A stretch of 64,000 nucleotides of DNA, taken from Octopus vulgaris (Eukaryota). A program made the position numbers and the translations under genes. The stretch spans positions 13,454,001 to 13,518,000 of the forward strand of contig OX597815.1 in NCBI GenBank assembly GCA_951406725.2. Direction: 5' to 3'. Below are positions 1 to 64,000 of the stretch, one piece after another (the first letter of the stretch is position 1; each line of letters starts with the position of its first letter). The notes beneath the pieces were generated by a model, which saw only the letters and a list, made by a program, of their open reading frames with translations, did not search any database and was not told the origin of the DNA.

Positions 1-399
1 TTAAACGATATTAATAGCGTTCTGTCTATCGCTACACAAATCCTCATTTTTTGCTAAAACGTCTTATTGACGAGTTTCGTTTTTTTCACTTTCCCGTAGA
101 GAAGATTGCATTGTTTATACCATTTATTCATTTGAATAGTATCAGTGGAATTTTCGAAACATGTGTCAAAAGTAAAAAATATTTGATTTACACCTGCGTT
201 AAACTCCATTTATTTATTCATATATTATTCAAAATATTCCACGTAAACACGAAGTTTCTACCTTTATAAACAAGAAGTTACCATATCTTTACTTGTGAGT
301 TCTTTGCTACCCTGGTAACTATTTATTATTTTTTTTCCGTGTTAATTGTTAACAAGGTAAAAATACACTCATCTACTTATATATATATATATACATATA

Positions 400-648
400 A
401 AATAATAAATGTTAGGGAATAAATCCAAATTTACAGGGAAAAAAATCAGATTTAGGATTAAATCCAATTTTATAGTAAAATATTATAAAATATTATTAGA
501 GACAAAACCACTATTTTGCAAAACAAACAAGGAAAGACTTAATCAATACATAAAATTTTAATAAATAGTCAAAAAAACCGCCACTACAATTGTTTCTTAT
601 CTTGATCGACAATCTTCAGGTGGACTTCCAATAAGTCAGTTTCAAATT
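400..648 (-). mobile_element. TA-flanked non-coding element resembling a Penelope-like pLTR, carrying a hammerhead ribozyme
   Basis: Bounded by (TA)n on both sides and contains the 581-623 hammerhead. Related segments (tagagacaaaaccactatt...gacttaa..caatacataaa; ttaggga..tttacagggaaaaa) recur at about 3920-3990 and 4385-4535. Confidence 0.6.
581..623 (-). ncRNA. Minimal type I hammerhead ribozyme, canonical core
   Basis: Minus strand reads CCAC CUGAAGA UUGUC gaucaa GAUAA GAAA CAAUUG UA GUGG: stem I CCAC/GUGG, stem II UUGUC/GAUAA, palindromic stem III, GUA triplet. Confidence 0.85.
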
Positions 649-804
649 ATATATATATATATATATCTTCCTACATGTCACCTATTCTGTCTTCCTCTCA
701 CACTCTCAGTGCGCGGTGATCCCTTATGAGATTTAAACTCATAAAATATTATTATCATAACTTACAGAAGTGTAAAATTGACACAGCTTAACACATATTC
801 GCTT

Positions 805-808
805 GTAT

Positions 809-891
<83 letters not shown>

Positions 892-921
892 CATATATAT
901 ATATACACGTGTGTGTGTGTG
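805..921. repeat. Compound (CA)n/(TA)n/(TG)n microsatellite, representative of dozens in the window
   Basis: Read directly; explains the HT/YI/VC-repeat ORFs. Confidence 0.95.
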
Positions 922-1167
922 TATACTATAAGTTCGTTTACGGGAAATGTTTTTCCGTGTGCATATATAAACCCCTATTTTCATTATATCGGTTAAGAGC
1001 AGTTTTATGGGATTGTGCCGAAGTGTGCTGGTATAATGTAGGATAAAAAGAAGAATAATGATAGTAAAAATCAATGGATAAAATATAAATATTTTGAACA
1101 AAATTTGAACGCTTTCACTGATGCTTTATAATATTTATGGATTCTATCCATATATTATTGTTATTTT

Positions 1168-1232
1168 TATTATTATTATTATTATTATTATCATTATTAT
1201 TATTAATATTATTATTATTATTATTATTATTA
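1168..1232. repeat. (ATT)n microsatellite at the 3' end of the RLE retroelement
   Basis: Read directly. Confidence 0.95.
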
Positions 1233-1785
1233 TTTTTCAGTAGTTTTATTTTTATAGCGTGCTTTCACTTCACTACCGAGCGCAGCTCTGTGTGCCTTGG
1301 GTATGTGCTGTGATTTGTTGTGATGCTCTGATGGTTATTGTATGGAAAGTGTTCTGCGTAGGATGTGTGCAGTGCCTAGTAGTGCAATTTTCTGTATGTT
1401 ATATGTGTTTGTAAGTCCTGGTGTTTTTGTTATGTATTTGTCTGAATATTTTTTTATCATGTCTAATGCACCTACTATGATAGGAATTGTTTCTGTTTTT
1501 AGATTCCACATTCTGGTTACCTCTATTTCCAGGTCTTTGTATTTTGAGAGTTTCTCCATTTCTTTTAGAAACACGTTGTCATCTGCCGGTATTGATACAT
1601 CAATTAGAAAGCATTTTTTTCTTCATGATCTCTGACAACTATATCTGGTCTGTTGGCCTTAATTTCTCTATCTGTGTGTATCGGCATACCCCAGAGTATG
1701 GTTGCTTTCTCGTTTTCTGTGACCTTTTCTGGTGTGTGCCTATGCCATCTTTTTTCTGTTGTTATTCCATAATGTTATTCCATAA

Positions 1786-1786
<1 letters not shown>
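1233..1786 (-). mobile_element. 5'-truncated RLE-type non-LTR retrotransposon (R4/Dong-like): C-terminal endonuclease and 3' UTR
   Basis: Minus frame RPDIVVRDHEEKKCFLIDVSIP (PD..D) continues into EKLSKYKDLEIEVTRMW..IPIIVGAL..IQKIALLGTAHILRRTL, the typical R4/Dong C-terminus. Sits between (ATT)n arrays. Confidence 0.85.
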
Positions 1787-1854
<68 letters not shown>

Positions 1855-1914
1855 TACTACTATTATTATTATTATTATTATTATTACTATTATTATTTTT
1901 ATTATTACTATTAA

Positions 1915-1950
<36 letters not shown>

Positions 1951-1951
1951 T

Positions 1952-2006
<55 letters not shown>

Positions 2007-2025
2007 TCATTATTATTATAATTAT
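1787..2025. repeat. (ATT)n switching to (AAT)n microsatellite
   Basis: Read directly; source of the poly-I/L/N ORFs. Confidence 0.95.
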
Positions 2026-2035
2026 ACTATATATA

Positions 2036-3286
2036 CGAGGGGGAAACCGGAATTTCGCAATATTATTTTATTCATTTAGCTGTACATGTTTAAACTTTTA
2101 TCGCCTTCAAATAATCTCCATTTGATGCAATGCTTCGTGTTTCCCCTGTTCGAAGAATTTCTGGAACTCTCGTGCATTTTAATGCCTCCGTCATTTTTTT
2201 TCTCATCTCTTCCACATCTGCAAAACGTTTTTAATTCGGGAAGCCGAAAAACAAATGGGAGCAAGCTCACGTGAATACAGATGGTCGGTAAGCGTGATTG
2301 TGTCACTTTTGGTGAAAAAGCTGCCTCACACTGATTGTGGTGTACGCAGGGGCATTGCTGTGATGAAACCACTACTCCCCACTTTACCACAGGTCGTGAC
2401 ATTTTCGTCTCGCCACGTCTCGCAAACCCTTCAGAACCGCCAAGTAAAATGCATATTTAATAGTTTGACCAGGAAGAACAATTTCTGTGTGGACAATTCC
2501 TTTCGCATCGATGAAACAACAGGCACCGTTTTGGCATTGGACACCGTTTTGCGCGCTTTTAGTGTCTTGAATGCTGCTTCATTTCAGGGTTGTATTCGTA
2601 ACTGCAGCTTTCGTCACCAATGAAGATTATCGAATAATCGTCCAGATCCTATTCTAACTGTTCTTTCAGTTCACTACACGCATTCAGTTCTGACTGTTTT
2701 ATTTTTTTTCGTTTTTGCTTTTTTTACTTTACGTGAGAAAGTGAGACACACGCTATGCTGCAACTCTGTTTATTCGCAATTCCACGCTCAAAATTCATTG
2801 GCAGGAACTCGACGACAAACCAGTCATATCTACAATTTAGTCAATTGTTCAGCGAAGGTCCTACAAGATCGGTTCGCGAATTTTCATACTTTAATTCGTT
2901 CTGGCGTGCGGCATTCACCCTGAACGAGATTGTTCTTCAAGTGTCGGGGAACCATTCTTAATGCCTGAAAAGCACCCGCGAATTGCATTTGGCTCATGCT
3001 AGTGTCCTTGTAAGCTGTTTGAAGCATGACAACGGCTTTGGTCGCAGTTTTCTCCAGCAAAAAAACAGAATTTCACGGAAGCACACTGCTCCTTCGTTTC
3101 AGGCATAGCAAATACCCATGAACATTGGAGAAACACTGCATCACGGAGCAGTACAACTGCACATGATGACACAGGTCGGCAGACTGATTCTCGAGAGTCG
3201 CATCTGGTGGTGTCATGCAGCGGAGGTCTGAACGTCAAGTCGCTTATCTCACAGAGGTTTCCTGTTACTTTTCGCTGCCCCTTCAA
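2036..3286 (-). mobile_element. Decayed full-span mariner (Tc1/mariner) transposon, about 1.25 kb
   Basis: Minus-strand remnants MPETKEQCASVKFCF, RVAA*RVSH (VAAKFVP-like), FIGDESC (ITGDESW-like) and WFHHSNAPAY (HHDNAPAH-like), with stops and frameshifts. Degenerate ends TA-cgagggg / ccccttcaa-TA. Confidence 0.85.
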
Positions 3287-3309
3287 TATATATATATATA
3301 TATATATAA

Positions 3310-3570
3310 ATTGAATGGAGACAAGAAGTGGAACGAACCGACAAATCGAAACGAACCTGACGCGGGGCGCTGTCAGACAATAATGTGATAATTAAAACTA
3401 TATGCATACATACAAGCATATATGTACGTACATACATCTACATGTATATATACATGCATATAATGTACTTACGTATATTTATTTATATATGCATGTATAT
3501 ATACGTGTAGATGTAGGTGCGTACATATATGTTTGTATGTATGCATATATTTTTAATTATCACATTATAT
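3310..3570. repeat. Tail-out inverted pair of the 3' end of repeat family E
   Basis: About 3381-3460 is the reverse complement of about 3487-3568. The sequence matches 41620-41770 and 42430-42590. Confidence 0.75.
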
Positions 3571-3676
3571 ATATATATATAATTTATATATAGAGAGCAT
3601 TATTATACATACATCCCACACGCTAATATATATATTGGAAGAGAGCGAGAGAGTAAAATATGTTTCCCAACGCAAT

Positions 3677-3800
3677 CTGGCAGTCCTGATTTAACAATGC
3701 TACTCTATCCTTTAGCCCTAGAAAAACATATTTTTTCGGATGGCTATCGACTGTGTCCTTATACCTAAAACAAAGGGTGGTAATGTCCCCACTCAGCTTG
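3677..3800 (+). repeat. Dispersed repeat family F; other copies at about 4143-4272 and 19415-19535
   Basis: Shared ggcagtcc..atgctact..tagcccc.agaaaacat..ggcta..ctgtgtcctt; the first two copies also end in taatgtcc.cactc. Confidence 0.7.
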
Positions 3801-3887
3801 TAACGGTACTTGCGGACTATGGCTTCTGGATTATTTCCGTTTATCGGCACAGGAAAAACGTTGGTTACAGATGTCAGATGCTCGAAG

Positions 3888-3919
<32 letters not shown>

Positions 3920-4273
3920 TAAATTAGAGACAAAACCACTATTATGCAAATCAAACAAAGAAAGACTTAAGCCAATACATAAAATAATTTATAGAAATAT
4001 AGAAATTTAACAATTATAAGTTATACAATTATAAATTATATATACATAAAATGACATGAAGAGGAAAACGATTACTTTTAAATCTCTAAGCGAGAAGCAA
4101 GCAATAACGGTACTACAGCTTAAAGTCTATTTTCAAACCTAAAGTGGCAGTCCTGATTAGGACGATGTTACTAGCTTGTCTAGCCCCAAGAAAACATGCT
4201 CTCTAGCTGGCTACCGACACACAACTGTGTGTCCTTGTCGCTCTAACAAGGGAGCTAATGTCCTCACTCTGCC

Positions 4274-4318
<45 letters not shown>

Positions 4319-4341
4319 TTCACACACACACACATATATAG

Positions 4342-4389
<48 letters not shown>

Positions 4390-4631
4390 TATTAGGGAGT
4401 AATATTCACAAACTTACAGGGAAAAATTAAATCAAATTTCACAGTTTAAATATGTAAAATATGAGATATGAATTCGAGATAAAACAAACATTATGCAGCT
4501 CAAACAGTGATAGACATAAACCAATACATAAATATCAAATAATATATATCATTAATATAATATATAATATATATATATATATTTTTTTTTGGCAAAATAG
4601 TGGTTTTATTTCTAATTCATATTATATATAC

Positions 4632-4693
<62 letters not shown>

Positions 4694-4716
4694 GTATATA
4701 TATATTCTCACCTATA

Positions 4717-4769
<53 letters not shown>

Positions 4770-6104
4770 GTAGATAAATACACAGAGATACAGATCTATA
4801 TATCTATATATAGATGCGTGTGCATGTGTGTGTCTATGTGTGTGAGTGTTCATGATATATATGTGTGTGTGTGTGCGTGTGCCTTCGAAGTGCACATGAC
4901 CATAATTTGATCAACACCTCCACGCATATATATACTCAGACAACATAGTTTTGACCGCTGTTTCTTGTCAGACTAATATTCCACTCACACTGAAACCTAA
5001 CAATTTCCTTTCGCAGACATTCTAAGAAATGCGTTATTACACTTTGAAATTTATTGCAACCATTTTCTTTTCGCTATCGGAATGTTCGTAGCTTGTTGTT
5101 AAACATGAAGACCTAGTGTAAAGTTTCCTACAGTTTGTAGCTTTTATCTATGTATTTTCTTTTTTCTGTGTATATTTTAATATACGTCCTTCTTGTGACA
5201 GACTCTTTTTTCTTATTCTTCATATTTCTTCTTTGATTTTCGAGCAAAATACTTCAGATGTTGTTTGTCATTGAGATGGAAATGTGAAGCCGTTTCAGTT
5301 TCCTATTAAGTCTTGTCATCTAACACATGATTTTTTACATCATCACTTAAATATATGTGCTTGTGCTTAGTCACAAGAAACCTCCTGTGCCACGTATGCA
5401 TATATGATTCCCGGTTGCATTTCTAGGCTATCTCACTGTCATCATTGTCGATAAATATTCTTTTCCTGCGCCTCTTTTATTCCCTCTGCCTCTCATGAGT
5501 ATTTGTAAAAAAAAAAAAAGAACCCCCTTTTCAATACTCATACATCAACACAGCGGCTATAGTTAAATTTTATAACATCGTGTTGAACAGTTAGGAAAGA
5601 ACTGGCTCTATGGACAATGTTTCTCATTTGCAAGTCAAATATTCTGCTTGACCGCCGTCGATGTTACATTTTTGCTTAAACAAGAATAGTAAACTCAGGC
5701 CCATGATATTTTACACTGCGTAATTTATTCTTATAAATAATACACCACACAAAACGGCATGTACCTGTTGCCGTCTTCTTACAAGTATCTTAACATTATA
5801 TTGTAGCATATTTTTGACACGTTGAAAGAAAAAACGCGAGAATTTAGCACTTGTGTGCATCACTACAGGTGTGGAAGCAAATTCCAAGACCTATATCAGG
5901 TTCACTTTGCTGAATAAAATGCCCAGCATAGTATTAAGGGGAATATACATGCTTACTATATAATTAAATTTGACCCCGCTCCAATTTAACTCCACACCCT
6001 TATGAATTTTCTTAGCAGAATTACTGAATTTTGCCTTAGATTATGTTATTGAAATTACTCGGAATCGCAGAAGCAAACTAATGGGTCCGAAATCTCCCGA
6101 AACA

Positions 6105-6292
6105 AAGGCGGCACGCCGGGCAAAATGCTTAGTAGTATTTCGTCTGTCTTTACGTCCTAAGTTCAAATTCCACCTAGGCCGACTTTGCCTTTCATCCTTT
6201 CGGATTAAGTACCAGTCGCGTACTGGAGACAATCTAATCGACTGGTCTCCTACCCGGAAATTTCGAGACTTGTGCCTAGAGTAGAAAAGAAT
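6105..6292 (+). mobile_element. tRNA-derived SINE family A, tail type 2
   Basis: gcacgccgggcaaaatgcttag..gttcaaattcc (B box)..gactttgcctttcatcctttcg..gcctagagtagaaaagaata. Confidence 0.85.
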
Positions 6293-6719
6293 ATAAAAAT
6301 ATGCAGCTATGTACCTACACCAGCATGTGCTGTTTGGTTTATGGTTATTAAGAAAGTTGAAAGAAATATTAGTGTTTTGTGTTTATATTTTCGACTAGAG
6401 AAAAAGTATTTTTCCGTGGTTCTCAACGAGCCATCATCTTCTAACATATCGGAGTTCGATTCCTCTCGAACCTCTGCAAGTCAACAACAACAAAATATAG
6501 AAAGAATTGAAAAGGAATATAATTCTAGAGGAGCCGTGATAGATTCGTGCAGAAGGAGTGATTGTTTCTATTAGTGCGGGTTATGAATGTATCGGGGGAC
6601 ATAAAAGATGATAAAAGAAGAGAAGATAAATTGGGTTTGTAAATGCCTTGTGGGTGACACTATTAATATCAGATCCGAAGAACAGAGATCCCTCTTGAAA
6701 CATTAGAAATGGGTGAGGT

Positions 6720-6880
6720 CTTTACGTTCGGAGATTAAATTCTGCTAAGATCTACTTTGCTTTTCATCCCTTCGGGAGCGATAAAGTCGGAAACACAAGT
6801 GTCACTTAAACACTTGGGTCGATGTAATCGACTATCCAACTGACAAAATTTCAGGCCTAGTCATTATAGTAGAAAGAAAT
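6720..6880 (+). mobile_element. SINE family A fragment, decayed
   Basis: tacgttcggagattaaattc..actttgcttttcatcccttcgg..gggtcgatgtaatcgact..tagtagaaagaaat. Confidence 0.75.
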
Positions 6881-8074
6881 GTAAGAAATCGATGTCTAAT
6901 AGAAAAGAAAAATACCTGCGTTGGCCAAATTTTGTTGTAGTTTTGTGAACGACTTCAATATTTGGAGTTACTTATCCTTCAATATAGTTCTGAATATATG
7001 TATATCACATGTTCAAATATTTTAGATCTAGTGTGTTGCTTTATTATTCTTGGATTAAGTAATATCTGACCCTGCAGGAAAAGTGGCAGATCCCATATTA
7101 CGATGCATTTTTTTGGCCGCTTTAGGAATGCGGGGATCACTACCAGCATGGCTGGCCTTCACTTTGGTGCTCATTCGTGTTATTGGTTAGACTATGTCAC
7201 AGTAAGTATTACCCTGATGAAGCAGACATGTAACAAAATAAAGACACCTTGAAACTTTAAGTATTTTGTATACCTAATCTTATTTTAACCAATCTTTCTT
7301 GCTTTTTAATGTATATCTAGCTGCTTAAGGCACGTTATCATGCAGGTTCTTATCCTCGCTATAAATACTATCTGAATTTCAGTAGGAGGAACAATAACTG
7401 GTGGTGCTGTCTACACCTTTCCTACGGCTATAGCACACATGTGAATTTAAAGAATATATTTTTATTTTTTCGCTTTACTTACAATTTTTATCAAAATGAA
7501 TTTCTTCTGTAGTGACTCTCGAATAATCTGAATAAAAAATGTGTATCTCATTTTCCCACACTCATTGATAGTGGTAGATATATAGACACATAAAAGAATG
7601 CAGAAGCACACTCCAACACACAGAGTAATACTCATAAATTTATCGACAAAATTGAAGTCCAAAATATACAAACATCGACAAACACCCTACGGTGTATGCG
7701 CAGAAATAAATATTCATAGACACGCTGACATGAAAAAATACCTTACAGATACAAAGGAAAGCTGGCTATTTGACAATCGTTATGTGTTTTTTCTTACACG
7801 GTAGCTTCAATCTCCATTTTCAAAAAGCGCCTTTACTGGTTAGGAGAAATGGGTTCTTTTCCATAAATGTAAGCGTTCTCATCAGGGGATTAGCCGCAGG
7901 AAGACCAGTTCAGGATTAAAGAAAATGCTTTCTTCCAAAAGAAATCATACTGAATGCATGATATAATATCTAACGGATTATCCAATATCATGTGGAGGAG
8001 AATAATTAGACAATAGATCATGATGTGTGTTGGCAGCAACATCGACTTTTAAAAGATGTTTTGAAGTGTAAATA

Positions 8075-8125
<51 letters not shown>

Positions 8126-8222
8126 CGGGAAGCTTTATGAAAATAGACAAAAGACGAAGGCAGGTGGAAAACAAACAAACAATTGTATTAGTATGGCGCT
8201 CAGGAAATATAAATAAAACAAG

Positions 8223-8260
8223 TCTTTAACGTTTCGAGCCTACGCTCTTCAACAGAAAGA
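8223..8260 (-). ncRNA. Minimal hammerhead-like motif (position 6 = U) in a TA-anchored element starting at about 8125
   Basis: Minus strand reads UCUUU CUGUUGA a GAGC guag GCUC GAAA CG UU AAAGA. Confidence 0.65.
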
Positions 8261-8416
8261 TACACAGAGATAAAAAAAACACGGAAAGAAGGAGAGAAAA
8301 AAATGCGTGCAGTAACTAACGAATCAACATGGCGATCTGATTTCGGCCAGAGGTCAAAGATCAAACATGAGACGCGAGAGCGAAATAAGGGGAGATAATA
8401 GGGTTGAATGACCAGC

Positions 8417-8640
8417 TATTAGTGCGTAGGAGGGGTCTGGGCGTGTGTATGTATAGGGTTGGTGTATGTATTAGTATGTATTAGTATGTATAAGGGTGTG
8501 TGTGTGTATGAGAGAGTATTAGTGCGTAGGATAGGTCTGGACAGGCGTATGTATGGGGTTGGTGTATGTATTAGTATGTATTAGTATGTATTAGTACGTA
8601 TTAGTATGTATAAGTGTGTGTGTGTGTGTATGAGAGAGTA
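8417..8640. repeat. Two tandem units of about 100-120 bp containing (tattagtatg)n
   Basis: tattagtgcgtagga..gtctgg..gggttggtgtatg repeated at about 8417 and 8517. Confidence 0.85.
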
Positions 8641-8657
8641 TAAGTGACTAACTAGAT

Positions 8658-8814
8658 ATCTTAATAATTACGATGCGCACTCTTCTCCCATCACATCTCT
8701 GTCTATCCATCTTTTTTGTTCTTTTTTCGTTTCTGGTTTTCTCTTCCATCCTTTACCTATTCTTTTCCTATCCCCTTCACCGTTCCCTTCCCTCTCTCTC
8801 CTTCTTTCTCTCTC

Positions 8815-8871
<57 letters not shown>

Positions 8872-9460
8872 ATTCCACATTGACTCTCTCGTCGCTGGCA
8901 GGTGACGAAAGGCGATCTATTTTCATTCTTCCATTTCCTTCAGAAAGACAGGTGTTTTTACGTGTCTCTTCTCATAGCTCGTCTTTCCAGCGTTCATTAT
9001 ATATTTTTTTACATCGTCTTGGCTTAACAACCCTCACCGTTTGTTTTAATTGTCTTGTTCTCATTGTCCTGTTTTTGTTACCACTTTCACCCTCCGCAAA
9101 AAATCCCAAATTTTATTTAATTTGCTTTGCGGGAGGCACTGTTTAAACGAAGTCGTGTATTGTCCTTATCTTCGTAAAGCGGAGTATACGAAATAGGGAC
9201 AAATGATGAAAATGAATGGTCTTTATGTCGCATGTCTCGTTTCTCTGCTACTTTTTTTCGTTGTTCGAAAAAAGTTCGTTTCCTATGTTTTGTTTTTATG
9301 TTTTCGTTTTCTCATTGTGTCTACGTTTTTTGATGTCCTGTACCCATATATGCATGTATATATATGTAATTATATACATATATGTGTGTATGCATATATT
9401 TGTATATTTTATAAATATGTATATATATGTAATTATATGTATATATATATATATATATAT
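8658..9460 (+). mobile_element. Non-coding repeat family E, copy A, with a structured RNA motif at 9091-9240
   Basis: Colinear with 60960-61680 (reverse) from tcttaataattac to gatgtcctgtaccc, and with about 41800-42605. Confidence 0.75.
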
Positions 9461-9575
9461 ATGCAATTATAAAGTTAATCCAACCATGAAAACACAAAGA
9501 GAATACACAGCAATGCGAGGACGTTGAACTAGTATAGTGTTATTAAACGCTCAGGAAAGGAAGGAAAGAAGGAGG

Positions 9576-9610
9576 ATTCAACGTTTCGAGCGGAGCTTTT
9601 CGCCAGAAAC
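9576..9610 (-). ncRNA. Degenerate minimal hammerhead (position 6 = G) in a TA-flanked element at about 9470-9690
   Basis: Minus strand reads GUUU CUGGCGA aa AGC ucc GCU c GAAA CG UU GAAU. A truncated relative of the host element is at about 62437-62530. Confidence 0.55.
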
Positions 9611-9697
9611 ATAGGAAAAGGAAAGATCCAAAGAAGGAAACAGGGAGGAAAAAATCGCCAGCGGTACACACGCGGTCACATTTTGAATATATATAAT

Positions 9698-9733
<36 letters not shown>

Positions 9734-9734
<1 letters not shown>

Positions 9735-10115
9735 CTATATATAAACGGCAGTTTGTCTGTGCGTGTTTCTGTGTGTCTGTTTTCTCGTACCCTCACCCTG
9801 ACCACGGCTTTCAACCGATTCTGATGAAACTTGACACACACATAGCCCAATGTCATAATTCAAAACTAACGCAGCGAAAATTTTGAAAAGTTAACCCCAG
9901 TTCTGAAAAAAATCGATAAATTCGACATGGGGTCGAGAATAAAAAAAAACAAACCACAGACTGTCTAGGGGACGCAACTCAACCTTTTTTTACTCTCAAA
10001 AAAAAATTTACTATAATTTTTTTCCATTTTTTTGCTATTTTTTGGCTATAACTCTCTAAAAATGCTTTATAGTTATTTCCCTTACAAACCTGAGCAACGC
10101 CGGGCGATACTGCTA

Positions 10116-10116
<1 letters not shown>
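9734..10116 (+). mobile_element. Non-autonomous Helitron, 383 bp
   Basis: A|TC 5' start, subterminal hairpin cctgagcaacgccggg (10089-10104) and CTAG|T 3' end. Confidence 0.85.
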
Positions 10117-10192
<76 letters not shown>

Positions 10193-10461
10193 CATATGTA
10201 TATATATATGTATGTTCATATATATGTGTATATATGTTTATAGATAGATAGATAAGTATTTGCAGCATATGAATATTGAAGCTCTTATCAAGTTAAGTTT
10301 AGTTTGTCTCACAAAATCTTCGTCATTATAACCATCATGTTAAATTGCATAATCAAACTTGTTGACACAGGTAAATTGGATTTTTACTGAAAATTTGTAT
10401 CGTGATTTCTATTTTATAATGTTGACGAAGCTTCTCCTGTATGGATCACTTATAATTCTTA

Positions 10462-10859
10462 TTCTTTTCTAGTCTAGGCCCAAGCTCCGAAATTTAGGGG
10501 AGGGGGCCAGTCGATCAGGTCGACCTCAGTACGCAACTGGTATTTAATTTATCGAACCCGGAATGATGGAAGGCGATGTCGACATCGGCAGAATTTGAAC
10601 TCAGAACGTAATAACAGACGAAAAACCCATTTCTTTACTACCCACAAGGGGCTAAACACAGAGAGGACAAACAAGGACAGACAAACGGATTAAGTCGATT
10701 ACATCGACATCAGTGCGAAACAGGTACCTAATTTATCGACTCCGAAAGGATGAAAGGCAAAGTCGACCTCGGTGGAATTTGAACTCAGAACGTCAAGGCA
10801 GACGAAATACAGCTACGCATTTCGCCCGGCGTGCTAACGATTCAGCCAGCTCACCGCCG
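10462..10859 (-). mobile_element. SINE family A tandem: full copy plus headless copy
   Basis: Full copy at 10630-10859 with tail type 1, joined to a headless unit with tail type 2. Confidence 0.9.
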
Positions 10860-11003
10860 TGACTATACTTATTATTGTTGGTGTAATGTTTACAGGTGAT
10901 AATTTGTCACTGATATTTTTTGGTTGCGTTTAGTCAGTTCAGGGGAGGGGATTCTAGAAGCGTCTTTTGATCAAAAGTCTGATAATGTGTGTGTGTGTAT
11001 ATA

Positions 11004-11061
<58 letters not shown>

Positions 11062-11087
11062 TTTTATGTATATATATACTTGTATTG

Positions 11088-11252
11088 TTTGATTTGATCT
11101 TGATTTTTCCAGTTTCAGCTAATGTGCTGTGGACATGCTGGGGCACCGCAATATATATAAGTAAAACCATGTAGCAACACCAAATGGCGGTGCCCCAGCA
11201 TGGCCACAGCTCATGAGCTGAAACTAGAATCAATCAATCAATCAATCAATCA
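11088..11252. repeat. Tail-out inverted pair of LINE/SINE 3' ends
   Basis: agtttcagct..gctgtggacatgctggggcaccgc versus gcggtgccccagcatggccacagctcatgagctgaaact, followed by (tcaa)n. Confidence 0.8.
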
Positions 11253-11272
11253 TATATATATATATATAGTTT

Positions 11273-11324
<52 letters not shown>

Positions 11325-11566
11325 TATGTGTGTATGAGTGTGTGTTTGAGTGTGTGCGCGTAATTATTTCTTGGGTAGTGTTTGGTGATGCAATTCAAAT
11401 TCTTTTTTGTCTTCTTAGTTTTTCAATGTCTATTGCCTTGTTACATCTTATTCCGTTATCAATTAATTTTGTTGTAGTTTTTGGAGTGTTTATCTTTGAG
11501 CTAAAAACTCGAAACTTTTGAACGTGTCTATCGTATGCAATTAAACCATATAACATTTTCCTTATC

Positions 11567-11654
<88 letters not shown>

Positions 11655-11732
11655 ATTGAGTTGTGGGGTATCGCACGAGTGGGATTATATAAGAAAAAAG
11701 GTTTGAAAATGCAATTTAAACGATGTTTATTT

Positions 11733-11773
11733 ACTTAACCGGTTTCACTCTTTGGTAAAAGATTGTCAAAAGT
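11733..11773 (-). ncRNA. Hammerhead-like motif with U3-A8 core, left arm
   Basis: Minus strand reads ACUU UUGACAA UCUUU uacc AAAGA gu GAAA CCGG UU AAGU. Confidence 0.55.
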
Positions 11774-11787
11774 TACATTTAAGGAAA

Positions 11788-12016
11788 CATTGAATAATAT
11801 GGGTTCAAAAAAAGTTTTTTACATAATTGTCACATTGAATATTATGCATTCAAAAAAGTTTTTTACATAATTGTCACATTGGATATTATGGGTTCAAAAA
11901 AGTTTTTTACATAATTGTCACATTGAATATTATGCATTCAAAAAAGTTTTTTACATAATTGTCACATTGGATATTATGAATTCAAAAATGTTTTTTTATA
12001 CATAATTGTCACATTA
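11788..12016. repeat. 39-40 bp minisatellite, about 5 units, mirrored at about 13270-13500
   Basis: Unit cattgRatattatgNNttcaaaaaagttttttacataattgtca with alternating gg/ca variants. Confidence 0.95.
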
Positions 12017-12577
12017 TTTGGGAAAATTTGGCAGAAAAGGATAAAACAAATATATTATTGGGAATTGGTTGCGTTAATTATTGGTTGTCGCAAATTGTCA
12101 CATTACATGTATATATATACAATCTTTGGTATATATATACAGCGTTTTGACAGCAAAAATTAAAATGGCTTTTTTGTACATCTCAGAATATTTTAAGTAT
12201 GTTTTTACTGACCTGTCAGTATTAGCAGAAAGGCTGAACTGAGAGAACAGAAGAAGTAGCCAATGTGGTGTATACTTCCCCTTTATGCATGAATGATTTT
12301 GGGGTTATCAGGAGGTTAGTATGCGGGTGTGAATAGATGTGTCCGTGCCTGCTGGTCAGACAGCGTCTGCTTGTCACACACATATATATACACACAAACA
12401 CACACACACACAACAACACACACACACACACACATAGTATACAAACACACACCACATACAAACAACACACACACACACAGAACACACACACCCACACACA
12501 ACGCACCCACATATATCACATATTATAACATGTATCTATATATAACATACACAGATATATAACACACATACACACAC

Positions 12578-12608
<31 letters not shown>

Positions 12609-13514
12609 CACACGCACACATACATACATAATATAAATATCACACAAATACACCTAGCATATATATACACACATACAATACACACATACAGCATGTAAGT
12701 AATATATATACACAATATATGCATGCAATATACATACGTAATACATATATATAATATATATATATATATAGACAATGCATATACATATATACACATATAC
12801 ATATAAATAGTGTTTACATACACATACATAGATGTACCACATATACACACAACACACATACATACAATGCATACACATACACATACGCATACATATAATA
12901 TATATATACACACACACACAAATAAGATACATACACACACAATGCATACATATATATACACGCAATGCATATACATGTATTCATGCACATATAGCACATT
13001 AGAGTATAGAAGTATACACCACATTGGCTACTTCTTCTGTTCTCTCAGTTCAGCCTTTCTGCTAATACTGACAGGTCAGTAAAAACATACTTAAAATATT
13101 CTGAGATGTACAAAAAAGCCATTTTAATTTTTGCTGTCAAAACGCTGTATATATATACCAAAGATTGTATATATATACATGTAATGTGACAATTTGCGAC
13201 AACCAATAATTAACGCAACCAATTCCCAATAATATATTTGTTTTATCCTTTTCTGCCAAATTTTCCCAAATAATGTGACAATTATGTATAAAAAAACATT
13301 TTTGAATTCATAATATCCAATGTGACAATTATGTAAAAAACTTTTTTGAATGCATAATATTCAATGTGACAATTATGTAAAAAACTTTTTTTGAACCCAT
13401 AATATCCAATGTGACAATTATGTAAAAAACTTTTTTGAATGCATAATATTCAATGTGACAATTATGTAAAAAACTTTTTTTGAACCCATATTATTCAATG
13501 TTTCCTTAAATGTA

Positions 13515-13555
13515 ACTTTTGACAATCTTTTACCAAAGAGTGAAACCGGTTAAGT
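13515..13555 (+). ncRNA. Hammerhead-like motif with U3-A8 core, right arm
   Basis: Reverse-complement copy of 11733-11773. Confidence 0.55.
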
Positions 13556-13596
13556 AAATAAACATCGTTTAAATTGCATTTTCAAACCTTTTTTCT

Positions 13597-13643
<47 letters not shown>

Positions 13644-13645
13644 CT

Positions 13646-13950
13646 GTGGAGGCGCAATGGCCTAGTGTTTAGGGCAGCGGACTCGCGGTCGCAGGATCGC
13701 GGTTTCGTTTCCCAGACCGGGCGTTGTGAGTGTTTATTGAGCGGAAACACCTAAAAGCTCGACGAGGCTCCGGCAGGAGGTGGTGATCCCTGCTGTACTC
13801 TTTCACCACACTTTCTCCCACTCTTTCTTCTGTTGGCCTGGTCGCTTAGCCAGCGGGGTGGCGTCATTCGAAGGCTAAAACAATGCGAACGCATTGTGAC
13901 TAGCGATGTGTAACAACATCTGATGGGCTGGTCGGTCTCGTGATCCCGTG
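13646..13950 (+). mobile_element. tRNA-derived SINE family B, alternative 3' tail
   Basis: gtggaggcgcaatggcctagtg (A box)..ggtttcgtttccc (B box). Body matches the 16499 copy to about 13830, then diverges. Confidence 0.9.
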
Positions 13951-13984
13951 ATATATATATATATTATGATTATTATTGTTGGTG

Positions 13985-14960
13985 GTGTTGTTGTACATTT
14001 TAGAATTTGTTGTTTTGCCGTGAAAGACGGTTTCGATATATGTGTCTTTTCCAATGACGTAATGCTCATGAAGCGAAGAGGATGTTTCAGTTGCGAAATG
14101 TTTATTAAATTTATGCTAATAATTTGGGGTTTCAAACCATCAAGTTGTTGAAGTCCATGGTTCCACAGAATAAGTAACTTTTTCCGGTTTTCTAACAGAT
14201 ATCTTTAAAATCCGACGCCGTACATTATTCATGTTTTAACTTGTATTTATGCCACGACTAAATCGCAATATGGTTGGGAAAAACCTCGTCTGTATCTTGC
14301 AGGGCCTCGAAAGACAAGCATTTATCGTGAAATTTTCAGTCCCTTCTAGAGTACTTAGATTGATGCCATTACTGTACTTCTTGAACTTTTGTAAGCCAAC
14401 ACCACCAGAAAAGAAACGAACAATGACGGATGTCCTGACCACCGATGATCTAGAGAGGTAGAATAGGAGTGAGTGATTAACATGTAGCTCGAAGTGTTAG
14501 ACGCAATAAATGACGATGGGATGAAGAGTGTCCACCTGTATTAGAGTTTTTGATGCAAGTGGAAGGAGCCAAATCAGTTACAAAATTTTGAAGCTGTTAT
14601 AGTTGTGTTTTAAACGGTATAAATTAGAGTCCGAGACTCAGTGTGAGGTGGAAGAGTACATGTGAGTGAATTTTCACAGATAGACATCATGGTCATTTTC
14701 TGGATGTCCTCTGATATATCTGTCTACGTTCCAACAATGCCATTGCTGTTGCAGAGGTGAGAGCAATGTTGTGGTGAGGACTCATCTGAACATTACGGAG
14801 GATCGATAAATTTGAAAGGAGGAAAAACCTTCTAACTGTGAAAGATGAGAGGGTTAGATGCGACCCGAACTGTTAAAGAGCAGCTTTCGATGCATTAATT
14901 CACTCAGGAGATAATTCTTTTGATCGAACAACTGAGCGTTTATGGTAAAAACTGACGGAG
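13985..14960 (-). pseudogene. Possible highly decayed reverse transcriptase remnant (Penelope-like?)
   Basis: Only scattered words (SNGIVG, KFTH, LSLGL*FIP, SLHP); weak. Confidence 0.25.
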
Positions 14961-16498
14961 ATCCATTTATTTAACAGTAACAGAGAGAGAGAGTGAGAGA
15001 GAGTGTGTGCTTTTGTGTGAGTGTGTGAGTGTGTGAGTGAAGTGTATATCTTTCTCTGAATGTACGTGAGAGATAGATATGTACAGGAACCGAGAATGTA
15101 ACAATGAGAAAGTTAAAAAACGTGGAAGGGGGAAATGTGAGCGAGTAATTCTGAAATGTAAATGTAATCTTCTCTGCAGACTTTGCCTCAGGAAGTGTTA
15201 CTACAAGAAAATGACGTAAAAACGCGCCAGCAGAATCCGATGCAAACAACCTCAGTTTTGTTGACTGCTAAGATAAAGCAATGAGAAGCCTCATATTTAT
15301 CAAAGAGGATTAATGAGATTAGGAGATGCGCCTGTCTTTCTTGCAGGCGTTTCAAATGTTAATGTAGTGGAATTTTTCGAACTGCTTGTCTAGACAGAAT
15401 CATGAACACGGATTATCTACGTTACTATTAGAAAATTACATATGTAAATATAGTGAAGATACAACAGGCAAATATAAACGGTAAGGTGGAATGGTGAATT
15501 ATAGTCCCATGTTTCGCATCCTGTTCTTGACGTTACATTATAATTTAAAACCAAGAAAGATGTATTCCGACTATCCAATCCATTCTGTTGCAAATAAATG
15601 GTAGCAGCACGAGGCGGCAACCTGTACATGGTTCCTAGATGTGCTAGAAGTAGCAAAGGAATACATATCTCTCATATATAACTCAATCGCTTAAACATAT
15701 ATTTAGGACAAGCCGGATTATACGGTCCAAGTTACATGATGCATAGATAAATACAAGATTGTTACAGGTTTTAAAAAAAACATGATTATACATGTGTTGG
15801 GTCATGATAAAGTGGAGGATATAAAGCTAGTCAAGATATGCCGATCCTGAATAAGTTAGGGATACCCTATCAGGACGGAATTGTGCATAAACATATCCAA
15901 TATCAATTAGACTAGTGAATATAGAAGTGCTAATGAAACAGTTGTTTTTAAGTGCCGCGGGTATTGTATAATATAGTGATTCAAACATTTGCCCTTCAAA
16001 ACACTGTGTGTTTATGTACTGAAATATTGCATTGTACAGACAAATTTCTTGTGTCGTTCGTGGTTGTATGAGTATTTTCTAGTATGATACTGGCATTGTG
16101 TATAATGTTTTGTGAGTTACTACAAGTGTTTCATCAGTTCAGTGATTTTTATGTCTCATTCCATGTAGTTTATGATTTTTCTTTTCGGATGTCGTACATA
16201 TTGTTGGTTAAGATTTAACCTTGGCTGTGTTCTTGTTTGTTGCAGTGTGTGCAGCTTTGAAGTTTTTTTATGACAGTGGAGGTAGCTTGGGGAGAATTTT
16301 TCGCTGCTTTTATACTCCTTCCAAGCTGATTCACTTAAATTCTCCCAAATATTATGAGGATCGATTTGTTTTGTTTATTATGACTATTTCCCCGTTTCAT
16401 GTTACAACGCTCATTTTACAGGACGTAAGCTTTGATACACGGGATTGATTTTAGTTTTTCTTGAAACTTTGTTCGTCACACTTGCTCTACGTTCTGGG

Positions 16499-16893
16499 GT
16501 GGAGGCGCAATGGCCCAGTGGTTAGGGCAGCGGACTCGCGGTCATAGGATCGCGGTTTCGATTCCCAGACCGGGCGTTGTGAGTGTTTATTGAGCGAAAA
16601 CACCTAAAAAGCTCCACGAGGCTCCGGCAGGGGATGGTGGTGATCCCTGCTGTACTCTTTCAGAACAACTTTCTTTCACTCTTACTTCCTGTTTCTGTTG
16701 TACCTGTATTTCAAGGGGCCGGCCTTGTCACTCTCTGTGTCACGCTGAATATACCCGAGAACTACGTTAAGGGTGCACGTGTCTGTGGAGTGCTCAGCCA
16801 CTTACACGTTAATTTCACGAGCAGGCTGTTCCGTTGATTCGGATCAACCCGAACCCTCATCATGGTAACCGACGGAGTGCTTCCATCCATCCA
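16499..16893 (+). mobile_element. SINE family B, full length
   Basis: A/B boxes, (ccat)n tail and a 12-bp flanking duplication tctacRttctgg. Confidence 0.93.
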
Positions 16894-17210
16894 TCTACAT
16901 TCTGGCATTATCTCTTATAGTGTTTCTCTTGGTAGCTCCACACGAAGAGCAATGCAACTCATATTCTTTAGTTTGCCTTAGTTTATCCTCTCAACGATGT
17001 TGTCTCTGTTGCTGTTGCTTTCATTTTTTGTGGCTGCTGTTTATTTAACTGCAGTTCTTTTCCTGTAAATATAATATATGCAGATAGTTTGTGTCACCAC
17101 ATAAGAATCAACGTGGGCCGGCATTCAACTGCCACAAACATTTGCTAGCTACCAAATAGAATGGTTAGGTCTTACTTAATCTCTTTTGCTTAATAGGTTT
17201 ATACTTCTAA

Positions 17211-17642
17211 AGGCGGCGAGCTGACAGAAACGTAAGCCCGCCGGGCGAAATTCTTAGCGGTATTTCGTCTGCTGGTACGTTCTGAGTTCAAATTCCGCCG
17301 AGGTCGACTTTGCCTTTCATCCTTTCGGGGTCGATAAATTAAGTACCAGTTATGCACTGGGGTTGATGTAATCAGCTTAATCTGTTTGTCTGCCCTTGTT
17401 TGTCCCCTCTATGTTTAGCCCCTTGTGGGCAATAAAGAAATAAGGCACCTTAGTACGTCGAGCGAAATGCTTAGTAGTATTTCGTCTATATTTACGTTTT
17501 GAGATCAAATTCCGCCGAGGTCGACTCCGCCTTTCAACCTTTCAGATTCGATTGCTTACGAACCAGTTGCGCACTGGGGTCGATCTAACTGACTGCCCCC
17601 ATCTCCCCCAAAATGTCGGGCCGTTTGCCTAGAGTAGAAAAA
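17211..17642 (+). mobile_element. Two adjacent SINE family A copies, tail type 1 then tail type 2
   Basis: aggcggcgagctgacagaaacg..gttcaaattcc..gtgggcaataaagaaata, then a second body ending gcctagagtagaaa. Confidence 0.9.
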
Positions 17643-18572
17643 ATAATTTAATCCTGCAACCGGATCTATATGTCTCCTACAGCATGTAGATTTGCAATAT
17701 ATTTGATCTTCGTCTACCATATCAAACAAAACGACAGTTACGACTAGTACTCATCTAAATCTAATAGCACATCGATCGGTTATATTTTTATGAATCTATA
17801 ACCGCAGTACGTCAGTGTGCGGAATCGTTCACCAATTTGGTGTTGGGGAATTGTTACGTAATGCTTTGTGAACTACCTCTCCATTGTAAATCTTACTTCT
17901 ACTGTGCCTAAAATCCTCTTTCAGTCTCTGCGATATTTCCTGTTCCAGATTGACAATAGACTCTCCCTTCTCTTGGTTTGTGTTATTTGCTACACTTTTC
18001 TAGAAGCCAGCTCCATACAGCTATATATAATAGATATTCACGTACGGCCTCTTGGTATTTTTGCGGAAGTTTTAAGGATAATGTTCTTCTAATCTTTGTC
18101 TAGAAAATGTTTGTGATTTTTCAAATCCTGAGCTGACAAAGATATTAACATGCGTGAGGGAAAAAACTCTAAATATATGGTTTAACAAGCTCAATAAAGG
18201 CGGTATTAATGGTGTTGGCTTCAATGTCGGTGGTACTAGTGGTGGGAATTTTGATGGTTGCGTTGATTCTAATATTTGGGTGTTGCTGTTGCTGTTCATT
18301 TTTCTATTTTGGTCATTTTCATCAGCTTAATCTTCCTCTTCTTTACTTTTATCGTCACCGTCGTCATCAGCGATTTATTTGCTGCCATCACTGTTATTTA
18401 ATGCATCTTTGGTGGTGCAAGTGGTTATGGGGTTAATAATGCTGCAGTTCGTCTTACCGCCAGTTCTTTCATTTTGCTGACGTTGTTGTTACAATTGCTC
18501 TTCCTTTGGCTTGGTTTTGTTGTACGTTTATTTCAGTGGCAGGTCATTGTTTTCTTTACTATTGTTGTTGCT

Positions 18573-18948
18573 GTGGAGGCACAATGGCCCAGTGGTAAGG
18601 GCAGTGGACTCGCGGTTTCGATTCCCAGACCGGGCGTTGTGAGTGTTTATTGAGCGAAAACACCTAAAAGCTCCACGAGGCTCCGGCAGGGGATGGTGGT
18701 GATCCCTGCTGTACTCTTTCACCACAACTTTCTCTCACTCTTACTTCCTGTTTCTGTTGTACCTGTATTTCAAAAGGGCCGGCCTTGTCACTCTCTGTGT
18801 CACGCTGAATATCCCCGAGAACTACGTTAACGGTACACGTGTCTGTGGAGTGCTCAGCCACTTGCACGTTAATTTCACGAGCAGGCTGTTCCGTTGATTC
18901 GGATCAACCGGAACCCTCGTCGTCGTAACCGACGGAGTGCTTCCACCA
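18573..18948 (+). mobile_element. SINE family B
   Basis: Near-identical to the 16499 copy, with a short deletion between two cgcggt words in the head. Confidence 0.93.
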
Positions 18949-19174
18949 CTTTAGAGATACAAACAGAAGAACAACAACATTGATTCTCGTATTTTTAATA
19001 CTTGTATTTGTTGAGGAAGAATCGAATTGGTATTATTTTTGGGGGGACCTGGAAGAAATTGACAGAAACATTATCATGTTATTAGCCGTGTTAGATAATA
19101 AAGAAAATGTCATTATCATCATTATCATTATCGTTATGTTTATTATATAACCGAAATCTTCATTGGTGTTATTA

Positions 19175-19395
19175 AGGCGACGAGCTGGCAGAATCGTTAG
19201 TGCACATGCCGAAGTCTTAGCGGTGTTTCACCCGTCGCTACATTCTGCGATCAAATTCTGCCGACGTCGAATTTGCATTTCAACCTTTCGTGTTCGATTA
19301 ATAAAGTACCAGTTGAATACTGGGGTTGATGAAATCGACACACCACTACCCCAAGACCAATACCTTTTTGGTAAAATTTGAACCATTATCATTGA
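19175..19395 (+). mobile_element. SINE family A, decayed
   Basis: aggcgacgagctggcagaatcgttag..aagtaccagttgaatactggggttgat. Confidence 0.8.
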
Positions 19396-19719
19396 TAGCA
19401 TGTTGTCACCTTCATGTGACAGTCCCATAAAAGGAAAGAATGCTACTGTTATTTAGTCATAGGAAACACCATTTCCTCTTGGACTTGGCATATTTCCTGT
19501 GTCCTTATGTTTGCAAAGTGGAGACAAGCACCTCCTTCCAGCAAAATCAGCAACCAGAGACTAGTTTCAGAATCGTTGCTCATCATCAGTAGCATGGCCT
19601 GCTAGGATAATTCTTTATTAGAGGCACAAGGCCTAAACACAATGGGGACATACACAGACATGCGGGAACAAAGAACACATGAAGGAATGAATGCAAAATG
19701 AATGAAATCATAATGAAAA

Positions 19720-20420
19720 TGAGACGGCTGTCTCGGTCCCCCTCCGAGATGAGACCGTGATTTCCTTTTTCCTTTAAAACTTAACATTTTAAATAACAAT
19801 TCCCAGCCCCGCTCTGAGGCGAAACCGCGAAGTCTTTTTGGTTTTGTTTTTTGTTTTTCTTTTCATCTTACTATTTTAGAGAAAACTGTTTAAACAAATG
19901 TTCCTTCAATAGTTACGGTATTTAATTATCAGACGTGTTTTTGATTTCCTTTTTTTTTCTATTGTTGGTTGAGTTGTTTTGTGCTGCTTTGTGACGGTTT
20001 TGCAGTATGACGCTGCCGTTATTTAGTGAGCGGTGCTGAGATGGAGAAAATGAAGCCATGTGCGACGGCGACGGGAATCGAACTTCCGTCATCCCAGGCC
20101 TGCTGAAGCAATACGAAATGCGCTGGAATGAAGACATGGCTAAGAAATTTGGAAAATAACTGGGGATGGTACAGTAGAGGGGCCAAATATAAAGTTGACC
20201 CCATCAGAGGAAGAAAAGCCGAAAATGGAAACTGAGGTGGTGGAATATAGATCGTTTTCAAGGAGAAATAAAAGAAGGGAGAGCGCAACGAAGGAGGATG
20301 TGGAGGAGTGTTTGAAGGAATTGAAAGATGTGTCGTTTTTCACAAGAGGCAAGACATACGCGTCTGTAGAGATCACATTTGTATCAGAGGAAGCAGCAAG
20401 GAAATACGCCAATAAGACCT
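19720..20420 (+). mobile_element. Probable LINE 5' fragment: UTR plus broken ORF1 N-terminus (L1/Tx1-like?)
   Basis: Purine-rich, coding-like segment ATKEDVEECLKELKDVSFFTRGKTYASVEITFVSEEAARKY (RRM-like pattern) after a T-rich leader; ends abruptly. Confidence 0.4.
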
Positions 20421-20896
20421 CTCGGGGTCTTACGATAAGGAGGCGAGATGGATGTTAATGGAAAAAGATAAGTATAGAAAGTTAAAAGAGGCTTTCTCAT
20501 CAGATATTAACTCACTGGTGCCCGAGGTGAATTTCGAACCCAGCTCTCCAGTGGTAAAATATGAGGTAATTAAGAACTATATAAAATGGTGAGTAGAGTT
20601 TTATTTTGAAAAGAACTGTTGAGATAATTTTGAAAATTTGTCATCGGAGCATTGGGTTCAATACAAGCCAAACTGAAAATAAATCTGAAAACATTAGAAA
20701 TACCCTACAATCTAGAAGTATTGCAAAAGTCAGCCTAACTTGGAACTGCAGGCATATTATGTAAAGTACTGTTTATCCGAGGTCCCTATTGTAACTTGAC
20801 AGACATAAACAAATCCCCGGTACACACATTATCTTCAACCAACCTCACGATATTGTAAACTGTGCGACGACAATAATAATAAAAGTAATAAAAATG

Positions 20897-21100
20897 TGAG
20901 CTTGCAAACTCGCTAGCACCCCAGATAAAATGCTTAGTGGTAATTTATCCGTCTTCGCGTTTTGAATTTCCGCCGAGGTAGACGTTGCCTTTCATATCTT
21001 CGAGGTCGATTATATAAGAACCAGTTACCCACTAATGTCGATGTTATCGACTTTCTGCCTCCCACTACATTTTCAGGACTTGTGGTTATTGTAGAAAGGA
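20897..21100 (+). mobile_element. SINE family A, decayed
   Basis: aaatgcttagtggta..aatttccgccgaggtagacgttgcctttcat..attgtagaaagga. Confidence 0.8.
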
Positions 21101-21101
21101 T

Positions 21102-21102
21102 G

Positions 21103-21138
<36 letters not shown>

Positions 21139-21220
21139 GTTATTGTTGTTGTCGCTGTTATTATTATTATTATTATTATCATTATTGTTATTGTTATTGT
21201 TATTATCATCATCATCATTG

Positions 21221-21251
<31 letters not shown>

Positions 21252-21270
21252 CATCATCATCATCATTATC
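21102..21270. repeat. Degenerate (ATT/GTT/ATC)n microsatellite
   Basis: Read directly. Confidence 0.95.
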
Positions 21271-22062
21271 AATGAATTTGCACGGTTTCTAACGTTGGAG
21301 ATGTACTACACTGACAGCTGTTCACTACCAGTTAAGTAAGATAACTCGTTTTATTTTCCGAGCACCTTCCGGAGTATTCGAGCAGTTTTAAGCAGTGCTG
21401 ATTTCTGCAAGTGCTCCAGCTTATTGCAGTCCCTATTTGTTCAACGTACTTATCGAGATTTTTGCTCACAGCTTCCAGGGTTCCGACAATTACTGGTACT
21501 ACTGCTACCTCTTTCATCGACCACAACTACTTAACTTCCCAAGCTAACCTGTCATATCTATCGACTATTCTTTCTTCCTTATCTCATAGCGTGTTGTCAG
21601 CTGGGCATGCTATATCTGTGATCCAGCATAGTTTATGTTCATTCTCAATTAAGACTATGTCTGGCTTCCTTTTATCTATCTCATAGTCGTATTGAATGAC
21701 AAAATCCTATAGGACCTTTCCATTTCTAGTTTCGATGATGCCTTTCAGGTTTGTGGTCGTACCAATCTTTTGCCATGTCAAGTCCATATTTGTTGCAGAG
21801 TGTCCAATGGAGAAACCTGGCTATATTGTTGTGGCGTCTCTGATATTCTTTCTGGGCTAATGGCGTACATTGACTGGTAATATGCCATACGGTTTCAGCG
21901 TTTGGTCCACATATTCTGCACATATCACTTTCTACCGAGTTGTCTATTTTGTATTTTATGTAGTTTGTTCTTAGTGCTTGCTCTTGGGCAGCACAGATTG
22001 GAGCCTCGGATTCCGGTTTTAAATCAATTTTAGTCATCCACAGCCACCTTTTCTTCTCATCA
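21271..22062 (-). mobile_element. Second R4/Dong-like RLE retrotransposon 3' fragment, divergent and frameshifted
   Basis: ICAAQEQALRTNY, CCHC motif CRICG..ETVWHITSQC, YQRRHNNIA..LHW.LC..YG, KPDIV..IDIACP and VVPVIVGTL. Confidence 0.88.
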
Positions 22063-22479
22063 ACAACAACATCATCAGTAAGGTGGTGAACTGGCAGAAT
22101 CACCAGTGTGCCGAGCAAATGCTCAGTGGTGTTCTGTCTATAATTTCTGAATTGAAATATGCACCAATCAAGTACATCACACGAGGAAATTGTCTATCCT
22201 CTGCCCATACATGGCAGGTATTGTGCCTATATTAGAAAGGTATATGTCAACTATTATTAAATGTACATCTAATTTTCTTTACATATAAATTTTCTTGTAC
22301 TAATCAATGCGGACGGTTAACATCACTTTCATTATATATGAATGTCAACTTAATCCACAGTTGATACTCTCGAATTCTTCAGTTTTCCTTTCTTTATGCC
22401 TTTTCGCTAATTTTTAAATCTTATCATCTGCCATTATTTACGTGTATAACAACATTTTACTGCAGCAACAGATTTGGAT

Positions 22480-22744
22480 CTGGAGGCGCGTGGCTTAGTG
22501 GTTAGGGTGTCAGCATCGTGATCGTAAGATTGTGGTTTCGATTCCTGGACCGGGCAACGTTTTGTGTTCTTGAGCAAAACACTTCATTTCAATTTGCTCC
22601 TTTCCACTCAGCTGGCACAAATGAGTAACGCTGCGATGGACCGGCTTCCCGCCCAGCTGGGGAACACAAATGCCATTGAAACCGGGAAACCGGGCCCATG
22701 AACATGGCTAGGCTTTAAAAGGGGGCATTTATTTTTTATTTATT
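22480..22744 (+). mobile_element. tRNA-derived SINE family C
   Basis: gtggcttagtgg (A box), ggtttcgattcc (B box), cttgagcaaaacactt core, and a 13-bp duplication aacagatttggat at 22467 and 22745. Confidence 0.9.
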
Positions 22745-24577
22745 AACAGATTTGGATTACAAAATTAATGAAAATGAAAGTAATTTTTTGTGTATTTTCA
22801 AATATGAGGATGAAATAGAGTAAAATATTTGCTGCTATCCGAAAACTAACCTTAACATTATACTTTCTATTGTTTATACCAAAGGAAGAATTACGTAGCA
22901 GCAAAGAAAATACAAAATGTTTTGAATATATACGTATTATAGTACGCACGATCAAGGAAAAACAAAAATACTTCGATGAAATTACTCCAAAATTATTTAT
23001 TTTTACTCAGTTTTCTATATCAACACTGGTGTTATGCGAAGGTTTAATAAATATATCTGATATAATAGACTCTTCCTTTTAGCGCAGCTTATTTTCTTTT
23101 CCGTGCATTAGAACACATCACTTATAATATTATATAATAAAAATGTCGAATGAGTGAAGTCTGTACGACCTCAGTTATATTGCTATTTGTTATCTGATTT
23201 TATGTTCCTTCCCTCGGAGTTCAACTCACTTAAGACAACTTTTTTTCCATTCAAGGATAAGCGTAAGTCTAGGAAGAAGCACGAGATGCCTTGAAACATG
23301 TTTTGAATGTATGTGTTCTAATTTCTGAACCTACACTATGTCATTGGAAAATACATGGGATATTCCTTAAACAATTATTTCAACTGCTGAATGAATGTAG
23401 TGGCAGTTGTAGCAGCAGCAGCAGTAGTAATAGTGGTAGTAGTAGTAGTAGTAGTAGTAGTAAAAGTGGCGGTGGAACGTTATGTCAACGGAAATCCTAG
23501 TCTTATCCCAGGCCATAAATTTCGTCGACTCGATCGGTTGGTCATTTTTTTATTACTGAAGTTTATTTTGTATTCATATATATTTTTTTCCAAAATAATA
23601 TCAACACCATACTCCTAATAGGCAATTTTCAGCACTATATAGCACTATATAGAAGCTGTATGTTTTGAATAACTGTGTAAAAAAGTAAACAATGGAAAAA
23701 TCATGTGTAATGTTATTTGAAAACATGACTGCTATGAATAAAATACTGATACGTATCTTTTTCAGTCGTTATCGTAATGTTAAGTGTATTAAATAAAACA
23801 TTATTAAGTTGGTTTATGAATGAGTTATGATTCTCCTGAGAGTATAATTACATTAAATAACATCGCTTGCCGAGAACAAAAAAGAAGATCAGCAACAAGG
23901 TAAAATACATGAAGTAAAAATATTGAAGAAAATGTATGCTTTCTTGTTTGCACAGCAATATCTGTTGTCAAACTTGAGCAGACATTCCGAAAGAAAAATG
24001 GAAGCTACAAGATGGTTGGAGAAGAGAAGATATTTTTCTTTTACATTTTATACGTAATGTTCGACGTTTTTTTTTTTTTTTATAAATCTGAGAAAGAGAT
24101 AAATATCCAACAGTTAACTCCGATGTCTCTAATGTCAATAGAATAAGACACATATTTAGTGTACTGGAGATAGTTTATTTCACGAATGTAATTCTTATTA
24201 GTTGCACGCTTAACGATAAAATCCTCCTAAATCATAACAGAAGATGAAGTACAAAGGTGGAAACATGCACATGCAAACACCTGCAGACACACAGACGCAC
24301 ATATACACATATATAAAATGTGTATCTGTGTGTGAATTATGTATGTGCGTTAAGAGCTTGCGTAATTTAACATAAAATATACAAGGCGCTATTTCGTTCA
24401 TACTGTCATAAGAATTCTCAGTGCGTGTTGATTTTATTTTTTTAAATAATGCATGATCAGTCTTTTATGACGTTTGGTATAACACCACGTAATGTTTGAG
24501 TTACTATATATGTGTGTATATGCGTGTCCGTGTTTACTTAAATATGTATGTGTATATTTATATATTATTTCATATTT

Positions 24578-24612
<35 letters not shown>

Positions 24613-24678
24613 TATATATTATGGTATATTATAGGACATTATAATATATTATATTCTCTTTCTCTCGCTATCTTTATA

Positions 24679-24730
<52 letters not shown>

Positions 24731-24904
24731 GACACCTGTTTCTCCTGCCAGCTAGTTGTGCAGTATCTAATAACATGTGTACAAGTTTGGCTCGGCTTAA
24801 AAGTCATCTAAAGGCATCACATGGCCTCAGTAATGAGTCATTTTAGTGACACTTCTTGGCAATGGCTGTTTTCGTGTAACGAAAGTGCAGCTATGATGTA
24901 CATT

Positions 24905-24973
<69 letters not shown>

Positions 24974-25226
24974 ATGACAAAAATACGTATTGAGAAAACG
25001 ATATCTCTGATTGTAGAATTCGCCGTACTAAGCCGCCAATCGTTTATGTTAAATTGACGTGTTTAGATACAAAATATCATTCAAATTGATATATTAATAA
25101 AATATGTCAACGTTTTCAAGGCGATCCAAATTTAATTAAATTCAAATGAACTAAAACAAATATTTCCAGTATTTTTAAACTCTCCTTTTTCTTCTCATAT
25201 CTATCTATTTGTCTGTCTGTCTGTCC

Positions 25227-25278
<52 letters not shown>

Positions 25279-25312
25279 GTACATATATTTATATATATAT
25301 ATATATATATAA

Positions 25313-28252
25313 ATGGAAGGTCCAATTCATTGAAGACTGGGTTGGTAAGAATCCACACAACATCCATTTTTTCATTCTCACTGAGACCCACCTTGACAAC
25401 TCCCACTTGGAAGCCGAAGTGAGAGTGAAGAATTTCACAACCATCTGCCATTTTCCTGCATGATTCGTTTACGGCAGATGGAAATAGCATATTCTGCAAC
25501 GGCTACTGTGAATCAGTCACCGTGAACAACAGAGCCAATGACCTGACAGTAGTTGGGCTCTATAGGCCACCCCAAACACCCATAATGCGCTTTAAAGAAT
25601 GCCTCAACAGCATTAAGTGCTTTATTCAACAGTGCCATTCTAGCAACCTACTCATGATGGAAGACTTCAATCTACCCTGTGTTGACTGGACTACAAACTG
25701 TTTGAAACCAAGCACTCCCGCCTCAACCGCTGACAAAGAAGCAGCAGAGTCACTTTTCGACTTTACGAATGAGTTTTTCTTGTCCCAACTTGTCCTTACA
25801 CCAACAAGACATCAGAAGAACATTTTGGACATAGTGTTTATTAACCACACTAACACTATACATAACATTACAGTGGAATAAAACCTTGTTTCAGATCATG
25901 ACATGTCTCTCTGTAACATGAAATTCCACCAGCCGAAAGCTAATCCTAGTGATCTCCCTCCAGCCAACCCATTTGATAACATGGATCTCCCTAATGCCAA
26001 CTGGGATGCAATCAAGAACGAGCTATCACATGTTGACTGGTCCTTTACACATACACACATCTCCTCCAACAATAAAACATCTTGGCAGATCTTTGTAGAC
26101 ACCGTCACAAACATATGTGCAAAACACTCCCCACCAAGACCTGTGAACAAAAAGTGCAGAATCCCCCAAAACAGAAAAAAAACTATTATCAGAAAAATAA
26201 AAAGAACAAACAAAAAAATTAACAAACTAAAATACTGCCAACAGCAACACACACATTCGACGGCTATCGCACTGCTTGAATCCAAAAAATATAACCTCCA
26301 ACATTGCATGAAGACCCTCATCAATAACCAAAGATCAGTTGAGGAGAAGTGGGCCATTGAAAAAATCAAACTCAACCCCAAAGTGTTCTTTTCATTTGCG
26401 AGGAAACACAGGGTCACTGTCTCCACTGTTGGCCCTCTAATTGATGAAAATGGCACTCTCCAAGATAATGCCAAATCCATGGCCGAGATACTGCAGAAAA
26501 AATACTACTCTGTTTTCAGCAATCCTGATATGGCCGATCTGGGCTATATCAGTGATGTCAACCCCCAACACACTATATCGGACATAACGTTTGGTGCCCC
26601 TGATGTCTTAGCGGCGATAAACGAAATAAAAGACAATTCAGCAGTAGGCCCCGATAGGTTCCCTGCTTGTGTCCTGAAGGTGTGTCGATACCAACTTGCA
26701 TCTCCCTTTGCTAATCTGTGGAGAAACTCACTGAATGCTGGCTATATTCCTAAAAACTTTCTGTCCCAGTTTTCAAAAAGGGAAACAAATCCCTTGCAGT
26801 GAACTACCGTCCGATCTCACTCACCTCTCATATCATCAAGGTATTTGAGAGGGTGGTGAGATCTCGAATAATCCAATTTCTGGAAAGCAGCAGACGGCTG
26901 ACCTCTAACCAACATGCGTTCCGTAATGGAAGGGACTGCCTAACGCAGCTCCTGCATCACTTTGATAACATTTTGAGAGCTTTGGGAGAGGGCTCCAACA
27001 CCGATGTCATCTACCTTGATTTCAGCAAGGCCTTCAACAGGGTTGATCAGAAGATCCTATTGAAAACACTATCCAACATTGGTGTCTCTGGAAAGTTACT
27101 GAAATGGATCAAGTGTTTCCTGACAGACAGATCTCAACATGTTGTAGTTGAAGGAGTAAAATCAAGCCCAGCCAAAGTTAGTAGTGGCGTTCCGCAAGGC
27201 ACTGTGCTGGGCCCACTTCTTTTCATCATTTACATTAATGACATTAATGACATCATCAAGCACAGCAACATAAAAATCTTTGCAGATGATTCCAAGCTAC
27301 AGAAGGTCATAAATGAGGCGAGTGACCGGACATGCCTTCAGTCAGATCTACTGGCTGTTATCCAATGGGCAGAAAAGAAAAAATGTGCAGCTGAACGAGG
27401 ATAAATTCGAGTTAATCCACTTTGGAAAAGAGGATGCCCTTAAACTCCCATACTCCCTTCATTCAGGTGAACTTCTCGTGGCATCCAACAACATCAGAGA
27501 CTTGGAAATAATTGTGGACAACAACATAAGCTGGGCCACTCATATAAACACCAAAGTTGACATGGCCCGCAGAACGTGTTCCTGGATTCTCAGAACTTTC
27601 CAGTCGAGAGATATCCATACCATTATCCTTCACTTCTCCACTTTCGCCCGACCCCACCTTGAATACTGTTGTCCACTGTGGTCTCCCCACACAAAACAAA
27701 TTATCGTAAAAGTTGAAGCACCTCAAAGGTCAATCACGAAAAAGATAGATGGCATGACGGGCCTCGACTATTGTGGTCGACTAAAAAAGCTAACACTTAA
27801 TTCTCTCCAACGTCGCCGTGAGCGCTACATCATCTGCATGATGTGGAAAATATTCATCAGCATTGCCCAAATGATGTTGGCATCACCTTCAAGGTACATC
27901 CAAGGCTTGGGCCCCGTGCCATCCGCCCACAACAAAAATCGCACTCTCATCTCATAACAACAATACGGCACAATTATTTCACCTCAATTGGCCCCGCTCT
28001 CTTTAACATTACACCAAAACACATTAAAACAGAAACAGACCCTATAGGGTTCAAGAAGTCTTTGGACAGATTCCTTCAAGAAATCCCGGATAAACCTCCT
28101 ACACCCGGATATGTCTCTGTAAACAATAACTCTCTACTTGAGTGGGCCATAGTGCCCAAATTCTGACTTGAAAGACTTCACCAGGTGGTGCTATTAAGTT
28201 AGACATGGCCTGGGCCAATAATGGCCGAAACCTATCAAAGTATCAAAGAATC

Positions 28253-28255
<3 letters not shown>
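25313..28255 (+). mobile_element. 5'-truncated CR1-group LINE (APE plus RT ORF2) with few lesions
   Basis: APE words LTETHL, LYRPP, DFNLP, ILDIVF, SDHD. RT words NYRPISLTS, YLDFSKAF, GVPQGTVLGPLLF, FADD. C-terminal RPHLEYCCPLWSP and LQRRRER. One stop at 25879, frameshifts near 26770, 27385 and 27850. Tail (tatcaaag)n; TA runs on both sides. Confidence 0.95.
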
Positions 28256-28292
<37 letters not shown>

Positions 28293-28297
28293 TATAT

Positions 28298-28495
28298 GAT
28301 GGAGGAGTTCAGTGTAATCCATGGGCAGGATAGGTGCAGCTGAATTGTACGAGAGTAGAAAGTCGAGGTAAAGAATCGTAAAAGTCCGTTGGGTGATGAG
28401 AGGAAACAGGATCAACTGTTGCGACCACGTGAGCGTGTAATATATGGGGAGAATCCACACTACCTGTTTTCGTCCTTTGATTTTTGGGACATTCT

Positions 28496-28500
<5 letters not shown>
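28298..28500 (+). repeat. TA-flanked short element with GAGCG motif and T-rich end
   Basis: Bounded by (TA)n; gtgagcgtgtaata resembles the motif downstream of several hammerheads. Confidence 0.35.
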
Positions 28501-28535
<35 letters not shown>

Positions 28536-28833
28536 GTTGTAGGAATTACTAATATTGTTATACACTTACGACGTGACGAATTCAATAGCCTAGTTACTAT
28601 GAGACATGTACGTGGAGTACAAGAGTACGTAGTAGGCTGCCCGAGATTGTTATGTCTTTACTGGGTTGACAAAGTATACTTTATACCGAAGTCACGATGA
28701 GGTTTTAAACATCTCATAAGGAATTAATAAACTCGATGTGGATAAACCAATTCACATTGGGTTATTAGAAATTGGAAGAGGAGTTGACAAATTCACAAAG
28801 TTTGTGCACGAATTTTACGAAAAATCATAAAAG

Positions 28834-29800
28834 TATGGAACACTTGTTGGCAAATTTGCTCGACTTTCAAAAACAGCAACAACAGCTGAGAGAACATCAA
28901 CAAAATCAGATACAACGGCAAATACAACAGCAGAAGCAACAACAAAAATAATATTAAAGCAACAAATGCTGCAATTACTGAAATCATCAGAAAAGTCAGA
29001 AAAAGTGTTTTCGCCATAACAGTGTACAAATAGTTTTCGCACGTGGAGATATATGCCTGGGGGGAAAATTGTCCATTGAAGTTAAGATTAATAAAGTAAT
29101 CTTATTAGCTCTTTTCTGTCGATATGTGTGTAAGGAAAAAGAAACACACACAGGCTGGTTCATTGCAAGAATTGTCTGTTTTTATAGAATCTGAAACTAA
29201 TAAAATTTAAGAAGTCTAAAATGCAATATGGACATAATGTTGAGACGGTAAGAAACCAAATAAATTTAACGAAGTATCTTGTTGAATTTAAATTAGTAAG
29301 ACGTGCACTATAAAACTGCAGCCCGCTAGTTGGAAAGGAAGCAATGCCCCTGAATAAACGAAGTGTAGTAAATAAAAACAAAATTAGAATGGTGTAAGTG
29401 TAGGCAATTGTAATCGACAGAAGAAGGATGTGATGCAAATCCCTGTGGAAGAGACTGTTTTTCGGCGTAGTCAGGTAAGAAAGAAACTGAGTGCATTTTA
29501 ATAATTAGGTAGTATCCAGAGTAGTCTACATCAGCGTCAAAGGTAAATAAGCAAGTATTAAGTGAAGAAACGAAAACAAAATAGAAAATGGCTTCGAACA
29601 AAATCCCAATTATGTTTTGAGAAAGAAACGTGGAAGAATTCATGTTTTTTTTTTCTGAGAGTTGCGTCGTAAATAACAGGAGAGAAGAAATCGAAAACGA
29701 TGGTTAAGTGGAATAATTCTTCTAGATTGCAGCAAAGACTGCATGATAAATAGAACAGAACAGACAAAGCAAGTTTTGTAGTTTTATGTTTAGCAAACAA
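28834..29800 (+). pseudogene. Possible decayed Gypsy-like gag remnant
   Basis: MEHLLANLLDFQKQQQQLREHQQNQIQRQIQQQ (Q-rich N-terminus) then stops; only faint downstream similarity. Confidence 0.3.
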
Positions 29801-30057
29801 AAAATTCTAAGCAAAGTAAGTGTTACATGGAAAGTTTTCTGAAATTGCAATTCCGTATTATATGTATGTCCTTGTGTCTAAGTGTTACGTCTGTGGAAGT
29901 CTGCGTGTGTGTTTGTGTGCGTGTGTGTTTTTGTTTGTGCGGGTGTTTATGTGTGCGTATACGCTGTTGAGTAGGTGAGTAAGCGCATGACTGCGTTGAA
30001 GGGAATTGTGATTGAAACAGTATACTACTGTGTTGATAGATCGAACACAGCTTATCA

Positions 30058-30473
30058 TTTTGTTTATTACCTACAAGGGGCTAAACATAGAGAGGACAAA
30101 CAAGAACAAGCAAACGGATTAAGTCGATTACATCGACCCCAGTGCATAACTGGTACTTAATTTATCGACGCCGAAAGGATGAAAGGCAAAGTCGACCTCG
30201 GCGGAATTTGAACTCAGAACGTAACGGCAGACGAAATACCTATTTCTTTACTACCCACAAGGGGCTAAACATAGAGGGGACAAACAAGGACAGACATAGG
30301 TATTAAGTCGATTACATCGACCACAGTGCGTAACTGGTACTTCATTTATCGACCCCGAAAGGATGAAAGGCAAAGTCGACCTCGGCGGAATTTGAACTCA
30401 GAACGTAACGGCAGACGAAATACCGCTAAGCATTTCACCCGGCGTGCTAACGATTCTGCCAGCTGGCCGACCT
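30058..30473 (-). mobile_element. SINE family A tandem inside one 14-bp target-site duplication
   Basis: aacacagcttatca at 30044 and 30474; internal period about 183 bp. Confidence 0.93.
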
Positions 30474-31265
30474 AACACAGCTTATCAACCTACGTGTATA
30501 CTAAAGAAGCATAAAGTTTGAGGTGGATTCAGTAAAAGAATTTCAGTGTGTTGACTGTATGAGTTTGATTAGGATGTGTATAAGATTCTGTGCGCTCGTT
30601 TATTGTTGTTTGTTCTTAAGACATAGACCACTTTGTTCAGAATCTGAAGCGCGTAGAATGGAGTATATTGAAAATCAATTTTTCTTGGCAATGCAGTCAA
30701 GAGTTCTAGTAAAAAAGATCGAAATCGATGTAGGTGGGGCCAAAAGAACTGTAAATGCAAGATTGGAGACTAAGTAAGTGGAGTTGTTGCGTGAGACGTC
30801 TCTTTTTATTCGCCCAAAATGATCAGCTAATCACCGATCAGCGTGACGGATACACAGCAGGTAATACAATGATATTCATTTTCAATTGAAGATGTTTGGT
30901 GAGACGGGCTGAAGATACAGATAGCCTTTGACATGGGGAGATGAGCTGGATTCATATAGCAGTGGGAGGGACGAAATGGCAGGTATATATTTATATATCT
31001 GTTATTAAGCATTTAAAAATTAAAATTAAAAATTGAAAAGAACTAAAATATTGAAAAGTCAAATAAGGTTGTTAGAAATTATCTAAGGGTTTTTTGTTAT
31101 ATATTGATTAGATTCCATTTAGATTTGTGGTAAAATTTTTATTTTTACCTTTATATTTTTACTTTTATTTTCTTATTTCCCTTTATACATCCCCTATCCA
31201 TCCTTTCCCAAAATAACTACTTATATTGAACGCTACTATTCCCCTCGAGTTAACTCTTTCATATC

Positions 31266-31312
31266 GTCTCTGAGGAAGGAATTTCCACACATCCCAGAAA
31301 CAGCTGTAAGAC
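31266..31312 (+). ncRNA. Minimal type I hammerhead ribozyme, canonical core, imperfect stem II
   Basis: GUCU CUGAGGA aggaauuuccacacauccca GAAA CAGCUG UA AGAC. Confidence 0.75.
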
Positions 31313-31513
31313 TATCTTTCTCTTTATAAATGTCCCATAAATTCCAGACAACATTGGTTTTGTTGTCATAATTTAGTGACCATATAGATGCTCACACAAG
31401 ACCCGCATTAGACTTCTCACTCATATTATTGTCGAACCGAGAGTCTAAACACGGCCCTTCCATCGCATTTACATAGCCTTATCTGCCATCTTAGGTCTTC
31501 TAGATGCAAACAC

Positions 31514-31562
<49 letters not shown>

Positions 31563-31569
31563 ACATATA

Positions 31570-31738
31570 TATTTCTTTACAACCCACAAAGGGCTAAACA
31601 CAGAGGGGACAAACAAGGATAGAGAAACAGATTAAGTCGACTACTTCGATCCCAGTGCGTAACTGGTACTTAATTTATCGACCCCGAAATGACGAAAGGC
31701 AAAGTTAACCTCCGCGGAATTTGAACTCAAAACGTAAT

Positions 31739-31741
<3 letters not shown>
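31570..31741 (-). mobile_element. SINE family A, headless unit
   Basis: Matches 30058-30240. Confidence 0.88.
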
Positions 31742-31826
<85 letters not shown>

Positions 31827-32149
31827 AGATACTACTGAACAACCCAGGCATTGGGAGTTTTCTGCATTAGTAAGTGTTGAAGGCTATTGCACGAAATTCT
31901 CGGGCCGTATGTAACTCTGTAACTTCTGACGTTTACTAATAAATTATTTCTAATTTTGCCAAAAGTTTTGCCAAACCATTTGGCTGGTGTGCTAAAAATT
32001 CTATCAGCACACTACCTTTTCCCTATTATTGATGATTCTGTGTGTGTGTGTGTGTGTGAGTGTATGCGTGAGTGTATGTGTGTATTCATACTTTCAGTTC
32101 TCTCTCCGTGTTTGTATTACCAAACCATGCCATGGATATTATATAGAGT

Positions 32150-33300
32150 ACTATTCGTTTTTACCAAAGGGGTTTGCAGCGGCCGTTAGTCTTTGTAAGC
32201 TATATACTTTTATGACTTATCCAAAATATATTTTTTCCTCCACAATTTTCAAATGTATTTCGATGCTATGCCTACTATTTATCGCTTATTCTCCCACTAA
32301 TTCTTAACAATCTCCTAAGATACTGAATTTTGAAACCCTGTATTTTCTAACTATTTTTTGAAGTCTCTTATTCAGGTCTGTACGGCACTATTCGAAATAT
32401 ATGTGTGCAAAACTTTAAACTTTTTTTTATCTTCTGATGGATTTTTGCATTGACGTTTAAAAAGGTAGCAGCAGATACATCTTTTGAAATTCTGTTTATT
32501 TTCTCTTTACTGTCGCAACATTGATTGTAATCATACTTCCAGGATCAGAAAATTCCTGCTCCACTTTGACAGTTTGATTATCAATTATTACAAAGCTGTC
32601 ATGATCATATGCTCCCGAGATAATCATTGATTCAGTTCTGTCAAAATTGATAAATAAACCATATTCTTCACGTTTTTTTTTTTCTTTATTTCACTTTCTT
32701 TAACAAAATCCGTTCTTTTATATTCCCATCTGTAAAGACAATATGATCAGCATATCTGAGATTACCAACCTTTCTTCTACCGATTTTAACTGTACTTTAA
32801 ATTTATAACACTTCCGTCATCGCATTTTCTGCATAAAGGTTAAACAAAGAAAGAGACGGTATACCCATGTCTAGTTAAAATGTTTATATATGCAAGAAGT
32901 AATTTTTCACCGTGCTCTAGTTTTCTTAATAATCACTATCTTATATTAAAAGCAGCATCCCTTTTAGTTTCCCTTTCTAACATCCATTTTATATGTGGCA
33001 TTCTATACTGAGGAGAATACTAACAGCCTAATGCTATACTGCAATATTTTGGTGTTCTTATACAGAACGTTGTTAAATTTTTGCGGTCAACAGAACGAAA
33101 TTTGATTTAATCTAATTAATCAACAATAATTTTAATTTTTCCTCTTTGTGCAGTTCTGTAAATGTTACACCAAAGATTTTAAAGGTTTACCTGAAAGCCG
33201 TGCCTTTACGCTGATTTACAGAATTTGTATAGATTCAATAAGATCTAGGGGGAAGTGTATTGAAATAAAGCAAGTAGTACATATAGTCAGAGTATTATTG
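32150..33300 (-). pseudogene. Decayed RTE-clade RT remnant
   Basis: Minus-strand LFNLYAENAM (about 32830), NLRYADHIV (about 32750) and DYLGS (about 32615) in the expected order. Boundaries approximate. Confidence 0.7.
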
Positions 33301-34284
33301 AGGATATTAAACATTTCCTTCAACGCTTCACCGTGACCGTATTTCCATATCGTGTTTTTTTAAAATCATAATCGTAAGTTGCATTCACCAGACTCCAAGA
33401 TTCAGTGTCTGTCTTGGCTGCGTACGTAAGTGCGCTGGGGTTATTTTGTTTCCTAATACTTAAAGTAATCCTCTTGGTATATGGTATGTGGAATTATATA
33501 TGTGAGGGCGAATATGCAAGTTGATTATATTCATTAAAAAAAAATTTTAATGACTACGGAAAATACTAAATGTTTATAGATAGTTGCCATTTGTTAGTCA
33601 TCGGGGTACTGTGCCATTGAATATGGTTGTATTCCTTGTACAGTGAAGTGCAGTGCAGTACGATTTTTAAATATATATATAAATCAATGCGAGGGCTAGA
33701 TTTATACTTAGTAAAATTGGAAATGTTAGGCCTGTACTGAAAATTAACTATTACTATGTATTGGAGATGCTGAACGAAGAAGATAAAGCATGGTTGCATG
33801 ACTTGAAAGGAAGGCTACTGAATCACTCCAAATGATATCTTACTGTTTTTAAATCTAATAACAAATGAATAATTTTGAGCTAGATATTATATATCTGAAT
33901 AATTGATTGAATGGCTTATATGCCTAAGTTTTGTCTCTGTAAGTCTGTTTTGTATTTTAAAAGAATATATGGTATCCCATTCACAATTAAATAATGTATG
34001 TTATCAGTAATGTTACAAATAAGTCGCAATCGATCATACTTTCTTGGAGAAGTGAAATTTCTTAAGAAAATATAAAACAGCACCTCAGTTAGAAGTGCTA
34101 AATTATTATAACAATATTTCTCAAGAATCTTCCCTTAATTTTGACCCGAAACATGTTTAAATATAATTCATTTTAGAGCAAATATTTATCATTGATACAG
34201 CATACGACACGCTTGGTTTAGAGAAGTCTCAAACCAAAAATTTACTCAATATAGCCTCTTGTTTTTGTTGTTGCCGTTGTCAGT

Positions 34285-34403
34285 GATGGTGGTGGTTTTG
34301 GCGTTGCTGTGGTGGTGGGGGTTATGGCTGTGGTGGTAGTGATGGTGGTGGTGGTGGTAGTGGTGGTGGTGGTGGTGGTGGTGGTGGTGGTGGTGGTGGT
34401 GGT
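34285..34403. repeat. (GGT)n microsatellite
   Basis: Read directly. Confidence 0.9.
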
Positions 34404-36302
34404 TAGGACAGCAAATTGGTGGAATTCTTTGAAATTTCGGAGATTTCCTTAGCTACTTACCTTCTTGCTTTCAATCTTACCGTCGTCAATCTTCCTTTGA
34501 ACCATCCGTGAACAATCAAATAAAGAACCTACCTAGTACCGTAGTCGATTTCATGGATTTCTCGCCAACTACAAAAGTATGTTTCTGGTCTTGAGATTAT
34601 GTAATAGATCATCATGCCCATCCTGAGTAAGAAAGCCTATGTGCAAAGTATTTCAAGGTATTATCCCCATTTTTCCTTTCAGACTTAGCTTACCTTGAAC
34701 CGTACTCTCTGACGTATCTCTTCTCTTGCAAAAATAATTTTCCGTTCAAGCTGGTAGCCGATATGTTCAGTGACAGAAAAAAATGATGTCATACAAATTA
34801 TTCCTATTTATGTAAATATTGTTATATGACAGCTGTTGTCTGAAATTGAGCAGGACATATTCAATGTTTTTGCTAAGTCAAAAACTCTGAGAGTATTTTA
34901 TGAACCCTCATAGTGATCTTTGCAATAGCTCTGACGCAGTTAGAAATGTTGTTTTCAGCTATTCAAACGCAATGCGATTACTGAAAGTTTGTGTCTGATA
35001 ATGTTTGATGTAAATCACTTAATGTTGGTTTCTGTACAAGAAAAATATTATTTCTTTATTAAAGAAAGTCCTAGTATTAAGACACATTTATATAAAGTGA
35101 TATTTGCCTGAATGTTATCTACCATTTATAATCAATCTGAAATGTTAACAAGGCCATACATAAATCAACATATTTTTATCAGTATTAAAACTATTGGTTT
35201 CAACCTTACATTATATAACTGAAGATATGCTAACATATGTGTTTTGTATAGATGTGCGGTAGAAAAAAAAATTGCTGAACAATTTCATAGCATTAAAATG
35301 GGGGCAAAACATATCGGAACATATTCCTTAAATATCAAATGGAACTATGTACAGAAACAACGGAAAGCAATCATCGGAGAAATTTCGGCGCTAAAAAAGA
35401 AAAGAACCGATTTCTTGTAATATTCTCAGAAGTTTCCCCCAATTGATGTTTATAATAAAGACTGAATCTATTAACCTTTATCTCAAAAATGATATGAAAT
35501 CTTTCATAGTAAATCTTCGAACAAAGGAAATTGAGATCAATACAGCAAATTACATTTAAATCAAATGTATTCTTCTTTATGAAGAAAAGTAGGATTGCTC
35601 CTTTAGCCATTGATGGCTTTTAATGGAAATAATAACAACAATTATAATGTGGTTCAATAAATCGAGTCGATTCTATGCACGCAATATTGTTCGTTAACAC
35701 TGATATATCTACCGTCAAGTATATCAGTTCAACGTCTATAGCAATTATATTTTAACTTATACTCAGCAACAACCTTACACGTATTCTAAAAGACAGTAGT
35801 ATCGGCTAGTATGACACTGGAATATATATCAACTTCCAGTTTACAAAGCGTACACTTTCTTGTGTCATCCTTTAGGAACTTGGCATCAAGATTTGTATGA
35901 CTACATTATACATGGATATTGGGCCATATACATATAATCAATAACATTTCTAAACGCATCGTTCTCCAATCTCCAAATTTATAGGTATGTATATACTATG
36001 AATACTTTTCTGGCTCTAAGTAAAAATATGAACACTTAGTAACATACGTATGTCCCATGCTATCTCTAAATTGTTGTTTGTTTGAAAACAGATATAAATA
36101 ACTGTTAAGACAAAAGGAAATCAAAATGTTTCCTCTTTTGAAATTAATGACTGAATTGTTTCATACAATTCATTCATGTTGACATGTATGGTTGATATTC
36201 TAGAACATAAATTTTAGCAAGCATTTTGAGTCTTATTATTTCTTGTATTCCAGGGTAGTGGCTAACCAGAATCATTAGAGAACAGGAAAATATATTTCTC
36301 AC

Positions 36303-36345
<43 letters not shown>

Positions 36346-36414
36346 ATATATTTTTTTTTCCCCGCTTGTTTCAGCTTAGAGCTGTGGCCATCTCTTTCAC
36401 TCTTTTACTCTCTC

Positions 36415-36668
36415 TTTTACTTGTTTTAGTCATTTCGACTGCATCCATGCTGAAGCACCGCCTTTAGTCGAGCAAATTGACCCCAGAGCTTATTTTTTGT
36501 AAGCCTAGTACTTATTTTATCGGTCTATTTTGCCGAACCGCTAAGTTACGGGGACGTAAAAAGACCAGCATCGGTTGTCAAGAGATGTTGGTCTGTTTAC
36601 GTCCCCGTAACTTAGCGCTTTGGCAAAAGGGGGCGATAAAATACACATACACACAACATATACACACG

Positions 36669-36714
<46 letters not shown>

Positions 36715-36890
36715 TATAGATATATACGACGGACCTCTTCCAGTTTCCGTCTACCAAATCTACTCACATGACTTTGGTCGGCCCGAGGCTAGAGTAGAAG
36801 ACACTTGCCCATGGTGCCACGCAGCGGACTGAACCCAGAACCATGTGGTTGGTAAGCAAGCCTCATACCACACAGCGACCCCTACGCCTA
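36415..36890 (-). mobile_element. tRNA-derived SINE family D with internal microsatellite and fold-back
   Basis: Head gctgtgtggtatg..gggttcagtcc, core catgggcaagtgtcttctac, tail gcggtgcttcagcatgg..tgactaaaacaagtaaaa. Confidence 0.9.
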
Positions 36891-37209
36891 TATACAGATA
36901 TCTTTTTAATACTTCACGTTTTTACTTCACCGGGTAAATTTTCTAGGCAAGGAATCGCATAGCATAAATTTCTCATGTTGAAGTATTCGACTAATTCTAC
37001 CCTCAGCAATTCTTTGTTTTTGTTGTTCGTTTGGAGAATGGTGGAGACAAGTACTGTTCTGTGGTAGAATTTTTGTTTTCAAATGTACTCCATCAGGTAA
37101 GAAATAAACATTATTTATTCAAAATGAAAAATACATGTATTTATGTGTTACTAATAGTTTCATATGCTGAGAAATAGTCAGACATATTCGTCAGGCAGAG
37201 ACTACATAT

Positions 37210-37950
37210 ATATTTATCTAATCTATTTTGAGTGGCTATGGATCGTGTGATGAAAGCTGCAATGGAGGGTAGAATTCACTAATAAGAATCACATAAGTTG
37301 TCCCGTTTTGCATTTGAAAATGATTGTATTCTCTTTGCTACTCGCCTCATAAAAATGCAGGGCTTCTTGGATCGTGTCATGCGAGAAGAATATTATGTGG
37401 GGCTAGAAATCGACGAATCGAAGACAGAGTATATTACCGTTAATATAAACACAGACGAAATCACTGGCCTCCTAGCAAACGGAAAGCAGCTACCCACGAT
37501 TTACAAATTTACTTACCTTGAATTGACTATTACTGATCACACTTATAACTCAAAGAGTGACATCATAGACAGAACGAGATGAGCAGGTGGAGTAATGTAG
37601 CAGATTCAACACCAATGGTCGTCTGACATCACTACAACAATGAGGATAATGTACAAAATTCTGTTTTCTGACTTTTGCATATGGATTCGAGGCGTGTGTA
37701 ACGAATACGATTCGACAAAGGAACACGCTGAACACATTTCCCACAATAAACCCGTGGAAAATATATATGATATCCTATAACGACCACCTTTCCGATGATA
37801 CATTGTACTAAATGGCTAACGAAAAACAGATAAGCAGACAGATACATGAACGCCGACTGAGATAGATTGGTCATCATCTACGACACCCACCCAATGAATG
37901 CTATCAATAGTGACTACTGCTTAACACCCTAGAAATTCAAATTCGGGCAT
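37210..37950 (+). pseudogene. Decayed RTE-like RT remnant
   Basis: VAMDRVMK, FAFENDCIL (FADD-like), VGLEIDESKTEY, FTYLE and SDIIDR. Confidence 0.7.
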
Positions 37951-38484
37951 ACTTAGTGATATCGCTCAATGAAAAACCTCTAACCATGAAGATGGAAACG
38001 AGTGGAAAGCCTAAATAAACTGTCTGCCAATGACTGTTCCCAATGTTTCCCTATTATTCGTATTTCTTGGTTGAATTCTGAATTATATATATATATATGA
38101 TCACTACAGATATAGGGTAAAGAATTATTATCTGTAATTATTACTTCACTCCGTGATAGCAAACTGCAGTTTTCTTTCTGCGGTACTATTTTGTGACGCA
38201 CATGGTAATCTTGGAGGAAAAATATGAATTTCACTCGTCTATATAAATGTGCTGACTACCTTGTGTTATGTTTCGATGGCGCTTGGGCGGGGATGGAAAG
38301 GGTACGTTTTCTAGCATTTTCAAATTTATAATTCTCGAAATCTTATGTTGATAGCGGAAATGAATTTTTGTAATTCTAATCCAGGTAAGCGTCTATAATT
38401 AATCGAAAACTGTTTGACTTCGTTATTTTTCTTCTTTTTGCCTATGTGAGTTACACATATTGTTATCTGTGGAGTCATATATAT

Positions 38485-38560
38485 AGTGAAAAGAATTAGC
38501 TGTCTTTGGCTGCTATTTCTAAATTGTGGGTATATGGTGAAGCAACTTGTTGCTAAACCC

Positions 38561-38568
<8 letters not shown>
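38485..38568 (+). repeat. TA-anchored terminal repeat; reverse copy at about 43883-43975
   Basis: gctgctatttctaaatt..tggtga.gcaa.t.gttgctaaacccttaatt is shared between the copies. Confidence 0.75.
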
Positions 38569-38629
<61 letters not shown>

Positions 38630-38752
38630 AGCAGAGAGATAGAACGAGAGAGATAAATATAGTTATACGTATATATATATATATATATATATATAGGCGA
38701 GGGAACAACAAGCAGGTGTATTAGTTTGACGCTCGGGAAGAATGAAAAAGTG

Positions 38753-38786
38753 TTTGACGTATCGAGCCCATGCTCTACACCAGAAA
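38753..38786 (-). ncRNA. Decayed hammerhead motif, same family as 8223
   Basis: Minus strand reads UUU CUGGUGU a GAGC augg GCUC GAUA CG UC AAA, with three core substitutions. Confidence 0.45.
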
Positions 38787-39422
38787 GGGTTCAGAATAAA
38801 AGAAAAATAAAGAGAGATCATATATATATATTTGTATATATATATAAAATAGAACAAAAATACAATAGAGTACAAAAAAAATTCGGACAGATAGACGATA
38901 CAAGGTGGACAAGAGAAACAACAATTAGAAGGACAGGCAAATAATGACGGTTCATTCGTTGCCTCTTTTCCTCAGTCAAGTCCAAAAAATCATGACTCAT
39001 TTGCATATTTCCTACAAATATTGGGTTTTTTACTGCCCACGATCCGACAGAAGCACTAAAATTTTATGGGCAATACTTCTCTTGTTGATGACAGAGATAA
39101 AAATTAATACCAAATTAATTACTACATTGCTCTTAAGAATATATCACGTTCTTACTATGTTGTATTTCTGCTTGATGCACACCAGATAAAACTAAGTGTG
39201 CAAGTATAAAAGACGAATGCTTCCTGCCATTTGAAGGAGAATGACAAACGATATAAACAAAAGTAAAATATATTTTTGTCACCTGACAGCATCGACTCTT
39301 CAAGTTTTTTTGCTGACAAGAAGATGAATTAATAACAATATCTCATGAATAGACTTTGCATTATGAAATATGCAAAACTGAACTATGTATCTATTAATTT
39401 AGATAGAGTATAATCGAAGATA

Positions 39423-39759
39423 GTGGAGGCGCAATGGTCCAGTGGTTAGGGCAGCGGACTCGTGGTCGTAGGATTGCGGTTTCGATTCCCAGACCGGGCG
39501 TTGTGAGTGTTTATTGAGCGAAAACACCTAAAAAGCTCCACGATGCTCCGGCAGGGATGGTGGTGATCCCTGCTGTACTCTTTCACCACAACTTTCTCTC
39601 ACTCTTACTTCCTGTTTCTGTTGTACCTGTATTTCAAAGGGCCAGCCTTGTCACTCTCTGTGTCACGCTGAATATCCCCGTTAATTTCACGAGCAGGCTG
39701 TTCCGTTGATCGGATCAACCGGAACCCTCGTCGTCGTAACCGACGGAGTGCTTCCATCC
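39423..39759 (+). mobile_element. SINE family B with internal deletion
   Basis: Lacks about 50 bp between atatcccc and gttaatttc; flanking duplication aatcgaaga. Confidence 0.92.
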
Positions 39760-39837
39760 AATCGAAGACACCGTTATAAACTTTATTTCGTTCCATATTT
39801 AATACATCACCAAGGACTTTTCATTTATGTACATATC

Positions 39838-40010
39838 CGACAGCGAGATGGAAGAGTCGTTAGAATTCCAGGGAAAATTCTTAATGACAATACGTCCATC
39901 TTTACCTTCTAATTTCAATTTCCACCGAGGTCGACTTTATCTTTCAACCGTTAGGAGTTGATAAAATAAATAGCAGCTACGTTCTAGGGTCGACTTACCC
40001 CACTCCCTTG
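39838..40010 (+). mobile_element. SINE family A, decayed
   Basis: aatttccaccgaggtcgactttatctttca..tagggtcgactta. Confidence 0.7.
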
Positions 40011-40747
40011 CAGAAATGCTTGTGATTCTGCTACCCATGTAATATGGGATTTTAGCACAAAAATAAGAATCAACAGCGGAATGCCTCACTTTCTCCCACG
40101 TATTTATAAAGATTAAAATGTGAAGCCCAGCACTTAAATAAGATTCAGAAATTTATTGGGTGTCAGATGTCTTGCTGTACCTTAGTCGCGGATGTTTCGG
40201 AGTTGGAAGATTTCTGGTCAATGGATTTTCACCTATGGCCACAACCTTGGACTCTATCCTTTCGTACTTAAGTATATTGCCTGAGGATTAAGTAAAATTA
40301 ACAGCTATTTTTCGCACATATAGCGACCAGATAAATTATTATTTGTTGAAAATATTTAGAGACTGTGCTTCACTGTTTTGAATGAGATTAGATTGCTATC
40401 TTTGCGCTAGAAGAAAAGAAATGTTGAAAATCATAAATCATATGTATATTGTCTTATTTTATAACCACAACTCATATAGTTATAAAGCAATAGTTTCGCT
40501 TTACAAGAATGTTTTTTCTAACATTTATCACTGGGAGACCATTTCAAATAAACTTCCTTTCTTAAAAAATAACGTTATTTCTTTACATTAGTGCCTGTTG
40601 TTTAGAAAGCCATTAATCAAATTATATGTTTCCTTCTTAATTATATTATCAGATTTACACCAGTGTACATTTCATAAATGTAAGTTTTTCAGAATCTACG
40701 TGAAATTCTATGAGTCATTATATTTTCTAATATTTATTCAGAAATAA

Positions 40748-40952
40748 AGGCGGTGAGCTGGAAGAATCGTTAGCACGGCGTGCAAAATGATAAGCGATAT
40801 TTCGTCCGTCTAAGTTTGGTGTTAACTGTCTTCCGAGGTCGACTTAGCCGTTCCTTGTTTTGATGTTGATGAAAAGAGCACCAAGAGAGTGCTGGGGCCT
40901 ATGTAATCGAGCTACCCCGTAATCGCTCGCTTTCTGAAAAAATTCGAAACCA
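40748..40952 (+). mobile_element. SINE family A, decayed
   Basis: aggcggtgagctggaagaatcgttagcac..ccgaggtcgactt..atgtaatcga. Confidence 0.8.
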
Positions 40953-41174
40953 ATAAGTTGCCTTAAACATATCTAGACGTGACATTTATCTTTCAGTTCA
41001 CATATACACTAGCACTGTCATTGCGTGAAGTGTATATAAATTTTGGAATACTAACCAGAACCTCCACACCTGTTCTTCACGCAATATATGCACACACACA
41101 CACACACACATACATGCATATATGTACATATACATCAATACATATAGACAGATATATATTGATATATGTGTATC

Positions 41175-41223
<49 letters not shown>

Positions 41224-41544
41224 TTTTATATTTCGGAATGGTCATTTTGCCAGTTTAGCCAATAAGAACACACGCACTATATATTAGGTGTTATTTTACT
41301 TCAGTGTTATTTATTTTTTACGTTAATCTATTTGTGTCTCTCCTTACTAACCGTCAGCCATTTTGTATTTCTATTGTATGTCTTCATTTGCGCATGCTTA
41401 TATCTCTATGTGCGTCTATGTTTACTTAGTGTGTGCATGTAGGGATGCCTGTAATATTTGTATCTTCTGTTTATATACGTTCATGTAATTTGTATTTTGT
41501 TTTTGTTCTTGTTGTTTTTGTTAATTCTTATTTTTATATATATA

Positions 41545-42605
41545 AAAACTGTACTGGGAGAAGAAGAAGAAACGAAAAGAACTCGTTGAGTTCTGCGTCT
41601 ATTTGTGGTGTCTTGTACTCACGTATATATATTTATATATGCATGTATATATACATGTAGATGTAGGTACGTACATATATGTATGTATGTATGCATATAT
41701 TTTATTTATTACATTATTGTATGACTGAGCGCCCTCGCGTCGATTAGATTCGTTTCGTTTCGTTTCTTCTTCTTCTCCCAGTACAGTTTTTATATATAAT
41801 TATGACGCGAAACTATATACCTCTTTGCTTAACCTTCCCTTCTCTCCCTTTCTCTCTCTCTCACTCCTCCGCATCTCTCTCACAGCCGTTTGTCTTCCTC
41901 TATCTCTCTCTCTCACTCCTCCTCATCTCTCTCACAGCCGGCCAAATACTTCCTTTTGCATGCGGCCTCCCTAACTGTAAACACACGGTTTTCTTGCGCT
42001 GCTTGAATCTCTCCTCGTCTAGGAAAAAAAGGCCCTCTTTGGTTGTTTTCTTGTTTGTTTTTATTTCTTGTATTTTTTTGTAATTGTATTTTTATTTTGT
42101 ATTTTATTTTGTATTTATTTTGTAATTTTATTTGGATCGTTTTTACGTCCTGTTTGTGTCACATTTTGTTCTTTCCTTGTTTTTACCCCTCTGCGAAGTA
42201 ATTTTCTTTAATTTCTTCGCAGGAAGGGCTGGTTCGACGAGTCGTGTTCAGTCCTCACCTTCGAAACACGCTGGAGTTGAACTAAGGACAGCTGATGAAA
42301 AGGTTTTTCCTTGTGTAGTTTGTCTTGTACTCTGTTTTTTCGTTGTAAAAAAAGGTCCTTTCCATGCTTGTTTTTACGTTTTCGTTCTCGTTGAGTTCTG
42401 CGTCTTTTTGTGGTGTCCTGTACTCTCGTATATATATTTATATATGCTTGTATATATACATGTAGATGTAGGTACGTCCATATATGTATGTATGTATGTA
42501 TGCATATATTTTATTTATTACACTAGTGTATGACTGAGCGCCCTCGCGTCGATTCGATTCGATTTGTTTCGTTTCTTTTCGTTTCTTCTTCTTCTCATAG
42601 TATAG
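41545..42605 (+). mobile_element. Family E copy B: short inverted end, partial 3' copy, then longer copy
   Basis: 41545-41580 is the reverse complement of the 3' terminus, 41582-41790 duplicates 42386-42605, and the structured motif is at 42190-42325. Confidence 0.8.
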
Positions 42606-42622
42606 TTTATATATATATATAT

Positions 42623-42720
42623 TAGAGGGAAACCACTATGTGGACACCCCTATGCTAGAAATAGATCCGCTAGCTGTTCAATATCTAGCATAAGGGTGTC
42701 CACATAGTGCTTCCCTTCTA
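42623..42720. repeat. 98-bp hairpin with arms of about 40 bp
   Basis: tagagggaaaccactatgtggacacccctatgctaga / tctagcataagggtgtccacatagtgcttcccttcta. Confidence 0.9.
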
Positions 42721-42906
42721 TGTATATAATGCAATTTTACTGAACCTTCAGTTTTTTTATATACTAGACCACTGGTGTGAAATCGATGTTAATTAAATTA
42801 ATATATAAGTTCTAACCCTCATTTTAAATTTATATATGTACCTTTATACAAATATTTAAATAACGAATATACATACATACATACACACACACACACAGAG
42901 ACACAG

Positions 42907-43018
<112 letters not shown>

Positions 43019-43042
43019 TCGCGGTTTAACACCCGGAAGACA

Positions 43043-43805
43043 GAAATGCATACGTCACTAAAGTGACGGAGGACACCAGTCATCACCAATTGTTATTATA
43101 AATAAGGATTAAAACGTCTCATATTCACGAGAAGCACTTATCTTAATAACTGACAAGGGAGGCAAGCTCTTTTAACGTCCAGGCATAGCCAGACCACTAT
43201 GATTTTACATTTTTATTAAAACTGGTCAGGGACTATAATATAATGCTTTATGTTAAACACAACTTTTCGTGTCCGTTTATAAGACTATCGTAAAATTATA
43301 TGCTGATTTCCTAAACGGTAAAAGTGAAAATTATATTAATAGTAAGGGAGGTTTATCCGCAATTTTCCAGCGGAAATGCTGAAATATATACGTCACTAAA
43401 ATGAGAACTTTTATTTCTAGCAATACTGGTACTGACAAATGTCCTCAGTTACTATAGTGACGAATATATTTCTGCAATTCACTTGTAAAATTGCGAATGA
43501 ACCTCCCTTATAAGTTATAATTTTCACTTTGACCGTTTAGAACATCAGTGTATGATTACTATAATAATCTTATATACTGCCAAGGTGAGTTGGGTTTAAC
43601 CCAAGGCCCTATGTGTGTGCTACTGTCCAGCATTAGCAAAAATGCAAAATCACTGTGATCTGACTGTGTTTAGATGCTGAGGGAGCTTTCCCCCTTGTCA
43701 GCCATTAAGATAAGTGCTTCGCGTGGCTATGAGTTGTTTTAACTCCTATTTCTAGTAATATCGGTGCAGACTAGTAACGTCGGTGACTTTAGTGATGTAT
43801 ATGAT
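43043..43805. mobile_element. Degenerate fold-back element of about 760 bp, unclassified
   Basis: Arms match in blocks: gaagcacttatcttaat/attaagataagtgcttc, ctaaacggt.aaagtgaaaattata/tataattttcacttt.accgtttag, taagggaggtt/aacctccctta. Confidence 0.8.
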
Positions 43806-43848
43806 TTGATTTGTTCTAGTTTCACCTCATGAGCAGCGGCCATGCTGG

Positions 43849-43883
<35 letters not shown>

Positions 43884-45063
43884 TAAGCAATTAAGGGTTT
43901 AGCAACGAATTGCCTCACCACACACCGAATTTAGAAATAGCAGTCAAAGAGATATAGCTATTCCTTCTACTAAAAGGGAGATCTCAGTAAAAACACAGCA
44001 CTTGAAAGGCAAACACAGACAGGTATATATGTATATATATATATATATATTAATACCCATATATGTACATATAGACATATGCATATTCATTACAAAAAAT
44101 TGTTTAGGAATACATGTGTGTGCATATATGTATGTTTCGTTGTGTGTCTGCGTGTGTAGGTGCTGAAATGGGAATATTAATCAATCACCACAGGCGAAAA
44201 TAGTAAAGTATAACCTTGAAAAATCCTCTAAAACTAGCGTTTCCGAAGCAGCTTTTAATTAAACTTTTTAAAAATTAATGCCAAGCTCCGTTCCTGATGT
44301 AAAAAGTTGTTGCTGGAGACTCGTTTGAAGACATCACAAGTGCAATGAGCATGACCCATCCTACCATTTAATTATAGACTTTTATACACCTCGATTGGAA
44401 TATTCCTACAATGTCAAATGCAATGAAACAATCTTCACAATGTTGTCTGAAACACTGACGCTCACACCTTACTGTAAAAACCCGCATCAAATTGAATGTA
44501 ATGACCTGTGTGTTATTAGTGTCAACCGGCTTTAAAATAGAAAGTTTGACTGGGGAGGAGTTATCCCGCCCGTCAGGGTTACATCACTAAATATAATTAT
44601 ATATTGGTCAATATTAAATCTTGGTTATATATGATTATCTTTAAACTTGCACATATACCCACGCAGTCAAGTATTCACACAATCACTCACAAAGCATGTT
44701 CATGATAGAGATAGACAAATAGTAAGATATACTAATTAAATAGTTGTTATGAGACGAAAAATTGAGAATGCACCCAATCATTATTACTCAACGTTCTAAA
44801 GTGGCAGAGTGAAGAATATTCTGGTTATCGTTTCGTAATAACGGGATGTGAAATTTATCTACAATAGCTACGACTCAAATCCGATAAGTCCCCGGATTTT
44901 AGTGTTGCCTAAAGAAGTGTTGCCTGACTTTTCAAACACGAGAATACTCTATTTGAAATATATATCTTCCACTAACGTTCTCGAAACATCTTCATTTCTG
45001 CAATTAAGATGATGTGTAGAACACGGATCATAAATCACTCAGCATTCATGTTACTCATATATG

Positions 45064-45127
<64 letters not shown>

Positions 45128-46999
45128 GTGGGTGCGTGTGTGTGTGTGTGTATAGTTCCTATGTTAGACATATCAGTTTATGATATGATTTATTATAAAC
45201 ATATCAAATACAAAGCAATGAAATTATACAAATGGGAGTTCTCATTCTTTATATCCGTGACGTGATTCAGTTCCACACCTAAATAAAGGTTCGTACACAT
45301 ATTCACAGATTTAGAACATCTGCTACTATGAGTGGCAGCCACATTTCGTTCATCTCTTGAAATCAGTTTTCGTTGTGGTTTCTGATACAAGCTGTAATTT
45401 TAATACAGCCAGATTAGCTTATGCAAACAACGTCCCAGTTGAAAAAAAAAACACTCGATGGCTGTCATACCGGTAAATGATACGAGATTACTTTGAGAAA
45501 TACACGAGAAATACAGACCTAGATTAGACACATGAATGTAAATATACGTAATACTTTTCTTCTCTCGTACCTCAAATCACTCGTGTTTGACATATATTTT
45601 AACTCTTCCATAGTGCCCCGTTATAGTACTGGACATATAGCTGTCAAAATACATCTGGGACTAAACAACAATTACATGAGACGTTAAAAGATAATTTCAT
45701 TGGATTAATAATAATTACTATTCTGTGCCAAATATTACTATGTCGATATTGCTTATTGTAATATCGACATGTTATTTTCTTGGTGAAAACTCTTGGTGAA
45801 ACCTTCTGAAACATGGCCTAGTGTTACTATCTCAATACGTTTATGTTTTTTATCGAAAGAACAGAAGGAAATAAATGATAACGAGGGACTCTGTATAATT
45901 GAAGCACTTGATAAATAAACTAAGGTATTTGCATATGCCTTTCAATTCCTATCCCTGCAACTACACCTGGTATTCATATATTTCTGTTAAGAAAATATGG
46001 TAGTAAATGCGTTTAGCATACTTCTTGTAGGTCTCTGAATGTAGTGCAGCGTAAAAAATTAGATTTTTCAAATGCAATACCTATTAAAACTGTAAATAAG
46101 ACATTTAAGAGCCATTACGTAAAATTTTGATCAAATACGTCAAGAATCCGTATTTTCGATACATGTTATTCTTATTTTCAAGGCATTTAATGTTCGGCCT
46201 TCTCATATCTGCCGTACGGCAATCATAACGAAAATCCTTCATGATTACAGATATGCACAAATTGAAAAAAAAAAACAAAGGAAAGAAAATGAAAACTCCG
46301 AAGAATATCAGATCCAATACCACATCTCAAAACAGCGCATAAGGTAAAGGAATCATCGGAAAGCCTGATGAAACAGAATTCAGTTTGAAGAAATCCACAG
46401 AATGAAACAGCATAGGAAAGGAAACTGTACGCGAGGTACGTACCTGTAAATTCTATCTAAAATTTGCCTGCTGAAATGCGATGATGAGGACTAACTACCG
46501 CTTTGCACATTCAAATGGCAGGCAAAAAGGAACCCATGACAAACAGCGCTCTGCACTTAAACAAAAAGTAGGGCAAAACCATGACCGGATCGACTCCTAT
46601 TCCAATACACATTGACATTAAGGTACACTGCTCAAAAGTTGTATGCTGATCCATTTTATGCTGCAACCACAGAACAGCAGAATTTAAGTGTAGTACATAA
46701 TGTACTGCAGCAGCTGGCGGGGTTGTAAACAACACTAAGCCATGAACAGCTACATAAGACCGCCACAAATAATAGAGCGAGCGTGACTATCATTGTCACA
46801 AAGGTGATCATCACACTAATTATTCTGATAAATACGATAAGCGCTTCGAGGAACGTTTCTGAATGTAATCAAGAAATAATCATCGCACATGTGTCTGCAG
46901 GTAACAACTAAGTAGAGATACACATACCAATATAAGCCGCATTTCGTACAGACAGAAGAGAAAGATATCACGCTGGAGTTGCGTTGTGCATCCGAGAAA

Positions 47000-49510
47000 T
47001 GCCACATTCGAATTCGATCTGTGACGCATTCGTAGTGCATTTAAAGCAAATTGATGTGGTAATATACACATTATATTGCTCGCCCAATACCTCAACTCAG
47101 GATGGTAAACTTGAGGGAACTTTTACAATGATAAAAGAAGTACTAAGATTACTCTATCAATGCACTAATCTACTTCAGGTGGCTGACTTCATTATTCTCG
47201 ACATTTGGATGCCTGGTACGTGACATAATCTTAGAGATGATAACAAATAGCGCAATGAATCAAAATCTCTACTTGATCTCACGAAACAATTGTTCATTGA
47301 GCAAACCATAGTATCCTCAGTCATAAATAAAACTAATTAGACCTCTGCTCCACCAACATTTTGTGAATTTATCTACGATGTGAAGATATCAACGTCAATT
47401 TTCTCAGACCACAACACAATAGATCTGATGATGTATGGTCCAAATCTAAATAAATAGTATTCCACGCGCATGATACCCAAAACCTATCCGGTTTCGACAT
47501 CCTCAAGGCTGCGTGGAAGACAACAGAAAAACGGATTATCCAACGAACATTGTCTTTAAAATATCTCTATGCAAGACACCGATAGGAAATGTAAAGAATT
47601 CGTGCCAATAATACGAGCGATATGGATTATCCACTACATGCAGAATCATAATTCCCCGAGACAAGGGTGTCCTTATGAGACAGGAACTAAAGGCCGCCAA
47701 TCGCGTAAATAAACAATCTAAAAACAACGAAAAATCTCAAACACTCAAACGAAAAGGAAATGTGGGGCAAGAGAAACCAAGGCAGAGGAAAATATAAAAA
47801 TGAGTCCTAAAGCCTTCTACAAGTTTGCGAAGGAATCGGCCTTGGTATACTACAACGGTGGCCCTAACTGCAGACCACAGGAGGAAAAGTGATGATCTAA
47901 ATTTACCACTCAGCTGGAAAATACGCAAATCAGTTAGCCTGATGAGTTTTCCCACATCACGCAGATCTATATGGAAAAGAGGCAACCATCGATTACATTG
48001 ACATAAAAGAGGTTGACGGAATATTTGTCACTAAGGTGATGAATACGAACTCATCAATGGGTCCAGATTGATTTCCGAATCTTCTTTTGAATACATGCAA
48101 GAAAGCTCCGGTAAAAAGAAAATGCAGGGGTTTCATGCAGTTGGTAAACTTCTCAAGCAGTTAAAAGAAGGTATAATATGCCCTGTCCATAGAGGAAGAA
48201 GCAGCGCTTCTTATCTCTATGATTTCACATGTTACCAAGTTTATGGTACGCCTTATCTGTTCACGTTCCTGGAAGAAAAACTGCTCACAAACATGCAACA
48301 TGGTCTCCCGTTCAGGGATGAACGGTTTTATACAGTTACTACAGCATTATGCTTGGGTACTGAAATAGCAACTCAACCACTCAAATGAGGGTGTTATATA
48401 TATATATTGACTTTGCAAAACCATGTGGCAAAGTTTATCACGTGATGATATAAACAAGCTGCATGACCTTGGTATAGCTGGAAAACTGGGTAATAGCTGC
48501 ATGACTTTTTAATAGGCGGAAATCAGATAATTGCCTCCAATGGTGATCTCTCTGGGAAGGATTCACTTCTCAGTAGAGTTCTTCAAGTAACTGTACCGGG
48601 AGCACTACTGTTTATGGTGGCTCTTTCTGACATGCCCTCAGCCGTACTGTCAGCCACTCTTACCTGACATGCTGATGATACAAATCTATCACAGAGCGGT
48701 GACGGACGCTGACAACATAATTAAACAACCAACCGTCCTGAATGCAATATGCAAACTGGTTACTGGAAATAAGATGTAGTTCAATCTTGTGAACATTCAA
48801 GCGCACTACTATCTCTCTACGAATAGATGTCATTCGGAATAAATACGACCGGTGGGTACTGAAATTCTAGAGTCAGAGTCGGTACGTGACCTGAGAATCC
48901 ACATGAGTAATGATGCAATATTACTTGTCGATATTACCAAGATGGCAACACTGTGCAGGGAATGTAATACCATTCTACTTACATAGAACTTTCTTTCTCA
49001 GTAGTCTGGATAATTGTTCCGAAGTGTGGTCATCGCAGAGAGTCAAACTAGTGGCGGCAAGTGAGGTAAGTCAACGTCACTATGTGAAATGCGCCTCAGC
49101 GAAACAGATGAGATGACGGAGAGGTTAAAGTAACTGAAGTTTAATATTTCGAGAGGAGGCGGGAATAATATGGAGAGATATACATATAGCAGAACCTTGA
49201 AGGTCAAACATTAGATAGAAAAACTACACTAACTATCGAAAATTAGATGGCGCTGTATCAAACATCATGTCTCCTCCATCTAGAATACGAGGCGAGTATT
49301 GTGTTTCGAGGGTCAAAAAACATTCAACATTCTATCAAACAGCGTCAGGTTTCGCGAGGTCCAGATATGGAAGTCTGGAAAGTGCATCGTTAGAGGTATT
49401 TTTTGAGATACCAGATGAACGCACAATGCAACAGGAGGCACAAAGAAGAGCAGCTATTTAAGGCAAACCCTTGTCACAGGATAGACTGCTCCTATCCTGA
49501 TACTAGTCAA
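47000..49510 (+). pseudogene. Old, heavily decayed CR1-group LINE ORF2
   Basis: DFAKPCGKVYH (48409), RVLQVTVPGALLF (48575), HADDT (48668), LDNCSEVWS, ERRRE and EIPDE, colinear with the 25313 element. 5' boundary uncertain. Confidence 0.8.
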
Positions 49511-50296
49511 ATAATCTATAAACAAAATAGCCATAGCTGTTCCTCTTCTTATTAAAAAAGTAACTCTTGTGGCATATATGCATTAGTTATATGTTTATAT
49601 TTCTGCATTAGTTTTCTGTAAATAACAGCATAACTATTTTAGTACCTTTGAACTTTTGACATTATTTCTGCAATCTAATAAAACATTTTTCCTCTAGTTT
49701 CGCAGGTCTCTTAAGCAAATTGCATTACGTGCCATTTGTAATTATTTAGCTTCTTCCTATGAAATATTCGATTGATATATTATCTAATAAAATATCCGAA
49801 ACCAAGACTAAATTTATGTATATGAATAACATTCCTTCAACCAATTTGTCCATATTTTTCTTTCATTTGTTAGTATCTGTTATAATTTCTTACTTTGCTG
49901 CGTGATATATTCAGTTTTGTTTATTGGGTGTAGGTTTTTAATCAAGAAGAAATGGATTTTGCTCAAATAATTTGCTGAAGTGTCATATTAGTCTGCACTT
50001 CAACTCAGTCTTTTTTCCAATTAAGTGAGTGTCATACGGCTTGATGAATGAGCATTCAGTGGATCGATTTCTGATTCACTTGTAATAACACATTTTACGC
50101 CCTGAAATTGAATTTTCACAGATATCGAAGTATATTTAACAAAATGTAACGTTTCTGATCTGTTCCTCGAAATCAACATGATCAATTGAATCGGATTAAT
50201 AAAATAATTCAGATTATGTTTATAAGGAAAGTATTGAAATTCTGGAATCGTGACAGACGGTTGCAGCTATTCCTTTATTTGTCACATACTCTTTTA

Positions 50297-50697
50297 CTTT
50301 TTTACTTGTTTCAGTCATTTGACTGCGGCCATGCTGGAGCACCGTCTTTAGTCGAACGAATCGAACCTAGGACGTATTCTTTGTTTGCCTAGTACTTATT
50401 CTATCGGGCTCTTTTGCCGAACCGCTAAATTACGGCGACGTAAACACACCAGCATTGGTTGTCAAGTGATGTTGGGGGGGGGGGGACAAGCACAGACATA
50501 CAAACATATACACGCATACATATATACATATACATATATACGACGGGATTCTTTCAGTTTCTGTCTACCAAATCCACTCACAAGGCTTTGGTCGGACCGA
50601 GGCTATAGTAGAAGACACTTGCCCAAGGTGCCACGCAGTGGAAATGGACCCGGAACCACGTGGCTGGTAAGCAAGCTACTTACCACACAGCCACTCT
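50297..50697 (-). mobile_element. SINE family D
   Basis: Colinear with the 36415 copy, without the fold-back. Confidence 0.9.
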
Positions 50698-50756
50698 TGA
50701 ATTAAAACAAATGGCAAATATGAATAAATATATTCGAATATTACATTTCATATCAG

Positions 50757-50977
50757 TCGGCGCGCCGGTAGGATCGTTAGCACACCGGACAAAATGCTTG
50801 GCGGCATTTCATCTATCTTTTCGTCCCGAGTTCAACTTCCACCAAGGTCTCCATTCCATTTTACCCTTTCGGTGTCGATGAAAGAAGTACCTCTCGTGTA
50901 CTGGGGTCGATGTAATCGACTAGCCTCCCTTTCATTCACCCAAATATTTAGGACTTGTGCCAAGTGTAGAAAGAAAT
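50757..50977 (+). mobile_element. SINE family A, decayed
   Basis: gatcgttagcacaccggacaaaatgctt..tactggggtcgatgtaatcgact. Confidence 0.8.
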
Positions 50978-51084
50978 ATTTCATTCCATATCAGTTTAAG
51001 GTTCGTAAACATATAATTCTTCACTTCGTTATTCGAATTGGAAAAGTTGTCTTTCGGTGTAATAATTCACCTTAACATCGTTCT

Positions 51085-51480
51085 GAGAAAGAGAGAGAGA
51101 GCGAGAGAGAGAGAGGGAGAGAGAGAGAGATATTGGGACATCCTTCGGTCACGATACAAACCATGGGATTACACCTTGAACCTTACCCTCCCAGGTTCAG
51201 GTTCAAATCCAGGCAAGGTTGTTTATGAAAGCCCAGCAGTCGTCCATGCATACCGGCCTCCAATCTCCATGTCACCAGTGTTATCCAAAGGAAAGGCAAA
51301 GGTCGATACAGCGTGGCACATGTGATGTTGCAAGTCATTTCTACTGCTGAGTGAACTGGAGCAACTTGAAATAAAGAGTCTTGCTCAAGAACACAACACG
51401 CAACTCGGTCCGGGATTCGAGCTCACGACCTCACGATCGTAAGCTCAACGCTCTAGCCACTGAACCATGCGCCTTCACTG
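51085..51480 (-). mobile_element. SINE family C-related element with a longer, different tail ending in (TC)n
   Basis: tRNA-like head, cttgagcaagactcttt core, and a 10-bp duplication acatcgttct at 51075 and 51481. Confidence 0.85.
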
Positions 51481-51709
51481 ACATCGTTCTACAACATTTA
51501 TTATTATTGCTTCCGCGTAGTACTGATTGGCAGTTCACAATTACATTATCTTGTTTAGTAGTAATAATAGCATCCTTCACACAATTATTTCAACAAAACG
51601 TTGCTTGTCCAACCACTGTCTAAGGAAAAGATTATCAAAACTGATCTAGTTACTTCTTCTCAAACTTTCATCCGCTTATGCAGTGGAAGCATAACCAATT
51701 GAAAGATAG

Positions 51710-53895
51710 CACTGGTCTTCAGAGAAAATGAGGCAAACATAAAAATAGTTGTTCTAGCATAATTTTGGGATGATGATTTCTGATACAAGACCAGTTTTCA
51801 CTCATCACCTCCAGTTTTTGAGATATACATTATTATGATTTTGCGAAAATTCACCACATACATATATATATATATGTATATGATCAATTTTTCTTTTCTT
51901 TTCCACATTTTTGTAATACATATGATACATATCTCTACAATAGCTTCAGATACTTTAGAACATCAATGATACCTCAACAAGGTAAATTCATTCTGCTACG
52001 TGTGTGGGGATTTCACGACAGTTGCACAGCGCCGAACAATTACTTCTATTTTGGAAACTGCTTACTTTCAATATTTCGACTGTAAAATTAGGGATCAGGA
52101 ATAATCCTGGACCCCACACATCTGTTGTAAACCCTGCAACAATGAACTACTACATGGTTTAACGGTAGGAAATCAGCCTTCAACTTTGCTGTTCCGATGG
52201 TCTGGAGAGAGTCACGAAGACAAGCAGATGATTGTTATTTTTGTATAACGAATATAACAGATTTCAATGCGGCTTCTATAAAAAAGATCAAGTTTTCCAG
52301 CCTTCCCTCAGCTATAATACCTGTTCCCAACTCAGATGATTTTTGGGCCTACACTCCCAGCAAAGAAGGATCTTCTTCCTACATCAGATGAAGAAATGCT
52401 TTCAGTGAAGATTTTTGCCAAGTTGTTCTCTTCAGAAGAGAACGTCTCTGTTTATTCAGGAGCAAGTGGCAATGAACCCCCTCCGCAGATCATGCAGGAT
52501 GGCCTGAATGACCTTGCCATTATTTGTATCAGTAAGCAGTGTAATCTGGTCATGGCAGATGTAAGGATCACCAGTTTCAGGATACGGAACAAGGACTTCG
52601 TTTCATTCTTCGACATGGAAAACAGGTTGTACTGCTGCATAAATGTTCACCTTCCTTGGTTTCCGATACAATTCCGCAGGTTGGATTCTTTTCATAGACT
52701 ATTCCAAGCGAAGTGTGAAAGCAACACTCCTGCAGAATGGGAATAAATACCACCAGCAACCTATTGCCTACTCGGTCCATCGGAAGGAATCGTATGATAA
52801 TATGAAACTCTTTTTGGAAACTGTCATATACAACCAGTACCAGTGGAGTTTCTGCGGGGATCTCAAGGCCATTGGTCACAAGCGGGCTTCACAAACTATT
52901 GATGATTTTCCTCTCTCTGGGACAGTCGGGCCGTGTCCAAGCATTACAGGCAGAAGGATTGGGGGTGGGGATCTAGGAGCATGTTGTGCCTTGTGAACAC
53001 AGTGTCCAAAATAACCATCTGGTGGGCACGGAGAAGGTGCTTCCTCCTCCTCTGCATATCAAGCATAGATTAATGAAGAATTTTGTAAAGGCCATGGACG
53101 AAAATGGTGCTACCTTCCAACATTTATGTACTCTGTTCCCAGCTTTTAGTTCTGCTAAGCTCAAGGAGGGCATCTCCGTCGGTCCGCAGATCCGAGAGGT
53201 GCTGAAGGATGAGAAATTTCAACAGCTTCTTACATTAAAGGAACTGAGAGCATGGGAATATTTGATGCCAGTCTGGCACGGCTTGCTTGGTAACACATGG
53301 AAACTAGATTACCAAGTATATATCGAGAAGTTATTACAGTCTTATAAGGATATGGGATGCCGAATGCCACTCTAAATCCACTTTCTCCACTCCCTCCTCA
53401 ACTCCCCCACCGAAGCTCGGAGCAGTGAGTGATGAGCATAGAGAAAGGTTATACCAAAATATTGCTAAGATGGAGAGCAACTACCAAGGCAATTTGAATT
53501 CCAGCAAGATATAGAAATTTTGCAAGATGCTCTTGCGTGACATCCCGCAGGCAAAGTACAAAAGATCGCGGAAAAAAACTCACTTCTAACTGTCTGCTTT
53601 ACTATGATTTTTGGATATTGTATTAGCAAAGTAGCATATTTCCGTCAATGTTCCGTATCTATCTATGTTTTCTTTTTTGTAATATGCTTTTGTAACAGAT
53701 TAAATAACCACATTACATTTTGAGTTTATATGCAGCATAATTAAAAAGAGATATGAGAAAGCAGAAACAAAATCCAGAGGTGATAAAGGAAAACTGTTCA
53801 GAAAATTGAATTGACATCATCAAAATTAGTAAGAAAAACACATATTCACATTCCGGCCTGAAGCCCCACCACAAACAGAAAATTGTAAACTAGTG
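51710..53895 (+). mobile_element. Full-span decayed Chapaev3 (CMC superfamily) DNA transposon
   Basis: TAG|CACTGGT...ACTAGTG|TAG with subterminal inverted blocks (51761-51820 / 53768-53830). Transposase words FCYVCG, WTPHICC, PMVWRE..DCYFC, LFIDYSKRSVKATLL, CGDLK, LPPPLHIK..LMKNFVKAMD, GPQIR and VSDEH. Confidence 0.9.
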
Positions 53896-54009
53896 TAGTT
53901 AACAATGGAAGATTATGTTCCCATTTATTCACGTGAAATAGAGTAAGAGGTATTGTACTCTCACTACAGGCAGCATACGGAAACCTAGCGGTAAATTGTT
54001 AGTGATTCT

Positions 54010-54058
54010 CAAAGATAGTTTCAAGACAGATAGTTTCAAGGCAGATAGTTTCAAGACA
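54010..54058 (+). repeat. 15-bp tandem repeat, about 3 copies
   Basis: (agatagtttcaagRc) x3. Confidence 0.9.
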
Positions 54059-57000
54059 ATAAGAGCTAGCATTTTTTATATCAACCCTTATCACTTACAA
54101 TATTTATATCATTTGTCCACTGGGATTTTAAATATTATTCGATTTATTCTCAACACAAAATATATAACTAGTAAAATCTAAATCGCTTCTTTACGATATG
54201 TAGAACAGTCGCCGCTTGATCAATGCACAATTTCCCACCAGTTTATTTTCGCTCTTCAGCAGAAAATGTTCCAATCAAATTACGACTAATTAGGATTTCG
54301 ATACGCCATTCAGTGCATTTATTATTATTTTTTTTTTATGAACTACATATTATATCTCAGTTGCATTATTTCCCTTTGCTCGTATATTATTTTAAAGGAT
54401 TTACTATAGGCCACGTTTCTTCGTAGTTCTTTCCAAATCTAAAAGCTTTCGAAACGTGATCAAACAGGCTTGCATAGAATACGACAAAGCCCAGTATGCA
54501 CTGCTGAAAAGCTCATTTGCGATTACAGCATCCAATTCAGTATGCTACTGCAGAACATTTGTTGTGTTTTCCGTTGAGATTTTATATTAATATTTTCATG
54601 AAATAAATTCTTAAAATCATTAAAATTGTACCCTTTCACACTATGAACTCTAGATTTTCGTTCACCAGCGAAAAGGGAAATTTCAACCCATTCGCAAATG
54701 TTATGCGTATCTTATTCAGGATATTCCCAATAAAATTATTAATCAACATTCGTGTCATTTCTTCAGTAGAATTAATTTGCTTTCTTTATTTGATTTGATA
54801 TGCATATGTTGGAACCTAGAGAAACTTTAGGTAGCTAATATCGTTAAAACAATACGTCTAAGAGGTTTACACGTAGATGTGAACATCTCTTCAAAACTAG
54901 CTACTTATGTAGTACATCAACACCTATCTTCCAACAGTTTCGCGAAATATGCAACACCTACCTCATTGTTTGCATCCCTTACATTACGAAATGTAGGTGC
55001 AACGAGATTCTTTTTTCCGCTAAAGGCATTTTACTCTACTGTAAACAGCACTATCAACCTCTCCAGTGTCGAATATCTTGTCATGGTAATGGAAACTGTC
55101 CGGTCCTCCCGATTAGGTCATATAGAAAATATTCTATTCAATATTAGTAATAAATACAACCTTCTTTGGCTAAAACGCCTCTCAGTGGGAATTTCAGCCA
55201 TTCTTTTGGGTCAATTACCAGAAGTAATAAAATTGAAGTTGGCTGTATTATACTCACAAAGTTTGTTCTTACTTGCTTCTATAACGACTAAGAATGACGT
55301 CGCTCCATAGAAACACTCGAAATATAATGAAACTTAATTGCTCTTGTTTGAAGCGACTGCAACGTGAACACTTTAATGTGATAAGTCAAAAGTATTTCGT
55401 CAACGAATGTGTGGATGCAATGTTGTCTTCTGATCAGTGTGTATTTGTGTTTGTGTCGAAAGAAGGAAATAATTTTGGCTGCTATTATTAAAGCGAACAT
55501 TTAAGCTAAGCAGAGAGAATTTGTCGGAAAGTATTTTTGTAACAATCTATCGTAAACATTATTTCAAGTTGGCGATGTTTCAACGGATAACGGATTAACA
55601 CCTTGACAACAGATTCATAATATGTGTTATTACATCGTTGCTTATGCATAACATGGTGAGTTCATGGCTGATATTAGTAAAATAATATCTCTCATTGGAC
55701 GCACACACAAATATTTACTCTTACTATATCTCTCAGTGAAATTTTCATTCCGTCTATTTATTTCCCTCAGAAATATTTTAGTTTCTTTTATGTACATGTC
55801 ACTGTATATCGAACTGTTCATTAGCGATGCTGAGACATTTCTGAAAGGATTTTCTACTGATTAACCAAAGCACTGGATATTCTAACACCTCATCACTTAT
55901 TTAATTTCATAATGAAGAATATTACGTCATTGATACATAATTTCCGGAGGAATTTTATAAAGGAGTCCCGCAAAAGAAAACAAAAATGTTGCGATACTTA
56001 AGAACTAATGTTTTAAAAAACACTACGTATAACATTTTTATTTTGAGGTGGGATTAGATTTTATTGCAACAAACTCGTTTTCTGTTATGATGATCAAATA
56101 ATAATTGGATGTCAACTGACCAATTCAAACTAAGTTTTACTAAACCTCATATTTGATAAAAAAGAAAACGTGAAACTAAGAAGTGTTTCTTTTAAGAAAA
56201 AGAGATCTGTGGACACCCCTGTAAGATTTTCCTGTCTTGTTATGTATGGAAACATCGTGATTCGAAACGTGTAGAATTTACGTAATCTGCATACTGTAAT
56301 TTTTCCTTATGCATTTCATGAAGTCGCTAATGTTTTGATGGAAGGAGAATATTGACGACCTCGCTCAGCCCCCTTTCTCCTACTATATCGTATATTCTCT
56401 TTCTAACATATCTTATTAAAAGAGGTAATTGGCGAGGAACAGAAGTGGAGAGGGGGAGGTTACTGCAGATATCTAACCGGGAATCTGCATGGAAAGATTT
56501 TGGTAGTTTAAAAGTCAAGTTCTAGCAATGAAATCAGTTAGTGTGTTCCTCGAGTAGTGATGTAGCAGAATGCAATAGGTTTGATATGCCTCAAGTGAGG
56601 GAACAATGGAAAGTCCCTAAAATCATCTTTCCATTTATTTATGCTCGGTAAAGAGAACGACCTGATGACACAATACTGCGGTCGGCTAAATAGAATTATA
56701 TCTATACGTAAAAAAACCCCTCAACAAACAAGAACAGCATAGAGGAATGTAACACTGTACAGCAACCAGAATAGCCAGCAACGAGGCACATCTCTGATAA
56801 AAATGGGAAGTGACACTACAATAATGAAAAATAACAATATGTTCACGGAATTATCCTGAAATCAAAATAGATAAGATTTCACTAATTATTTTGGAGCAGC
56901 CGAGCAGAAAACAAAACCTCGGAATTTGGCTTTGTAAATCACAATCGAAACATGACATTTCTCAATACCCGTCTAAACCACATGTTGACAAGCCTAAAAC

Positions 57001-58257
57001 AATCGCTTTACTCGTCAGGGCTAACGCATATAGGACGAGTTGCCGTAATGAGGTAAAAGAGGTATTCTTCATCCAGATGATATCGAATAATCCGCCTCAC
57101 TCTTCTTCTGTATGGTGATTCGATGTCCCCTAGTAACACCATGGAACAAAGTCATCGATCATGATGGTACACGGAAGCAATGTTCAATCACAATGTTTAG
57201 TTTAATTATGAGAGAAGGAAACCTTGAACGGTAATCTAATTCTTAAATATATATACATATTACCTTTCCCGGATAAGTAATATTTTCATAAAAAAATATC
57301 TTTATCATACACCTACAAAATTATCTATATATTTTATATAAATCGCTGAGATATCACTAACATATTTTTTCAACCAAAACCCTATATTCTTAGCATTGGA
57401 ACAACAAAATCGTCATCGAACAAGGTCTTTTTAAGATATTTTAAATCTCCAGGCTCCGTCAATAAGCTACAGCTCAAACATGATCTTCTAAGATGTCAGT
57501 CTTCTATCACTTTCGAAATAAATAAAGATGTCAGAGTTGCTATGTACAACTGTCAAGGCATACCTCCGTTCAATAATTCTAAAATATTTTTACAAGTGCA
57601 AACATTAGCCTTTTCATCCTCTTTATTAATGCTATCTGCCTGGAAACTATGCAAATTCAGATCTCTCGGTTCTGATATACCCGAAGCTGGACGAATTTCA
57701 AAATAAACCAGAAAACAATATTTCCAGCTGTGTGTATTTTTTTGTTTCGGGCACCAAATTATTTGCTACAATCAGTCGCCAAGATTAGAAAATATTATTC
57801 TCAAATTTTCTTCCATTATATCAGGATAGCGCATGAAGAATTTCACAATGTAACGTAAGATTTAACACAGATGTCTTGGAACCACAATTACCTGAGCCTC
57901 ATATTTCATAAAAGCTAATGCTCAGCTACATGAGACTCAGATTTCATAAGAGCTAGTGATCAGCTCCCCAGCTCACCCAGTGCGCTATATCAACGTTCAT
58001 ACCTGATCTGTTAAAATACAAGAAATTTTAAATGGTTCCCGTCTATCTGACTTCGAAAATATCACTCTTGCTTAGGTTTGGTCAGCCTTTAGTGGTGTCA
58101 ATATAACAAAGAACATTTACACTCGAAAGAGAAACGGAATCTGTCGAATTACTACGGCTCAGTAGCCATGCTAGAGAACAAAAAAATGATGATACTAGAA
58201 TTGGTCATATACGTAATGAGTTTCCTGTCAAGTCTTTAATATATTGATACTCGGTTC

Positions 58258-58450
58258 CATGAAGCTGACAGAATCGCTAGAGCGCCGGGTACAATGCTTA
58301 GCGGTGTCTCGTCTATCTTTACGTTCTGAGTTCAAATTCTACCGTGGTCGACTTTGCCTTCCATCTGTGCGGGTGTTTCAAATAAGTACCAACTGGGTAC
58401 TGAACTCACTTCCCTGAGATTGCTGCCATTTTGCTAAGATTTCAAAATGA
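58258..58450 (+). mobile_element. SINE family A, decayed
   Basis: acgttctgagttcaaattctaccgtggtcgactttgcctt. Confidence 0.85.
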
Positions 58451-58759
58451 TATTTTGTCTCATCCCACTTAAATATATATCATTAACGCATCTCTGTCAT
58501 TCTCTACAATCTATAGCGTAAGCCTTCAAGGAAAATATTATTTACACAGGAATGTTTGCTGTATATAGTCACATAATTAGATTACTCCATATTTATTTCA
58601 TTATTATTTGTATTCCCGAGAAAGATGGTTATTCATTTGAAAATATGGGTATGATATTACTGCTTTTAGTAAACGGAAAACGTACCAAGAGAATGCCCTG
58701 AAAACATACAAATTAGTAAAGACTTTCTCAGCTTTTGCAGTGCAATATTCTGCAATGAG

Positions 58760-58835
<76 letters not shown>

Positions 58836-59763
58836 TAAGTCTAACCTCATAATGATTGACAATTTTATCAATATCAACAATATTTGTTTAGATTTCAGGC
58901 ACCTACATGCTTTAATATAAAATTTTCTATTTATATAGTATTTCTAACAGCCAGAGATACGTATCCTTTGTAATCATAAATAGAATTGATTTTGAAAAGG
59001 TTACCAAAGAGTAAAATTTTGCAGTGACATATGTAACAAGAAATTATAGGTTCTTGCCAATGACTAGTAGGAAAGCTGCTTATATTCTTATATCCTGTAT
59101 TGAAATCAATAAGCGTATCACATACAATGGCATAGGTGATACTATTTTAACCTTTTGGCTAAATAGTTATCTTCAGACATTTTAAAGTAGAATACAGTGG
59201 AAGAAGTAAATATATGCACGCTTCTGTTTATACGATAGAAGGCAATGTTAAACTAAGCGATAGCCTAGTTGTCCATGTCTAAGTCAAAGCGTCCAGTTCA
59301 TGTGGCGTGAGATGTGAGGCGTTTAAAGAGACGTGTACTTGCTCTTCGTATGAAAGTGAGAAATTACTAAAAGGTTGTGCTGTCATTATGGTTGTTTGTC
59401 AGTAACACAAATTAGCCACATTTTTCTTTTTCTAGATACATCTTTATATGTGTCAAGAGAGAATATACAACTCCTTCTTAAAACCAAATCTTAAATACGT
59501 TTTAAAGAAATAATCACCGTCATTAAATTGCTGCTCCATGCAACCTATGTCAGGAGTAGAATATGATGAGTCGTACCTTTCTCAAATAACAGTCTACTCT
59601 ACTTAAATGATGTTAATATTCACTGGAAAATATAGTTTCGAAACTGTAAGCAATGCACGCACGTCTATGGTTAACATCATGCAAAGCTACAAGAAATTTG
59701 CGATCTAGCGTTAGTTTTGCTCTCCGCTTCTGGACACACACACACATCGATATAACGGTAAAA

Positions 59764-59939
59764 GTCTGACGTTACGTTCTGAGTTCAAATTCCGCCGAGG
59801 TCGACTTTGCCTTTCATCCTTTCGGGGTCGATAAATTAAGTAGCAGTTACGCACTGGGGTCGATGTAATCGACTTAATCCGTTTGTCTGTCCTTGTTTGT
59901 CCCCTCTGTGTTTAGCCCTTTGTGGGTAATAAAGAAATA
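59764..59939 (+). mobile_element. Young headless SINE family A unit with a perfect 15-bp target-site duplication
   Basis: gatataacggtaaaa at 59749 and 59940. Confidence 0.95.
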
Positions 59940-60893
59940 GATATAACGGTAAAACTTACTGCAGGAGACTAGACATATTCAAGTTCAATGCAACAAACCT
60001 CTAGGTATTAGCATTATTACATTGCTTAGGTGAAGAATAAAAAAAAATGTGTTCATTTTCAATAATAATTCCATATTCTGCTAAACAGATGAGGAAGTTT
60101 TCTACTTGATAGTCAGACAAATTACTAGAAATAACATCTAAGTCACCCCTCCATGCTTTAGATAGGCAAGGCTATAACCGATAATTCAGTAACCTATTTG
60201 GATTTTTTTCAATATAATTGAATCAAAAGCTAGTAAAATGTCGATTATAATGTCCACTCGAATAAGTTTTGGACAAGAGTTAACCACCGCCACCAACACC
60301 ACTACTGCTAAGTAGAAGAACAACTACAAGAGCCAACCATATAGAGCCCATCACTTATGTGATTTGAAACACACCTGATATACATACTGACCGCAAATCA
60401 AATAATGACCGACATATGACTTATAAGCTAATGGGATATTATGAATTTTGACACACAGTCAAATGTTATTGACCCGTTTGAAATTATTACTAGTAATCAA
60501 TCCTTTGTATTCTGATTCCCACTTCGGGAATAAACGCGAAGTGATTCACTGAAAGCCTATATATCATATTTCAAAGTATATATACTTGTTTGCCACACAG
60601 ATGTACGATGCGCTACTAGATTTATTTTTCTGGCTTTCTTCTCTGTTAATCAATGATCTATGTAAACGGATGTACAAAATGTATGTAATTATATGAATGT
60701 GTATATAAGATTTGGTGTTGTGATTTTTGCAAACAACATCAGTGAAATCATGTACAAGTATACATACACATATCTAGATATCTATATAAGTGTATATGTA
60801 TATGTGTACATTTGCAGACACAACCAGGCATAAATGTCTATATATATATATATATTTCAATTAACACACACACACTCACACGCATACACACAC

Positions 60894-60929
<36 letters not shown>

Positions 60930-60959
60930 AATATTTTTACTTGTTTCAGTCATTAGGCT

Positions 60960-61680
60960 GCGCCCACCTACATACATATTTATACATACATGCATATATG
61001 GGTACAGGGCATCACAAGACGTTGAACACAATGAGAAACGAAAACATAAAAGCAAAAACATAGAAACTAATGTTTTTCAAACAAGGAGACACAGAACACA
61101 GAATATTTCCCTTTTTCAGTTGTCCCTGTATCGTCTACTCTGCATTCCGAAGGTAAGGACAAGACGCGACTTCGTTGGAGCAGTCCTTCCCGCAAACCAA
61201 ATTAAATATAATTTCGGATTTTTTTTGCGGAGGGTAAAAATGGTAACAAGAACAGGACAGTAAGAACAAAACAAGACTGTAAAAACAATAAAAAAGTAAA
61301 AACAGTAAAAGACAGAACAATGAGAATAAAACAGTAAAAACAAACGATGAGGGCTGTTAAGCCAAGACAATGGAAAAAATTATTTTGAACGCTTAAGGAG
61401 ACAGTGTATGAAAGAGACAGAATAAGCTGCTCTGGTCTTGGTGAAGATAGCAGTTGGAAAGACGGCTTCATTCTGATCGCGTGTCAATGACGAGAGAATC
61501 GAGGAAGAGGAGGAGGAGAGGAGAAGAAGGAGTAAGAGAGAGGGAATGGTGAAAGGGAGAAGAGAAGAATATAGAAGCGTGGGAGAGAAAACCAGAAAGG
61601 ATGAAAATCAACAGAAGGAGATAGATAGACAGAAAAGAAATAGTAAGGGAGAAGAGTGTGCTTTGTAATTATTAAGATAA
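60960..61680 (-). mobile_element. Family E copy C
   Basis: Reverse-colinear with 8658-9460; structured motif at about 61085-61235. Confidence 0.8.
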
Positions 61681-61778
61681 AACTTTTTGTGAAAAGGATA
61701 CGTGGCGTTCGATCATATAATAATATAAATAATATATATGTGTGTATGTAGGTGTGTTTTTGTATATATCTATATCTA

Positions 61779-61830
<52 letters not shown>

Positions 61831-61973
61831 CATATGTATTTATGCATATATGTAATCATACATACATATATGAAGTAAGTTTTTGAAGTGATGTACAGAT
61901 ATTGTATATTTAGAACAATAAGGTAGTGAGAATTTGGGATGATTATATATATTTTTATTTACATTTTATTTAT

Positions 61974-62018
61974 CCATTTCAAGCGCTTTCTTCTGTTATA
62001 AAATTTATCAAAAAGTGG
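61974..62018 (-). ncRNA. Hammerhead-like motif with U3-A8 core
   Basis: Minus strand reads CCAcUUU UUGAUAA a UUUU auaac AGAA GAAA GCGC UU GAAaUGG. Confidence 0.6.
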
Positions 62019-62354
62019 TTTACAGTTAGATTTCTTGGCCTTTTTAGATATAAAAAATTGTGGGGTTTTCCACACAAGGGATAAGAAAGTCGATAAAAGT
62101 TTGAGAAGGAGTGGGAGGTATAGGGGCGTGCTTTCGTATTGGTATGTTCAGACTTGTTTGTCCAATACTAAGTGAAATTTTGAGGATGATGAAGGAAAAC
62201 ATATTTTGTTATTTGAATTGCTGAAGGGTTGTAATTGAAAAACAAGATGTTGTTTTCTACTTTCTACAGTAAAAATTATAATTGTGATGAATGATTTCTA
62301 GGGCACTTATGTGACACTTAGCTACTTTGTAATTATTCCCCTGGATTTTTCCCA

Positions 62355-62440
<86 letters not shown>

Positions 62441-63808
62441 ATCCAAACAAGAAAACACAGAAAAAAAGAGAAAAAAAGGGAAAAAAGCACGGCAACGCAG
62501 TACGTGGAACAATTAAAGTATTATTGACCTGCATATATGCATACATGTATATTTGCACATATATATACATACATATATACATATATATGTATGCATGTAT
62601 ATACATATGCATATATTTACCACCTAGTCTTGCTTTTGACACATACACTCAAACACACAGTCACATATACATAAATATGTAGACACACTTTTCCATAAAC
62701 TCTTCCCATACAATTTTATTGACCAACCATCTGGCCTATTTGATATGCGCGCATAGACACATACTCTGTGACACAGGACCATACAGCTACCCTTCACATA
62801 CGAGGCACAACTGACACATGCATTTTGAGTGGCCATAACGCATATGTTCTTCACGAATTAACCTTCAACCCCCGTCATTTCTACACGTATATACACATAG
62901 CGACGTTAAATCTTCTCATATTCTCATATACACACGTACAGAGAGAAGCCCTCTCAGAAGCACCATCACACATACATGCTGTTATACTTCGGCAATCGTT
63001 TGCTTTGTTTGCCATCTTTGACACACCCATTTCTCCTTCCTACTTCTTCCAGTCATTTGTGCTTGACCCGTTCTAACTCATTAGGCTATCACAGCACACA
63101 CTCATGCTACTTATACTTTCCTGGTCTTTGAGTCCCATCTTTGAAAAGTAAACATATTTGCTCGTACCATGTATGCAAAGGGTTACTTTTACACATCCAT
63201 CGTTTTACACATCATGCACCTACGTGACTTCGTTGTCCTTTTTCACCATGCATCGGAGACACAACCATCTTCATATCTCTGCAAATTTCTCTAATATTTT
63301 ATCAGTTTCGTATTATCGGATTTATCATCTCTAAATTAAACTGCCTCATACTATTTTCACTTTCGAATTTTAGCCAGTGCCGTCTTAAAGCATATGCACA
63401 CTGGGCAGTTTCCTGGAGTCCTCATGCGTTTAGGGGCTTCAGTTTTTATCTACGTATACTGAGGTTTGCTATCGATAAATACTATAGGGCGTAGTACAGT
63501 AGGTTTCTCAAGGACTTACAATACCGTTGTGATAGCCCAAAGCTTAGCATAAATATTCACTCTATGTTTTAAAGATGCAAGCGCGTAAATTGCTTTCCCA
63601 TTAGAACTTGTTTCTTTTTTCTAATATTTATGCATACATAAATAATATCCTCCCCTGTGCTCTTGCCGTCATAAGTGCTTCGTCAGCACATGTGTATTAC
63701 TGTATTCCCGACACAGATACATTTTCTGTCATTCTCACATCCAGCGGCCCCAACTCCAGTTAATGCAACCACATTTCTACGCTTCCTCACAACTATACTT
63801 ACGTGTGT

Positions 63809-63945
63809 TAGGGCGCGTGGCTTAGTGGCTAAGCTATTCAGTACCCGATCCTAAGGACGTGCGTTCGATTCTCGGCAATGCATTGTATCTTAGAGCTAGA
63901 TGCTTTATTTCTCGCTGCTCCAGTCTACTCAGTGGTGAAACATCA
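63809..63945 (+). mobile_element. SINE family C, decayed
   Basis: ggcgcgtggcttagtgg..gttcgattc..tttatttc..gctccagtctactcag. Confidence 0.75.
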
Positions 63946-64000
63946 GCTGTAGTTCAAGGGGAATACCTTGTTACATTTTTTCAATCTGAATTTTCTGAGA

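Follow-up and report, generated by a model that had tools for sequence, protein, structure and literature searches.

The RNA motif found in three copies in the window (the whole stretch of 64,000 nucleotides that was analysed) is a hammerhead-type RNA and not a new ribozyme class. In the better-preserved genomic copies, a stem III strand, the GUH triplet, a 6-nt stem I strand, three nucleotides, a stem II strand and GAAA follow one another from 5' to 3' and are succeeded by the second strand of stem III, a linker, the second strand of stem I and CUGAnGA. We put at roughly three in four the probability that this S-G-C core, with its upstream stem II and with stacked helices at A9/G10.1, lets the well-preserved copies self-cleave and process retroelement RNA, as judged from the sequences. 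Self-cleavage of such copies, taken apart from its role, is likewise likely, and the secondary structure is very probably correct. The original prediction had described permuted hammerhead words on this strand; the strand was right, and so was the permutation, which is the S-G-C block order. Its statement that the motif could not be matched to a hammerhead did not hold, since, with a non-circular order admitted, no core nucleotide and none of stems I-III is missing. Of the new or rearranged ribozyme that it envisaged, the rearrangement stood and the new class did not. HDV-like, twister and pistol readings, which it had also failed to match, were rejected by eye, as their consensus features did not agree with the order of the helices.

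The three copies lie where they had been reported and in the reported orientation: A at 9089-9214 (+), B at 42186-42303 (+) and C at 61235-61108 (-). Copy B, a split type-SGC-like hammerhead motif, is decayed, with U changed to A at base 2 of stem I and with helices X and P4 weakened, but retains an intact core, which A and C do not. It begins with the 5' strand of P4 (42186-42190), whose partner (42299-42303) directly follows CUGAnGA. Hairpin a (42191-42222) follows with no spacer to P4 or to G10.1, the first base of the stem II 5' strand (42223-42227, partner 42258-42262). The 5' strand of the tether helix X occupies 42229-42235 (partner 42279-42285), and block S (42243-42254) consists of a stem III strand (42243-42247), H17 (42248) and a stem I strand (42249-42254); by analogy with hammerheads, the predicted cut falls between 42248 and 42249. 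A 3-nt linker and block G (stem II 3' strand, GAAA and stem III strand) together span 42255-42270, and the 3' strands of X and stem I, CUGAUGA (42292-42298) and the 3' strand of P4 complete the motif (42279-42303). The host element of copy B (41529-42610, +; 3' limit approximate, read from the sequence) comprises an inverted piece (41529-41576), a partial upstream unit (41582-41798) and one full unit of ~800 nt ending in (TA)n. Copy A is decayed to AUGAUGA and GUAA in the core, has its predicted cut at 9159/9160 and sits in a unit of the C/A subfamily (8657-9462, +). Copy C, with a core decayed to CUGAAAA and GGAA and a predicted cut at 61163/61162, lies in an element at 60966-61830 (-). Alignment of 98 matches from 90 loci placed A and C, as decayed members, in one subfamily group and B in another; A and C are therefore not independent lineages, and several of the differences between them reflect decay. 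All three window copies are probably inactive. Rfam gave no match at the motif: all 110 matches in the window were repeat-driven, as were the best 150 of 184 matches for eight loci with better-preserved copies, with no hammerhead among them.

The motif belongs to a large repeat clade with thousands of copies in a 2.8-Gb animal genome. DNA searches with C, B and A returned 2812, 1594 and 3118 first-look candidates, 40 of which were scored for each query. A pattern running from block G to block C (GAAA to CUGAnGA) had 1852 exact genome matches versus three for its reversed control, far more than chance would give, and a pattern excluding the known stem I had 251 versus 56. This second pattern and follow-up searches uncovered five further families, D, F, G, H and M. 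The seven families (B, C, D, F, G, H and M; 13-89 copies each) were aligned from copies spanning the whole motif, and helices were located on column-majority letters. B, C, D and H, and F, G and M, probably form two related groups, so that the seven do not represent seven independent origins. Five candidate sets of 1-3 decayed copies each (L310/L315/L405, L408/L409, L301/L406/L407, L410 and L411), probably further S-G-C families or variants, were left out of the counts. The core was intact in 78/89 copies of B, 32/76 of C, 21/31 of D, 20/20 of F, 12/13 of G, 15/32 of H and 6/26 of M. A descriptor of the full architecture recognised 99/163 cores of the same genome versus 97/1980 with shuffled flanks. 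Pattern loci from elsewhere served as controls and not as a survey; among the matches listed (119 metagenome, 121 viral and 120 prokaryote), there were zero, one and two cores, respectively, and the descriptor recognised 0/119, 0/121 and 1/120 (1/360 overall). The lone match, in GC-rich DNA, is regarded as chance.

Across the families, the motif reads P4, hairpin a, stem II, X, block S, 2-5 nt, block G, X', stem I', CUGAnGA and P4'. CUGAnGA, GAAA and GUH are present in all seven families, and A15.1-U16.1, C15.2-G16.2, G10.1-C11.1 and the GUH triplet hold in 7/7. The triplet of family B is mostly GUU, which is a slower cleavage triplet. Stems I and III, which flank the predicted cut, were paired in 42/42 and 28/28 cells, with covariation. 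The corresponding values were 34/35 for X, 34/35 for hairpin a, 31/35 for P4 and 31/35 for upstream stem II, and the helix counts were matched by only 1-20 of 5040 permutations of partner strands. In six of the seven families, the stem II partner is the strand upstream of block S. The strand after CUGAnGA forms no stem II in D, F, G, H and M and pairs instead with the P4 strand that opens the motif on its 5' side. The upstream stem II strand directly follows hairpin a, 1-3 nt before X, and X' ends 0-2 nt before stem I'. With P4' placed directly after A9, the spacers between P4 and a and between a and stem II measure 1 nt in G and 0 nt in the other six families; stems I and II are 2-5 nt apart, counting 6 bp for stem I and 5 bp for stem II. 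Every helix sequence has turned over among the seven families.

Family F is the weak case, as its upstream stem II strand pairs in 54% of cells and falls within a hypervariable G/C run; both ends of the one full-length F copy pair well there. In F copies such as L807-L836, the stem II 5' strand between a and X is a complementary C-run in some and a partner-like G-run in others, for which template switching, G-run instability or assembly error are candidate causes.

In a 16-row alignment of the B/C clade, the hammerhead model paired 90.5% of its cells and 12/36 pairs carried double changes, neither value being reached in any of 500 shuffles, which ignore relatedness. Helix positions had been picked by eye ahead of the counts. 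Five of the seven X pairs carried double changes in the same clade. The originally proposed helix a is real and covaries, and helix e is real, forming the inner part of the 6-bp stem I. Helix b was also confirmed, as stem II, and covaries across the other families, but is invariant within the clade of the window copies. Helices c and d did not survive: they can be drawn in single copies but lack covariation support and take up bases that stems II, III, I or X require. Their cells were paired at 66% in the 16-row alignment, and 467/500 shuffles scored as high, in a control that applied the register of B to d; within its own family, d paired in 85% (C) and 72% (B) of the cells. The proposed switch between d and e is unsupported because d is not conserved. 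That prediction lacked three helices: stem III, X (7 bp) and the closing P4. Outside family B, most helices received low pair probabilities in nested-only folding, which does not represent pseudoknots.

The spacers around P4 and hairpin a suggest how a core broken at A9/G10.1 might be held together. P4 and hairpin a would stack coaxially, leaving a nick where A9 leaves and G10.1 enters; since the spacers are 0-1 nt, such stacking would keep A9 and G10.1 side by side. X would sit on stem I, as does the interaction helix of type SGC. Between stem III and X, a bulge or a loop resembling a kink-turn may supply the required bend. At this junction, D and H have a loop (a 3-nt bulge, tandem G-A and U-U), which we take to match the kink-turn consensus, and F and M have bulges of 3-4 nt.

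Families B, C and H are carried by non-coding units of ~740-985 nt, and such units hold the window copies, for which the original assignment to a non-autonomous retroelement was correct. Single, 5'-truncated and tandem units are found, as are units with inverted 5' pieces, and their ends lie at TA-rich points, as in D; their spacings were 790, 882 and 985 nt, about 740 nt (L097) and 803-805 nt. No coding frame was found in them. No consistent link to an autonomous partner of B, C, D and H emerged when Penelope-like and LINE fragments of the fetched loci were used in BLAST and profile searches. Direct upstream matches at L331 and L645 were rejected as partners, since they break off within a domain and resemble insertions. 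Penelope-like coding fragments of two endonuclease types (L095:7617-9998, - and G000:C4:101168595-101169554, -) were seen as separate insertions in (TA)n-rich DNA near family B copies.

Families F, G and M sit in the sense orientation in the 3' UTR of RT+RLE elements, presumably 'HERO-like'. Among copies matching the family regex, an RLE frame lies directly upstream in sense in 10/22 (F), 9/11 (G) and 3/3 (M), and BLAST placed one upstream of 6/26 M loci. The single reading frame of these LINEs contains Pfam RVT_1, with CCHC and PD-(D/E)xK-like motifs read from the translation. Among seven protein homologues of the RLE region, two came from NCBI-annotated fish genomes and one was a further fish protein. 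Two full-length LINEs bear the ribozyme at both ends, with a second 3' end placed directly before the 5' UTR: a G copy at C6:75.38 Mb (G000:C6:75378500-75382900; about 600 nt plus 3.65 kb) and an F copy at C1:67.36 Mb (L830/L829, G000:C1:67360367-67364316; ribozymes 3920 nt apart). L359, a third G copy and almost full-length, is truncated at its 5' end and was uninformative. The terminal direct repeats with the ribozyme in the F and G LINEs resemble the pseudo-LTRs of Penelope-like elements. At the 3' end of family F, a second GAAAC word and a short hairpin, about 55-75 nt past CUGAUGA, precede the fixed end; together they are like a type I G/S block but have no stem I pairing. R2 is an RT+RLE non-LTR retrotransposon with a self-cleaving HDV-like ribozyme at its 5' end. 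In the LINEs described here, too, a ribozyme precedes the 5' UTR, and a single reading frame encodes RT and RLE. They differ from R2 in that their ribozyme is of the hammerhead kind and has its place in the 3' UTR, with a repeat at the 5' end in the two full-length copies. If they cleave, the terminal ribozyme repeats of RT+RLE LINEs would suggest that a circular-RNA route is not confined to Penelope-like elements.

The 5' ends of insertions were mapped against the predicted cut for copies chosen by anchors about 115-145 nt downstream. In family B (96 anchor matches, 70 fetched loci and 73 distinct anchored copies), 12/73 ends fell at 0..+10, specifically at +6..+10, versus 1.35-1.54 expected (p = 2e-8 to 9e-8, or about 1e-6 to 5e-6 after correction for 54 windows). 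Among the first 70 of 839 family C matches, ten ends fell at 0..+10 versus 1.3-1.9 expected (p = 1e-6 to 3e-5), a pile-up to which TA microhomology between the family C linker and the (TA)n target may add. The first 30 of 967 copies of the LINE family F had no end in this interval (0.2-0.7 expected), and 29/30 read through the predicted site. Most ends lay at +6..+10 and not at 0, with X-drop alignment breakpoints uncertain by a few bases. One locus, L369, lacks exactly positions 0..+48, and the same joint recurs in run X15, which need not be independent. The 5' boundary of the fold was closely preceded by a second, weaker cluster (13/35 ends at -61..-110, some of them alignment breaks).

Cleavage after GUH at successive copies would yield unit-length RNA. 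Part of this RNA may stay linear, and would give insertions starting just behind the cut; another part may be ligated into circles, and would give copies longer than one unit. The odds of circular intermediates are about level. The read-through in F and the copies of more than unit length would both be accounted for by a template re-ligated into a circle, but also by template jumping or an inactive 3' copy.

The pile-up could also arise if the fold, though derived from a hammerhead, has lost its cutting activity and persists in the retroelement RNA as a structure that binds protein or blocks nucleases, with the 5' ends marking a reverse transcriptase stop or an exonuclease stall. The interrupted core, the reverse transcription of nearly all F copies through the site, the peak 6-10 nt behind the cut and the weaker cluster upstream of the fold are all consistent with this explanation, which we nevertheless consider unlikely. 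The catalytic bases and GUH have been kept in 7/7 families despite the turnover of the helix sequences, a reverse transcriptase should stall where it first meets the fold, at the 3' edge, rather than midway through it, and L369 rejoins exactly at the predicted cut. It is less probable still that the fold is right but its cutting conditional, with a slow monomer and a need for a protein or for two RNAs or tandem copies that exchange strands. Penelope-associated hammerheads that cleave as dimers are known, the units do occur in tandem and the 3' copy of the LINEs is mostly read through; on the other hand, all six helices close within 88-126 nt of a single copy with conserved spacers, and inspection by eye found no conserved palindrome across the families.

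Cleavage by single well-preserved copies, the reading preferred here, finds its closest parallel in the type SGC hammerhead (HRIMA-1), for which cleavage was demonstrated by Eckert et al. in 2023 (PMC10085705; statements on this source refer to the available part of its text). That RNA has the same non-circular S-G-C order, typically with a 3-nt linker between stems I and II, and a full core. It also has a helix on stem I, the other strand of which lies about 1 nt after the stem II strand; X occupies the place of this stem I/II interaction helix and tethers the far sides of the two stems. The motif described here differs in that block C is split, that the stem II and tether strands lie upstream of block S and that P4 and hairpin a stand between A9 and G10.1. 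Formally, it would correspond to type SGC joined end to end via X and reopened between A9 and G10.1. In type SGC, the stem II strand follows CUGAnGA after 0-1 nt, whereas here the three downstream registers paired in 18, 20 and 16 of 35 cells, no better than permutations (612-2420 of 5040 were as high). A downstream stem II was rejected, as it fails in D, G, H and M, with only 0-1 of 5 pairs in G; B and C could form a weak one (G-C, G-U, G-U and G-C). The motif works like type SGC but is not a member, as it lacks an uninterrupted block C.

An ordinary type SGC ribozyme, with stem II formed by the G-run one base past CUGAnGA and with the upstream strand and P4 as inhibitory pairings of an RNA switch, is most improbable: the downstream strand of B and C can make its four pairs after one extra base, and an SGC-1 RNA tested by Eckert et al. 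likewise has one extra base after CUGAUGA (oligonucleotide table, PMC10085705), but that strand cannot make stem II in D, G, H and M (16-20/35 overall), G and H already speaking against it, the upstream strand and P4 covary, and the partner of X lies upstream, with no downstream tether strand.

Unlike the classical types I, II and III (CGS, GSC and SCG), which are circular permutations of one another, the split motif follows the order S-G-C. The available text of Eckert et al. (PMC10085705) distinguishes six block orders, holds the link between CUGAnGA and stem II to be unbreakable and states that alignments of known hammerheads never have more than 1-2 nt inserted beside CUGAnGA; the activity of a core broken at A9/G10.1 would thus be without precedent in the literature consulted. 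The published SGC descriptors demand stem II right after CUGAUGA(U)G, treating block C as uninterruptible, and would therefore miss these RNAs. Small core insertions of 1-2 nt (2a/2b, 6a and 13a) are tolerated according to the available text of Perreault et al. 2011 (PMC3088659), a term search of which gave no mention of 'additional stem' or 'stem IV'. A literature search that covered few subscription papers retrieved no description of a helix inserted between A9 and G10.1, of an S-G-C hammerhead in an animal genome or of hammerheads in the ends of RT+RLE LINEs. The SGC RNAs of Eckert et al. came from metatranscriptomes, none from the genome of a known organism as far as the available text goes (PMC10085705), whereas those described here are genomic repeats of an animal.

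The non-coding carriers resemble non-LTR retrozymes and the hammerhead-bearing repeats of Penelope-like elements, which in the available parts of the sources also form non-coding tandem units with one hammerhead each and for which circular RNA intermediates have been proposed (PMC7229834; 10.64898/2026.07.22.740005; 10.1101/2021.04.23.441226). The 5' truncation, inverted 5' pieces and microsatellite targets are further points of likeness to Penelope-like elements. Retrozymes, as described there, carry type I hammerheads in units of 150-450 bp, unlike the split S-G-C form in units of ~740-985 nt. Expression as unit-length RNA, in linear and in circular form, is a feature of retrozymes. What is novel is the split between A9 and stem II and the presence in LINE ends. 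Whether this amounts to a seventh hammerhead wiring, active though broken at A9/G10.1, missed by descriptors and present both in retrozyme-like repeats and in RT+RLE LINEs that would replicate via ribozyme-cut circular RNA, is in our judgement evenly balanced on the sequence evidence. Covariation in several families supports a broken CUGAnGA-stem II link, which departs from the published scheme, and the motif adds the genome of an animal to the sources of non-circularly permuted hammerheads. If these RNAs cleave, standard searches have overlooked a whole set of retroelement ribozymes, and claims that some retroelement clades 'lack' hammerheads would need re-checking.

The window also contains a candidate ordinary type I (C-G-S) hammerhead at 578-624 (-). 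The original prediction placed the motif where sibling families have a hammerhead, and this ordinary type I hammerhead near 619 (-) fits that remark. Twenty distinct type I candidates were seen in the fetched loci, several of them apparently in Penelope-like ends. A long, near-perfect inverted repeat spans 11686-13602 and resembles a foldback or MITE-type element; its arms, with 44-nt tandem units, measure about 600 nt and flank a spacer of 730 nt. A SINE-like repeat of ~184 nt, partly in tandem, recurs at 10439-10858, 17212-17594, 30052-30471, 31565-31759 and 59750-59944.
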